Positions 1-64,000 of a stretch of 64,000 nt of DNA are shown here, one piece after another. Numbering within the stretch: the first letter of the stretch is position 1; each line of letters opens with the position of its first letter. A program made the translations under genes and the position numbers. Source of the DNA: Octopus sinensis (Eukaryota); the NCBI RefSeq assembly GCF_006345805.1, contig NC_042997.1:152458001-152522000 (forward strand), in the 5' to 3' direction. The notes beneath the pieces were generated by a model that saw nothing but the letters and a program-made list of their open reading frames with translations, was not told the origin of the DNA and ran no database searches.

Positions 1-87
1 GTAAAAACGCATTTCAGTTTTATATATAGAGAAGATATGTACTCACACGCACACGCACGAGTATATATTTACATATATACAAAAAAG

Positions 88-500
88 CATACATTCATAT
101 GTACATATATACCAGTAAGTATACACACATGTACATATATACATACACATATACATATATACATATATATATACACACACACGTACAGACATACATTCGT
201 ATGTACATTCATATCAGCAAGTATACACACATGTAAATATGTACATACACATATACATATATACATATATATATACACACACACGTACAGACATACATTC
301 GTATGTACATTCATATCAGCAAGTATACACACATGTAAATATGTACATACAGATATACATACATACATATACATACACACACATAAGCACACATGCACAC
401 ACACACACATATATACATACATACACACATACACACACGCACATACATACATACATACATACATACATACATACATACATACATACATACATACATACAT
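88..500. repeat. ~102-bp tandem duplication of TA/CA-rich sequence followed by (TACA)n
   Basis: acgtacagacatacattcgtatgtacattcatatcagcaagtatacacac recurs at 181 and 283 (period 102). Pure (TACA)n follows at ~440-500. Confidence 0.85.
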
Positions 501-856
501 GAAAATCAGAAAACTTCTCCAATAAAACACAGTAAATACCAACAAAACACAAATGTTATCACTATTGATTCCCCCCAGAACAAGGCTGCAATATAAATCT
601 TTATTCTTTGACAGGATTAAAGCTTAAATCTCACGAAGGAGTCGAAGTAACCGGCATAGAACAACTTAAAGTAATTAGACTAACTAGATTTTGGCTGTTA
701 TCGTTCTCTTCAGTTTGAATACTTCATTACTAATTTAGTCCTGTATCTGAATAGCGAAATAATGCGTCATATTTGTTGGAACGTATTAAATGCGTGTAAA
801 TGTCTGAGTGACGTGGTTGTGTGTATGTGTTTGAGAATTAGCATGGCTAGGCGGAT

Positions 857-1306
<450 letters not shown>

Positions 1307-1781
1307 CTGACGGTGACTGAATCTGGGAAAAGAAAGAACGAGAGGAGATGATGTTTGCAGTTCTGGTTAAGAAATTCTCTTGTGTTTAGGTGTTAAGCCG
1401 AAACAACGTTGAATGGATTGTCTCGCACAGAAACGCACCATAATGCTTGCAACGTATTCGAACACATGTTCCGTGAATATGCAGTCGAATATCTTAACTA
1501 TCCAGTCATTGAATTTCTTAAAATAACTACAGAATTCTCTTCACCTCATTTGAAGAAATTCAATTTTGTGTTTTACATTATCTTTAACAAACGGGGAAGG
1601 AAGGGGATGATGATCTCTAGGTCAGTAAAGTCTGTGCAAATGGATAACTAAACGCCCTCCAGCTGTGACCATCCTTCCTTATAGCGGTATGCTATCTAAT
1701 GTAGGAAGCAGAGGCGTAACCAGGTTCTGAAGTTGGAGAAGTGGCGAGCGCATAAAAGGAAAAAAATGGGCCTCGTATCAC

Positions 1782-2097
1782 ATCTTTATCTTTTACTTGC
1801 TTCAGTCATTTGACTGCAGCCATGCTGGAGCACTGTCTTGAAGTGTTTTAGTCGAACAAATCGACCTCAGGACTATTTTTAAATCCTAGTACTTATTCTA
1901 TCGGGCTTTTGGCCGAACCGCTAAGTTACGGGGAGGTAAACACGTCAACACTAGTTGACAAGCGATGATAAGGGACACACGCACACACAGAGTCTTATAT
2001 ACAACGGGCTTCATTCAGTTTCCGTCGACCAAATCCACTCATAAGGCTTTGATCGGCCCGAGTCTATCGTAAAAGACACTTGCCCAAGGTGCCACGA
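1782..2097 (-). mobile_element. tRNA-derived CORE-type SINE (family C here), 5'-truncated
   Basis: Reverse complement contains gtggcaccttgggcaagtgtct...gacggaaactgaa...ctccagcatggctgcagtcaaatgactgaagc, matching other family C copies. Confidence 0.85.
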
Positions 2098-2127
2098 AGT
2101 AACAATGTCATTATGTACGAAACCAAC

Positions 2128-2863
2128 AAAGTATCTTCTCAGTTTGGGAGCCAAATTTCGAAAATTCAGTTTATTGAAAATTTTAAAATTTGGTACATTC
2201 AGTTTTCAAACTAAATCACAGAAAATATCTCACTTTTTCCAGAAAAATTTTAAAAAAGTTATTGCGATTTAAAGTTTGATAATTTTCACCCAGTCAGAAA
2301 ATAAGATTTGGAAGCTGTCATTTTGTGCAAGACAGCACACGTTGACAAAGGTAAGCAAATGAAATACTGGCGGAATTCTGCTATATGTGCGCCATATAAC
2401 CCCTCAAAACTTTATTATTAATTTTTTTTTTGATTTTCACAAAATTTTTAGGAATTTATATTCTACACATTGGAATTCATACGATTATGTCAAAACCAAA
2501 ACAAAAAATTGGGTAGTGCGTAATTTAAGGCCTATTTAGCTGTTAATTTTAGTACATGTCACCACCACCTCAATGAATAGAGTATATTTGTCAAAACGTA
2601 CTTTCTTGCAGGCAAAAGAGTTCTCATGCTTGGCTTATAACTATGGAAACAAGCATGAATGTATCTGTGGCTTATGATTGGCTAAAATTATCCGAAATTT
2701 GCAAACTTTAAAAGCTATTAATGCTTTATTTATTTATTTATGGCGAAGATGAATTTCAAGGCATTGAGTAACATATGAAACTATATCAATACACCAAATA
2801 CGAAATCAATTTGAACAGAAATTGAAAAGATTGAAAATTGGCAGTCAAACAGTAAAGATCCCT
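2128..2863. mobile_element. Probable non-autonomous DNA transposon with degenerate TIRs
   Basis: Left aagtatcttctcagtttg versus reverse complement of right end aagggatctttactgtttg; AT-rich interior. Confidence 0.35.
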
Positions 2864-3837
2864 TACAACAGCTGATATAGGAGTGACGTTAAGATGAAAC
2901 TCTACGGGATCGTCCAATGTCGAGAGATTATGACGTCAGGGCTGGTTTTGGTTTCTTCAGAAGTCAGCGGCCACCAACACATCACAGGAGATTGAACAGA
3001 CAGTTCAAAAACACGGGAGGTTGGTCAAATAACGTAAGGACTTCAGAAAGTTCTTCCTTGGCCATGCGATAAACAAAACAAAATGAAATTCAATTTTTAT
3101 CGCACAAATGAACTAAGAGTTAGAAAAAATTATTGAAAAGTGCAAATTTTGAAAAATGTGCTTTTCATGAGTGTTCGCTCTCATTGTTCCCTGAACATTA
3201 GTGTCACAGGGCCGGTTGCCAAGTTTCCATAACATGTAAGTGACTGGAATTACAACATTTTTCCCTGAACGGGACACCAATTTCGCGGCAGGGCTTCTCG
3301 TTTACATATAAGTGAACTTGAGCAACATAAAGTTTTTTTTTACTATACCCAATCCTTATTGATAACTGTATGCTAAGAACTTGAAAAAGATTTTGGCTGC
3401 TATTTTTAGCTCTTCCAGTGACCACATACAAGCTCAATCATTCTTGTCTCGTGTAGCTAGTTGGAGAAAGTGAATTTCGCAGCTGCAAAAGTTATATTGA
3501 CTGATGTTTTTAATCTTTATATAACTGTTTCATGTCAAGAAATTATTAATTTAAAAATGAATACTGAAAAAGAAAATTGAAAATATTCTTAACCATAGCA
3601 ACGTTATATCTTGCCTTTCCCTCTCACTCTTTTCACTTTTTAACTCCATCCCTCTTTCTCTTTTTCTGTCTTTCGTTCTTATTTTTTCATCTGTTACACA
3701 CTATTTCTCACTCACTCGCACTATATCACTTAAAATACGAATGAGGAATAATGGCACACTTGGAAGAACGTCGGTCAGTATATATATTTGGTTACATCCC
3801 GTATAGATCCATTTAGTTTAATGTGCTTAAAATATCG

Positions 3838-4455
3838 GTTTCAAATTTTGGCACAAGGCCAGCAATTTCGTGAAAGGTGGGTTAAGTCGATTACATCGAC
3901 CCCAGTGCTCAACTGGTACTTATTTTATCGACTCCGAAAGAATGAAAGGCAAAGTTGACCCCGGCGGAATTTGAACTTAGAACGAAATATCTATTTCTTT
4001 ACTACCCACAAAGGGCTAAACACAGAGAGGACAAACAAGGACAGACAAAAGAATTTAGTCGATTATATCGACCCCAGTGCGTAACTGGTACTTATTTAAT
4101 CGACCCCGAAAGGATGAAAGGCAAAGTCGACCTCGGCAGAATTTGGGCTCAGAACGTAGCGGCAGACGAAATACTGCTAAGTATTTCGCCCGGCGTGCTA
4201 ACGGTTCTGCCAGCTCGCCGCCTTACAATGTGTTTAAAACACTGGTTTCAAATTTTGGAAAAAGACTAGCAATTTTGAGGAGGGGGGAAGTCGATTACAT
4301 TGATCCCAGTGCTCAACTAGAACTTATTTTCTCCACCCCGAAAGAACGAAAAGCAAATTTGACCTAGGCAGAATTTGAACTCAAAACGTAAAGACGGACA
4401 AAATGCTGCTAAGTATTTCACCAGGTGTGCTGACGATTCTGTCAGTTCGCCGCCT
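3838..4455 (-). mobile_element. Array of tRNA-derived SINEs with Deu/Nin-like domain (family N here)
   Basis: Repeated cgaccccgaaaggatgaaaggcaaagtcgacctcggc...gaatttgaactcagaacgt. Heads at ~4222 and ~4455; one internal Tx1-type tail at ~3990-4060. Confidence 0.9.
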
Positions 4456-7419
4456 TATAATGTGTTTAAACTATTGAGACCAACATAATCAACTCTATTC
4501 TAAAATACCATGCAATGCAGTGCTCCAGCATAACCACAGTCCTATGACTAAATTCAAGTAAAGATTATAATTATTGGATTATGTAGTCCTAGGTGTACCG
4601 TGGAACGATCATGGCTGAGATGCTTTTGATTATAAGTATGTTCGATCAAGATTCATCTGGGAAGAAAACAAGGTACTAGCAAGTATCAGAATGCATCATA
4701 TAAATGGGTTCTTCTTTAACGTGCAGCCTATTGCAGTATCTATAGTCTACGCCGTGAAAGGACCTGATTTGGGTCAGTGTTATGTCTTAGAGTTACTCTG
4801 CACGCTAAAGTGTAAATTGAGTGTACTTGTATACAAGCTGAATAAAATAATGATTTTTAAAATTGTTTTAAAATGTTACGTATGCTTTATTCAGTTTACA
4901 GACAGACAACACAAATTATTATAAAGCAGCTTAAGTAATCACTATATTATTATTTTAAACCCCAGTAAGGGTGTTGAAGAAGCAGAATCTATAAAATGTC
5001 AGAAAAATGACTTTGATGTCTGTCTGAGTTCAAATTCTACCGGAGCTCTTTATCCCTCTAGGGTCAATTACATGAAATACCAGTTAAGTACTAAGAGCCC
5101 CTTCCCTCAAAATTTCTAGTCTTGTGCTTAAATTAGAAACCATTATTCTAAACTTCACTATTTGAAAATCTTAGTTATTTGATATACCAGATGTAGATAA
5201 GAGAAAACAGATTTAGTAGATGCTTGTTGCCTTTTCTCTTTTAGATTGATGTAATTAAGATGTATCAAAACATATATATCTTGTAAATATTACTAAACTA
5301 TACAACACTTGCTAGTCATCTTTAGTAGCTTGTACGTAACATCACTTAAGTTCAGTTAAGTTAAATGCTTTTCCATTCTTATTAACATAGAAGAAATAAT
5401 CAGATCAGTATGTAAGCATGTATTTATGTATGTAATTAAAAAATATTTTCATCCTATGTACATTGGTACATGTATATTTTGGGGGATGGGTTCAACGAAA
5501 CAAAGTTCGCTATTCGAAATGATATAACAGCAAAATGCTATATGGTGAACTGTAAAACATTTCTTGCATATTTTCAGTTTCGCTTACATATTGAATGTAC
5601 ACAGTACGTGTTAGCTACTTTCTTTGCTTGAGAACATCAGCTTTTCGTGATTATTACTTAAACACGTAGCAACATAACTAAGACGCCAATGAATTTGGGT
5701 ACAAATGTAAATTTATAATCTTGGTTTCGAAGTAGTTGTTTACAAAAGATCTCTTTTTGACTAATTTCGAATGTATGTGCGTAGATAGAGAAATATTTAT
5801 AAACATGTTCCTGACTGGAGTTCGAGAGTTTGTCGGCCGTCTGCTCGAGATGTAAAAAATATATACAAGACAAACTCAGGGTGATCCTGTCTTGTTCTTT
5901 CCGTCAGCCTTTAAATCTAAATCTTGCAAATTCCTGATTCCTATGTATGGTGAACATCTATGGCAGCAGTCCCTAGCAACCATTTCTTCGATTGGCATTT
6001 CGCAAAAATCCCTTCCGAATATTTTGCAAATAAATAAACAAAACCAAGAATCGTTATTTTAATCAGTCAAAATCTAATCTTGCATAGTGGTTTATAATCC
6101 ATGTTTTGTACGCTATTCCTTTTCGATATTTGCGTGGACTATTTCCCCCTGGATGAAAGTTTTACGGAAATCGATGAAAAAGAATATTTATAATGAAATT
6201 GTATTTAGATTTATAGTATTAGAGAATGTAAATAAAAGAAATTAGAACAAAGAATAACATCAGAATTTTAATTTTTTTAGAATACAATTAACTTCATCAC
6301 TGGTGTTAACGAATCAAACATGTACTTTAATTTCAAGATTAAAAAACAACAACAACAAAGAAAGAAAAAGCAAATGTAGAATAAATTATTATATCCAATA
6401 AATTATTAAATCCAATAAATAATGGTTGCATTGTGCTTCAATAGATTTTGCTATCTTAAAATATCAGCTTCGATATTTGATAAAGAGAACCTCATAACTT
6501 CTTTTCTTTACATACTCATAATTTACTTCATTCTTTACTGAAACCTATCTAAACCAGATATGAGAAAGGAAAAGCTAACAGCAAAAACTTCAATTCCTTC
6601 AAAAGACGGGTATACATCTTATAGATTAAACCATAATTCTTCATAGCTATTTTGTTGAAATAGAGTCTGAACTTCAAAGACAAATCAGCAATAATATTTT
6701 TTGTATCAGCCTGGAATAGATTTAAAACCCAATCGAGTATTATAAGCATTTTAAGATCTTTAAATGTAGTTTCTATATTTTTCTTAAATACTTGAAGGTG
6801 AAGATAGAAATATTCTGGTTTTGTTAAGTAAATTACCTATTAAACATAAACTACCAGCATGTGTTCCGCAAATGTCGACCGGGACATGACAGTAGTCCCT
6901 GTTAGCTATACTGATGTTCTAAATTGACATTTGGCTAGCTAATAAATCTGATTATTCTTTCTTTTGTTTAAAGAAACATCTTGTTCCTTTGCTAAAAAGT
7001 GTGACATCATTTCATTTGTTAAATATCAGAAAGATAAGCAATAACTGCTTTCTGATTTCATGATCCTAAAATATTATCTTGACCACAGTTAATGAAGTCC
7101 AAGAAGTAAATCGTAAAGTTTATGAATATATTGCAGATAGTTTCCTTTTGATAACTATCTATTCTCAGTATGTATATGAAGCTGTCTAAATCCTCTCTCG
7201 TTTCCATGGCCATATTAGTGAAATATATGTATATTTAGCGAGAGAATTTTAAAATCTTATTAACAATTTTGATTACAACTTAAGTTTCGTGTTATCTATA
7301 ACTAAAATGCTGTGCAGTTAAATGTTACATATGAATTACACAGTGGATGGTAAAAATATTTAGAATTGCTCTTAAGTGGATTATAAATCCACAACGACTA
7401 CTAATAACAGAAGTTGCAC

Positions 7420-7632
7420 AGGTTTCAAATTTTGGTACAAAACCAGCAATTTTAAGTGGGGTTGGGGTTGGGGGGTAAATCGATTACATCGCTTCTAGTG
7501 CTCAACTCATACCTATTTTATCGACCTCGAAGGATAAAAGGAAAAGTCGATCGCGACGGAATTTGAACCTCGAACGTAAAGAGCTGGAAGAAATGCTGCT
7601 AAGAATTTTGGCCGACTCGCAAACGATCTTGC
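7420..7632 (-). mobile_element. Family N SINE with ancestral tail
   Basis: ggtttcaaattttggtacaaaaccagcaatt...gctgctaag; head-to-head with the copy at 7675. Confidence 0.75.
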
Positions 7633-7674
7633 CAGCTTTTTGCTTTTGCACATGCAATATTGATTTTAAAATAA

Positions 7675-8250
7675 GGCGGCGAGCTGGCAGAAACGTTAGC
7701 ACGCCGGGCGAAATGCTTAGCAGTATTTTGTCTGCCGCTACGTTCTGAGTTCGAATTCCGCCGAGGTCGACTTTGCCTTTCATCCTTTCGGGGTCGATTA
7801 AATAAGTACCATTTACGCACTAAGATCGATATAATCGACTTAATCCGTTTGTCTGTCCTTGTTTGTCCTCTCTGTGTTTAGCCCCTTGTGGGTAGTAAAG
7901 AAATAGATATTTCGTCTACCGTTATGTTCTGAGTTCAAATTCCGCCGAGGTCGACTTTGCCTTTCATCCTTTCGGGGTCGATAAATTAAGTACCAGTTAC
8001 GCACTGGGGTCGATGTAATCGACTTAATCCCTTTATCTGTCCTTGTTTGTCCCCTCTATGTTTGGCTCCTTGTGGGCAATAAAGAAATAAGAAACGTTAA
8101 CACACCGGGCGAAATGCTTAGCGGTATTTCGTCTGTCTTTACGTCCTGAGTTCAAATTCTGCCGAGGTCGACTTTGACTTTCATCTTTTCGGGGTCGATA
8201 AATTAAGTACCCCTCCCCCAAAATGTTCGGGCCTTGTGCCTTGAGTAGAA
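7675..8250 (+). mobile_element. Family N SINE trimeric array
   Basis: Head ggcggcgagctggcagaaacgttagc. Two Tx1-type tails (~7845-7905, ~8030-8089) are each followed by resumed SINE body; ancestral tail at the end. Confidence 0.9.
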
Positions 8251-9425
8251 AAAAATAACGATTTTAAAATAAATCTCCCAAATTTTGTAAATCGTTTAAC
8301 CTTTTGCATTAATTTTCCTGAAATAGCAAGTGCACATAGGTCAGCAATAAAGTCTCTTTATCATATTCGGTATCTTATTCAAGTTGTAAACAAAATTTAG
8401 TTGTTTTAAGTCACCATAAACCTTGTTTCCAGCGTCTTTTCATTGATTTTAGCCGAGACTAGTCTATTACTAAGCAAAATTATATCAGTTGTATTTGGTA
8501 ACAGCATGCCAAAAATTTCTTTCACAGAAGGTGAAATAATAGTCTGTCTCATGCTATAAGGTTTCTACATTTAGCTGTGAACTTTGAAATTTCGTAAGCT
8601 GCAATAAGCTCTTACCCAACTTTACTTTTTAAAATAGTCTTTAGGCGTGACTGCGTGATAATAATTTTGTTTCTCAGCTACATGGTTCCGGGTTCACTCC
8701 CACGGCGTAACACTTTGGATAAATCTCTTCTACTATAGCTCCGAGCCGACCAAAGCCTTGTGTGTGGATTTGGAAGACGGAAACTGAAAGAAGCCTGGTA
8801 TATAAATGTATATATATATATATAGATGTGTGTATTTTCCCTTGTTAACAATTAACACGGGAAAAATAGATAAATAGTTACCAGGGTAGCAAAAAATCAC
8901 ACAAGTAAAGTGGTTGTAACTCCTAATTTTTAAAGGTAGACACTTCGGGTTTACGTGAAATTTTTTTGTATAATATATAAATAAATAAATGGAGTTTAAC
9001 GCAGGTGTAATTCAAATACTTTTACTTCCAATACATGTTTCGAAGATATCACTGATATTATTCCAAAGGCATAAATGGTGTAAAACAATGTAATATTCTC
9101 TTCGGGAAGTGAAGAAATGAAACTCGTCAATAAGACGTTTATTCATATCTCTAAATGTTGAGTAATGTTGAGTAATTGATAGAAATTCTTTTAGATAAAT
9201 GTAACGACGTGCTTCCAATGTAAAATTGTACTTTATTATGAGTAATAATTTTACACTGCTATATAGAATTTTAAATTTTAGAGTTACTTGACATGAACTT
9301 AATTCTGTTGGAATTGACTTCAGATACAATAACCTTGTTATTAATATTTCTAGAGGGATGGATGGTATTAGCTAAATTAATGTTATTATTAGTAAATGTA
9401 TTAATATTTAACAGGTTGTTATTAT

Positions 9426-9588
9426 GTGGAGGCACAATGGCCTAGTGGTTAGGGCAGCGGACTCGCAGTCGCAGGATCGCGGTTTCGATTCCCAGACCGG
9501 GCGTTGAGTGTGTTTATTGAGTGAGAACACCTAAAAGCTCCACGAGGCTCCGGCAGGGGGTGGTGATCCCTGCTGTACTCTTTCACAC
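9426..9588 (+). mobile_element. 5' part of a third tRNA-derived SINE (family R here), fused to a LINE
   Basis: tggcctagtggttagggcagcggactcgc...gtttcgattcc (A/B boxes). Aligns to the complete copy at 15527-15828 up to ctctttc. Confidence 0.85.
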
Positions 9589-9591
9589 CTG

Positions 9592-10230
9592 GTGGATGCC
9601 CGGGAGGAGGTTTTGAATGAGAAACCTGCCCGGGAAGTGAACCCAGGTGCAAGTTCTCCAACCGGCAGCAAAGGCCATGGAGACGGAGAACCCGGTGAAG
9701 AGGTAGAGGGAGGAGGAAGAACTAAAAGAAGAGCTGGTAGAGCTAAAGGAAAAGCTCAAGCAGGACCAAAGGGTGAAAAAACCAGGAATAGAAGTGGAAC
9801 CGCAAAAGATGGAAACAAACAGCGCACACGGGTGTGTAGGTTCTACCTGAGAGGTTCCTGCTGGCATGGAAAGGAAGGTGCAGGCTTCCGCTTTGCACAT
9901 CGGGGACCCTGCCACAGAGACACGAGGCAGATGGACAAACCATCAACACAAGGAAAAGGGATGGACCACGCACCACTTGCCCCAAAGCGGAGGTACGCAG
10001 ATGTTGTGCGTGCCACAAACCACCAACATGATGTTGTCGAAAGGGCAGCTGCTGAGCAACAATATTTTTTGTGCATGGCACAAAAGATTGTACAGCAGCT
10101 GACCTGGCTTCATCAAACCCAAGCCCGCAGGTGGGACTACCCACTATATACCAGACCACCACCACAGCAAACAGACCCAGGATGGACACCACCGGCAACA
10201 ACGTACACCTCACCTCGATGCTCCTACTGA
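9592..10230 (+). CDS. LINE ORF1 C-terminal part with degenerate CCCH-like zinc finger
   Basis: CRFYLRGSCWHGKEGAGFRFAH. Its stop overlaps the ORF2 start region; the 5' end is probably truncated. Confidence 0.65.
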   Translation: MDAREEVLNEKPAREVNPGASSPTGSKGHGDGEPGEEVEGGGRTKRRAGRAKGKAQAGPKGEKTRNRSGTAKDGNKQRTRVCRFYLRGSCWHGKEGAGFRFAHRGPCHRDTRQMDKPSTQGKGMDHAPLAPKRRYADVVRATNHQHDVVERAAAEQQYFLCMAQKIVQQLTWLHQTQARRWDYPLYTRPPPQQTDPGWTPPATTYTSPRCSY

Positions 10231-13175
10231 ACATCAGAGGACTGCAAACACTCAGTAACAGGACAAAAATCCCGTTCCTGAGAGATTTTGTTGCATGCAA
10301 TCAAGCCTTATGCATAGCACTAACGGAAACGCACCTGAAACCGGATATAGCAGATGCGGAGTTACACATACCACAGTATGCTGTACTACGGACCGACAGG
10401 AAAGAAAGGAGTCATGGAGGTGTTGCTATGTACATCCGTGAGGACCTCACACCCCAGGTCCTCTTGTCATACTCAAACTCGGTGTGTGACACACTAATTG
10501 TACATATTAGGCAACTTGATGTAGTTGTGTGTGCTACATATCGCCCTCCAGATGCCCCAAGCCATGTGGGCAAGTTTGAAGACTGCCTTATAAAAATAGA
10601 AGTTCTAACCACATTAGAACAACACATAAGTGTACTTCTTATGGGAGACTTCAATCTGCCAAATGTCAGATGGCCCGAGGGCCTTTCTCTCCCAGGAATG
10701 ACAAGATGTGAACGAGGACAGGCGAGGTCCCTCCTGAACCTCATCAACACCCTGTACATGGAGCAGGTAATACTCCAACCAACCAGGGCAGGTAACACAC
10801 TGGATCTCTGCTTCACAAATGACATGGATCTCATCCATAATGTGAAAGTGACACCGACACTACTCTCGGATCACAACATGATAGAGCTGACCATGTACGG
10901 GCCAAAAGAGAGCACGGACATGCAGCCTACAAGAAACCCCCAGAATCTTTCCAGCTTGAACTACCATAAGGCAAACTGGAAACAAATTGAGAAAGAGATC
11001 CTCAAACAAAACTGGCCTAAATGTCTCTCCTCGCCAGACATCGACGTGAAACTTCAACAATTCATGTCTGTAATGCAAGCCATATGCTACAAATATGTCC
11101 CAGAGAGAAAGGCCACTGTACACAAGAACAAAATCCCCAGAGAGAGGAAAATTCTAATGAGACGGCGTACAAAATTTTCAAATCGCCTAAACAAACAGAT
11201 TGAAAGCAGTGAAAAGTCCCGCCTAAAAATAAAACTGTTGGAAATCGAAAAATGTCTGAAACTCTCCCATGAAAAGGAAAGAGCAGACAAAGAAGCCTGG
11301 GCTATAGACAACATAAAATCTAACCCCAGAGCTTTCTACAGGTATGCCAAAGAAACAGCTACGGTGCACTGTAGAATAGGGCCACTCCTCGAAAAGGATG
11401 GCACACTTACAGGAAAACCAATGAGGGTAAGTGAAATACTGAATGAGCAATTCAAGAGTGTTTTCACTCCACCCCTTGCACATCTCCAAATCACCAATCC
11501 AACTGACTTTTTTACCACTGCAGATATAAAATCAGAGGCGGCGACGATAGATTACATCGATATAAAGGAAGACGATGTAATCAAGGCTATAGATGAAATG
11601 AAAACAGACTCAGCTACTGGCCCCGATGGATTCCCGGCAATCCTCCTAAAAGCATGTAAGAGAGTCCTAGCAAGACCACTGCAGTTCCTCTTTCAGAGCT
11701 TCCTTGCAGCTGGCAAACTTCCAAGAAAACTGAAGGAAGGTAAAATATGCCCCATTCATAAAGGAGGTAGCAGAGCGGAAGCCAAGAACTATAGACCTAT
11801 CTCTCTGACCTCACACATCAGCAAGGTCATGGAACGAATAGTCAGAAGGAAGCTGATCACCTTCCTTGAAGAAAATGACTTGCTGCCCGACACCCAACAT
11901 GGTTTCCGACCAGGGAGAAGCTGTTTAACTCAGCTCCTACAACACTATGACTGGGTGCTGAAACGGCTGCTCAACCACTCAAATGAGGAAGTGATATATC
12001 TCGACTTTGCAAAGGCCTTTGATAAAGTCGATCATGGAATGATATGTCACAAACTGCGTGATCTCAACATAGTTGGAAAACTGGGAGAATGGCTTCATGA
12101 CTTTCTGAAAGATAGAAGTCAGGTGGTAGTGGCCAATGGGGCCACTTCCATTAACACGCAAATAGTGAGCGGTGTTCCGCAGGGCACTGTTCTGGGACCT
12201 CTACTGTTCATAATGGCCCTCTCAGACATGCCCTCAGCCACGCAGAGAGCCACGATCACAAGTTATGCAGATGATACAAAAGTTTCACAGGCAATACAGA
12301 ACCCTGAGGACACAAAACACCTGCAATGTGAGCTAGACAAAATATACAAGTGGGCCGAAAAGAATAGCATGCAGTTCAATGCTGAAAAGTTTCAAGCTCT
12401 ATACTATCAGCATGCAAAACTAAATGCAATACCCAATGAATACACTGGACCCGGAGGAATAGCAATCCCAGAGGCACAATCAGTGCGTGACCTAGGTATT
12501 TACATGAGTGATGACGCGACCTTTCGTGTACATGTTGCTAAATTGGCAATGAAATGTAGACGACTGGCCGGATGGATCCTCAGAACCTTTAGAACAAGAG
12601 AACAAGAAACCATGATGGTCCTCTGAAGGACACTTGTCCTATGCCACTTTGACAACTGCTCTCAGTTATGGTCACCATCCAGTGTCAAGTTGATCACAGA
12701 GCTCGAGGCGATCCAACGTAGCTACACGAAGAAGATAGCCTCTATGCAGAATGTAAGCTACTGGGAAAGACTCAAGAAATTAAAATTATATTCCCTGGAG
12801 CGTAGGCGGGAAAGATATGCCATAATATACATCTGGAAGATCCTGGAGGGAAGTGTCCTGAACTTTGGCATCGAGAGTTACGCAAATGCCAGAACTGAGC
12901 GCCACTGCGTGGTGCCTAGGACTCCAAACTTGCCATCAAGATGTAGGACAAGATTCTGTGATAGCCTGGGCTTCCGAGGCCCACAGCTCTTCAATATCCT
13001 CCCGAAGAACCTGAGAGACCTGCATGGGGTGGATACAGATGTCTTTAAAATGAAGCTGGATCTCTTCCTGTCAGGTGTCCCAGATGAACCAACTTCACGG
13101 CAGGAGGGGCAGATGAGGGCAGCTGCATCGAACTCTCTCATGCACCAAATAGCAGTTGCTAGAAAGCCTTCATGA
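10182..13175 (+). pseudogene. LINE ORF2 (APE endonuclease + reverse transcriptase) with one premature TGA at 12624-12626
   Basis: LNIRGL, ALTETHL, YRPP, MGDFN, LDLCFT, SDH, GPDG, NYRPISL, QHGFR, LDFAKAFDKV, GVPQG, YADDTK, DLG. ORF 12690-13175 continues in the same frame (YSLERRR). Confidence 0.92.
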
Positions 13176-13303
13176 AGTGAAACCAAGTAGCAACACCAAA
13201 TGGCGGTGCCCCAGCATGGCCACAGCTCATAAGCTGAAACTGGAAAAATCAAAATCAAAATCAAATGTGAAGAGATAATTTGTAAGAGAATAAGTTTATG
13301 TGA

Positions 13304-13687
13304 AGTAACTCTAAAATTAAAAATTCTATATACCAGTGTAAAATTATTACTCATAATAAAGTAAAATTCTACATTGGAAGCACGTCGTTACAGTTATCTA
13401 AAAGAATTTCTATCCATTACTCAACATTTAGGGATAGGAATACATGTAACAGTACAGGGCTCAGTAAATTAATTTGGGATCTAAAAGACCACAATGAACA
13501 ATTTAATTTAGAATGGTTGATTCTCCCAATCTCGATACCGTATGACAAAGGCAAGGAATTCTGTCTTCTCTGTAATTCTGAACTATTTTTCATTATTTTT
13601 TCTAAAAATCCCCTAGTAAACACGGTTATAGAGCGTGCATACCGATGTAAACATTGGCAAAAACACACCTTTAGTTCATATAAGTAA
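13304..13687 (+). pseudogene. PLE GIY-YIG endonuclease domain (open frame without Met, absent from ORF track)
   Basis: Manual translation: KNSIYQCKIITHNKVKFYIGSTSLQLSKRISIHYSTF..STGLSKLIWDLK..EWLIL..PYDKGKEFCLLCNSE..RCKHWQKH. Confidence 0.85.
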
Positions 13688-14764
13688 TCTCTATCATTAT
13701 ATATAATTTAAACATTAATTTTCTTTTTATATTTAACATTCACTAAAAATATACATATTTTCCTAGTTTATAAGGTTTTATTTAAAATACATATAGTCAT
13801 ATACTTCTCATTTATTTAACTTTTACTTAATTTATCCCCCCTCTGTCTATTGGCTACTTCTGACGTTTTATCATATAACGTTTTTTCAAGAAATATTAAT
13901 AGCGTTCAGTAAATCACTATACATATCCATCATTTTCTGTTAAAATGTCTTATTGACGAGTTTAATTTCTTCATGTGTCGGAAGTAAAAGTATTTGAATT
14001 ACACCTGCGTTAAACTCCATTTATTTATTTGTATATATATATGTATGTGTGTGTGCGGGTGGTGTTGTTCATCCCCCACCACTGCTTGACAACCGGTGTT
14101 GGTGTGCTTCTGTCCCAGTAACTCAGTTGTTCGACAAAAGAGGTCGGTAGCATAAGTGCCAGGCTTAAAAAATAAGTACCTGTGTTGATGCTTTGGACAA
14201 AAATTCTTCAAGGCAGAATTAAATAACCGAAACAATAAAAGATAAAAGGTAAAATCGTAGAGCGAAAATAACTTTAACTCATACTGGTCTTATTTGAATG
14301 TCTTTTGCTCTCAAATACTCATTCATGAATTTAATTTTTCCCGCAAAGTAAACACAAATAATTGTTTATGAATAACGAATAGAATAATGTCATATTTTAA
14401 ATAATTTGTTAAATATTGATCATAGTTTCTTTCTCTTTTTTTGGTTTTTGATTATTCATTGCAAATGTTAAAAACCATAACTAAAAAAAATAGTCATAAT
14501 GAACTATCTTGTATTTTTAATTACAAAATTGTTCACAGTTTTATCTTAATTCTTGCTGCTCAGTGTGCCTTTAGTTAATTCCTGCTTGACTAAGCCAAGC
14601 ACGCACAAGTAAACTTATTCAATGCTGTGTAGATATAAAACTCATAGTGATATGTGAATGAAAGATTCAGTACCTGCAACTGATGAAACATAACGGCGGA
14701 GAAACAAGTGTCCTACAATCTGTCAACGTCATTCACAGCTCAGCTCTGTGTGTTTAGACACACG

Positions 14765-14819
<55 letters not shown>

Positions 14820-14944
14820 AGTTTATCAGGACAATTGGATAATTTCTCTTCCGTGATAGTTAAAGCAACAAAGATCTTTCCAGTTTTGAGTATAAACGTG
14901 CAAGTTAAATATAACTTTACGGAAAATCAAAACTCTATTAATAA

Positions 14945-15135
14945 TAGTTTCAAATTTTAGTGCAAGGAAGTAATTTTAAGGAAGGTAATAAGTCGATTAC
15001 ATCGACCCCAGTGTACAGTTGATACTTATTTAATCGACCCTAAAAGGATGAAAGGCAAAATTAAGCACAACAGAATTTGAAATGTCGCTTAGCATTATGT
15101 CCGAATCTTTAACGACTCTACCGGCTCGTCGCCTT
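14945..15135 (-). mobile_element. Family N SINE
   Basis: agtcgattacatcgaccccagtg...ggatgaaaggcaaa...gctcgtcgcc. Confidence 0.8.
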
Positions 15136-15526
15136 CAAAACTTTACAAATAATATATCTACATAACAAGCAAGAATAGTATTAGTAAAAGCGTTGACAAT
15201 AAAAGTTGAAGTAATAAGGCAAAACATTATTACCTTTAATTTAAATCAGTAATATTCATCCAAAAAGTTATATAAGTAGATCTAAAAGAAGCAAATTTTG
15301 AGCAGTTAATTTTGGTGCCTCATCAGTCGTATTTCGGTTAAATCAGAAAACAATGCCTCAATCATACTCTGATCAACCAAAGATTTTTAAAAAGAATATA
15401 TTTAAAATATAGATATTGTACACAATTTAAATAGTTTATCGAAGACAAGTGCGGACTCGTGTAAAAAGCTGGTACCTCTTTGACATTACCGCCTCCTTGT
15501 AAGCTGAAAACGCTTCAAGGGGAGCT

Positions 15527-15828
15527 TGTTTGTTCCTTCTCGAGCCATGCCTGGCTCATAAGGGCCGGTTCTCCGGGTTCCTTAGCGTATAGGTTCCCCA
15601 CCTGTACGGGACGCCGGTCCGTCGCAGGTGAGCTGCTAGATGCAGGAGAAAAGAGTGAGAGAAAGTTGTGGCGAAAGAGTTAGCAGAAGTTCGCCATTAC
15701 CTTCTGCCGGAGCCGCATGGAGCTTAGGTGTTTCGCTCATAAACACACATATCGCCCGGTCTGAGATTCGAACCCGTGATCCCTCGACCTCGAGTCCGCT
15801 GATCTAACCACTAGGCCATGTGTCACCA
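15527..15828 (-). mobile_element. Complete family R SINE with 14-bp TSD
   Basis: TSD cttcaaggggagct at 15513-15526 and 15829-15842. tRNA-like head tggcctagtggttag...ggttcgaatc; (ACAA)n tail. Confidence 0.92.
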
Positions 15829-15899
15829 CTTCAAGGGGAGCTACAGAATGTTTAATCTATAGCTTGTAAATTATGGAGCAACGTGACTTCTCCAAGAAT

Positions 15900-16500
15900 C
15901 CAAGTTTAGCTGTACAGTGATTCAAGCCGGTTGGTATATTGCATATCGTTGCTTCAATAATAATGGCTGTAAAGCCTTCAGTATATTTCAGCTCGAAAAT
16001 TCATAATGATTAGCAGACACCCATTTAGCGCCAATGATTACGGATGCAAATGTAAATATTTAATGTGCTTAGAGAAGCAGTTGTTTACGAAGCAACTGTC
16101 CATAAATGTTCTCCTTCACTTTGATTTTGAAAGAAATGTTCTCCTCTGTTCGGATACCTGGCCTCTTTATCAGTATATGGTTTTTGTCTTCTTTTCCAAA
16201 TACTATATCAGGCCTGATGTGTTTGGATTTTGCGGAAGTTTTGATGGGAATGTTGCAACAATATTCCTTGTATTGGAACAGATGGTTGTATTCAACATCA
16301 AGAATATTTTCTATATTTGTCTAAGGGTAATCTGCAGATGACATTGTATATTGTTTTTTTTGCGACAACGTCTTGCTACATGCAATATCGCGTGGTATAA
16401 TCGACATTTTCCGTCTCACATCATAGATTTAAGCATCTCGCAGTTTTTCTCCTTCAACAGTTATTTTGTCATTATCTCCTGCTTTTGCATTGGAAAAGTA
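15900..16500 (-). pseudogene. Degenerate RLE-domain (R4/R2-group) non-LTR relic
   Basis: NIPIKTSAKSKHIRPDIV...SVIIGA-like motifs on the minus strand. Confidence 0.5.
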
Positions 16501-17985
16501 TAGCATTCACAGTGTGAAGTGATGTAACAGTGATCAAACCATGACACTACTCGCTAGTTCTTGGGAAACAGTTTATGCATAGCCTTTTGTTGCTATGCAG
16601 ACATTTCTTAATATTTGGTTGTTGTTTAGACCCAGGTCAATCCTGATTGAGTAGCTCTATGATAAAAAGCCTCCAAGAAATGAAGATTGCGCATTTTTTT
16701 AGAGCATTTAAGGTTACAATATCTCATATTTCCTCTGTTAGAACAATAACGTGTGAATGAAGGGAAATTTACCTACTCTTCCTAGCAAGTCGAGTGAACA
16801 TGCGAAGCAGTCGTAACCGATATCTTAATTTCCATGCTCCATTTTTTCACGAATAAGTTCAAATACACCGCACAAGTCTTGTATTTAACATTCAGTTAAC
16901 ACAAATTCTGCTAAAAATATCTTTATCACATGATATGATTTAATATGAAAAATAACTAATGGAACATTGCTTAACCTTTTTGATAAATTAATAGAGAAGT
17001 CTTCTAATATGAGTCAGTCAGTTGTAACTTGTTTTTCTTTTCACGAAAGATTATCTATATATATATATATATATATATTTGCATTTGTACATCGTCTCAA
17101 AATGATGGATATAACTCGGAGCAAATTTCTTACTTTAGAAAAATGTTCATAAGGCAATGTTTGTCAGAAATTATATTCTGCAGCATTTGGAACAGATGGA
17201 AGCATATCAAATTTCATTTCCTACAGTAATTGAAGTCAATCATTTCCATTTATACGCTATTAGACATTTTCGTGAATGTTTTTAGTTTATGATGTGAAAT
17301 GGATTTATTTTAGAACATCCACGAAAAATAAAAAAAAATTCTTTCAAATGACTTTTGTAATATAACCTGATTGTCTTTTCAACAAATTTCATAAACTTGC
17401 CATTGTCCTCAACACATTGATTATGCTATTTGAAATGGAGAAACTAATTAGAATCTTAATTTTCTTTGTGAGAACTGAATAGTTTTAATTTGAATAAATG
17501 CATTGATAACATTTACTAAGCTAGGAAGCATTTTCTTCTTACTGCGGAGTTTGAAGTTTAGATAACTGGTTACATTAATTAAGATGCTATATAAAACAAG
17601 CAATTATTATCACATAAAAGTTACAGTGTTTTTAGTTTCTCTCATTTACTTTGAACCTCTCTTTCAGAAAGTCACAACATCTCGTTTTGGGAGACAAATC
17701 TAAATTTAGCATGTCTATCGTTTCGCAATCTTCTTTGAATTCTGGTCAGTTTAATGCTCTTATTTTATTCCCCCAACATTAACATGCTTAGAGTTCAAAA
17801 TTCTCCCCAACAGCGACTCTTGGAGTATATTGCAGTGATATTTTAGTAGGGAGCGGCCGCAAAAGTTTAAGCGAAGTTGTAGTTTCCTGCCAATTATCGA
17901 CGGACCCCTCTCATTATAAATATAGATGAGTTTACAGAAAGTTACTCATATATTTTCCAAATTCCACTTCCCGTTTTTTCAAATA

Positions 17986-18856
17986 GAAGGAGGTACCCAA
18001 AAGAAACCGGAACTTTGCAATATTATTTTATTTACTTAGTTTTACATGTTTACCCTTTTATCGCCTTCAAATAATTCTCCATTTAAAGCAATGCATAGGC
18101 CCGGACACATTTCCCACTGTTCGAAGCAGTCCTGGAACTCTTGCGAAGTAATGCCCTTTAGCTCTGTCATTTTTTCTTCATCTCTTCCACATCAAGAAAT
18201 TCTTTAGCACCAGCTTTCGTCACCAGTGATGATCTTCGGAAAAAGGCCCAGATCACCTTCTATTTGTTCTTTCAGTTCATGACATGCATTCAGTTGTGAC
18301 TGCTTTTGAAATTCCGTGAGCAACTCTTTTCATTCGCAATTCTTTCTCTCAAAATTCGTTGGCAGCAGCCCCAGGACACACCAGTCATACCAACAAGTTC
18401 GTCAATTGGTCGGTGATGGTCCTCCAAGATCAATTCATGAATTTTCATGATATTTTCATTCGTTCGGGAGGTCGACGGTCGCTCTGAACGAGGTTGGTCT
18501 TAAAGTGACAAGTGACCATTCGTAAAGCGTGAAACCCACTTGTAAACTTGTGTTTTGCCCGTCCTTGTAAGTTGTTCGAAGTATGACAACTATTTCGGCC
18601 GACGTTTTCCCGGCAGATAACAGAATTTCCCGGAAGTATGTTGTTTCTTCGTTTCAGCCATCGCAAAAGTCAACGAATAGGAGAGAAGCACGGCAAAACA
18701 ATAGCGCACGACGTGGTAGTAGAACCCTGCCCGACGACGTCGGTCCGCAGACCGATGTCTAAGGGTCGCGTCCAGTGACTTCTAGTGGTGGAAGAGTGAA
18801 CTACAACTTTCTTGTCTCACAGAGAAGGTTTCCAGTTACTTTTGACTACCTCCTCG
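17986..18856 (-). mobile_element. Internally deleted mariner
   Basis: TA-flanked TIRs (ggaggtacccaaaagaaaccggaa / ttccagttacttttgactacctcc). Peptides VYKWVSRF..DQPRSERPSTS, IITGDESWC, FEGD. Confidence 0.88.
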
Positions 18857-19049
18857 TATATATGATCATCTTGCCTGTAAAGTTATTCAAAGCTAACAAG
18901 TTGTCCAATTTTTTAAAACTGCCATCATTTCAGTTAATAAAAATGCCTAACAGTGTGATATGTTGCTACATTCTTTTGGTGCATCTTGTCGTTCTTTGCT
19001 TCAGCAGCAGAAGTTTGTCTACTTTTGCTTCAATATTTTATTACCTTTA

Positions 19050-20798
19050 GGCGGCGAGTTGGCAGAAACGTTAGCACGCCACTCGGTGTTTGTGTTGTTA
19101 ATATTCGGCTGTGCTGAACAAGGTGAGATTGTTAATATTAAATTTGTTATATTATTAGAACTGTTAACATTGCTATTTGCTTGTTAAAAGCATTGTTGTC
19201 TCTAATTCCCCCACGGCGGTGGGAATTATATGAATTGATTTGAATTGTTTTGAAAACGAAATCTTTTTGGGGCAATAAGCCTGTAGGAAAAAAATTGTTT
19301 TTATTGGCGTGTTTGCCACAATGGATTTCAATAAAGAATACCCGTGTTTGTCACCAGTATCACCAACCTCACGAATCTTATCTCCGGTGGTATCGCTGAA
19401 AAAAAAAAGAAGAAATGCTTCAAAGGGAATTTATGAATCTAAAAAGGGACATTGACGTTCCAAGTATAAAAAATAGAGTGTCAAGTGCGGCTCCAGCAGG
19501 AAAAAAATGTTTTGCTTAGGCAACAGGAGGAAAAATAAGACAAATTACGACAGAGGAAAGCAAATTGCTGAAATATAAAAATAAGACACAAAAGTGGAAG
19601 TAATTCCACCAAAAGAATTAATGAAGGCTGAGAAAAGAAAAGTAACTATATATAAAACTTTTAATGCTAAATCCAAGAAAATAGATAAAGTAAAGGAGGA
19701 AGCAGTAGAAAAATGTTTAAAGAACATTTGGAAAGATATTGAATACATCACAAGAGAAAGAAGGTTCGGCACTGGATGTTCGAATGGTGAGCGAGGAGAA
19801 AGCTCAAATTCATTCAATAGAATCATTGAGAACAAACGAGGTAATTCCCATGTATATGGGGAGGAGAACCTCCCAAGGAAGAATAACTAGAATCCCACCA
19901 GAAATGGATGCAGTCCGGTTGGTGGCGGCTGTGACGATGGACTTGGAGGGAAAAAAATCACACTTCTCCAAGCCACCGCCACGGAAAAACAAGATTGGCG
20001 AGGCCAAACACTAAACATATTAATCCAGACGGAACTTCAGACGCTGGAAGAAATTCCAGAGACCATTGAGATAGGGGAGGAAGACCTTGTAGTATTTATA
20101 GAGGGCAGAAAACTGACCCACCTGATTTCCTGACGAAAGAAGGTAAGAATTGTTTTCTCATAGTAGTTGCAATCGCGAAAGAAGCGGTATGGAAGACGAG
20201 AATGAAAGGAGTAATGACAGACAGCTTCATCACTGGCCTCGACCTACAAAGATATTTCGCTTTTCATTTAAAAAGGAATGTGAGGCTGGAAAGAAGATGC
20301 CTGTCAGAGAAAATGTTTAATGATAGATGGAAGTATGTGATACAAATGTTGTGCATGAGTGTAACCATGTGAATATGACAAAGGTCTACCACCGATATCA
20401 GTAGGGGATTGGGGCTCGTAGGGCCAGGAACTTAACCATCACTCCATCTGTTTTGTCTTTTGTTGTGTTTATCATTCGTATTTATATTTTGTATTGAATT
20501 TTTAATATTACCTTAATGTTATACTATTTGTTTGTATCTGACCTCAAAATCAGATTATGTTGTCCCCTCTATGTTGGCCCCAAGTGGACAATAAAAAATC
20601 GAGAAACATTAGCACGCCGGGCGAAAAGCTTAGTGGCATTTCGTCCGTATTTACGTTCTGAGTTCAAATTCCGCCGTGATCGACTTTGCTTTTCCTTCTT
20701 TCAAAGTTAATAAAATAAGTAACAGTTGAGCACTGGGATCAATGAAACTGACTTTCCTCTCTACCGAACCTACTGGCTCTTGTGCTAAAATTTGAAAC
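19050..20798 (+). mobile_element. Family N SINE host interrupted after its head (19050-19080; resumes 20602)
   Basis: ggcggcgagttggcagaaacgttagcacgcc ... agaaacattagcacgccgggcgaaaagcttag...aaatttgaaac. Confidence 0.85.
19081..20601 (+). mobile_element. Tx1/L1-like non-autonomous derivative (ORF1 part + ORF2 C-terminus + 3' UTR) with 17-bp TSD
   Basis: ORF1-like peptide is homologous to the one at 44028-44656 (RRFGT, PMYMGR, LVAAV). C-terminus FLIVVAIAKEAVWKTR is homologous to 24775. TSD matches 16/17. Confidence 0.8.
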
Positions 20799-20799
20799 A

Positions 20800-21195
20800 A
20801 ATAGGCGCAAGCAATGCTGTGTGGATAGGCGCAGGCTTGGTTGTTTTGTAAAGATCTTGCTTCCCAACCACATGGTTCCGAGTTCAGTCCCACTGCATGG
20901 AACCTTGGGCAAGTATTTTCTACTATAGCCTCGGGATGATTAAACCCTTGTGAGTGGATTTGATAGACGGAAACTGAAGGAAGCTCCTATCTGTATTTGT
21001 TCCCCTAGCATTGCTTGACAACTGATGTTGGTGTGTTTATGTTCCCGTAACTTAGCGGTTCGAAAAAGGAGACCGATAGAATAAGTACCAGGTTTACAAA
21101 GAGTAAGTCCTACGATAAATTTCTTCGACTAAAACGCGGTGCTCCAGCATGTCCACAGTCAAACTGACCGAAACAAGTAAAAGAATACAAGAATA
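20800..21195 (+). mobile_element. Family C SINE with duplicated head start
   Basis: ataggcgca occurs twice, then the full body to gaaacaagtaaaagaa. Confidence 0.88.
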
Positions 21196-22689
21196 AATAT
21201 TTTACCACCTTGATATGCTGGGACAGAAGGTCAAAAAGCTTTTCAATGGGGCAAAATTATCCGTCCTTTGAACCAGCACTGAAAGATTCCCAAATGGTGC
21301 TTCTTTCATCACCAAACTGCCGCATCTTTTACTGAATATATATTTTTTCTTTTCTTTTCTCTTTTTCTTAATCACGTATTCTTTACACAACTGAAACCGA
21401 AGCACTGGCTTCAGTTTTCCCTCTATTTTCATCTGTGTTATGAAGTGTCCTTTAAGGACTTTTATTACGTGAGAAACTTATTCACAAACACTTCACATTT
21501 GTTTCCTTCAAAGATTCGCTATTATGAAGAATTCATTTGTCTAATTTTCATTGAATTCAAAATTATTATTTCTCTCTGCTTTTCTTTCACTTGATTAATT
21601 ATTTATTCATTTATTTATTATTTTGCCTTGTGATGGTTAAAGTGAAAACAAGTCTATATTTTCGAAAAAAGTATAAACCCACAAAGCAAAACACTGTAGC
21701 GTAAGTTTGTCAACCGTAAATTGAGGAGCAAAAATCTGCTACTGACCGGCGCTGACTGCCATCCAGGAATCAATTAACTGTTAAATATCTATTGAACAAT
21801 AATGAAATTCTATGCAATGCACGAATTATAATAATCCGATTGACCAATTTTGCAGCAAGTGCAATAGGTTAGCCATCACTTCTGTAGAAGCTTCTACATC
21901 AGTTCGCTATGCAGACTGTTTATTATCTAGGATTACGTCCCATGTAAATTTGTTCATAAAGTTTGCTATCACTTGAAATATCTGACCCATAAGAAGTTTT
22001 CTTCACTTTTGAGCATTTGTTCAAGGGATTTGATTTTACTACCGATTTACTGTTTTGAGACGCAACATGACATTCAAAAGCTGTCAAAAGCTGAATATTC
22101 TTCCAAAGACTTTACTTTCGAGATAAAAGCAAACCATATTTCTAGGAAACCAGGGTTTATTAACAATGAGAAAATTTCTTCTATAGTCCAGTCACGTATC
22201 CTCGATGTTGTTACTAGTACTAATACTGAAATAAATTATAGAATATTTTCTTGTTACAGGAAAGCTCTGACAGTGACATTTTTAATGCTCTCGTGTAATG
22301 TTATTTAAACTCTACTTCTATTCTCAACACCCTCACATAGCTTTTCGTCAATATTTGAATATTGTAATACTCAGTATGTGGAACAGGGAACATAGAGGAA
22401 CTATAGATTTTTGGTTTAGGAAGTAGTTTCCTCATGTTTAACAGTTAAGTATGAAGATTTCTTTTGGCCAAATTCCATGCAATATCAGCTGTAAATGTTG
22501 TAACGCTCATCTGGTTCTCAGCATTGTAAATATTATTTCCGGTGTAGATCTTTCAATCGTCAACAAAACATGACACCACCCATATACATATGTGTGTGAG
22601 TGTGAATGTATGTTTATATATATGTACATATACCCACACATACATATTTTCGTTTATCTGTTATCTGTCTATGTGTAATGTGTCTATAA

Positions 22690-22690
<1 letters not shown>

Positions 22691-22753
<63 letters not shown>
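22691..22753. repeat. (TA)n microsatellite
   Basis: Visible. Confidence 0.95.
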
Positions 22754-22757
<4 letters not shown>

Positions 22758-23653
22758 AACAAAGTTATTTTATTCCACACGAGTAGAAATATAGCAAAAA
22801 GAAGTTGAAAATGCACAGGGTTTCATTTAGATTTAAAAAAAAATCTTTAAGACTTATATGCAAGTCGGCGAGGCTCGCTCTGGACACCTTAATTTTTTCA
22901 CAAACACTCGGCGAAGAGCACCCACGGGGGAACCGAGCGGGCCAAAACGACCGGGAGATGGATTCGCTACCGCAAAGTAGACGGCGATTCCCGACAACAC
23001 CTCATTCGTGATTCCTGATCGATCCGCGCAACGGCAGCGTAGCGAATCCGCGACACCGCGTGAGCGTGAAACCGGACGAGTGAAGACAGGGCAGGACGGC
23101 CGTTGCGGCAGCGATGCGCGCAGAGCAGCGCTGTACGACCGTGCACGCACCAGCTAATAGGGCCGGGAGTACGAACGGACGACTGAAGCAGATGCGTGCG
23201 CCCGCGACAGCACCGTCACTCTGAACTTGCTGGGGCATATTTTCGAGATCCGAATTCCAACAGCGAGCTTTTCAGACGCAACAGTTTTACTATATGCTAC
23301 CGGTGTTGAAATTAACACGGCTGCTGGCACTAGACCTGCCCTCCGGCCGATCCTCGTTAACGGATTTGGAGTGTTTTCATACCGATCGCGGAGACTCGAC
23401 AGAATCCCGCGTCATTAATTTTCGTTACTACCTTCCCGTGGCTGGAGTGGATAACTTGCACGTCTGCTGCCTTCATTGGATGTTGTAACCGTTTCGCATT
23501 CTCCTTCTCCGCAATTGAACCCTGATTCCCCGTTACTCGTTTCCACCACGATCGGCGCTTACCGGGTCGTCGACAGTTGATAGGGCGGAATCACGGCTTG
23601 CATACAAAAATTTAAATAAATCTAAACGAACCCCAGTCCATTTTCAACTTCTT
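22754..23653. mobile_element. Unclassified CpG-rich element with inverted ends, embedded in (TA)n
   Basis: aagaagttgaaaatgcacagggtttcatttagattta (22799) versus taaatctaaacgaaccccagtccattttcaacttctt (to 23653). Confidence 0.6.
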
Positions 23654-23682
23654 ATATATATATATATATGTGTGTGTGTGCG

Positions 23683-25143
23683 GTCCTCGGGGAGGCCGGG
23701 TTTGGCCCGACTTTCCGCGGTTGGATTGTTGCTTTGCACAACAATATCTTCCGAGTGAATGGTTTTTTTAAAATCAAAACCGTTCAAGATTGAACGCTCA
23801 GTACGCCAGGGATGTTCGCTGTTACTGCTTGTGTATGTATTGGCTCTTGAACCATTGCTGCGGAAGTTGGAGGTGTTAGGGAGCGTGCCGAATGATCTGT
23901 GGTGTGGAAGAGGAGCTACTGCGTATGCGGATGACATCTGCATCACCGTGCCTGAAGAAGGGCAGCTTCCTTATGTGGAAAACGCCATCAAAGGATACGA
24001 GGCGGTTGCAGGAGCAAAGGTTAACCAGGACAAGTCGGTCGGCTTGCAACTCGGCACCTGGAGGGGCAAGTCGATGTCATCCAATAACAACGTGGGGTGT
24101 TGGACAGAAGGTCCGTGTAAGTTGCTAGAGGTCTGGTTCAGTACAAACCTCCAGATAGAGAAGAATTGGAGCGAGGTCATGGGCAGAATAACTGCCCTAA
24201 CCCAGACTTGGTCTGGGCGGGTGTTATCCTTGCTAGGGAGGGTAGTGGTGTGCAGATGTTCATAGCATCTGCTATCACCTGCTGCCTGACTGTTGTGCCT
24301 TGCCCCGATTTGTGACCGAACAAGTTGGAAAGAATCCTTTTCCATTTTTTGTGGAAGGGAGGAAAGTCACTTGTGAAGCGCCCTGTCTGCTGCCAAAAAT
24401 CGCAAAAGGAGTTCCACTGCGGATTTCTATTGCGTGTTAGTGGAATTTATGTCAGACGATGTCCTGGGGGAGACGTTGGGCTTCGATGGAAATCAGTTGA
24501 TCAACCCGTTCAGGAGAACTTTCGGGCCGGGGGTATCTGGATAATTACCAGAAATCCCTGGCTTGGCAGTGATACCGTTCGGCTTTGCCTATTCAAGAGG
24601 TGCGGGCGGGACAGAGAAACTGTCTTGCACGCCTTCATGGAGTGTCCGGAATTATCGGGACTGATAGCTTTTGTCGATCAACTGCTGTCAACGATGGGAA
24701 GAGTACAGCTATCGGCTGAGTTTATTATCAAGTTTGTGTCACCCGCTTCCCGTAACGGGGAAAGGAAGGCTTGTTTTTTGTGCGTAGTAGCCATACTGAA
24801 AGAAACAGTATGGAAGACGCGTGTTAGTGGTATAGTGACAGGTACTTTCGTCTCCGGCCAGGTGTTGGTTAACTTCATTTGTTACCACAGTAAAGGTTCG
24901 AACCTGGCGGTTGAATGCCTTTCCTTCAGTCACACGTTGCAAAATTTGCAATGATCATCAAGCTTATATTGAAATTTTTAAAAGGAAAAAAAAAAAAGAT
25001 ATAATTTTTAACAGCATGACATTTGTATTTTATCGTTCGAAACTTTTTCCTTCGTAATAAGCAACTTCTTCCCCTCTACGTTTGTCTGTCCTTGTTTGTC
25101 CCATCTATGTACGGCTTTCATGGCCAAATTATGAAATAAAGAA
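23683..25143 (+). mobile_element. 5'-truncated Tx1/L1-clade LINE (RT and C-terminal relic)
   Basis: VRQGCSL..LALEPLL, AYADDI, KVNQDKS, FLWKG, C..CGRDRETVLHAFMECP. 3' tail tttgtctgtccttgtttgtccc...aataaagaa. Confidence 0.88.
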
Positions 25144-25512
25144 GCTTGTTTTCTAACCATATGGTTGTGGGCACCTTGGGCAATCGTCTTCCACTATAGC
25201 TTCGGACCAGATCCTTTTGAGTGGATTTGCTAGACGGAAACTGAAAAAAGCCCGTCGTATAATATATATGTATGTATATATATATATATATATTGTGGGT
25301 GTTTTTGTGTCTGTGCTTGCTCTTCCACCACCGCTTGACAACTGGGTGTTAGTGTGTTTACGTCCCCGTAAACTAGCAATTTGGTAAAAGATACCGCTAG
25401 AAGAAGTGCCGGTCTCAAAAGATGTGTACTGGGGTCTATTCGTTCGACCAAACAATTCTTCAAGGCGGTGCTCCAGCATGGCTTCAGTCTAACGGTTGAA
25501 ACAAGTAAAAGA
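25140..25512 (+). mobile_element. Family C SINE lacking its first ~20 nt
   Basis: agaagcttgttttctaaccatatgg...ggcggtgctccagcatgg...gaaacaagtaaaag. Confidence 0.85.
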
Positions 25513-25519
25513 TATATGA

Positions 25520-25556
<37 letters not shown>

Positions 25557-26511
25557 TGTATGTGTTATATAATGTTAAAATATGTTAGTTAAACGCAAAC
25601 GTACATCAATAACTGTGTGTACGTGTGTCTGTCTGTAAAAGTTAAAAACATACATTTATTTGTCTTGTAATCGCTCAGATGCACGCGCGCACACACATGT
25701 TTGCAAAAAAAAAAAAAAACATTGATAGTGACTTCTAAGAATGATGTTAAGATGTTGTTAAATCTAAAACACACACACACAAAAAGCCCTCTCTCTTCTC
25801 TCCCTGTATGCGTGTGCGCATTTACTTAATGTTAGATAAACTCATACGCAAACATGTACAATCACATCGTGCTGCTTGCGTTTAACAATCGCATCTTCAC
25901 ATGATTTTTATTATGCGTATGGGTATATAGAAACATACACAATTGATGTCTATGAAGCGCATGCGCGTGTGTGGATGTTTTGGTGCTACAACAATAAAGA
26001 CGCACATTTACAAATCGACAGATAAGCGGTGTCTTTCTGTCTATATCTCTCTGCTTGTTTCTCATCCATACAGTCAGACTTGTACATTACACACACGTAC
26101 GTGGTTTGCTTTCAACAATCGTCTCATTGCATTGTCCGACTCTCCATTTTTCCCAATTTTCCAATCGACACAATCATTCGTACAACTCATACAAAACTAC
26201 TCTAAACTATTTCTCAGTGTTAAGTCAAATAAAAAAAGCCATATAAAAGCAGGAAAATGTTTCATCTAGCGTTTAGTTTACATGGCTTCCATCAGAGGAA
26301 TATACTTGTACATATGACATCTTTTGGATACACCTACTTATAGATATAAATATATGCAGCCATATTATATGCACACGCATACATATATATACACACAGTA
26401 ACATATGTATACATGTGTGTGCGTATGTGTGTATTTCAGTGATTGCGTCTGACATTACTCAATTTCCAAATACAACATATATGTATGGGGATTATATATA
26501 TATATATATAT

Positions 26512-26724
26512 AAAGTTTATCCAAACAAGAAAGCACAAAAGAACACAACAACGCGAGGACGTGGAACAAATATAGTATTATTGGACGCTCGGGAAAGAAG
26601 GAAAGAAGGAGGGTTTAACGTTTCGAGCGGAGCTCTTCGTCGGAAACACAGGAGAAGGAAAGATTCAGCGAAGGGAAGACAGGAAAAAAAATCGCCAACG
26701 GTACATACGAGTCACATTTTGAAA
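26512..26724 (-). mobile_element. Probable PLE terminal-repeat fragment in (TA)n with hammerhead-like motif at 26613-26647
   Basis: Minus strand reads gttt-ccgacga-a-gagc-tcc-gctc-gaaa-cg-tt-aaac. Confidence 0.6.
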
Positions 26725-26734
26725 GTTATATATA

Positions 26735-26787
<53 letters not shown>

Positions 26788-26802
26788 CACGCACACACAC
26801 AC

Positions 26803-26861
<59 letters not shown>

Positions 26862-26870
26862 GATAGATAG

Positions 26871-26912
<42 letters not shown>

Positions 26913-26922
26913 TGAGAGAGAG
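26725..26922. repeat. (TA)n/(GATA)n/(GA)n microsatellite
   Basis: Visible. Confidence 0.95.
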
Positions 26923-27834
26923 ATGAAAATTCTTGAACTACAGATCAAGGAGACCAAAAATCCAAAGAGGTCTCTGTTAGAGTGAACTATAACTGCAGAG
27001 CAAATATTTTCATTTTAAAGATTTAATGTTTTAGCAAAGACATTCCGCTTTCGCTAATTCATCGATAGCTTCCCGCCTCTCTGTCTCTCTCCCTCCCCGT
27101 CTCTCTCTCCTAATCTCCCCCTCTCTCTCTCTCTCTCACACACATATTCAGTTGCTCTTTTAGAACATGGCCAGATGTTTCATCTCTCGTCTCGTTAGTA
27201 AAGACTAGTTACATTTGGATGTTAGGTATATATCGTTAAAAAAAAAGTGAGAAGCAGGAATTGGATGGGAGTTTGAATGAGGCAAAAAGAGAAAGAGGCT
27301 GGAAAGGCGAATAAGATATGAAGGAAGTGAGAAGGTAGGGGACTGAAAAGTGTAGAAAGCAATGTTTAAAATAATGTGAAGGAGAAGGGGATAGAAAGTT
27401 AACATGAATACTGTTAGAAGTATTAGTAAGTATTCTTGGAGTTATACAAACAATTTTAAAAGATAACAGGATAAAGCAATGGAAGAATGCTAATAATATA
27501 AATACCGCCTATGCTAATTCAGAAAATAAGAATATTTATTTGGCTAAAAAAGAATACAATTTCTAGGAGCATGCGTTGGTTACTTTATATAAATTAGGTA
27601 TAACACTTCAGATAAATGGTATAATAATGTACTGGAAGAAGCTCGAAATGTATTTGGTAAGCTGAAGATTGTATGGGACTTTGTCATCCAGACAGCTTGA
27701 ATAAATGAATACCTTTTGCCAATATCCTTATACAAGCTATGGTAAAATGGGAGTGCTTATAACAAATATTTCAATATCTTCCGACAATTTTATCTACAAA
27801 TAAACACGACCTTATGAGCCAGTGAAAAATATTG

Positions 27835-28305
27835 CTTTCAAAGTTTTGCACAATGTCAGCAAGTTCCGGGAAAGAGATAAATCAATTACATCGAGCGCAA
27901 TGAGGAACTGGTACTTGCTTTGTGATGCCGAAAGGATGAAAAGCAAAGTCGACTTCAGCGGAATTTGAACTCAGAACATAAAGACGGACAAAACGCTGCT
28001 AAGCATTCTGCCCGGTGTGCTAACGATTCTGTTAGCTCGCCATCCTGAGCCAGTGGAAAATATTGATCATATTATTATATGTTTTAAAGGGCGGCAAGTG
28101 GAAGAATCGTTTGAGCATCAGAATAATTGATTTCCGTATTTCTCTCGACTCTTTACTTTCTGAGTTCAAATTTTATCGAAGTCAATTTTATTTTTCCTTC
28201 TTTCGGGATCCGTTAAAATAAATAGCCAGTCAAATATAGGTGTCGAAAATAGTGACTTACTCCTTCCACAACATAACTGTTGGCTTTGTGCATAAATCAG
28301 ACACC
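27835..28305. mobile_element. Two family N SINEs head-to-head (27835-28045 minus; 28090-28305 plus)
   Basis: Family N body motifs in opposite orientations. Confidence 0.75.
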
Positions 28306-28459
28306 ATATTGCTACAAGTTATAAAATATTAATTAAAAACAGTAAAATCAATAGTATAAGGTCTGACTTGATATTTAGTGGTCACTTTGTACGAAAAACA
28401 CGTCAGGATATTTCATCACAAATGAGTGTTCAGTTATGCATTAAAAAAGAATAATAGAA

Positions 28460-28735
28460 CCTGGTAAATTAAAGATTCTACATAACTTTGATACCCAGAC
28501 CGACTACAGACAGAATAATTGAACACCGGAGACCAGATGTGATAGCATGTGTCATAGCAATAAGAATGTTTCACAATAGACGTTGCCATTCCTAAAGACA
28601 AAAGATATTGCAGACTAGGCAATAGAAAAGATTATAACATATGCTGAATTAAAACTAGAAATATCAAGAATATAGAGATATGGCAGTAATAAAAGATGTA
28701 TCAGCTATCACCAGAGCATTAGACTCAATCCTGTA
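28460..28735 (+). pseudogene. R4/Dong-like RLE domain relic (another at ~27650-27790)
   Basis: RIIEHRRPDVIA, ECFTIDVAIP; LKIVWDFVIQT at ~27662. Confidence 0.65.
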
Positions 28736-28744
28736 ACATATATA

Positions 28745-28832
<88 letters not shown>

Positions 28833-28835
28833 ATT

Positions 28836-29392
28836 TTGGGTTGTCCGGAAAGTTTGTGCCGATTTTTAAAGGAAAGGAAAAGGTCAATAAATACTTGTCA
28901 TTACATTTTTAATCAACCAAATATGAACCAGTTTGCTGCACAATGCGTCTCCATCTTTCCTTTAACTTGAAAATACCCTCTTTCCAGAATTGAGGTGGTT
29001 TCATGGTAAAGAATCCATCAAGGTATCTTTTTACGTCATCCAAGGAATTGAAATTTTTACCATTAAGACTATTCTGCAGAGACCTGAATAAGTGGAAATC
29101 GGAAGGAGCAATATCTGGTCAATATGGAGGGTGGAGGTAATACATCCCAACCGAGCTGCAGCAATTAATGTGTGGTTCCCAAAGCATCAAGTGCCGAAAA
29201 TGAACTTTCTTATTTTCCATTTTAAAGGGTTACAGAATTAACACAGGTTATAGGAACATAAATCTTCTGCCACGAAAAGATAGCTGTCCTCTAAATGGAG
29301 GTGTAGTCAAATCCTATTTTATGGATTCAACCATGTTCTAAAATGAGTCGAATGGTAAGCTACTATAAATCGGCACGAACTTTTCGGACAAC

Positions 29393-29396
<4 letters not shown>
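28836..29396 (-). mobile_element. Internally deleted mariner in (TA)n
   Basis: TIRs ttgggttgtccggaaagtttgtgccgattt / aaatcggcacgaacttttcggacaacccaa. Peptide LGWDVL..HPPY*PDIAPSDFHLFRSLQNSL. Confidence 0.92.
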
Positions 29397-29431
<35 letters not shown>

Positions 29432-29436
<5 letters not shown>

Positions 29437-30275
29437 GCTCGGGTTAAATGACGATTTTTATGTCTCCTTTTTTTCAAGGACAGCTTGATGTATTGGTGAA
29501 CAGCGTTGGAGAGCATAAAGGTTAAAGTTGGCGTTGAGAAAAAGTTAGTTGATATGGAGGACTGGAAGCCGTTTGAATATTGGAAAATAATGATTCGCAT
29601 TGGGTATAAAACTGCCGATATGAGTACAGCTCAATGCTCTGTGAACATTGTAAAATCTGTAAGTCGTGACGTGGACAGCTGCAACGGAGACTACGAAAAC
29701 ATAGCCAGCAGGAAGGGATACAACAAATGTTCTGATTGCGTGTGCATGCCTGGATTCATCACAAATCCTCGAACAGGGTCTTAGGTTCAATTCAGACGGT
29801 TTTGTAAAGCTGCTGGAGACTAGTAAATTCCTGGTTGAAGAGGTCTACTACTAGAAGGTCATATGTATGGCAGTACGATTCGGTTCCTTGCCATAATTCC
29901 AGAAAGAGCCGGATGTGGTTGTCGGAGAATTTTTACAACTTCACCATCTCCAATTTCTGGGATCCTTGTCCCCACTACTGTAATCCCATGGATTACAGTA
30001 AAAAAGACTCCAACCGGTGTGCCTGCAACATCAAGTCCGAGCTGGTAGCGAAGGTGTTCGAAGATCTTCCCAGCGACACAGTGAGGAATGCATTCACCAG
30101 ATTCCGGAACCGTCTTGAGGCCGTTGTGGAAGCTGACGGTGGCTACTTTGAGAAAACTGTTATCTCCCAGCCATAATCTAGCTATTATTTTTTAAGTTTA
30201 AAAAATGCTTTTATCTTTATACCGGATAGTGTGTTTTCTTGTCTATAGCTTTGCTATTATGTTAAACTGTCGTTG
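29432..30275 (+). mobile_element. Tc1/mariner-superfamily relic (DD37D/maT-like)
   Basis: YVWQYDSVPCH..W..NFW..CNPMDY..FRNRLEAVVEADGGYFE. Confidence 0.8.
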
Positions 30276-30497
30276 TTTGAAACTTGACCAAATGCGTTTT
30301 TTTTTCAATATTTATTTTTTCTTGCAATAGCCGGTTCTTTTTGTCAAACTATCGTATCTCCAGTTGCTTCAGGCGTCAAGATATCAAAACCTGTCAAAGT
30401 GTAGTAAAACGGTTTTGCTATGGAATGGTGAAACTATTTTTCGTTTTCTGAAAAAGCAGCGGTTTGGACTTACGACACATTTGCATAATAGCAACGA

Positions 30498-31433
30498 TCT
30501 ATCTATCTCTCTCTCTCTCTCTCTCTCTCTCGATATATATATATATATATATATATAAATACATACACATATATAGACACATATATATATATACATATAC
30601 ATATATACACATATATATATATATACATATACATATATATAATACATATATAGACACATATACATATATATACATATACATATATATATATATACATTAT
30701 AGACACATATACATATATAGCCTATACATATATATATATATACATATATATTATATCATATATATATATATATACATTATATATTATCCATATTATAATC
30801 ATATATATATATACATATACATATATTATACTATATATATACATATATATATACATATATATATACATATATATATACATATATATATACATATATATAT
30901 ACAACATATATACATACATAATACATACATATAACATACATTATATATAACATACATATATATATCCATACATATATACATACATATATACATACATATA
31001 TATATACATATATATATACAATATATATACATATATATACATATATATATATATATATACATATATACATATTATAACATACATATATACATACATATAC
31101 AATACATATATCCATACATATATACATACATATATATATACATACATATCCTATATATATACATATAATATACATCATTATACATACATATAATCCTATA
31201 TATATACATATATATATACATATATATACATATATATATACATTATATACATATATATATACATATATATACATATATATATACATATATATACATATAT
31301 ATATACATATATAATACATATATATATATATATATATACATCTATATATATACATATATTACATATATATACATATATACATAATATATACATATATATA
31401 TACATATATTATATATATATATATATATACTTA

Positions 31434-31499
<66 letters not shown>

Positions 31500-31625
31500 C
31501 ATATATATATAATATATCATATATATATATATATATATATCTAAATATATATATATATATATAATATATATTATATACTATATTTATATATATATATATA
31601 TAATTATTATATATATTACATATAC

Positions 31626-31684
<59 letters not shown>

Positions 31685-31705
31685 ACTATATATATATATA
31701 TATAC

Positions 31706-31763
<58 letters not shown>

Positions 31764-32010
31764 CATCTATATATATATATATACATATATATATTATATA
31801 TACATATAATATATATATACATTATAATATATACATATATATATTATATATATATACATATATATACTATATCTATATATACATATATATACATATATCT
31901 ATATACATAATATACATAATATATCATATATAATACATATATATATACATATATATACATATATATACATATATATACACATATATATACATGTATATAT
32001 ATATACATAC

Positions 32011-32041
<31 letters not shown>

Positions 32042-32097
32042 ATATATTATATATATATATATATACATATATTAATATATACATATATTATATATAC

Positions 32098-32150
<53 letters not shown>

Positions 32151-32267
32151 CATATATATATTATACATATATATATTATACATATATATATATATATATA
32201 TACATATATATACTATATATATTACATATCTACATATATATATATACATATATATATATAATATACA

Positions 32268-32299
<32 letters not shown>

Positions 32300-32424
32300 C
32301 CTCATATATATATATACATATATATACATTCTATATATACATATACATAATATATATATATATACATATATATACTATACATATATATAGATATATATAC
32401 ATATATATACAATACATATTATAC

Positions 32425-32461
<37 letters not shown>

Positions 32462-32580
32462 CATATATACTATATACATATATATAATATATACATATAA
32501 TATTATATATATATATATACATATATATACATATACATATATATACATATTATATATACATATATTATTCATATATATAC

Positions 32581-32614
<34 letters not shown>

Positions 32615-32626
32615 CATATATATACA

Positions 32627-32660
<34 letters not shown>

Positions 32661-32724
32661 CAATTATATATATATATACTATATATATATACTATATATA
32701 TATATACATATATATATTATATAC

Positions 32725-32755
<31 letters not shown>

Positions 32756-32792
32756 CATTATATATATATACATATATATATATACAGTATAC

Positions 32793-32829
<37 letters not shown>

Positions 32830-33184
32830 CATATATATATACATATATAACAGATATATACATATATATATACACATATAATATATATATACACACATAT
32901 CTATATATATATACACACATATATATATATACACACATATATATATATATACACACATATATTATATATACACACACACAATATATATATATTACACACA
33001 TATATATATATACACACCTATATATATATATACACACATATATATATATATATACACACTATATATAATCTATATATATATATATTATACATATATACAT
33101 ATACCATATATATACATATACACCTATATATATAATATATATAATATCATTATATACATATACACATATATATAACATATAACA

Positions 33185-33226
<42 letters not shown>

Positions 33227-33316
33227 CATATATACCTATACACATATATATCATATACACATATATATATATATATCTATATATATATATACATATACAC
33301 ATATATATATATATAT
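30498..33316. repeat. 2.8-kb degenerate (TA)n/(TATACA)n tract
   Basis: Visible; source of all the YIYI ORFs. Confidence 0.97.
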
Positions 33317-34474
33317 GTGGCTGCACACTTCCTAAAAGACAGAAACAGGCAGTTGTGAGCAATGGAGCCACCTCCAGGGAAACGCAAATAACAAGCGGTG
33401 TCCCACAGGGCACTGTCTTGGGCCACTGATGTTCATAGTGGCCCCTTTCAGACATGCCTTCAGTTGCTACGATGACCACCCTTGCTAGCTATGCAGATGA
33501 CACAAAGGTCTCCCACGCAATACAGAACCCTGAAATATTGCGCATCTGCAACATGAGCTGGACACAATATACAGGTGGGCTGAGGACAACAACATGCAGT
33601 TTAATGCAGGTAAGTTCCAGGCCCTGCGCTACTGGCACACAAAGGTAAATGACGTGAAGACTGGATACACTGGCCCAGGAAGATTGCAATCCCTGAGTCA
33701 AAATCAGTGCGTGACCTGGGCATTGACATGAGCAATGATGCATCTTTCCAAATGCATATGCTAATCTGGTGATAAAATGCAGACGCTAGCTGGATGGATT
33801 CTCCGAACTTTCAGAACAAGAGAGAAGGAGACACTGATGGTCCTATGGAAAACATTTGTCCTCAGCCGCTTGACTACTGCTCCCAACTTTGGTCACCACA
33901 CAATATAAAAAAACAGCAGAACTCGAAGCAACTCAGAGAAGCTACACAAAAAAATCGTCTCAATGCAAAATGTCAGCTACTGGGAAAGACTGAAGGTATT
34001 AAACTCTTCTCCTCCCTGGAGCGGAGGCGGAGAGATATGCAGTAATATACATCTGGAAAATCCTGGAGGGTCTTATCCCAAACTTTGGCATTCAAAGTTA
34101 CTCCAACCGCAGAACGGGCGCCGCTGCGTGGCCAGGATTCCAACATCACCATCAAAATACAGGTCCAGATACTGCAACAGCTTGGGTTTTCAGAGGACCA
34201 CAGCTTTTCAACATCCTCCCTAAATGCCTGAGAGACTTACATGGTGTGGATGTGGGTTTCTTTTTAAACTAACTGGATCTCTTCTTGTTGGAAGTCCCAG
34301 ATGAACCTACCTCACGACAGGAGACGCGGATGCGGGCAGCACATCGAACTCCCTTGTTGATCAAGTGCCACGTATCAGAGGTGGATTCACAAACTAGTGT
34401 GGCTCATTCAGCGGTGGTGCCCCAGCATGGCCGCGGCCTTCGGGCTAAAACATTTTTAAGGATTTAAGGATTTA
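33317..34474 (+). mobile_element. 5'-truncated CR1/L2-group LINE related to 9589-13265
   Basis: SGVPQGTVLG, SYADDTK, SYWERLK, VPDEPTSRQE. Tail ggtgccccagcatggcc...(AAGGATTT)n; many frameshifts. Confidence 0.92.
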
Positions 34475-34635
34475 TATATATACATATATACATATACACA
34501 TATATATATATATATATACATATATATACATATATATATACTATATTATATATATATATATATACATATATATACATATACATATATATATATATATATA
34601 TACATATATATACATATATATACATATATATATAC

Positions 34636-34680
<45 letters not shown>

Positions 34681-34780
34681 ATATACATATATATATATAT
34701 ATATATATACATATATATATACAATATATATATATACACACACACACACACTATATACTATATATATATATATATATATA
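34475..34780. repeat. (TA)n/(TACA) tract
   Basis: Visible. Confidence 0.95.
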
Positions 34781-34859
34781 GTTGGAATTTATAAAAAACA
34801 AAAGAGGAAGACAAGTGATAAACAACAAATAGGTGTATTTGTTTACGCTCGGGAAGGTG

Positions 34860-35065
34860 CTTTGAATTTTGGCACAAAGCCAGCAATTTCGGGGAAAGTC
34901 TTAGTCGATTACATCGACCCCAGTGCTCGGCTGATGCTTATTTTATCGAACCCGAAAGGATGAATGATAAAGTGAAGCTCGACAGAATTTTAACTCAGAA
35001 CGTAAAGCCGGACAAAATACTGCCAATCATTTTACCGTTTGCTAACGATTCTGCTAGCTCGCCTT
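34860..35065 (-). mobile_element. Family N SINE
   Basis: ttttggcacaaagccagcaattt...gctaacgattctgctagctcgcc. Confidence 0.8.
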
Positions 35066-35544
35066 ATATAAGGAAAATAAGACAAGGTAGAGAATGTCAA
35101 AGTAATTTTATTATGAAGAACATTTTAGTACCGGTTTCAAACTTTGCGACTTTTTCAACTTAGAGTAAAATATGAAAAACAATTTAATTGTCGAAAAATT
35201 AAATGAAATGGTTTTTAAAAAATATTTCCATAGTTTTCAAATGCAAGGGACATTTTCCTTTTTTCTGTCTATCTCTCTTTTTTACTTTTGTGAGAGCTTG
35301 GTAGCAGGTTGCAGGTAGAAACATTCATAATATTTGATATAAGTTCTTGGTTTTGATTCTTTAAGCAGCAGTAGTAGCTGAGGAAGGAGGCAGCGAAGAA
35401 GAAAAAAGGAAGAAGAGGAAGAGGAAGTAGAGGGTGTTGGAAAAGAAGAGAAAGAATAATAAAAATGCAGGAGTGGTATGGTAGTAGCAGGATGTTGGTG
35501 GAATCCTCTTAAATGGTCAAGTGACCTAAAAGTGACTTATGGTT

Positions 35545-35957
35545 GTAATAGCAGTGATTGGAATTGTACTGTTTCGGCCGGTTGCAGATTCGGCCGGTTA
35601 CACTCGAAACTGCTCAAATCTAGCCGTCCCCAAGAAAATCACAAATACACTCATAATACTCCTTGTACATTGCTATATGTTTTGACACCGAAAACATTAA
35701 AATTTGCAACATACATTAGTAGTAAATCCAAATATTGCCCGAAAATGACCTAAAAATTGTACGACCTGACTTCGTTTGCGAGGTAATTTTTGTAGTAAAA
35801 AGAGATTTTGTGCAAAAAAACATACTTCGTTTGGTAGCCAAAAGATTACTGAATCTTTTCATACACCATACGTCAAAATCGGCAGCTCCATTTTCGAATC
35901 CATAAGGAACATATGCACCACACACAGACACACAAACTCTCTTTTATAGATATAGAT
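35545..35957 (-). mobile_element. Probable non-autonomous Helitron (DINE-like)
   Basis: Minus strand starts A|TCTATATCTATAAAAG, then gtttgtgtgtctgtgtgt and gccgattttgac. 3' end unclear. Confidence 0.5.
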
Positions 35958-36719
35958 CTGTGTGTGAATGTGTGTGTGTGATTTGTTGTGTATTTCACGA
36001 GACATTACAGGTGATAATTGTCCTGATTAGGCCCGGGTCAGTTCTAGTTGAGTTAACCTATGATCAAAATCTTTTCAGTCGTTATCATCTAGTCTTTTAT
36101 TGTACGTGCAAGAAACCTAGGATCACGTCGTAATAATAATTTTATTGATATATATATATCAAGTAACATTTTTATTACCTACTAGGAATCAGATTAATCT
36201 TGGTGATCTTAATAATTTAGAAGAAACAATTCAAAGCTAACTATTTTGATGAAAGAAATGTTTTATGACATTTTCACCGCCACTAATATACTAATCTATT
36301 ATCCTTTATAATTTTCTCTCGACATTTATTCTCTGTTTTGCAATTCGTTAATGATCTTTCAAAAGCAAATATCTATCATTCAAATAGTTTCCAATGATTA
36401 GAAACAAATAATGAACAAATTTCTCTAATTCTGTAATCATTTGAGTAACTCTTATTTCTCGACATTCTGGCTTGTTTTCGTACATTATAGATACGTAATT
36501 TTAGAAAGAAATTTTACTATCTAATTCTTTCAAATCCTCGTAAAAGCAAAGGAAAACGTGCCTTGTGATCGGTTAAATTGGTAGAATAGATATGTGATAT
36601 GTGTTTATTACGAATAACTCAGACATTCAGTTATTACTAGGCCGTTATAAAAGACACCAACCAGAAACTGGCCCACTGTTAAACTGTATGAAACATTGAT
36701 GCAAATACTAATATAATAA

Positions 36720-37257
36720 TCCTTTCTACTATAGGCACAACACCTGAAATTTTGGGGGCGAGGCCTAGTCGATTACATCGACCCCAGTGTTTCACAGGTA
36801 CTTAATTTATCGACTCCGAAAGGATGAAATGCATAGTCGACCTCGGCAGAATTTGAAGTCAGACAAAATACCTATTTCTTTACTACCCACAAGGGGCTAA
36901 ACACAGAGAGGATAAACAAGGACAGACAAACGGATTAAGTCGATTATATCGACCTCAGTGCGTAACTGGTACTTATTTAATCGATCCCGAAAGGATAAAA
37001 GGCAAAGTCGACCTCGGCGGAATTTGAACTCAGAACGTAGTGGCAGACGAAATACCTATTTCTTTACTACCCACAAGGGGCTAAACATAGAGTGGACAAA
37101 CAAGGATAGACAAACGGATTAAGTCGATTACATCGACCCCAGTGCGTAACTGGTACTTAATTTACCGACCTCGGAATTTGAACTCAGAACGTAGCGGCAG
37201 ACGAAATACTGCTAAGCATTTCGCCGGCGTGCTAACCTTTCTACCAGCTCACCGCCT
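36720..37257 (-). mobile_element. Family N SINE trimeric array
   Basis: Two Tx1-type tails (~36873-36940, ~37057-37122) each abut ggtattt(c/t)gtc; ancestral tail at 36720-36770. Confidence 0.9.
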
Positions 37258-37268
37258 AAATAACAATG

Positions 37269-37303
<35 letters not shown>

Positions 37304-38917
37304 GTGTTGTTTATATTTTTAAATGTTTAGAAAATAGTATATATATATGTATATATATAAATAAAACACAAAATCTTGAAAACAAAAACAAATACGAGAA
37401 TCTCGATCATCTTGACATTGTGCCAAGACATACGTCTAAATTGAAGACTTCAAAAAACGGTTTACGTCAACCCTTTTACGGTTGCATGTTGCTTTATTGT
37501 TACACCATTGTAATGGGGAGTCATCTTTCTATGAGCGAAGCAAGATGCTTTGTTAAGTTATATCTATCGTATAACTTAATTTCTGAACACACTTTTATGT
37601 CCCTCAGACAAAGAAGTTCTGTCTGAACAAAGTCAGATTTTTGCTGCTGCAGGGTCTAGCATTGCGATGCTTCATACATAGAGAAATGATTCTTTCCCCC
37701 TTCTTTCTGACAATGCGAATTTGGAATCTATAATGATTCAATTGTATTCTTTTACAGTGTCGATAAAAGTAAAACGAAAAAAAAATAAACATGTGGAGAA
37801 AAAGTTTTTCTCTCTCTACACACACAAACACACGTACACGCGTGCGCACTCACATATACATATGTATTTATTTGTACGTGGGCGGATGTGCATTAGCATA
37901 ATTATGGTCAAGGAAAATTGAATTCATCTAACATTCGTCCTATTATGGCAGTTAATAGCCAAGGCTAGAATGAAAGCGATTAGAGAAAATTATGAACGGG
38001 AAGTCGAATAAAGATTGCTATCTACCTCCAGACAAAATTTCTCATTCATAAATATAAAGTCGGCTGAATATTACCTACAACGATTATATTTGTCTGTCGT
38101 ATATTGCTATAGAAATCATACGAGTTTAGAAATATATTTCAGTGAATAGCTTTATAAATTTTGTGTTTCCATTATCTTTATTTCGCACGTATGTTATATG
38201 TAATCACCTAATTTTAAATATACGTACTATGTGATAAGTGTTTCGGAAACTTAATAATTATCGTGACTACATATGTGCGACATCTATGCTTCTAATTGAA
38301 GTTATGATGTTATATATTTACAAATAAAACGAAGAACAATTTGTTATCCGATAAGTAAAATACGTTGTCTATTTTAATGTGTGTATTGATCTACCTTTTG
38401 CCGCTCTCAGAATGAACACCAAGCAGTGAAACTACATCTGTTGGGCTAAGTATATCATATTAAAGAACACAAACTATATTATTATCGAAATGCAAGACTA
38501 AAATATGTAGAGGTTACGTAACTAAAAACATTGGCATTCTAAAATGCAAACACATTAACATGTTTTATAGGTTTAAAAAAAAATAATTCTGTATTTCAAA
38601 TTGTATAGAGGTAAACTGGATTATTTTCTCAAAGTTATAAATGTTTTAAAGTGATACATGAAAGCTGTTCAGACTTTCTGAGTGCGGATAATTATTGGCA
38701 AATGGACGAAACCCTTTAGTTACGAGGAAACAATTCGGTTTAAGCCCCACCCCTTATATAAATATATCGGCGTAGGTATAGCCCTGTGATTAAGAGGTTT
38801 CTTTCGAAATTATCTGGTTTCGTGTTCAATCCTACGGTACGGCACCCGGTATTTTAGCCCAAACCGACCACTACTTTGTGACTGAATCTAGTAACGGACA
38901 CTATACAGAAACTTATC

Positions 38918-39063
38918 GTGCGTAACTGGTACTTATTTAATCGACCCCGAAAGGATGAAAGGCAAAGTCGACCTCGGCGGAATTTGAACTCAGAACGTAG
39001 CAGCAGACGAAATACGGCTAAGCATTTCGCCCGACGCGCTAACGTTTCTGCCAGCTCGCCGCC
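38918..39063 (-). mobile_element. Family N SINE (no tail) abutting a degenerate family C fragment (38768-38915, plus)
   Basis: Near-consensus family N body. Confidence 0.85.
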
Positions 39064-40486
39064 TTTAAATACCTTAAAGTCTATTAGATCATTAATGCTA
39101 ATCTGAAATTTTACATTCGTTAGTGATTAATAACTACATGTATACACATGCGTACACATATAGTGGATCGAAGATAAATAAAAATAAAATGACGCGAAGA
39201 GTTATAGGAAGAGAATAAATGTCATTTTTATCCCCTTAAGTTAGTCTGCTATATCGACCGCATCGCATTTTACTTCTTTCATCCAGTTTACTCCCTTCAC
39301 ATTTGAATATGCAACCTTTTGCCAAATTGGATAGTCAAATAGCAGATGTCGATAGAAGGGATAGTGATAGAGTATATAAATGGGTACATAAACGATTACA
39401 ACTCTATCCTAGCTCTCACATTTTACCGTGAGTAGAAAGAATAGGAGGAATTTGTTTGAATTCTGAGTTATTTGTACCAGTTTGTACCCAAATCTTTTCG
39501 CAAGTCTGTAAGATACACACATGCACCAAATACCCTCGACCACGTCCAAAGCCAAACACCTAACTTTAATATCTTTATACATTCTGGATCGTCTGACAGA
39601 GATATACTATATCTAATGGAGGGAACAAACATCATATGATCCTGTCGCATATTATTCAGCTGCATAACACATTCAATTGAATCTTCTTATTTTTCAAGGT
39701 TGTTGATTGACAAATATTAAGCTTACTGCTATTCGTACAAAATGTATTTAACCCTGTTCATTTGAGACCACTAAGCAGGGGAACGAAGCCACCCCAAATA
39801 TATATATCTCTTTGCGTTCCTCACATGTATAAAGCTCATAGTACCATAACATCAAAGTGGTTACTCCAAGAGTACGGGTAAAACATAATGGACTTTTGAT
39901 GTACAGTTGTATATCTAAGAAATACTTTCGTTGATTTGCTTTTAACTGTTTCAGGTGAAGTTTGGATAAAGTACATTTACTACAAAATCTTATCCCGCAA
40001 TACAATTTGTGATAAAACTGCAATGCAATGAGTATGAGTTCTCTCTAGAGCTAAAACTTCTCTGATTCGGTTTTTAACCCTCTACAAAGCTCAAGATTCA
40101 CATAGGAAAACAGCTCACGTCTACTGAATAATGCTACTTTCAAACAGGCTCCAGATACTATTCACCAACAGTCACACGTTTTCTTCTGTTTGTTTCTTGT
40201 ATGGTCTCTGCAACTCCGAACCGCTACTATGTATACTTTCCACCTAAATCCTCACTTCATTCTCCTCCCTCAAACATCCTTAGTGTGTTTCACTCTCAAT
40301 TCAGAATCCGCTTTCAACATTTAGCCCTCTCCTTCTGTCCTAGAAGATGAGAATTCTCCCCTGGCCATGTTTTCCTCTTAAAAATTAATCGCAGATATTC
40401 AGTCGGTTTGGAAAGCGTCCATAATGATCACGGGCACTATCCTCCATTTCTTGACAATCTGTATATATATATATATAATATATATA

Positions 40487-40525
<39 letters not shown>

Positions 40526-40806
40526 CACGTGTGTGTGTGTGTGTGTGCATGTGTGTCTGCGTAAGTGTGTGTAACGCATCCAAGAAAACTATTCCTGTTG
40601 AAAATATGATATATGCTAGAGACTCCTTTAATTTTTACTATTTTATTGTTACTTCAGCTTAAAAAATATAGAAATATTATGAAATTTTATTTCTGATATC
40701 TGATACTGAGGACGAGAAATTAATTTGAATTGATTCATAGATGATGTGGAAAATGAAGTTTAGATCTATATCATTTAATTATTTCCTGAATTCACTGTTA
40801 TAATTG

Positions 40807-41186
40807 CAGGAAGGTGTTTATAAGCCATTTAAGAAACACACAAAAACCGTTAGATTCACTTCAACATTTAAATTTAATTTGCAAAAATATTTTCGTCGCT
40901 TTGAGACCGCGACCTGTGCACTGACAAAATTCCATGCTCGGCTGACATTATATTTATGATGAGAAATTTTGTCTGGAGGTGATGCAGCACGGAATTTTGT
41001 CAGTGAACAGGTCACGGTCTCAAAGCGACGAAAATATTTTGGCAAATTAAATTTAAATGTTGAAGTGAATCTAACGGTTTTTGTGGGTTTCTTAAATGGC
41101 TTATAAACACCTTCCACGCAACAATTGTTTTCGTTCCAGCACGGGATCTCAGATCAGATCACTTGCTATGCAAGTACATCTCCGTA
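40807..41186. mobile_element. Fold-back element: 130-bp inverted arms + 71-bp tail, 13-bp TSD; PLE-like architecture
   Basis: Arms 40809-40938 and 40986-41115 (5 mismatches counted). TSD actgttataattg at 40794-40806 and 41187-41199. Confidence 0.88.
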
Positions 41187-41542
41187 ACTGTTATAATTGT
41201 TAATGTATATTATACACCGTGTTATGCATATACATTTTGATAATATGTTTGTATATGATACGAACTAACAGAGGAGAACATGATCGCTCGGCATGCTAGA
41301 AACAAGAGTCAAACCTCCTCCAAATGACATGTTGAAATTACACTGTAGATAATCTGATTCTAGATACCCTTAAAAAGACGGATAATCTCAGTTAAAATAA
41401 CTTTTCCAGTAAGTCTGTTTATAGTTAATCTGTCGCTGCTCAACTTCAGCAATAACATTGTCAATGATATTACAGATAATATAAATTTCAATTCCAGATA
41501 GGAAAGAGTAACATACTCATTGATAAAATATTAACCACATAT

Positions 41543-41862
41543 AGGCGCAGGCGTGGTTGTCTGGGAAGAAGCTTGCTTCCTAGCCACATGGTACCGGGTT
41601 CAGTCCCACTGCGTAGCACCTTGGGCAGGTGTCTTCTACTATAGCCTCGGGCCGACCAAAGCTTTGTGAGTGGATTTGATAGACGGAAACTGAAAGAAGC
41701 CTGTCGTATATAAATGTGCGTCTGTGTTTGTCATGTTTGTCTATGTTTGTGTGTTTACATCCAGTCGGGGTCGATAAAATAAGTACCAGTTGAGCACTGT
41801 GTTGATGTAATCGACCTAACCCCTCCTCCGAACTTGCTAGCCGTGTGGCAAATTTTAAACCA
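41543..41862 (+). mobile_element. Chimeric SINE: family C 5' part + family N 3' part
   Basis: Family C up to gtgtttacatcc (~41762), then ggggtcgataaaataagtaccagttgagcactg...aaattttaaacc. Confidence 0.75.
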
Positions 41863-43131
41863 AAATTAGAACGATTAGGATGTCTATAAAGTACGATTAT
41901 GAGTTAGGCGATTTTAGGAAAATCGTACAATGGATTCTGTATTAAATAAATTTGGAAACCCTAATTGTATCTATTTGTATTTTTTATGCTCCGAGTTCAA
42001 CTTTACCTTTTATACCCTGCTTTATTTGGTAGGGAGATGAGAAATAAAACACCTATCCAAAACCGGGGTAGTTTCTCCTCTTCTTCATTTCTCTTGTTAT
42101 AAGATACGTCAAAAGAGTCAAGAAATGAGCCCCACGAATATTCTCCTTATTACTCAGTGAACTCCCGAATAAAAAAAAAGTGAGAAAACCTGTTGCTTTT
42201 TACTGTATTAAGTTATGGTTTATAATATGTAATGTCGTTAGCCACCGTACACTGTAAGTGTTAATGCATATAACGGAATTCAAAACTTGAAATTCATCCC
42301 CTAGGAAGATATCACTTTAAACATCGAATATAAAATTTGAACCATAACATTCTGTAGTTCAAAGTGTCACCAATTGCGTTGGGGGAATAGCTTAAAACCC
42401 CGCATAACTACTGTAGTTCTTCTGCGCAAAATTTTCACCGGCAACTTAAGAGAATTATTTGGGAAAGTGGAATAAGAGTAAGATTATATTGAAATAATAA
42501 AACTATTGATCATAAACAAATACGTGAAATGACATACGTTCAGAATGTATTTATATTGTATTCATAATTTATTTATCTTAACTCCGCTATCTAAAAACAG
42601 TTATCAAATTATAAATCATTTTACAGAACAATCTGAGAAAATACAAGTTGCCATAACACTGATCAGGAGTAAGTGTTTCATCGTAGAAGGTAGCTATATT
42701 AAAAACAAGTATAGATAATATAAGAAAGTTACTGTAGTGTCATATTTATTACAGAACTTAAATGAGTGCAGCTGACATTGAATATTTACATTGCACTAGC
42801 CAAGGTATAAAACCAAAAATGTTTTTCATAAAAATAACCAGATTTGCTTCATATACGATCATATTTATCTTCTTTCACGTACGTGAATATATATTGAAGA
42901 AAATCAAGATATTGGAATGCACAAATAAAAGAATTACGTTTTATCTAGAAAGAAAAAAAAGAAAGAAAATGTATGCGGTCTTTTGATGACCTACATAATA
43001 TCAATGAAGAATATTAAGAAAAAGATAATCTGGACAGGAATAATTTAGCATATAAAATATTTGTGTATCCGCATACTGTCGACGATATAATCCTGTATAA
43101 TCCACACGGTCGTCAATATAATCCTGTAAAG

Positions 43132-44833
43132 GCTATTTCTTTATTACCCATAAAAAGGCTATACAAAGATGCTTGATGATATAAGACAACACAACATAAG
43201 GACAGTACAAAACATAAACTCGAGGAACTAAAATGATAAAAAGTGGGGAACGAGTAAGAAGAAAAAGAAAAGAAAACGAATGATATGAAAGAATGACAAG
43301 ATGAGGCACAGTGCGCACTCGACCCCCGAAATCAAGTGGTTACATTAATACATGATTTTTACAGTCTTCTTTTTCTTTTCATTTTTAACATTAAAAGTTC
43401 ACATTAAAACATGATTTTACAGTCTTTTCTTTTTTTATTTTTAAAATTAAATGTCCACCTGTTCAATTTTCCTTCTTATAGCCTCATACTCCACCACAGA
43501 CGGCGGAATGTCACGCAACCATATCAGGTCGATCATTTTTGCAACTTCTCCGAATGTATCCAAAAATCTCTCATGCCTGTCGTCCTGTACCAAAACACCC
43601 CTGTCATGTACGTCAAATTCTTCTCTGGGCAGCTTCACCCTCGCCACTCCCTTCCACTTTCCTATTCTTTTCTCCACCTCTGCACTTTTTTTCGTAGATT
43701 ATCAGCATACCCTTATAATTACATTCTACTTCAGTTGCTTCTATTTCCACCATTTGCGTACTTTTAGGTTTAAGTTGCTACTTACATTTTTGTGGCTTCT
43801 TGGTTTCTGTTGAATGTCTCTTGCCTTTGTTGTTTTTCTTCTTTTTGGGTTGATAAAGTCATCACTCCCCTCTTTCACTTCGATCCTTTCCTTCTCCTTT
43901 ACATCGTTGGCGCGCTCAGCATCACCTCTATTCTCTCTCGTTTCTATTTTCTTTTCCATCTCCTTTTCTTTTCCCTGTTCCTCCTCATTTACACTCAGCG
44001 TAAATTCAAACAAGGGACACTGAACCTTCAGCCTTCCTCCTTCCTCAGTCTCAATATTTTAGGGGATTCGGTCAATGTCTTCGAAAGTGGCAAAAAAGCC
44101 ACATTTCGACTACGAATCTCCACCAGTTTCGCCTCTTCGTCTCTCCACACTGGTCCTAATTCAGGGTTGTTTTCTGTTGTCGCCAAAATGGCTGCAACCA
44201 ACCACTCGGCTTTAATTTCGAGTGGCATACTTGGTATTCTAATCCTCACGCTAGGCCTTCCCATGTAAGAGGGTAACAGCGTCACCTTTTCTGTTCCGAG
44301 GATGTTGATGGAATCCTAGGCTGCTTCTTCCTTGGTGGCAAACCTGACCGCCACCGTACCGAATTTTCTACCTCTACCAATTTATTCTGCTTCTTTAACT
44401 ATGTCACCCAAACACTCCTCTATGTCTTCTTCCAACAGTCTTTCAACTTACTGGTGGCGACCGCCTGTGTGAGGTACACCACCGTCATTTCTTCCTTTTC
44501 CTTCATCGTCTCCTGCGGAGGCATCAGCTTGATGGTATCTCCTTTCTTCTTCACCAACTGTTCATTCTTCAAAAACTTCTCCATATCTATCACTACCGGC
44601 GTTACTTCCATTGGCGCAACTGCTTTCGCCGCAGTGGCTTTTACATAGCTCGCCATAATACGGCTACGTTTCTCCTTTCACCTAAAATGGTGGTGGTGGT
44701 GGGAGAACAATGAAAACACAACAACCGCAACAAACAACACGCTCGCGCGGTAACAACAAATTCAACAAAATTTCTCTACAAGTCTCAAAAGCACAACCTT
44801 TCTCCTCGAAGACTCCGGTCAGAATGACTCATC
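43132..44833 (-). mobile_element. Tx1/L1-like ORF1-only derivative with 14-bp TSD
   Basis: ORF1 from 44656 (MASYVKA..GRKFGTV..PSYMGR..WLVAAIL). Tail atgggtaataaagaaata. TSD ataat(c/t)ctgtaaag at 43118-43131 and 44834-44847. Confidence 0.78.
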
Positions 44834-45384
44834 ATAATTCTGTAAAGCTTATTATAGAAATAGCCGGAAAAACATTTAAATCTTTATTTCCGAATGGAAA
44901 TAAGTTTGCAGTAACGAACGGTTTCAACATTGGATAATATTTCCAAAGAAACATAAGATATTTTCGTTTTATTCTACAATTTTAGGAATAATCTTCAAGA
45001 CTGAGAATACGGCGAGGAAACAAGTCTTTACGTGATTACTAGAAATGCTATAAGCAGTGATCAGATCGCCTTCAAATTACATCGCACCGCCTTAAAGAAG
45101 GAAGGACTCACTGGGGAGTTCGAGTTATACAATATCTGAAAAACATAAACGAGATAATCTGTAAATATTGGCACTTCGAGAAGATGCGAAACACATCATT
45201 TTAGGAAATGAGTCTCGAAGTAGATACAGCTATAAACTATAGCATACAATATATTGTGTTAAAATCCTATGGCTGCTATAGACGACGAAAGCTACCGGTA
45301 GGATACCAACTTAATCTTTTGTAGGTAACCGTTGACAGCTTTTTCCATCTAAAAGGTATTTTTTAAATCCAAAAATAATATTGG

Positions 45385-45597
45385 CTTCGAATTTTGGCAC
45401 AAGGCTAGCAATTTCGGGGTGAAGAGATAAGTCAATTACATCGATCACTGTGATCAACTGGTACTTATTTTAACGATTCGGAGAGGATTAAAGGCAAAGT
45501 CGACCTCAGCAGAATTTGAACTCAAAACGTCAAGACAGACGAAATGCCGCGAAGCATTTTGCCCGGTGTGCTAACGATTCTGCCAGCTCGCCGCCTT
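45385..45597 (-). mobile_element. Family N SINE
   Basis: Full body with ancestral tail. Confidence 0.85.
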
Positions 45598-45639
45598 CTT
45601 AATAATAATGATAATAATGATAATGATGATGATGATGAT

Positions 45640-46220
45640 GGTGACTCAATTAGAATTGTCTTACAAAACCATCACTGTAGGATTAAATACATATCTTGAG
45701 CTATCAAAAGATCCTCTAACGAAACTTGTGCACCAGCATGTTAAAGTAAAGAAGCTATACTCGGTATACAAAGAATCTGTACAGTTTAAGAAACAACTGA
45801 TGACGGAGGAACCTAGGATGAAGGCGAGTGAGAAAGTAATCCAGTTTGCTAAAAGAGTTAAGGAAAAGATGAAAAAACAAGCCCAGAAGAAGAGCTAAGA
45901 AGAATGGCTAGAAAAAACCGATGCATGACCGATACCCATGTAGAGTGAACAAACCAGATGTAGAAAAACGAGACACGCATGTATGGATGAAGAGCTCAGG
46001 ACTGAAGGCTGAAACGGAAGGTTTTATCATAGCAGCACAAGATCAAAGCTTGGCAACCGGGGCTTACCACAGCAAAATAATGAACGATGGCACTGACCCG
46101 AAATGCAGAATGTGTCATGAGCAGGATGAAACAGTGGATGCACAGCGCTTGCAAAAACCGAATATATTCATAGAAACGATAGAGTAGCGCAATATATCGT
46201 TGGAAGATATGTAAACACAA
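45640..46220 (+). pseudogene. R4/Dong-like LINE fragment
   Basis: WMKSSGLKAETEGFIIAAQDQSL..DPKCRMCHEQDETVD. Confidence 0.85.
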
Positions 46221-46548
46221 GGCCTGAAATTTTGGAGCAGAGGGGAAGTCGATTACATTGACCCCAGTACTTAACTGGTATTTATTTCATCGATCCTGAA
46301 AGGATGAAAGGCAAAGTCGGAATTTGAAATATAAGTAATAATAATTTCAGATTTTGATAAAAGGTCGATGAATTTAAAGGAGAGTGTTAGTCGATTACAA
46401 TGACCCCAATGCTCAAGTGATACTTATTTATTTTAAAGACCCGAATGGAATAATAGCGCCAGCGGAATTTGAATTCAGGACATAAAAAGATCGAAGAAAT
46501 ACTGCTAAGCATTTTCTCGGTATGCGAGCAATTTTACCAGCTCGCCTT
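46217..46548 (-). mobile_element. Two degenerate family N SINEs
   Basis: gtcgattacattgaccccag and ggatgaaaggcaaagtc motifs. Confidence 0.7.
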
Positions 46549-47289
46549 CTTTAAATAAGTAATAATAACGAGAAAATATGTAGTTAGCTTCAATGATTTA
46601 TGTAATGTGTCCTTTACATAAGTGATTTGTAATGAAATAGGTAATCAATGTTAATAAGACACAGCTAGTTACATAACTATTCATTCGGTAACATCAAATA
46701 AAATCATTCACTACAGAGGTGCGCGGCAAGATGATTATGTTGACAGTGCTTAGAGGTCGATAAAATAAATACCGGTTGAACACTGAAGTTGATGTAATGG
46801 ACTACCCCTCTCCTCCAAAATTCCAGAATTTGCGCGTATAGTAGAAAGTATTTCGTATATCTCACCTCACGAGAATGTATAACCTTCAATGTTCAGGCTG
46901 AAATAGTAATCGAAAAATCACTATGTACGTGTTCAAGGTAGCAAGAGTAATTTAGAATTTGGGGATGCCATCTGCAGGAAACACTAGTTTCTTTCATATT
47001 TTTCCCATCGGATAAGTTCTCATCGGATAATTTATCTGGTTAGCTTCATAATGTTCCCTTTATTAAATACGTGGACAACAACTTCACTTTTTCTTGTGCT
47101 AGATGATGTTTCTGAAATATTCTCTAATACTAATTTATACTGAATAGTATTCAGGTACTTTACAGCTGCTTTATTTTATCGACCCGGAGAGTCGAAATGA
47201 AAAGTTGACTTCGGCAGAATTTGAAATCAGAACATAAAGAGCCAAGAGGAATGCTGTCAAGCATTTTGACAAAATGCTGATGACTATAC

Positions 47290-48545
47290 CTTGTTTTTTT
47301 ATTGCCCACAAAGGGGCCAACGAAAAGGGGACAAAAAAGGACATGTGGGGACATAGAACAAACAAAACAAAGTAAAAAACAACAACACAAAAACGTATAT
47401 TACAAGATGAATGATAAATGAAATGAAGTTCCACAACCCCACCTCTGAGTCGCTTCATTTATACCTTTTAGTCACTTTTTATACTTCGTACCTACCAGTA
47501 TATCGAACTTGTACTCCTCCAACAACCGTACTTACGTCAATTGCCACGGCAATTTGTCTATGTCCAAGTCCATATCCCAAATTTTGTATCCGCTTTTAAA
47601 CTGATTTTTTTCCTTTTGTTCTTCGCTCAATAAGAGACCGCAATGCCATCCTTGAACGTTATCATATTTATTTGTTTCAACTGCTCTGATATCTTTCCAT
47701 GTTTTTATCTCTTCGGACAGATTTCTGTTTGAATTGTCATACATTAGTGCGTAATGATCCCTTTTCATTTTTCCGGAGGTGGGGAAGTTTGAGGGCTTGT
47801 TTCTGTATGCGATTTTTTGTGTCAGAGAATGGGGTAGGTTCAGCGTCTGTAAGGGGAGGTTGGGAGGAAAAGGGTGTGGTGGATGTTGGGTGGTTGTGGG
47901 ATGGGTTTCTGTATCTGTTTTGCTTGGCTTTTTTCCATATTTTTTTCCATAATTTTTTTCTCGCACGATGTGGGCCTCGTGTTTCTTTATGCACCAAAAT
48001 ACTTTTGCATTTGAACTTCACTCGCATTTTCTGCCCGACTCGATTTTGTTCCGATACAGCTATATATTACTGTGTATCATTGCATGCTTTCTATTACACC
48101 AGATGGTGGTTTTAGAGTTATTTGTCGTCCATTCTCTTTTTAGAGTTTGTCTAGTTAGTTCTAAGTCAAAGTGGTTTAGATAGAATTTTTCTATATCTCT
48201 TCAGGCGCTTGCAAAGGAGCTTACCTTTCGCAGTTGCCTCGCTGTGCACGTTGTTGTTAGCGCTTACGTAACATATAGAAATTTGTGCCTTTGTGTTTCT
48301 GTTGGAGGTTGCGGTGATGTTGTTTCTTTTTACTCGTAGAGAAATCCCGCTTGTTGAGGTAGTGTTAGTGACGACATTGACGTTGAGAGAGATTGCATTT
48401 CCTTCAAAATTGTCTTTTTCGTTTTTTGTCTCACTTGTAGTTGTTGTTATTCACTTGTCTTTGTTGATGTTTCGATCGGCATTTGTAGAGGCAACGTTGG
48501 TGGTTGTTGTAGTGTTCTATTTTAAGAGTGAGAATGCGGCATCTA
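47290..48545 (-). mobile_element. Tx1-like derivative whose 3' end abuts a degenerate family N body (47165-47290)
   Basis: Minus-strand tail gtccccttttcgttggcccctttgtgggcaataaaaaaa resembles the tails at 20560 and 8050. Interior decayed. Confidence 0.55.
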
Positions 48546-49595
48546 AAACGCTCTCCCCGTTTAACAACAACAAAAACAACAACAACAACAATAATGATAA
48601 TAATAATGATGAAATGTTATTTGTAAAGTCAACCAAAGTGAAGAGAGTACCGTAAGCGAATATTAGCTCTGTGGGAGTAAGAACTGAAGAAATGAATATT
48701 TGACAAACAATGTCAAATATTCGGAGTGAAATCCACCGAAGCAAAGGACAAGATATAAAAGTGAAGAACAGAAAGATGTTGAAGTTGCTGAGTCAACCGA
48801 GGTAGAAGATAACGGTGTTGAAAGTGGTGTCGGTATAAACAAAAACATAGATTCAAGCGAACATACAAAGTTAAATGAGGAATCCGACATATTAGAATAA
48901 ACAAAGGAAGTAATGGAAAGGCAACCTTCGCTACAACTACAAAAATCTACGAAACTTTGATTGGAATAGAAAGTGTAATATCGGAAATAAACATAATATA
49001 TAAACATAGCCAAAAGAAGCTGATTAAAACAGGAGAAATTGTGGTGGAAATAAATGTTAGGTGAAAAGAAAAGCACAAACGGGAAAAAATGGAGGAAGAT
49101 ATATTCTGGAAGCAAAGGACAGAAGGAAATAGACCAATTATGAAAAGACACAGGACTTCTTGAAAGGTAGGAAAATGGTAAATAAAAGTAAAACAGAAAA
49201 ACCGACTGAGCCAGCTCTACAAATGAAGAAGTTTCAAGACAGTTACCGAAGAATTGAGAGAACGCATACACGCAAAAGCTGCTGTAGTAATACGAGACAC
49301 TGAATAAAACAATTCATAGAAAATAGGTTGTTCCGATGCAATCAAGTTTTACAAAGAATTGGACAAGCAAGAGGCACGCGAGAAATCGAGAAAATTCTGG
49401 GCTAATATTTGGGAAAGGGAATAAGTTCACATTGAGAAAGTAGATTAGATTGAGGAATTTGCAGCAAAAATGCATAATGAAAAGCAACGAAATATTTACT
49501 TCAAGAAAACAATGGTCGAAAATAAGATAAACATGATGGCCAATTGGAAAGATTCTGGACTGGACTCCAAGGATTTTGGATAAAATCTTTCAAGT

Positions 49596-49900
49596 ACAGG
49601 TTGGAGCAGGGAGGAAAGATGTTTTTGAAAATTTCGCGAAATCATTAATTTTAGCTGCACACAAATTTTATTGACATCAATGTGTTCGTATTGAATTAGC
49701 ATTTGTCAAAATCAAGTGTAGAAAACGACATCCATCATGTGGTGTCCGTCCTCATTGATGCATTTCTGAAGGCGTTACTGGAAGTTGTTCTCCACTCTCT
49801 CCAGCATTGATCTGTCGATTTGGGCGACGTCCACGCGAATAGCTTCCTTCAAAGCATCCAATGTACGGGGCTTATGCGCATACACACGTGTATTACTCTG
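49596..49900 (-). mobile_element. Tc1/mariner-superfamily fragment (DD41D-like C-terminus)
   Basis: RVYAHKPRTLDALKEAIRVDVAQIDRSMLERVENNFQ*RLQKCINEDGHHMMDVVF. Confidence 0.75.
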
Positions 49901-50089
49901 CAGGATTTCAAGTCATCTTAATGAATGCATCGAAAATAGAAGTGTTCCTGAATGGATAACATCCGGTGTTATACATTTATTGGTGACAAATATTGATAAA
50001 GCTAATGAGGTCGGCAATAACAGATCTATCACATGTCTCTCTCTAATGTGGAGATATTTGATTGGAGTTATTGCAGAAGAATTATACAT

Positions 50090-50535
50090 ATAGGTGCAAG
50101 CGTGTCTGTGTGGTAGGAAGCTTGCAGAGTTCAGCCTTACGGCGTGGCATCTTGGGTAGGTGTGTTTTACTATAGCTTCGTGCCGCGATCAAAGCTTTGT
50201 GAGTTGATTTGGTAGATGGAAATTAAAAGAAGCTTATTATACATATATGCGTGTATAAGTGTGAGCGTGTGTGTGTGTGTGCGTGTGTGAGTGTGTGTGT
50301 GCGCGCGCGTGCGTCTTTATGTCTGTGTTTGTCCCGGCCACCGATTTGCAACCGGTTTTGGTGTCTTTATGTCTCTGTAATTTAGCGGTTCGGCAAAAAT
50401 CATCGATAGAATAAGCAGTATGTTTAAAAAGAAATACTGGAAGTCAATTCATTCGAGTAAAGATTCCTTCAAGGCGGTGCCCCAGCATGGCCATAGTCTA
50501 ATGCCTGAAACAAGTAAAAGATAAATGATAAAAGA
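50090..50535 (+). mobile_element. Family C SINE nested in the R4 fossil
   Basis: Head to ggcggtgccccagcatggcc..gaaacaagtaaaag; the R4 peptide resumes HLERRNLL. Confidence 0.88.
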
Positions 50536-53266
50536 ACCATCTTGAAAGAAGGAATCTTTTAAATGAAGAACAAAAGTTGTGTAGAAGAGGGACAAGAATT
50601 TCAAACGATCAACTACTGATTGGGAAGACTGTAATGAGAAATCATAAGAAGCACCGGGTCCGGCTACGTACGGTGGCGATAGATTATCATAAAGCTTGTA
50701 ACATGAAGCCTCATTCTTGGGTAAAACACTCTACGTATGTGTGAAATAGCAGATGATAATTTCAGCTTAGTCAAGAGAACATGAAACACTGAAAAAAGAG
50801 CAAATAGCAAGGACTGAAAATCTTAGAGAAGTTAAACTAGAAAGAGGGGCTTTTCACCGCCATTATTCCCAATTGTTTGTAATTTCTAAGAAATGAAAAT
50901 GCTAGGTACTGTTTGGAAACAGGATAGAAAAGAAGATAAATTATCTTCTTTTAATGATGATTTTAAATTCCATAGAAGTAATTAAAAATAGGATGTTAGA
51001 AAGACTGGCAAATACAGTAATATTATTTCCTTCGAAGTGTGACCATTTAACACTGAAACGTGGAAAGGTAGTAAAGAAAAGGTGAATGGACTTAAGTTCT
51101 AAAGAAGTTATAAAGGAGATTGACATGAACAAATGATATAAATCTCTTGGTATCTTGAAAGCAGACGAATCACTTCATATCGATATGGAATATGTCATCT
51201 GATAAGAATACTACATGTGCATTAGGAAATTGGCATCATCAAAACCCAATAAAGGCAGCAACATAGCAGCTATAAATTCATGGGCGGTGTCACTTGTAAG
51301 GTACAGAGCGGATATAGTAGACTGGGAGAAAGAAGAGTTGCAAAACAAGACAAAAAATGCGAAAAAAATTAACAATTAACAGGTTGTGCCACGCTCAGAG
51401 TGATGTAGAGCTAATATGCATCTCCGCAAAAGGAGGCAGAGATTGAGGCCTGTTACATAACATTGAATCTCTTGAGAGTCAGGAAGAGAACCTGGCCAAG
51501 TATATTAGAACATCCAGCGAGCGACGAATTCGTGCAGTCATGCAAGAAGACCTACTGTGGAAACCACAAGTGATTATATGAAGGAAATCAGAAAATTATG
51601 GGAAAACAAAATTACATGAAAACATTATAAGGGATACAGTAGAAATAAGAACAATTGAATCTTTGAAGTGGCTAAAAAATGTTTTTGAGAAACTGAAAGA
51701 TTGTTGTTTGCTTTTCAGGATCAAGCCCTTCGTACAAGTTGGATGAAGAAATGTATCGACAAGCAAGATATAACAGTAAAATGCACAGTGTGCACTGTAA
51801 AAGACGGATAAATCTTCCATGTGATATCAGAATGCCCCAAAATTGCACAGACTGTATTGAGATGATAATGCAACCAGAAAAATAACCTTAACCTTATTAG
51901 TGATGTCAAATGGTATTGCCACAAATCACAAAAATCATGGAGAATACCAACGATAATATTATCTGGGACTTTAACATAGAAACTGATCATGTAATAGAAC
52001 ACAGAGGGCCAGATATTTTAGTCTTGTATAAGGAAGATAGAAAATGTGACATTATTGACATAGCAATCTTTAGGAACGAGAGTATAAAAGTAAAGAGGAA
52101 GAGAAAGTGACCAAATACAGTAGATTGAGATGAGAACTGAAAAAGACATGGAACTTAAAAGAACCAAGTGTAACTCCAAACGTAGTTGGCGCGCTCAGAA
52201 TATTAAGTACCAATCTCAAGTTTGGATAATTTATAACTTAGGAGTAGCATAGAGCTGTAGCAAAAGATACGCTGTTTGGAATAGCAAAGATCATAAATGG
52301 AATAAATGTTGCATCTCAAGACGGTACCAGTGATTGTAGGAGCACTAAGAATGATAAAAAAAGGAATTGAAAATTATCTGAGAATGATCCTTGGCTTTTC
52401 ATTCCTGCATGAAGCGCAAAAGATTGTTTTAATTGGTGCCTCAAAAGTATTGAGAAAGCATTGTTGATGTGAGAATGATTTCCATCAGCCATGTAAGTAA
52501 TTTTTCTACATAACATTATTTGATTTTGTAAATGAGTAGTCTGGTGTGTTTATCTTAATGGTGTATCAATGTATACAGCAAGTTGCTTTGCGCTAGGTGT
52601 CGAAAGGCACTCAGCAAGAAATGGAAACAAAATTGAAAGAAGAACTCGTAGTAAAAATAATAATTGTTTTACTTAATAAAAGTTAGTTGTTTTAGTAATA
52701 TAAAGTTGCACCTTACAAATCCTCATTAACTTATGAAATCTGGCATTCATAAAACAGGATATCTGATGACAAATAAAACAAATTGCATTGATATGAAGGT
52801 AATGTGGTAATATCAGAATTTAAAATTGCTTTCACTTGTGACAAATTGTTTAAATGTATAAAAATCCAAAACAATTTATGATGTGATTACAGAAAAAAAA
52901 ACGGCTTTTTCAAAAGAGAATGTCATGTGCTGAAATAAAATGAAAATATTTACTGAAGCTGTTTCCTGAGCTACTGATATAAAGTATGTGTATTTATTGT
53001 ATATTTATGATATATTTATGGTATATAACGATATTATAAAGCATGTGCATTTTGAAGATTAAATTTCCCATTAACATCTTATATTGGTTGACTATTATCC
53101 TCTAGGAATTTGCTTTCAAGTCGATCACTTAGCAAATATCACTCAAACAACGACTAAACAACAGTCATAAATAAGAACAGAATAGATAATTTAGTCCTTA
53201 ATATTTCCTCTCTCCCCCTTCTCTCTGTCTCTCTCTGTCTGTCTGTCTCTCTCTCTGCTTTTTCAG

Positions 53267-53506
53267 CAGCATATCCTCTTTGATATGATGCTACCAGATG
53301 TCATGCGCGTGTGCACTGGAGTAGTTTTCAGTTGTCTCTTCCGAAAAGGTCTTCGGTCCCAAATTTCTATAAATGAAGAAATGGGATCTGCAATTTTCAT
53401 ACTTTTCATCGGTATTAGTGACGATATTTGTCAGGCGATGAAGTGCCTAACGTGGAAAACGAAACTGGATTCGTGGAGTCAATTTGCTGATTGTGCACAT
53501 TGAACT
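53267..53506 (+). other. Candidate non-coding (UTR or lncRNA) exon
   Basis: ~60-nt pyrimidine tract + tttcag acceptor; ct|gtgagt donor. Non-repetitive sequence with stops in all three frames. Confidence 0.4.
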
Positions 53507-53885
53507 GTGAGTGGCTAACTCTTCTATTTTAATCAATGTAATGGTTTGAGCCCATCATACAACATTGATCTGGTTACTTAATACTCACTTGAACTGAGTA
53601 TTAAGTGTAACATGTTTTCATTCTCTAGGAATATGAATTAATGACCACTGTGTCAGCGGTATACCACTTTAATAACTCGTCTATGTGCAAAACAAAAGCA
53701 AAAAATACAAAATTATCTTCGACAGTATGTTATATTTTCGTTTCTTTTAATAGAATATTTTGTTCACTGTCAATGAATATACATTAAAAAAATGGTTAAA
53801 CTCCAGTGTTTGACTCGAGCCCCCCCCCCCCAAAAAAAATAGTTGCAATAGGTGTAAAACAATATGTAGTAAACGAATATGATTT

Positions 53886-53998
53886 AAGAAAAATGCGCAC
53901 TGGCGAACGGGCGAGGGTGGAGACGACTCGGAAAATTCACGTCGGGAATGTTCCGAGTCCTCTCACCACTTCTCCGTTGTCGGCGAAATTGTTTTCTT
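53886..53998 (+). ncRNA. Candidate pri-/pre-miRNA hairpin
   Basis: gactcggaa pairs with ttccgagtc, extended by ggtg/cacc, aacgg/ccgtt and aagaaaa/ttttctt; ~7-nt loop. Confidence 0.5.
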
Positions 53999-55574
53999 CG
54001 TATTCGTTTACTACACATTATTTTACACCTAGTACACTGTTGTTTTTGTTTCAATTTTTGTAATCGGGTGTCGAATTGGGGTTACTGGATCGTGTGAATC
54101 ATCCGAATTCACACTGGAGTTTAACCAAAAAACTTGGTTGGTAACATAACGTCAGTGACGAAATAAATTACCTTGACAAATCCCCGAAGTCCTCAAAACT
54201 AAGTATGTTCGAATAACGGTTATAAACCTCAATCTCACTCAAGGTAGTATAAATCAAAAGAAAATTGATCATTTGGTTCTTTACGACTGTTCCATTCCTA
54301 AACATAATCATATCACTAAGTCAACAGTCAATTTTCTTAATTATAGGGAAGAAATCCTAAACATGTAAATGACAAATATTTTTTTAAATGTCTAAATGAT
54401 ATCGTTACTAGGTATAGGAATATATTCATTGCGTAATACTCGTATTTAATTCTATTTACAAAGAACATGTACAGTGATACCAGTTTCTCGTATGAACGGC
54501 ATCTCTGAAATACTTATTTTCCGATATAAATTTCTTTGGTAAAATTTTATAATACAAAAACATAAGTACAGCAGAGTGAAGAACTTAAGATACTTTTTCT
54601 CCTTGAATCTTGTCTTTTGCAGTTAACTTCACTGAGAACAGTTGTTCCCCGCTTTCTACTTCTGTATATTGCTTGAAATAAACTTGCGCAAACATATAAA
54701 ACACTTTCTTCCGAGACAAAAACATCTGCATTGGGATATGATCTGGTAGCCTTGTAATCTCGCACCATTTCTATTCGTACAATACCTTTCTCAGTAAAGT
54801 ATGTAATCAGACTTAGAAGCAACATATGTATGTACACACTAACTTAGTTCGACAATACTTTTATGTTAGCATTGAATTACTAACACAAAAGAAATCCTCC
54901 GTGATTGAATTTGACCATATATACGGCTTGTTTATTTTAGTTCGCATTTAGTAGCTAGAAACTAACAGGGAAGTCACAAAGGCAAAACAATACACAATGT
55001 AAATAATAAAGGCGTTGTAACATAATGAAATAGAAAATAGATTCTGCCACATTTTTTTTTACAGATTAGAGTACTTTGTTTTGCATTGAATGAAAGCAAA
55101 TTAATAGTCGGAATAATCAAATCAAATCTTTCATCAATACTTACTAATTAAATAAAGTCACTAAAACGCCTCTTGTGAAATACACAAAAATCGAACTATA
55201 TCTTGAAACATTAGTAAAACAAATAGTTTACCTAACGAATTTTCTTGTTTACTTCATTATTTCTACTTTACAATTATCAATAACCCAGTTTGTCCACAAT
55301 CAGTTATTGACCACACCCACTCGAATTTCAAATAGGACTTATATTAAAGCGGTGCTCATGCGTATCAAAAACAGTTCAACTGCTTCAAACGCAATCATCT
55401 TTGACTGCGCAGAAAAATAAACACCTCCTGCTTGAGTAGCAAAGATTGACACGTGTTCCCAACATCTACAACATATCGCAACAGTTTTTTTGCCCTTATA
55501 TGCTGACAAGAAGTAAGCAGTTACATCTGTTTGAAGCCGGTTCAATGCAAACATCTTTATTCTTCTCGTCATTA

Positions 55575-55998
55575 CTCTCTCTTTACTCTTTTACTCTTTT
55601 ACTTGTTTCAGTCATTTGACTGTGGCCACGCTGGAGCACCGCCTTTAGTCGAGCAAATCGACCCCAGGACTTATTCTTTTGAAGCCTAGTACTTATTCTA
55701 TCAGTCCCTTTTGCCGAACTGCTAAGTTACGGAAACGTAAACACACTAGCATCGGTTGTCAAGTGATGTTGGGGAGACAAACACAGGTACACAAACATAT
55801 ACACACACATACATATGTATATATACATATATACGACGGGCTTCTTTCAGTTTCCATCTACCAAATCCACTCACAAGGCTTTGGTCGACCCGAGGCTATA
55901 GTAGAAGACACTTGCCCAAGGTGCCACGCAGTGAAACTGAACCCGGAACCATGTGGTTCGTAAGCAAGCTACTTACTACACAGCCACTCCTTCGCCTA
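55575..55998 (-). mobile_element. Full family C SINE
   Basis: Head (rc) ataggcgaaggagtggctgtgtagtaag; tail (rc) (gagtaaaa)n. Confidence 0.92.
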
Positions 55999-56205
55999 TT
56001 TTTCATTTCCATATCCTTATATAAACCACCTTAACTAACTCATTTACCAAAAAATTTTGTTAATTCGTCTCCAGCATTTGCAAGAATTTGGCATTTGCTC
56101 ATTATTTACAGCACTATGTGAAGATTTTATATGTACTCACTCACACACACACATACACACACACACACACCACACACACACAGAGTGTAGTATAATATAA
56201 GACAA

Positions 56206-56586
56206 TGGCGCAGTCGTGACTGTGTGGTAAGAATCTTGCTTCTCAACCTCATGATTCCGGATTCAGTCCCACCGCGTGACACCTTGGGCAAATGTCTTCT
56301 ACTATAGCTTAGGGCCGACCAAAGCCTTGTAAGTGGATTTGGTAGACGGAAACTGAAAGAAGCCCGTCAGATATATATATATATATGGGGGGGGCGTGTC
56401 TTTGTACCTGTGCTTGTCCCCAATCACCGCTCGACAACCGATGCTGGCGTGTTTACGTCCCTCTAACTTAGCGGTTCGGTAAACGATATGATAGAATAAG
56501 TACTAAGTTTAAAAAATAAAACCCTTCAAGGCTGTGCTCAAGCATGGCCGCAGCCAAATGAGTCAAACAGGTAAAAGAATAAAAGA
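56206..56586 (+). mobile_element. Full family C SINE
   Basis: ggcgcagtcgtgactgtgtggtaag...gcatggccgcagccaaatg..taaaagaataaaagaa. Confidence 0.9.
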
Positions 56587-56742
56587 ATATATATATAGTC
56601 CACAGATAAGACCTAAAGATTCTTCGTATAGAAGACACTTAGTATTGTTCAAAAGATTCAATCTAAGACACCCCCAATGTCTTTACAGGGGATCATTCCA
56701 CAAGGTAGAGAAAGGCTATAAGGAGGTGTCTGTCTGCATAAG

Positions 56743-57030
56743 AATGTAGTCAGCAAGTGCCGTGTCATAATACCATGCTCCCACCAAGCAAGAGTCTATA
56801 TTGGCGGTGCTGTTAATTTCAAGCACCGCTACCGTGCACACATAAACTCTTCCTCCAATCCAAACTCTAAATTATCTACTTCCTTAGTAACTTATATGCA
56901 TAACCTTAAATCTCAAAATGTTCCCTTTACCATAACCTGGTCCATCGTAAGTGAGGCTCTCTCCGTACAACGCAAACATCGCTATGTGTAAATTATGTTT
57001 AAGAGAATCGCTAATCGCCCTTCACCACCG
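56743..57030 (+). pseudogene. Second PLE GIY-YIG relic
   Basis: NVVSKC..VYIGGAVNFKHRYRAH..STSLVTYMHNLK..ITWSIV /frameshift/ SPYNANIAMCKLCLRE. Confidence 0.8.
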
Positions 57031-57551
57031 CAACCTCTCATTACATATTTCACACACACACACACACTCAGACATATGTTGTTCAGTAGTATATTCCTGC
57101 ATATGGCACAAAACGAGTCATAAAGTTACCGATATTTTACTTCCGGTTATATACCAAAATAAGGAGTATATTGCCTGACAATACAAAAGTATAATCGTTC
57201 AATTTCTCGTTTAGCTCGTGCTATTTTATAACTTGTGGACTTCTAACTTATAGCACAAATAAAGGAAAGAAACTTATTTAAGGACTTCTTTTATTATTTC
57301 CCTTGAGCTGGCGTTGTTTTTGTTTTTGTAAATGTTTTTGTATATAAAAATTAATTTCATTATACAAGAACATTTACTCATGCACATACATAAATTTGCA
57401 AATATATACTAATGTAGAAGAGTTCTTCCCTAGTGTTCAAAGTCTTCAATATTCTAGTCGTGACGTTTAATTTCACTCTAATACAGATGTTTCTTTACCC
57501 AAGTGTTGGGAAGACACTCGGCATGAAATGGAAACAAAATTGAAAGAACAC

Positions 57552-57590
<39 letters not shown>

Positions 57591-57664
57591 TCACTGCGAT
57601 ATATACTTTTTTTAACAGTACAAGATTTCTTTCTTTGTCTTCTCTTTCCCTTCCTCTATATAAA

Positions 57665-57701
<37 letters not shown>

Positions 57702-58366
57702 ACCATACATTTCATTAAGCTTCTTTCTACCGACACATCAACAAAAACATTTCTCCAGATTTTAACTTTAACCCGCATCAGCCTAATTATATCGATTCTA
57801 GTATCTTTTCATATTCGTTATGTATTTTTGAATAAACAGAAAACTGAAGAAGAAAGTGGTTTTAATTTACTTACGTCAATGGTACCAAATATAAGCTTGT
57901 TTATATCATTGACCTCATAAGGAAGGAAAACAATGTCTACTCCAGCAGTAGAATTCTGAAAGTAAAAGACTGCGATTAGATAACAACAGAAAGTTTTCTC
58001 CCCAGTCTACCGTTTCTATCATGCTCAACTTCATTATCTTCTATAATAAAGTAAGTAGAACAGCATCAATGAATGATCTCGTCAATGTAATTAGTGTATA
58101 AAAGCTGCTTTTATGGGTGCATAAAACCTAAAATATTGGTTGCTACTTTTAGATTTTAAGAATTTATAGAAGGAAATTTTGACTACTAATTGATTGGATA
58201 ACCTCAGTCAATAGAAGTTTTTAACTCACTAAATCATAACTCACTATATCTTATCGTATTAGCAGTCAGTGTCCAGCAAGTTTCACCTTATTTTCCCTCC
58301 AGCCATACTGTTGATATTTACAGAAAGCATCACTAATCGCCCTCTATTCCTATATATGCTGATCAT

Positions 58367-58581
58367 ACTCTTTTACTCTTTTACTTGTTTCAGTCATTTG
58401 ACTGTGGTCATGCTGGAGCACCGCTTTTAGTCGAGCAAATTGACCCTAGGACTTATTATTTGTAAGCCAAGTACTTATTCTATCGGTCTCTTTTGCCGAA
58501 CCGCTAAGTTACGGGGACGTATGCACACCAACATCGGTTGTTAAGCGATGTTGGGGGACAAACACAGACATACAAACATAT

Positions 58582-58614
<33 letters not shown>

Positions 58615-58780
58615 AATATACATATATACGACAGGCTTCTTTCAGTTTCCGTCTATCAAATCCACTCACAAGGAGGCTATAGTAGAAGACACTTGCCCAA
58701 GGTGCCACGCAGTGGGACTGAACCCAGAACAATGAGGTTCGTAAGCAAGCTACTTACCACACAGCCACTCCTACGCCTAT
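58367..58780 (-). mobile_element. Full family C SINE
   Basis: Near-consensus copy. Confidence 0.92.
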
Positions 58781-59300
58781 CTTAACAAGTAAAAAGATTA
58801 TACTCTTTGAGACGAACTGAGAAGACTGAAACATGGTCTTTCTTTCCACCAATAAGTTTGTTTTGAAAACAGGTGTATTTCATTTTCATTTTACAAAAGA
58901 TTCGATTGACTAATGTTATCTGAGTTGTCTCCTTTTGTTGTTGTTTTTAGATATTAAGCATGCCTTTCTGGAGGCTTTTCCCAATTAACTGCATTATTAA
59001 TTTTGTTCAAATGAAGTATTTCTCAAGTCGCTTTATTAAATATTCATCACCCTACGACCGAATGTGTAAAAATTATGAAGATTATGGTGCAACTGATAAG
59101 CATTTAGTAGGAGTTTTTTAATCGTACTTTCAAGTCACTGTTCTGTACCTTGGGCTTGTGTAACGCTTTGAAAGCGTTAGACGATTAAATGCCCCCCCCA
59201 CCTCACTACCATCCTAGTAGTTATTTTGAGTCTGGTACTTATTCTATCGGCTCTTTTTGCAGGATCGCTTAATTCCGGGGATGTAAACAAAACAAAACAT

Positions 59301-59489
59301 TATTTACTGTATTTACATTCGACGGATATTTATCCTCATCTTTGTTGTTAACACAACGTTTCAGCTGATATACCCGCCAGCCTTCTTCAGGTGTTGTGTT
59401 AACAACAAACAAGATGAGGCCAAATATCCGTCAAACGTAAATAATGTAAATAATGTACATAATTCCTCATCTCTTAAATATAGAACTGT
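59301..59489. mobile_element. Small PLE-type fold-back element with ~12-bp TSD
   Basis: Arms ~59301-59357 and ~59394-59454. TSD aaaac(a/g)aaacat at 59289-59300 and 59490-59501. Confidence 0.75.
59350..59395 (-). ncRNA. Minimal type I hammerhead ribozyme motif
   Basis: Minus strand: AACAC-CUGAAGA-A-GGCUG..CAGCU-GAAA-CG-UU-GUGUU, with intact catalytic core. Confidence 0.75.
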
Positions 59490-59951
59490 AAAACGAAACA
59501 TGTAGTCAAGCAGTGTGAGACTAACACAAACATGTACACGCATACACTTACACACACACACAAACACACAAACACACGCACACACACACCCACGACTGAG
59601 TTCCTCATAGTTTTCTGTCTACTGAAATCCCTCACTTAGCTTTTGCCTGTTCAGGCCGGCTACGCAGTGAAACTGAACCTCAACCACATATATTCGAAAC
59701 AAACTTCTTAATCACATAACGATATCTATGCCTAACATTATAGAATCTAACCTGGTTATTGCAAACCAAATTTATGGGCTTCTGACAATACACTGACTGA
59801 TCTCGATTTCTCATTATAGCAATATTATTTTCCATAACCGTGTCTCATATATGGTCTATAAATATCGAATATTTCAATGGTGTAATGGGAATTCACCATT
59901 TAAAAGGAACTAATATGAAAAGAAAATCATAACTACCATCATCAGCATCAT

Positions 59952-60042
59952 CATTATTATTATTATTAATATTACTATTATTATTATTATTACTATTACT
60001 ATTATTATTATTATTACTATTATTATTATTATTATTATTATT
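59952..60042. repeat. (TTA)n microsatellite
   Basis: Visible; lies at the 3' end of the R4 relic. Confidence 0.95.
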
Positions 60043-61190
60043 AGTATTTCACATACGCAATTAGACTGTTAGAAAAGAAAATTTCCTAACATCGGGAAAT
60101 AAGAAGTAACTTTAGATGCCACAAATTCTCCTAAGTATCCTAGCTTTCCCTAATAACACTGTTTTCCTAATGCCCCTATAAATACAGGAATATATTTTAA
60201 CTGCACTTTCCATAGTCTGTAACTCAATGGCTAGGTCCTGATATTTTCTCTGTACCTCTCATATCAATTTTCTCATCATTTGGGACTGGAAAGTCAATTA
60301 TCTGGTACTTTCTATTCTCTTTGCCTACAACTACTAAATCAAGCCTTCTAGCTTCTATTACTCAGTCTATCTGAATGTTAAAATCCCACAACATCCTATA
60401 TTTCTTACTTTCTAGTACTTTACTAGGTTTATATTCATACCATTTATCTGTAAGGTCAAATCCCAGCTTTCTACATAACTCCCAGTGGATTTTCCCCTAG
60501 GTTATCATGCTTTCTTCTGTATCATCCCTGTGCCAACATGCTACATTCACTTACTAAATTAGTAACACCCTTCTTTTGATTTACAGAGCCTACATGGGGA
60601 ATCAACCTGGTTTTTATTTATCTTAGCTTTTATCTAGTTAGACATCCATGCTTGATCTTGTGCCGCTACTAACAAACTTTCTGTCTTCCTTTCCAGCCAT
60701 CCTTTCTGCAACCATAACCATGTCTCACTACTACTATGTCCTGCAAATATCTTTGGGAATCTAATATACAAAGCCTTCTCTTGCCTATCAGATAACCTCT
60801 CTTCTTTTTTCTAGTTTTTAACTTCGTTTGACTTATTGGTTTGCCTATGCCCTACTGTCACTCTAGCAGCTCTTAATAAACTTTCTTCACTATTACCTAC
60901 ATAGGAAGCTATATCTACTCTAGTTAACTCCTCGCAGCAGTCGACTGATATTAACCCTCTTCCACCTTCCTTCCTTAGTAAGTATAATCATGCTACTCAT
61001 CCTCTTGAGTGAAGTCCTCCATTCATATTGAATTCCTTCCTAGTTCTTCTGTCTAGCTTTGCTAATTCAGAATTTGTCCAATCTACAAAAGCTTCTGAGT
61101 ATCTAAGTAATGACACTGCCCAACTATTTGTAGCCTTCACTAGATTCGGAACATTTAGCTTTGACTTCATTAGCTTCTTCCCACTTCTGA
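60043..61190 (-). pseudogene. R4/Dong-like LINE 3' relic
   Basis: KATNSWAVSLLRY, RKEGGRGL, VAAQDQA, MLWDFNIQID*VIEARRLDLVVV. Confidence 0.85.
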
Positions 61191-61219
61191 TATGGTGGTG
61201 GTGGTGGTGGTGGTGGTAA

Positions 61220-61428
61220 AAGGCGGTAAGCTGACAGACTCGTTAATGCGTCGTACAAAATGCATTGCGGTATTTCTTCCGGTTGTTTACGTTCTGAGTT
61301 CAATTTCCCTTGAGGTCGACTTTCATCCTTTTGGAGTCGTTAAAGTAAGTACCAGTTGAACATTGGAATCAATGTAATCAACTTTCCCCAACCTCAAAAT
61401 TTCAGGCCTCTTGCTTATAGTAGAAAGA
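61220..61428 (+). mobile_element. Family N SINE, degenerate (another at ~61860-62090)
   Basis: ggcggtaagctgacagactcgtta..gttctgagttcaa..gaggtcgactttcatcc. Confidence 0.75.
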
Positions 61429-61559
61429 GTAAAAGGAGGCTATCAGGCATATTCTCTTGCACGTCGGAATAAAATTGCATTTTTTCCTTTACGTTCAGGT
61501 CTTGTGCCTATAATAGAAAAAAAATATTGGTTTTATTAAAAAGAGAAATTCTAATAAGT

Positions 61560-61850
61560 ATTATATGGAAATATGGTATGTGACAAAGTCAATTCATGTT
61601 GACAGTACAAAAAGACGCAGAATAAACTTACATGCTGGCAGGCCAAATCAATGGTATTTAGCTGGAATCAGGACAAATTTACTTACTTAGGTTGAATAAT
61701 CAACGAAAAAGGAACATGTGAAACTGAAATACAGAGGCAAGTTACACAATCAATAATGATGAATAACATCTGGAGGAACAGCTCTACAACGAGTGACACA
61801 TTGACTAAAAAAGGGATGGAGATGAAATTGGAAGCATTTGAAATGAATTA
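61560..61850 (+). pseudogene. RTE-like LINE fragment
   Basis: DKFTYLG*IINEKGTCETEIQR, KLEAFEM. Confidence 0.55.
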
Positions 61851-63623
61851 TTTCTGCAACATTTTGAGCAATACATGAAAGAACTGGAGCGGTAGTAGTT
61901 TTGTTAAACGTCAAAAAAATTGTCCTGCAGCATTTATTCCATTTCTTTACTTCTGAATTCAAATCCCGCTATGGTCATTTTACTTTCATTTTCTCGGCGT
62001 CGAGAAAATAAAGTACCAGTCAAGTTACTGTTTGTTAAAGCTATCAGCAATATCTCTCCTTAAAATTGTTTGTTATTGAGTTTAAATCAGGAACTACATT
62101 TAACATGTTCTTGTTGAGAAGAAAAGGAAACTCATTGAAACCGTAGAATGATTGGGTAACTTGCAAATACAATCATATCTGGAAAACTAGAAAGTAAAAC
62201 TAGAAGCTGCCAACCGAAAAGAAACTCATTCCGATTCCTAATCGAAACCACAACACCTTATTTGCAGTATAAATATAATCCCGGAAAATGGTAAAATTCT
62301 CATGTTGCATTTCGACTCCTTTTATCTTAGCGGTTTTGTTCCAATAAAAAGTAAAGGCAATGTATTTGGATGTATAAGATATATTTCTCTAATATTCCAT
62401 GTGCTTTATTATCAATCAATTTTCATCATAAGGCAGCTGTTGTTATTGCTGAAAGTTTGAGTGCCTACGGTTAAATACCGACAAGATAAAAAATGCCCAC
62501 TGCTTAATTGTTGACATTATAAACGCCAGCAGGTGCTTTAGCAGAAAAATTTTCCAAAACCTAACTACATAATTTTCTAAAATCGTTTTTAAACTAAAGC
62601 AGTTTATTAAACTGAAAGTTGACATGACTAAAAAAGAAAACTGAAATAATTGAAATAGTTAAAAATACATTATGCAATATACTAAAAGAATAATGGTGCC
62701 AGTAATAACTTCAAGAATTACAGCATTTCATTCAAACAAAACGATAAATTGTGAGACGTTGACCTGAAGGAAAATAGGAAGCGAGTCAGAGTGTAAGTTG
62801 CGAAAACTTTTTTAATATTGTCATTAACCATTACTTATAAATATATTTGGCCACAAGATGACGGCAATATGACTGTCGGTATTATTCTGAGTAGCACAAC
62901 TTTAGTGTAATTTCTTTGTTTATTTAAAAAAATTATTAATTTGGTTAGTATTTGGCACGCGCACAAAATGCCAGAAGTCAAAATGCATATAAAACAAAAC
63001 AAGCTAGATTAAGTTGCACACAAACGTTCACACAGGTACGCATACACATACCTAAATATATACATACATATACAAAAATACGCGCACACACACATATGCA
63101 AATATTTGTATGGGTGAAAGCAATCTTTTCAAGAATTCTTTTTGTGTACAAAGTGTTTATTAAATTACAATGCATCATTTAAACGCTGACATATGCTGTT
63201 TGCTAAAGACTTTTTTCATGCTGCTTCTACAAGCTATTTCGAGATATTTCTTTCACACATTCCCATAGAGTGTTTCATTTGCAGAAATAATTAATAATCA
63301 TTTGTCTTATTTAACAAGAAAATATATAATTAGCTACAACATAAATTATTTAATTAACTCCTCGTTTTTATTGCGTTTCTTTTAATTTTATGATGAACTT
63401 GGGACAAAATCTCTCTCCAAGAATTCTTTTGGTACATTAAAAGTCTATTAATATTAATAAAAGTTAATTCACGTTAAGTTATGTGTTAGCATTCTTTAAA
63501 ATCCCAACATCATACATATATGCCTTCATTCTTTCACCCAGTGTTGCATCCAAAACAAACTTTCATAGATTTTATATCACATTTATTCACAACACATCAC
63601 TTTCCCAATATGTATATAATATA

Positions 63624-64000
63624 AGGTGGCGAGCTAGCAGAATCGTTAGCACGCTGGGCGAAATGCGTAGCCGTATTTCGTCAGCCGTTACGTTCTGAGT
63701 TCAAATTTCGCCGAGGTCGACTTTGCCGTTCATCCTTTCGGGGGTCGATTAAATAAGTACCAGTTACGCACTGGGGTCGATATAATCGACTTAATCCGTT
63801 TGTCTGTCTTTGTTTGTCCTCTCTGTGTTTAGCCCCTTGTGGGTAGTAAAGAAATAGGTATTTCGTCTGCCGCTACGTTCTAAGTTCAAATTCCGCCGAG
63901 GTCGACTTCGCCTTTCACCCTTTCGGGGTCGATTAAATAAGTACCAGTTACGCACTGGTTTCGATATAATCAACTCAATCTGTTTGTTTGTCCTTGTTTG
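63624..64000 (+). mobile_element. Family N SINE array running off the window end
   Basis: Head, Tx1-type tail ending 63856, body resumes ggtatttcgtc, second tail starts ~63975. Confidence 0.9.

Follow-up and report, generated by a model that had tools for sequence, protein, structure and literature searches.

A B-tailed SINE of Octopus sinensis preferentially inserts at two sites within older copies of its family

The array at 7673..8250 of the 64,000-nt stretch of Octopus sinensis DNA analyzed here (contig NC_042997.1, positions 152,458,001 to 152,522,000; hereafter the window) contains SINE tails that are followed by more SINE, and it raises the question of whether this element inserts into its own relatives and, if so, how it finds them. 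A natural copy at 7673-7905 was used as the reference for all SINE positions, giving a SINE length of 233 nt. As a previous, sequence-only reading of the window had claimed, all six complete B tails (ends at 3992, 7905, 8089, 36873, 37057, and 63856) run directly into resumed SINE body, five of them at reference position 50/51 (site 1, g(g/a)tattt) and one at position 17 (site 2, agaaacgtta). A seventh B tail, 40 bp past the window end (locus L044), joins position 17. The same reading had three arrays closing with the ancestral tail. This is correct for the array at 3837, which ends in an ancestral (A) tail, whereas those at 8090 and 36872 close with a third, related tail type, the C tail (ccccaaaatttc-ggccttgtgcc-tagagtagaaaaga). 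The features of the window are listed in Table 1.

Table 1. SINE arrays, insertion sites, and LINE-related elements of the window
Position	Strand	Feature	Remarks
3837..4224	-	Array: B unit (4224-3992), then older unit (3991-3837) with ancestral (A) tail	Site-1 junction
7673..7905	+	Array unit 1: head and body of SINE, with B tail of the TAGT variant	A-box-like and B-box-like motifs by eye
7689..7705	+	Site 2 in head (position 17, AGAAACGTTAGCACGCC)	Within A-box-like motif
7722..7737	+	Site 1 in head (position 50/51)	Decayed form of GGTATTTCGTCTGCCG in this copy
7906..8089	+	Array unit 2: headless, B tail variant CAAT	Begins at site 1
8090..8250	+	Terminal older unit: internal deletion, C tail at end	Begins at site 2
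19050..19080	+	Older SINE head ending in 5′ copy of 17-bp TSD (19064-19080)	At site 2
19081..20601	+	Internally deleted L1/Tx1-type LINE in site 2: ORF1 remnant, ORF2 C-terminus, B-like 3′ end	tblastn to LINE ORF1, ORF2
20602..20799	+	3′ TSD copy (20602-20618) and rest of interrupted SINE with A tail	
23680..25139	+	5′-truncated LINE of the type at 19081..20601	
36715..37257	-	Array: B units (37257-37057 and 37056-36873), then older C-tailed unit	Both junctions at site 1
43134..44700	-	ORF1-bearing LINE derivative, B-like 3′ end	
47292..47780	-	3′ part of LINE derivative, B-like end, then decayed SINE body	
63623..64000	+	Array: B unit, then second unit that exits the window	Site-1 junction at 63857; tail of second unit joins site 2

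In the focal array, unit 2 differs from unit 1 at 6 of 84 positions, and the terminal unit differs from both at 13-14 of 84; the array at 3837..4224 showed 12 of 84 differences. An older A-tailed SINE (7421-7640, minus strand) lies head-to-head with the focal array, and further older A-tailed SINEs were found at 4228-4456, 27826-28041, 34865-35063, and 45377-45597. Being short, dispersed, TSD-flanked, present in very high copy number, and having a 3′ end in common with an autonomous LINE, the repeat has the properties of a SINE with a LINE-derived tail. Neither ARAGORN nor Rfam returned a match for the presumably tRNA-like head, whose A- and B-box-like motifs were recognized by eye only; by resemblance, we tentatively take the repeat to be a CORE-type SINE of the octopus OR/OK type. 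Contigs from four sequencing runs over 6900-9100 were unable to bridge the array, and none spans it or displays an empty site. Relative to the tail, run X20 had a far lower summed contig depth at the site-1 junction (7907) than X15 and X18 did, which hints weakly at differences in site-1 arrays from species to species.

Insertion into older members of the family

The claim of the sequence-only reading that B-tailed SINEs enter older copies of the family at two fixed sites holds, and the clearest cases are full-length copies flanked by TSDs. Searching by pattern for loci where site 1 is followed by another complete head yielded 36 matches at 24 places, and 14 of the 18 loci displayed proved to be nested insertions, in which an old head and a 13- to 17-bp duplication are followed by a full B SINE, the second copy of the duplication, and the remainder of the older copy (the exceptions being L133, L138, L143, and L150). 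At L142 a private deletion of the target is present in both copies of the TSD, at L141 and L149 old A and C tails stand at the end, and L155 is nested within an outer TSD. In 138 arrays, 185 of 197 junctions fell at the two positions, the loci being partly selected on their junctions; the terminal units were of C (50), A (7), B (64), or other (17) types. Divergence across the junction, which the earlier reading had suggested comparing, showed that the upstream unit is usually the younger one: divergence was lower in the first unit than in the terminal C unit for 22 of 31 arrays (p=0.003). In addition, the A/T allele at +5 of site 2 agreed across the insert in 11 of 12 cases (p=0.01).

Among 98 tails not scored as self junctions, 61 had a TSD. 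The measured TSDs were mostly 11-21 bp, where 11 bp was the floor of the search, and in 46 of the 54 that were not low-complexity the duplication began at the tail end (offset 0). As the TSDs begin exactly where the tail ends, the GGTA, AGAA, and TATA words found there are bases of the target.

Full second heads are rare, at 36 matches in 24 places compared with 19,045 junctions (well under 1%), and therefore most arrays are not individually demonstrable as insertions. The same rarity suggests that the 5′ end is usually joined seamlessly through homology. A simple model in which the whole 5′ TSD is retained fails, since the target's allele was seldom found in the first unit of seamless arrays (6 of 28 at +14 and 4 of 29 at +16); the crossover would thus usually lie before +14. 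Heads of arrays seem older than those of solo copies (109/1141 vs. 144/2268, p=0.001), and their age does not track that of the terminal unit (rho 0.03, n=29). As a mark of target-derived heads, the allele at head position 45 was tried and discarded, as arrays did not differ from solos of the same class (p=0.75) and the allele is confounded by subfamily. None of three pattern matches proved to be a full-length SINE with both junctions at site 2. At two loci with site-1 insertions (L381 and L382) the old head is trimmed to roughly position 35 and is followed by a complete new one, with a target deletion and no duplication.

Frequency of self-insertion and the partner LINE

Across the 2.72-Gb genome, exact B1 30-mer tails occurred 44,298 times and were followed by GGTATTT in 19,045 cases (43%); exact tail ends numbered 94,030. 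When the first 100 of these were counted by hand, site 1 was joined by 39 of 77 T-variants vs. 1 of 23 C-variants and site 2 by none of the 77 and 3 of the 23, for a total of 43 self junctions. Conversely, 90 of the first 100 of 1,887 site-2 junctions were preceded by C-variants, and of 17,088 C-variant tails, the first 100 were counted by hand and included about 20 that join site 2 and about 7 that join site 1. Multi-unit arrays inflate such tail counts, and in a blind sample of 40 stretches of 10 kb (400 kb) self junctions were less frequent (4 of 21 when scored by script, 7 of 23 when scored by eye). In the same 400 kb, site 1 of the SINE accounted for about 10 of 2,186 GGTA words and 10 of 103 GGTATTT words. 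Because site 1 makes up so small a share of GGTA words and yet receives 39 of 77 T-variant tails, the excess is roughly hundredfold, and its use is far above chance.

These counts show that the window, with self junctions at every complete tail, is not typical of the genome. Targeting is a bias and not strict specificity, with more than half of all copies elsewhere; accordingly, the sequence-only reading was right about the two sites, where 43% of B1 tails lead into GGTATTT, but its view of B-tailed SINEs as specific for their own family was too strict, as over half of the tails lie at non-SINE sites with ordinary TSDs. Under Kojima's rule that a target-specific element has over 20% of its flanks in one repeat, this SINE would count as one from the 43% and the 43 of 100, with the blind sample (4/21 to 7/23) on the border, and it is not strictly site-specific in the manner of R2, with nearly all copies at one site. 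Tails elsewhere sit at GGTA, AGAA, or TATA words, and sites 1 and 2 are themselves the GGTA and AGAA words of the SINE head. Outside SINEs the tail variant predicts the word as well, with T-variants at GG in 15 of 26 cases and C-variants at AG in 11 of 16 and at GG in none. The earlier claim that the tail variant predicts the site thus survives as a split between T- and C-variants, but what is predicted is a four-base word anywhere and not the SINE site itself.

A minor third self site was seen at the GGTA word of position 138, where insertion is antisense (L260, L040, and L185). One subfamily, with the head GCGTAGCCGTATTT (window 63623-63680 and solo copies), has lost the GGTA of site 1 and inserts mostly at TATA words; it is possibly immune to being targeted. 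G was present at position 45 in 10 of 12 informative T-variant solos of the TATA class. The head of a second abundant SINE family is hit by both the B SINE and the LINE at a GGTAAG(T/A)AGCTTG word (L013/L181; window 25139).

The link to Tx1-like elements that had been suggested for the B tail was borne out, as the tail aligns to the 3′ ends of a large group of LINEs of L1/Tx1 type (45-56 matches in 54-68 aligned nt). These LINEs were traced by walking outward from ORF1 matches; a genome search with the RT family, which matched mostly small contigs, was left unused. They encode an ORF1 with a zinc knuckle (zf-CCHC) and an ORF2 with an AP endonuclease (Exo_endo_phos), a reverse transcriptase (RVT_1), and a zf-RVT domain, and the nearest solved structure is L1 ORF2p (140 bits vs. 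84 bits for R2). The partner LINE belongs to the L1/Tx1 group and is likely a Tx1 element, and no named Tx1 sequence was found among 120 listed homologs or 10 clusters. Like Tx1, it prefers a multicopy target and makes TSDs of about 15 bp, being found in site 2 with TSDs of 14-17 bp. Seven of nine LINE arrays examined, which were picked on the look of their junctions, start after a SINE head at site 2, and four were seen ending in the rest of the SINE. The closest tail donor seen is the LINE at 23680..25139, whose 3′ end has a 23-nt exact run in common with the start of the SINE B tail. A bias toward self-insertion, with a partner LINE on the same target, is thus well supported.

In a search for LINEs at site 1, a first pattern gave no matches and a second gave 43, of which 20 of 20 checked were SINEs. 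One subfamily of LINE derivatives ends at a fixed point just upstream of the start of a transposase that looks Mariner-like by eye (L098, L099, L102, and L110), a parallel to Tx1-Mar. Derivatives of about 1.7 kb carrying ORF1 only, many with open frames of 400-520 aa, numbered 30,608 first-look candidates; they have a near copy of the site-2 target at their 5′ ends and occur in head-to-tail arrays mixed with full LINEs (L044, L192-L220; G000 C2:169.35-169.37 Mb and C2:57.14-57.16 Mb). These arrays are reminiscent of HeT-A. At L082, an 87-bp tandem repeat consists of a LINE 3′ tail and a few target bases.

How the target is chosen

Taken as a whole, these results make it probable that a B-tailed SINE with the 3′ end of an L1/Tx1-type LINE and TSDs of 11-21 bp prefers, though not exclusively, older kin at two sense-strand sites, and that it is copied there by LINE enzymes through target-primed reverse transcription. 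As for what directs it to those sites, a relaxed endonuclease may nick steps from a pyrimidine run to a purine, and transcription of the SINE, which has no terminator, may continue past the AAAGAAAUA tail end into the flanking DNA, giving an RNA whose 3′ end would pair with the nicked strand. A copy residing within a SINE would carry long homology to all members of the family, and the resulting feedback would lead to strong self-targeting. We consider the chances of this combination of relaxed nicking, read-through pairing, and feedback to be about even. A pairing step of this kind has models in R2Ol, in which the 3′ end of a read-through RNA anneals to the nicked target and promotes priming (PMC6530143, as excerpted), and in L1, where priming on four matching bases is described in the excerpted text of PMC3649969. 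In those elements a fixed site in rDNA or poly(A) serves as the flank, whereas each octopus SINE would receive its flank from the copy that gave rise to it, with differences from one subfamily to another.

The alternative is that proteins alone choose the site, with L1/Tx1 families whose endonucleases recognize site 1, site 2, or (TA)n each binding one SINE subfamily. This is a serious contender, although we think it rather doubtful. LINE families in this genome do differ in target (site 2, the fixed Mariner-like site, and their own 5′ ends), and the excerpted text of PMC4494074 describes crocodilian Tx1-Mar families that differ in site use within Mariner-N4. However, no LINE was found at site 1 in the two pattern searches, and SINE TAAT tails go to GGTA although their last 20 nt are identical to those of the site-2 LINE, which goes to AGAA. 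Moreover, non-SINE targets match only 4-5 bases, whereas the SINE sites are over-used about a hundredfold. Read-through pairing is favored over endonuclease specificity because the SINE tail has no T-run terminator, because the same 20 nt lead to different words, because matches outside SINEs are so short, and because the antisense GGTA at position 138, although equally abundant, is rarely used (3 times vs. 150 sense self junctions at selected loci, and once vs. 40 in the first 100 of 94,030 tail ends). Locus L236, whose copy stops inside the body that lies downstream and has a long direct repeat on its flanks, points the same way.

Should pairing be correct, it may amount to a heritable, RNA-guided memory of the target, in which new copies arrive in DNA resembling the flank of their parent, lineages that happened to land in the family became self-targeting, the partner LINE took the same SINE as a safe haven, and the site is set by RNA and not by the endonuclease. 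We put this forward tentatively, as somewhat short of an even bet; if true, LINE and SINE would form a pair that has the SINE itself as its target. Tens of thousands of events make the system a natural experiment on the roles of endonuclease and RNA-DNA pairing in LINE target choice, for which few elements have been studied so far. The evolution of safe havens is touched in two ways, by a SINE that breaks the promoter-bearing head of its relatives while keeping its own and by a LINE that lands in its own parasite.

Two known systems come close. Alu also inserts into its own family, in sense orientation and at one fixed nucleotide, with about 19,000 events by L1-type machinery (PMC2836564; Levy, Schwartz, and Ast, 2010, as excerpted). 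In the excerpted text that process involves an A-rich linker, poly(A) priming, and a small share of Alus, whereas the octopus SINE has its sites in the head, which is presumably tRNA-like, shows no poly(A), has a self share of 20-45%, usually joins seamlessly at the 5′ end, and differs in site between subfamilies. In crocodilians, SINEU-3 and Tx1-Mar share a Mariner target and form tandem copies around the TSD (PMC4494074; Kojima, 2015, in the excerpted text); there too a SINE and a Tx1 LINE prefer one repeat, with two hot regions, a 16-bp TSD, and tandems from sequential insertion. According to the same excerpts, however, the Mariner target is unrelated, the head of SINEU derives from snRNA, and no common LINE 3′ end was found for SINEU-1, in contrast to the octopus SINE, which shares its tail with the LINE and whose LINE targets the family of its own parasite. 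An octopus repeat annotation lists L1-Tx1 and many unclassified SINEs, and the words "nested" and "target" are absent from its excerpted text (PMC13282606); the excerpts of PMC4758252 and PMC7265360 hold nothing direct on a self-inserting octopus SINE. We found no account of an octopus SINE/LINE self-insertion system in the literature covered; Repbase, Dfam, SINEBase, subscription papers, and supplements lay outside its scope and may hold one.

Growth of the arrays

As the insert is homologous to its target, its 5′ end would usually be joined somewhere in positions 1-62, or collapse there at a later time, so that a single head and a seamless junction remain. Arrays may then grow by re-insertion at the regenerated site together with local unequal exchange or slippage. 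The sequence-only reading had attributed the arrays to repeated insertion. Nested insertions agree with this, but insertion is not the only process, as adjacent B units share variants along their length (0.22-0.50 vs. 0.03-0.28 when shuffled) and 13 of 75 adjacent pairs lie within 2.1%, compared with 0.2% across loci. These observations, together with 65-bp head repeats at several loci, are what would be expected if the arrays were mainly SINE-derived minisatellites that arose by DNA-level tandem duplication from a few seed insertions. Nevertheless, tandem duplication could not produce B-to-A or B-to-C arrays with fixed junctions, and 57 of the 138 arrays have an A or C tail at their end; in addition, 66 of the 138 have a single B unit, and no near-identical pair was found among 31. 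We therefore regard duplication as an unlikely main source of the arrays: it accounts for their growth and not for their origin. Related cases are the rodent B2 and Dip SINEs, of which 40-49% of copies are in multimers of up to eight units (PMC8466645, as excerpted), and the squamate satellites built by local expansion of tandem units from SINE parts (PMC10702118, as excerpted). The B2 and Dip units are full-length and head-to-tail, with their origin left open in the excerpted text, whereas the octopus units are headless with fixed internal joins. The squamate satellites are likewise locally expanded tandems but are ascribed in the excerpts to duplication, without targeted retroposition or a partner LINE.

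A still less probable explanation, which we judge to be quite remote, is that the dimers and trimers are composite SINEs of fixed structure, each copied in one piece from a master locus. Outer TSDs do flank whole arrays, L236 suggests that read-through RNAs can be copied, and distances between first units covary with those between last units in B-ended arrays (Mantel r=0.41, p=0.001), a covariation that age and local duplication could produce. In contrast, when loci were compared, derived alleles of one unit were not linked to those of another (r=0.04, p=0.30, n=23; r=0.007, p=0.44, n=31), unlike what would be expected of a fixed, Alu-like dimer, which the sequence-only reading had named as an outcome that would speak against insertion. 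Locus pairs near-identical in both units were likewise absent (0 of 465 and 0 of 741), and the terminal units are of many types; occasional copying of whole arrays may nonetheless occur. Finally, the suggestion that B tails are very short Tx1 3′ ends, each with a target duplication of about 120 bp, although the tail is indeed homologous to LINE 3′ ends, was rejected as virtually impossible, given that the flanking bodies differ by 15.7% on average with none of 31 pairs near-identical, that variant sharing beyond +24 equals that of shuffled controls, that upstream bodies carry B-subfamily alleles, and that measured TSDs are short (11-21 bp) and solo full-length B SINEs common.

Since the arrays mimic fixed dimers or satellites, repeat libraries, copy counts, and age profiles of this very abundant family are probably distorted. 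Tandem repeats of 65-66 bp made up of the SINE head alone were observed at L131, L133, L138, L144, and L157 and have apparently grown from full-length self-insertions.

Follow-up and report, generated by a model that had tools for sequence, protein, structure and literature searches.

SINE heads as preferred insertion sites of a small LINE subfamily and of the SINE itself in Octopus sinensis

The locus described here, a LINE that interrupts the head of a SINE, raises the question whether SINE heads are preferred insertion sites and, if so, for which elements. The window, by which we mean the whole stretch of 64,000 nucleotides that was analyzed, comprises positions 152458001-152522000 of contig NC_042997.1, and the genome searched measures 2.72 Gb. 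SINE positions are numbered with window 7676-7905 as the reference unit, and features lie on the + strand unless indicated otherwise. The 5' part of the host SINE (19049..19080) is 97% identical to SINE positions 1-30 and has an A-box-like motif inside, and its 3' part (20602..20800) runs from position 14 to the end and carries an old tail that is not of the LINE clade. Between these parts lies an internally deleted LINE of 1,521 bp (19081..20601), probably of the L1/Tx1 type, which is the sole copy in this form. The left copy of its 17-bp target-site duplication (TSD; 19064..19080) begins at SINE position 14 and shares 16 of 17 letters with the right copy (20602..20618). Removal of the LINE and one TSD copy restores a host with a gap-free alignment over SINE 1-166 and the old tail at its end, which confirms the earlier note's reading of a 1.5-kb LINE in a SINE head. 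Within the LINE, a broken remnant of ORF1 with stops and frame changes (19312-20112; 31% amino acid identity to ORF1 of the intact relative L326) abuts, at the deletion point, the last ~85 codons of ORF2 (20109..20372), of which 20109-20351 shows 59% identity to the last 81 amino acids of the ORF2 of an intact relative. The 3' UTR (20373..20601) ends in the C/A type of the clade tail, which is common to the young SINE. Relative to the copy L044, ~3.2 kb is missing.

The identity of the window LINE was taken solely from its relatives, because its own four ORF pieces gave no Pfam match (0 of 4). The intact relatives L324 and L326 carry the endonuclease, reverse transcriptase (RT) and zf-RVT domains (PF03372, PF00078 and PF13966), and the subfamily member L042 contains RVT_1. 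The architecture is that of an ORF1 followed by an ORF2 with an APE endonuclease, an RT and a C-terminal zinc domain, and the copies show a TSD, a constant 3' end and a varying 5' end. The best PDB match of an intact relative's ORF2 was human LINE-1 ORF2p (E 1e-65), with R2 at 3e-26, and over the RT the PDB matches were L1 and R2 ORF2 proteins only. The nearest named relative of the LINE protein was an Argonauta sequence, and protein searches, a cluster look-up and an atlas yielded no relative bearing the name Tx1. Judged by its relatives, the window LINE is of the L1/Tx1 type and, by its architecture and motifs, a putative member of the Tx1 clade.

A search with the 3' 300 bases of the window LINE gave 40 matches, 30 of which were examined. 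All four copies of the subfamily proper (89-100% identity; the window copy, L002, L003 and L004) end at SINE position 14, versus none of the 26 relatives (25 distinct) at 68-79% identity. A young sister family gave the same negative result for all of its 26 tails (from 27 loci, one of which lacked a LINE tail), which brings the distant relatives at position 14 to 0 of 52. The four close copies differ in 5' extent and in host SINE subfamily and therefore represent separate insertions; the probability that three further copies would fall on the same base by chance is ~4e-7, even given the AGAA motif. The claim of the earlier note that a LINE lineage targets the SINE head is supported by these four copies, whose hosts are independent. 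All four copies are broken, and both TSDs are visible for the window copy only; in the stretches examined for L002-L004 an upstream host head was not found. Genome searches with the 5' part, an RT-side stretch, and junction and 3' UTR patterns recovered no intact or further members. Of the five matches to the junction pattern, two were known already, two were SINE dimers and the fifth was a LINE-type 3' end from a different family at position 14 (L061), for which the upstream host was not found. A tree of 3' ends, which contains two long rows and omits L003 and L004 (deleted tail, too short), groups the window copy with L002 and places these next to L005, whose target differs. We conclude that a preference of this small and old LINE subfamily for SINE position 14 is supported (n=4).

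The sister LINEs have targets of their own. The earlier note had pointed to the element at 47290..48545 (- strand) as a second case; its tail type is indeed the same and there is a degenerate SINE behind it, but in a comparison with the SINE head the first 26 bases did no better than shuffled sequences (1003/2000). This candidate was rejected, as no TSD was detected (291/2000 shuffles) and none of the 29 relatives examined lies at position 14 or 47, and it is retained as a further element with the clade tail for which SINE targeting is unsupported. At L197 a tail of the 47290 type has been amplified as an 87-bp tandem repeat of 8 units. The young sister family (L323-L329; G000:C9:76598000-76625356) has copies with an intact ORF1 (461 aa) and ORF2 (1132 aa), counted 2,429 candidates at first look and includes tandem arrays; 9 of its 26 tails share one insertion site, within a ~500-bp repeat in which an ORF1-like piece is present. 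Several other LINE subfamilies (L015, L018 and L021; L008, L009 and L011; L023, L024 and L182; L170-L184) each have a common downstream sequence, which is another repeat, sister-LINE sequence or a short GAT motif. Target preference thus differs among sister subfamilies, each with its own fixed targets in other repeats, and the clade shows a radiation of targets. Rapid target change among sister families is a known Tx1 pattern according to PMC4494074. A related tail is also carried by another short repeat (L112, L137 and L140), which terminates in (TATC)n microsatellites.

The same site recurs in the SINE array at 7674-8250. Its first unit (7674..7905) ends in a T-type LINE-clade tail and is followed by position 47 of the second unit (7906..8089; SINE 47-230), whose C-type tail is followed by position 14 of the third (8090..8250; position 14 to the end), the likely host with an old tail. 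As the earlier note had stated, the 3' junction of the window LINE equals that at 8089/8090, in that both resume at SINE position 14, and the tails at both places are of the C/A type. Fragments of this SINE (family N) made up 29,655 of 1,000,000 bases in 100 evenly spaced 10-kb stretches. The median identity to the window unit was 76% for old copies, which have other tails, and 90% for young copies, which have the LINE-clade tail. LINE clade and SINE share ~45-60 bases of tail and have both the 3' tail and the insertion signature in common, as expected of a SINE-LINE pair; the AGAA target is common to the window LINE's subfamily and the SINEs with a C-type tail, and the same C/T tail variants are present among the LINE subfamilies. 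The ages agree: the divergence of SINE copies from their majority is 5-7%, and that between pairs of LINE copies 9-13%. The idea that the SINE borrows its tail from this LINE held in part: the tail is that of the LINE clade and the C type is shared, but the whole clade has it and other members match it better than the window LINE does, with scores against the SINE tail of 62-72 versus 42. Four tails showed no strong conserved hairpin (z -2.4 to +0.4). The SINE head contains an A-box-like motif (2 mismatches) and a B-box-like motif (1 mismatch, recognized by eye as the strict pattern missed it), and neither ARAGORN nor Rfam gave a match to it; we call the SINE putatively tRNA-derived on these A- and B-box-like motifs only. 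At L043:1030-1320, SINE body 92-167 is fused directly to 209 bp of LINE 3' UTR at the tail-swap position; this joint looks like a fossil of tail capture and may be one, with deletion as an alternative.

To where do the SINE copies go? A random megabase contained 71 tail hits, of which 54 were kept after filtering on flank length and alignment score. Of these junctions 15 were at position 47, 2 at position 14 and 37 elsewhere; a third case at position 14 was seen by eye among those dropped by the filters. The threshold of Kojima (2015) for a target-specific family, >20% of flanks in one repeat, is thus exceeded by the SINE (17 of 54 random junctions) as well as by the LINE (4 of 4). The junctions elsewhere have TSDs of ~13-20 bases that start at AGAA, GGTAT or TATA-like motifs, and a strict TSD test verified 34 of the 107 non-self junctions from all loci. 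Genome-wide, exact matches numbered 47,143 for tail plus GGTA, 8,613 for tail plus AGAA and 5,501 for C/A-tail plus AGAA. Among the matches listed, C-type tails occurred in 83 of 100 AGAA junctions versus 4 of 100 GGTA junctions (odds ratio 117). Junctions of a C-tail with AGAA resumed at position 14 in 13 of 30 cases, compared to 102 of 14,320 AGAA sites (0.7%), a 61-fold enrichment (p 1e-20). GGTA junctions resumed at position 47 in 22 of 40 cases (a 23rd was recognized by eye) versus 44 of 5,154 sites, where the 40 derive from the first 56 among the matches listed with array neighbours skipped. The link between tail type and site is real, position 14 being the minor self site and position 47 (GGTAT) the dominant one; the numbers of junctions extrapolated from the exact patterns are ~26,000 for position 47 and ~2,400 for position 14. 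No LINE was found to end at position 47. The hosts at position 14 are diverse and mostly belong to the old-tail SINE subfamily, and upstream of the insertion sites there is a preference for G at -3 and for G at -2 with T at -1. A motif of 4-5 bases is insufficient for a 60-fold enrichment, so that context, homology or read-through RNA must contribute. In L227 and L245, the ends of old-tail SINEs join the host near position 14 via AGAAT microhomology.

The junctions could reflect either insertion or duplication. A pattern for head fragments with a new head behind them had 7 matches at position 14: two clean nests, L228 and L229, in which the TSD has host-specific letters, and five that are partial or 5' duplications. 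The same pattern gave 51 matches at position 47; of 19 places viewed ~13 were nest-like and four were head multimers, and at least four nests (L233, L247, L255 and L259) have host-specific letters on both sides. Visible nests are scarce compared to the thousands of seamless head-to-tail dimers. Where a dimer's host has the AGAAT variant, this variant is also present in the upstream head in 9 of 17 assignable cases (30 loci), versus 2 of 25 otherwise (p 0.003). The 21 position-14 dimers shared 22 of 52 minor alleles at 47-62 and 16 of 65 at 63-100, where shuffles gave 7.6 and 3.6 and reached the observed values in 0 of 1000. Among 50 position-47 dimers an excess of shared alleles was present at 63-100 only, with none at 47-62 or beyond 100. 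From these data we infer that homology often serves to join the cDNA to the host; later gene conversion between neighbours could add to the signal. Arrays of 5-7 regular units also exist, and whole arrays are flanked by unique-site TSDs. Multimers of a 65-67 bp SINE head (1-62), with up to 11 pattern hits, were observed at L234, L236, L249, L260 and G000:C3430:1370-2212, and end where a position-47 TSD would end. Together, the regular long arrays and the 65-bp head multimers suggest that DNA-level expansion inflates the junction counts.

The reading we prefer, with a probability of around 0.7, combines motif-preferring LINE endonucleases, trans-mobilisation via the tail, two motifs in the SINE head and 5' joints by homology. 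The sites, the TSDs, the enrichment, the shared tail and the covariation of tail and target were directly observed, and the remaining steps we infer. LINE endonucleases would prefer the short motifs G-N-N|AGAA and G-Y|GGTAT, which are present in the SINE head, and the young, LINE-tailed SINE subfamily would accordingly enter its own family at positions 14 and 47. The ORF2 protein may bind the shared 3' tail and reverse-transcribe the SINE RNA at its nick (target-primed reverse transcription), with C-type and T-type tails probably served by different LINE subfamilies. When the target is a SINE copy, the cDNA would often join the host by homology and not at its own 5' end, and a joint of this kind leaves, in place of a visible nest, two units linked head-to-tail without a seam, with the promoter intact. 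As around two thirds of the insertions occur at the same motifs elsewhere, the SINE still disperses and the loop is leaky.

This leakiness bears on the closed LINE-SINE-target loop of the earlier note, in which, taken strictly, the LINE targets the SINE head only and the SINE borrows the tail of that same LINE. The four of four LINE copies at position 14 and the common C-type tail fit such a loop, but 37 of the 54 random and 17 of the 30 C-tail plus AGAA junctions lie outside the SINE, the main self site is position 47, for which no LINE partner was found, the hosts at position 14 mostly have old tails, and the tail is clade-wide with the window LINE not its best match. The strict loop is therefore contradicted for the SINE, for the LINE it concerns n=4 only, and as a whole we consider it quite improbable. 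A tentative alternative, to be taken more seriously, is that RNA reading through into the downstream target pairs with the nicked DNA, so that master copies set the site of their daughters; masters in a SINE head would then aim back at the head. Tail variants of 1-2 bases and body haplotypes (positions 156, 172 and 199) track the target class, the majority unit lacks a run of four Ts, which makes read-through possible, and AGAA targets outside the SINE are similar to the position-14 sequence over bases 8-12 (p 0.003; 1 of 6 windows tested). RNA-target pairing is moreover reported for SART1Bm and R1Bm in PMC7265360. However, the C/T tail variants also occur among the LINE subfamilies, so that protein partners can explain the link as well, the GGTA targets have no clear match past base 7 (p 0.07), and no read-through RNA would include the bases preferred upstream (-3 G, -2 G/-1 T). 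Somewhat speculatively, the SINE could even home to itself, its RNA end programming a motif that is found in its own head and homology 5' joints rebuilding the promoter. If so, each round would make old, dead SINEs into new multi-unit masters, and target choice would be inherited via RNA in cis, which would explain the many targets of the LINE clade.

Position 14 lies inside the A-box-like motif, and a second tRNA-like SINE family (window 20802-20990) has insertions in its head, at the corresponding AGAAG or GGTAAG motif, in L270, L292 and L345. These observations, i.e. 2 of 17 other AGAA targets (L270 and L292) and 1 of 18 other GGTA targets (L345), could mean that tRNA-like SINE heads act as decoys for the D-loop of tRNA genes as the true target. 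Yet the remaining 15 of the 17 AGAA targets do not resemble tRNA, a single tRNA gene was detected by ARAGORN in the LINE loci, and we saw no tRNA gene interrupted by a LINE or SINE, which renders this option unlikely. That there is no targeting at all, with dimers stemming from DNA-level duplication or a few composite masters and the LINE hits from chance or hitch-hiking, would agree with the regular 5-7 unit arrays, the head multimers and the unique-site TSDs around arrays, and unequal recombination has been proposed for bivalve SINE arrays (PMC11481361). Considering the nests with host-specific TSD letters, the diverse and mostly old-tail hosts at position 14 and the chance of ~4e-7 given above for the three further LINE copies, we regard this as very improbable. 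The preferred reading, of motif-preferring endonucleases and tail-mediated mobilisation, is the one compared below with known systems.

The closest system is that of the crocodilian Tx1-Mar LINEs and their SINEU passengers, which target Mariner-N4_AMi (Kojima 2015, PMC4494074). There too, as described in that source, a Tx1-type LINE and a SINE share a preference for an abundant repeat and have matching ages, the target has two hot spots for different LINE families, SINEs insert in tandem, and the preference is leaky (13-90% of copies). In that system a DNA transposon serves as a third-party target and the LINE and SINE were not found to have a tail in common, whereas in octopus the head of the SINE itself is targeted, a tail of ~45-60 bases is shared and dimers are seamless. 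Xenopus Tx1L resembles the octopus LINE in that it sits with a TSD at a fixed site in a mobile element, Tx1D (cited in PMC4494074), although that target is a non-autonomous DNA transposon and not a SINE mobilised by the clade. Keno, which targets U2, and Kibi and Koshi, which target microsatellites (cited in PMC4494074), are other Tx1 members with fixed targets, but these targets are host genes or microsatellites.

Dewa is a further target-specific member of the Tx1 clade and inserts at tRNA arrays. Tandem SINE arrays in bivalves (PMC11481361) and SINE satellites in squamates (PMC10702118) are ascribed to unequal recombination in these reports and, as described there, are likewise head-to-tail multimers with one TSD and 5'-truncated later units; the octopus arrays differ in that their start positions match the insertion motif and that nests show true insertion. 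Octopus SINEs or L1-Tx1 elements are mentioned in PMC4758252, PMC8967140 and PMC9795677, in the relevant passages without reference to targeting. In the literature searched, the scope of which excluded Repbase, older cephalopod SINE papers and the 2015 octopus genome paper, no paper was seen to describe a SINE that a Tx1-type partner directs to the head of that same SINE. Compared to Tx1-Mar/SINEU, the novelty lies in the targeting of the passenger SINE's own head, of which an earlier description may exist. In the preferred reading, SINE dimers and arrays by the tens of thousands in this SINE-rich animal genome would originate from insertion, although such structures are commonly attributed to recombination. 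They also offer a natural series of related APE-type LINEs, some of them intact and young, with varied targets and a large record of passenger insertions. This series suits the question whether the endonuclease or RNA read-through sets the target, and bears on RNA-programmed insertion tools.

The window contains further traces of such elements, namely a broken ORF2 of the same clade (23774-24894, +), a piece of ORF1 (44034-44447, -) and a distant RT (11160-12284, +). Its stretch 30001-34000, with a GC content of 18-23% and a strong GC skew, probably consists of simple repeats.
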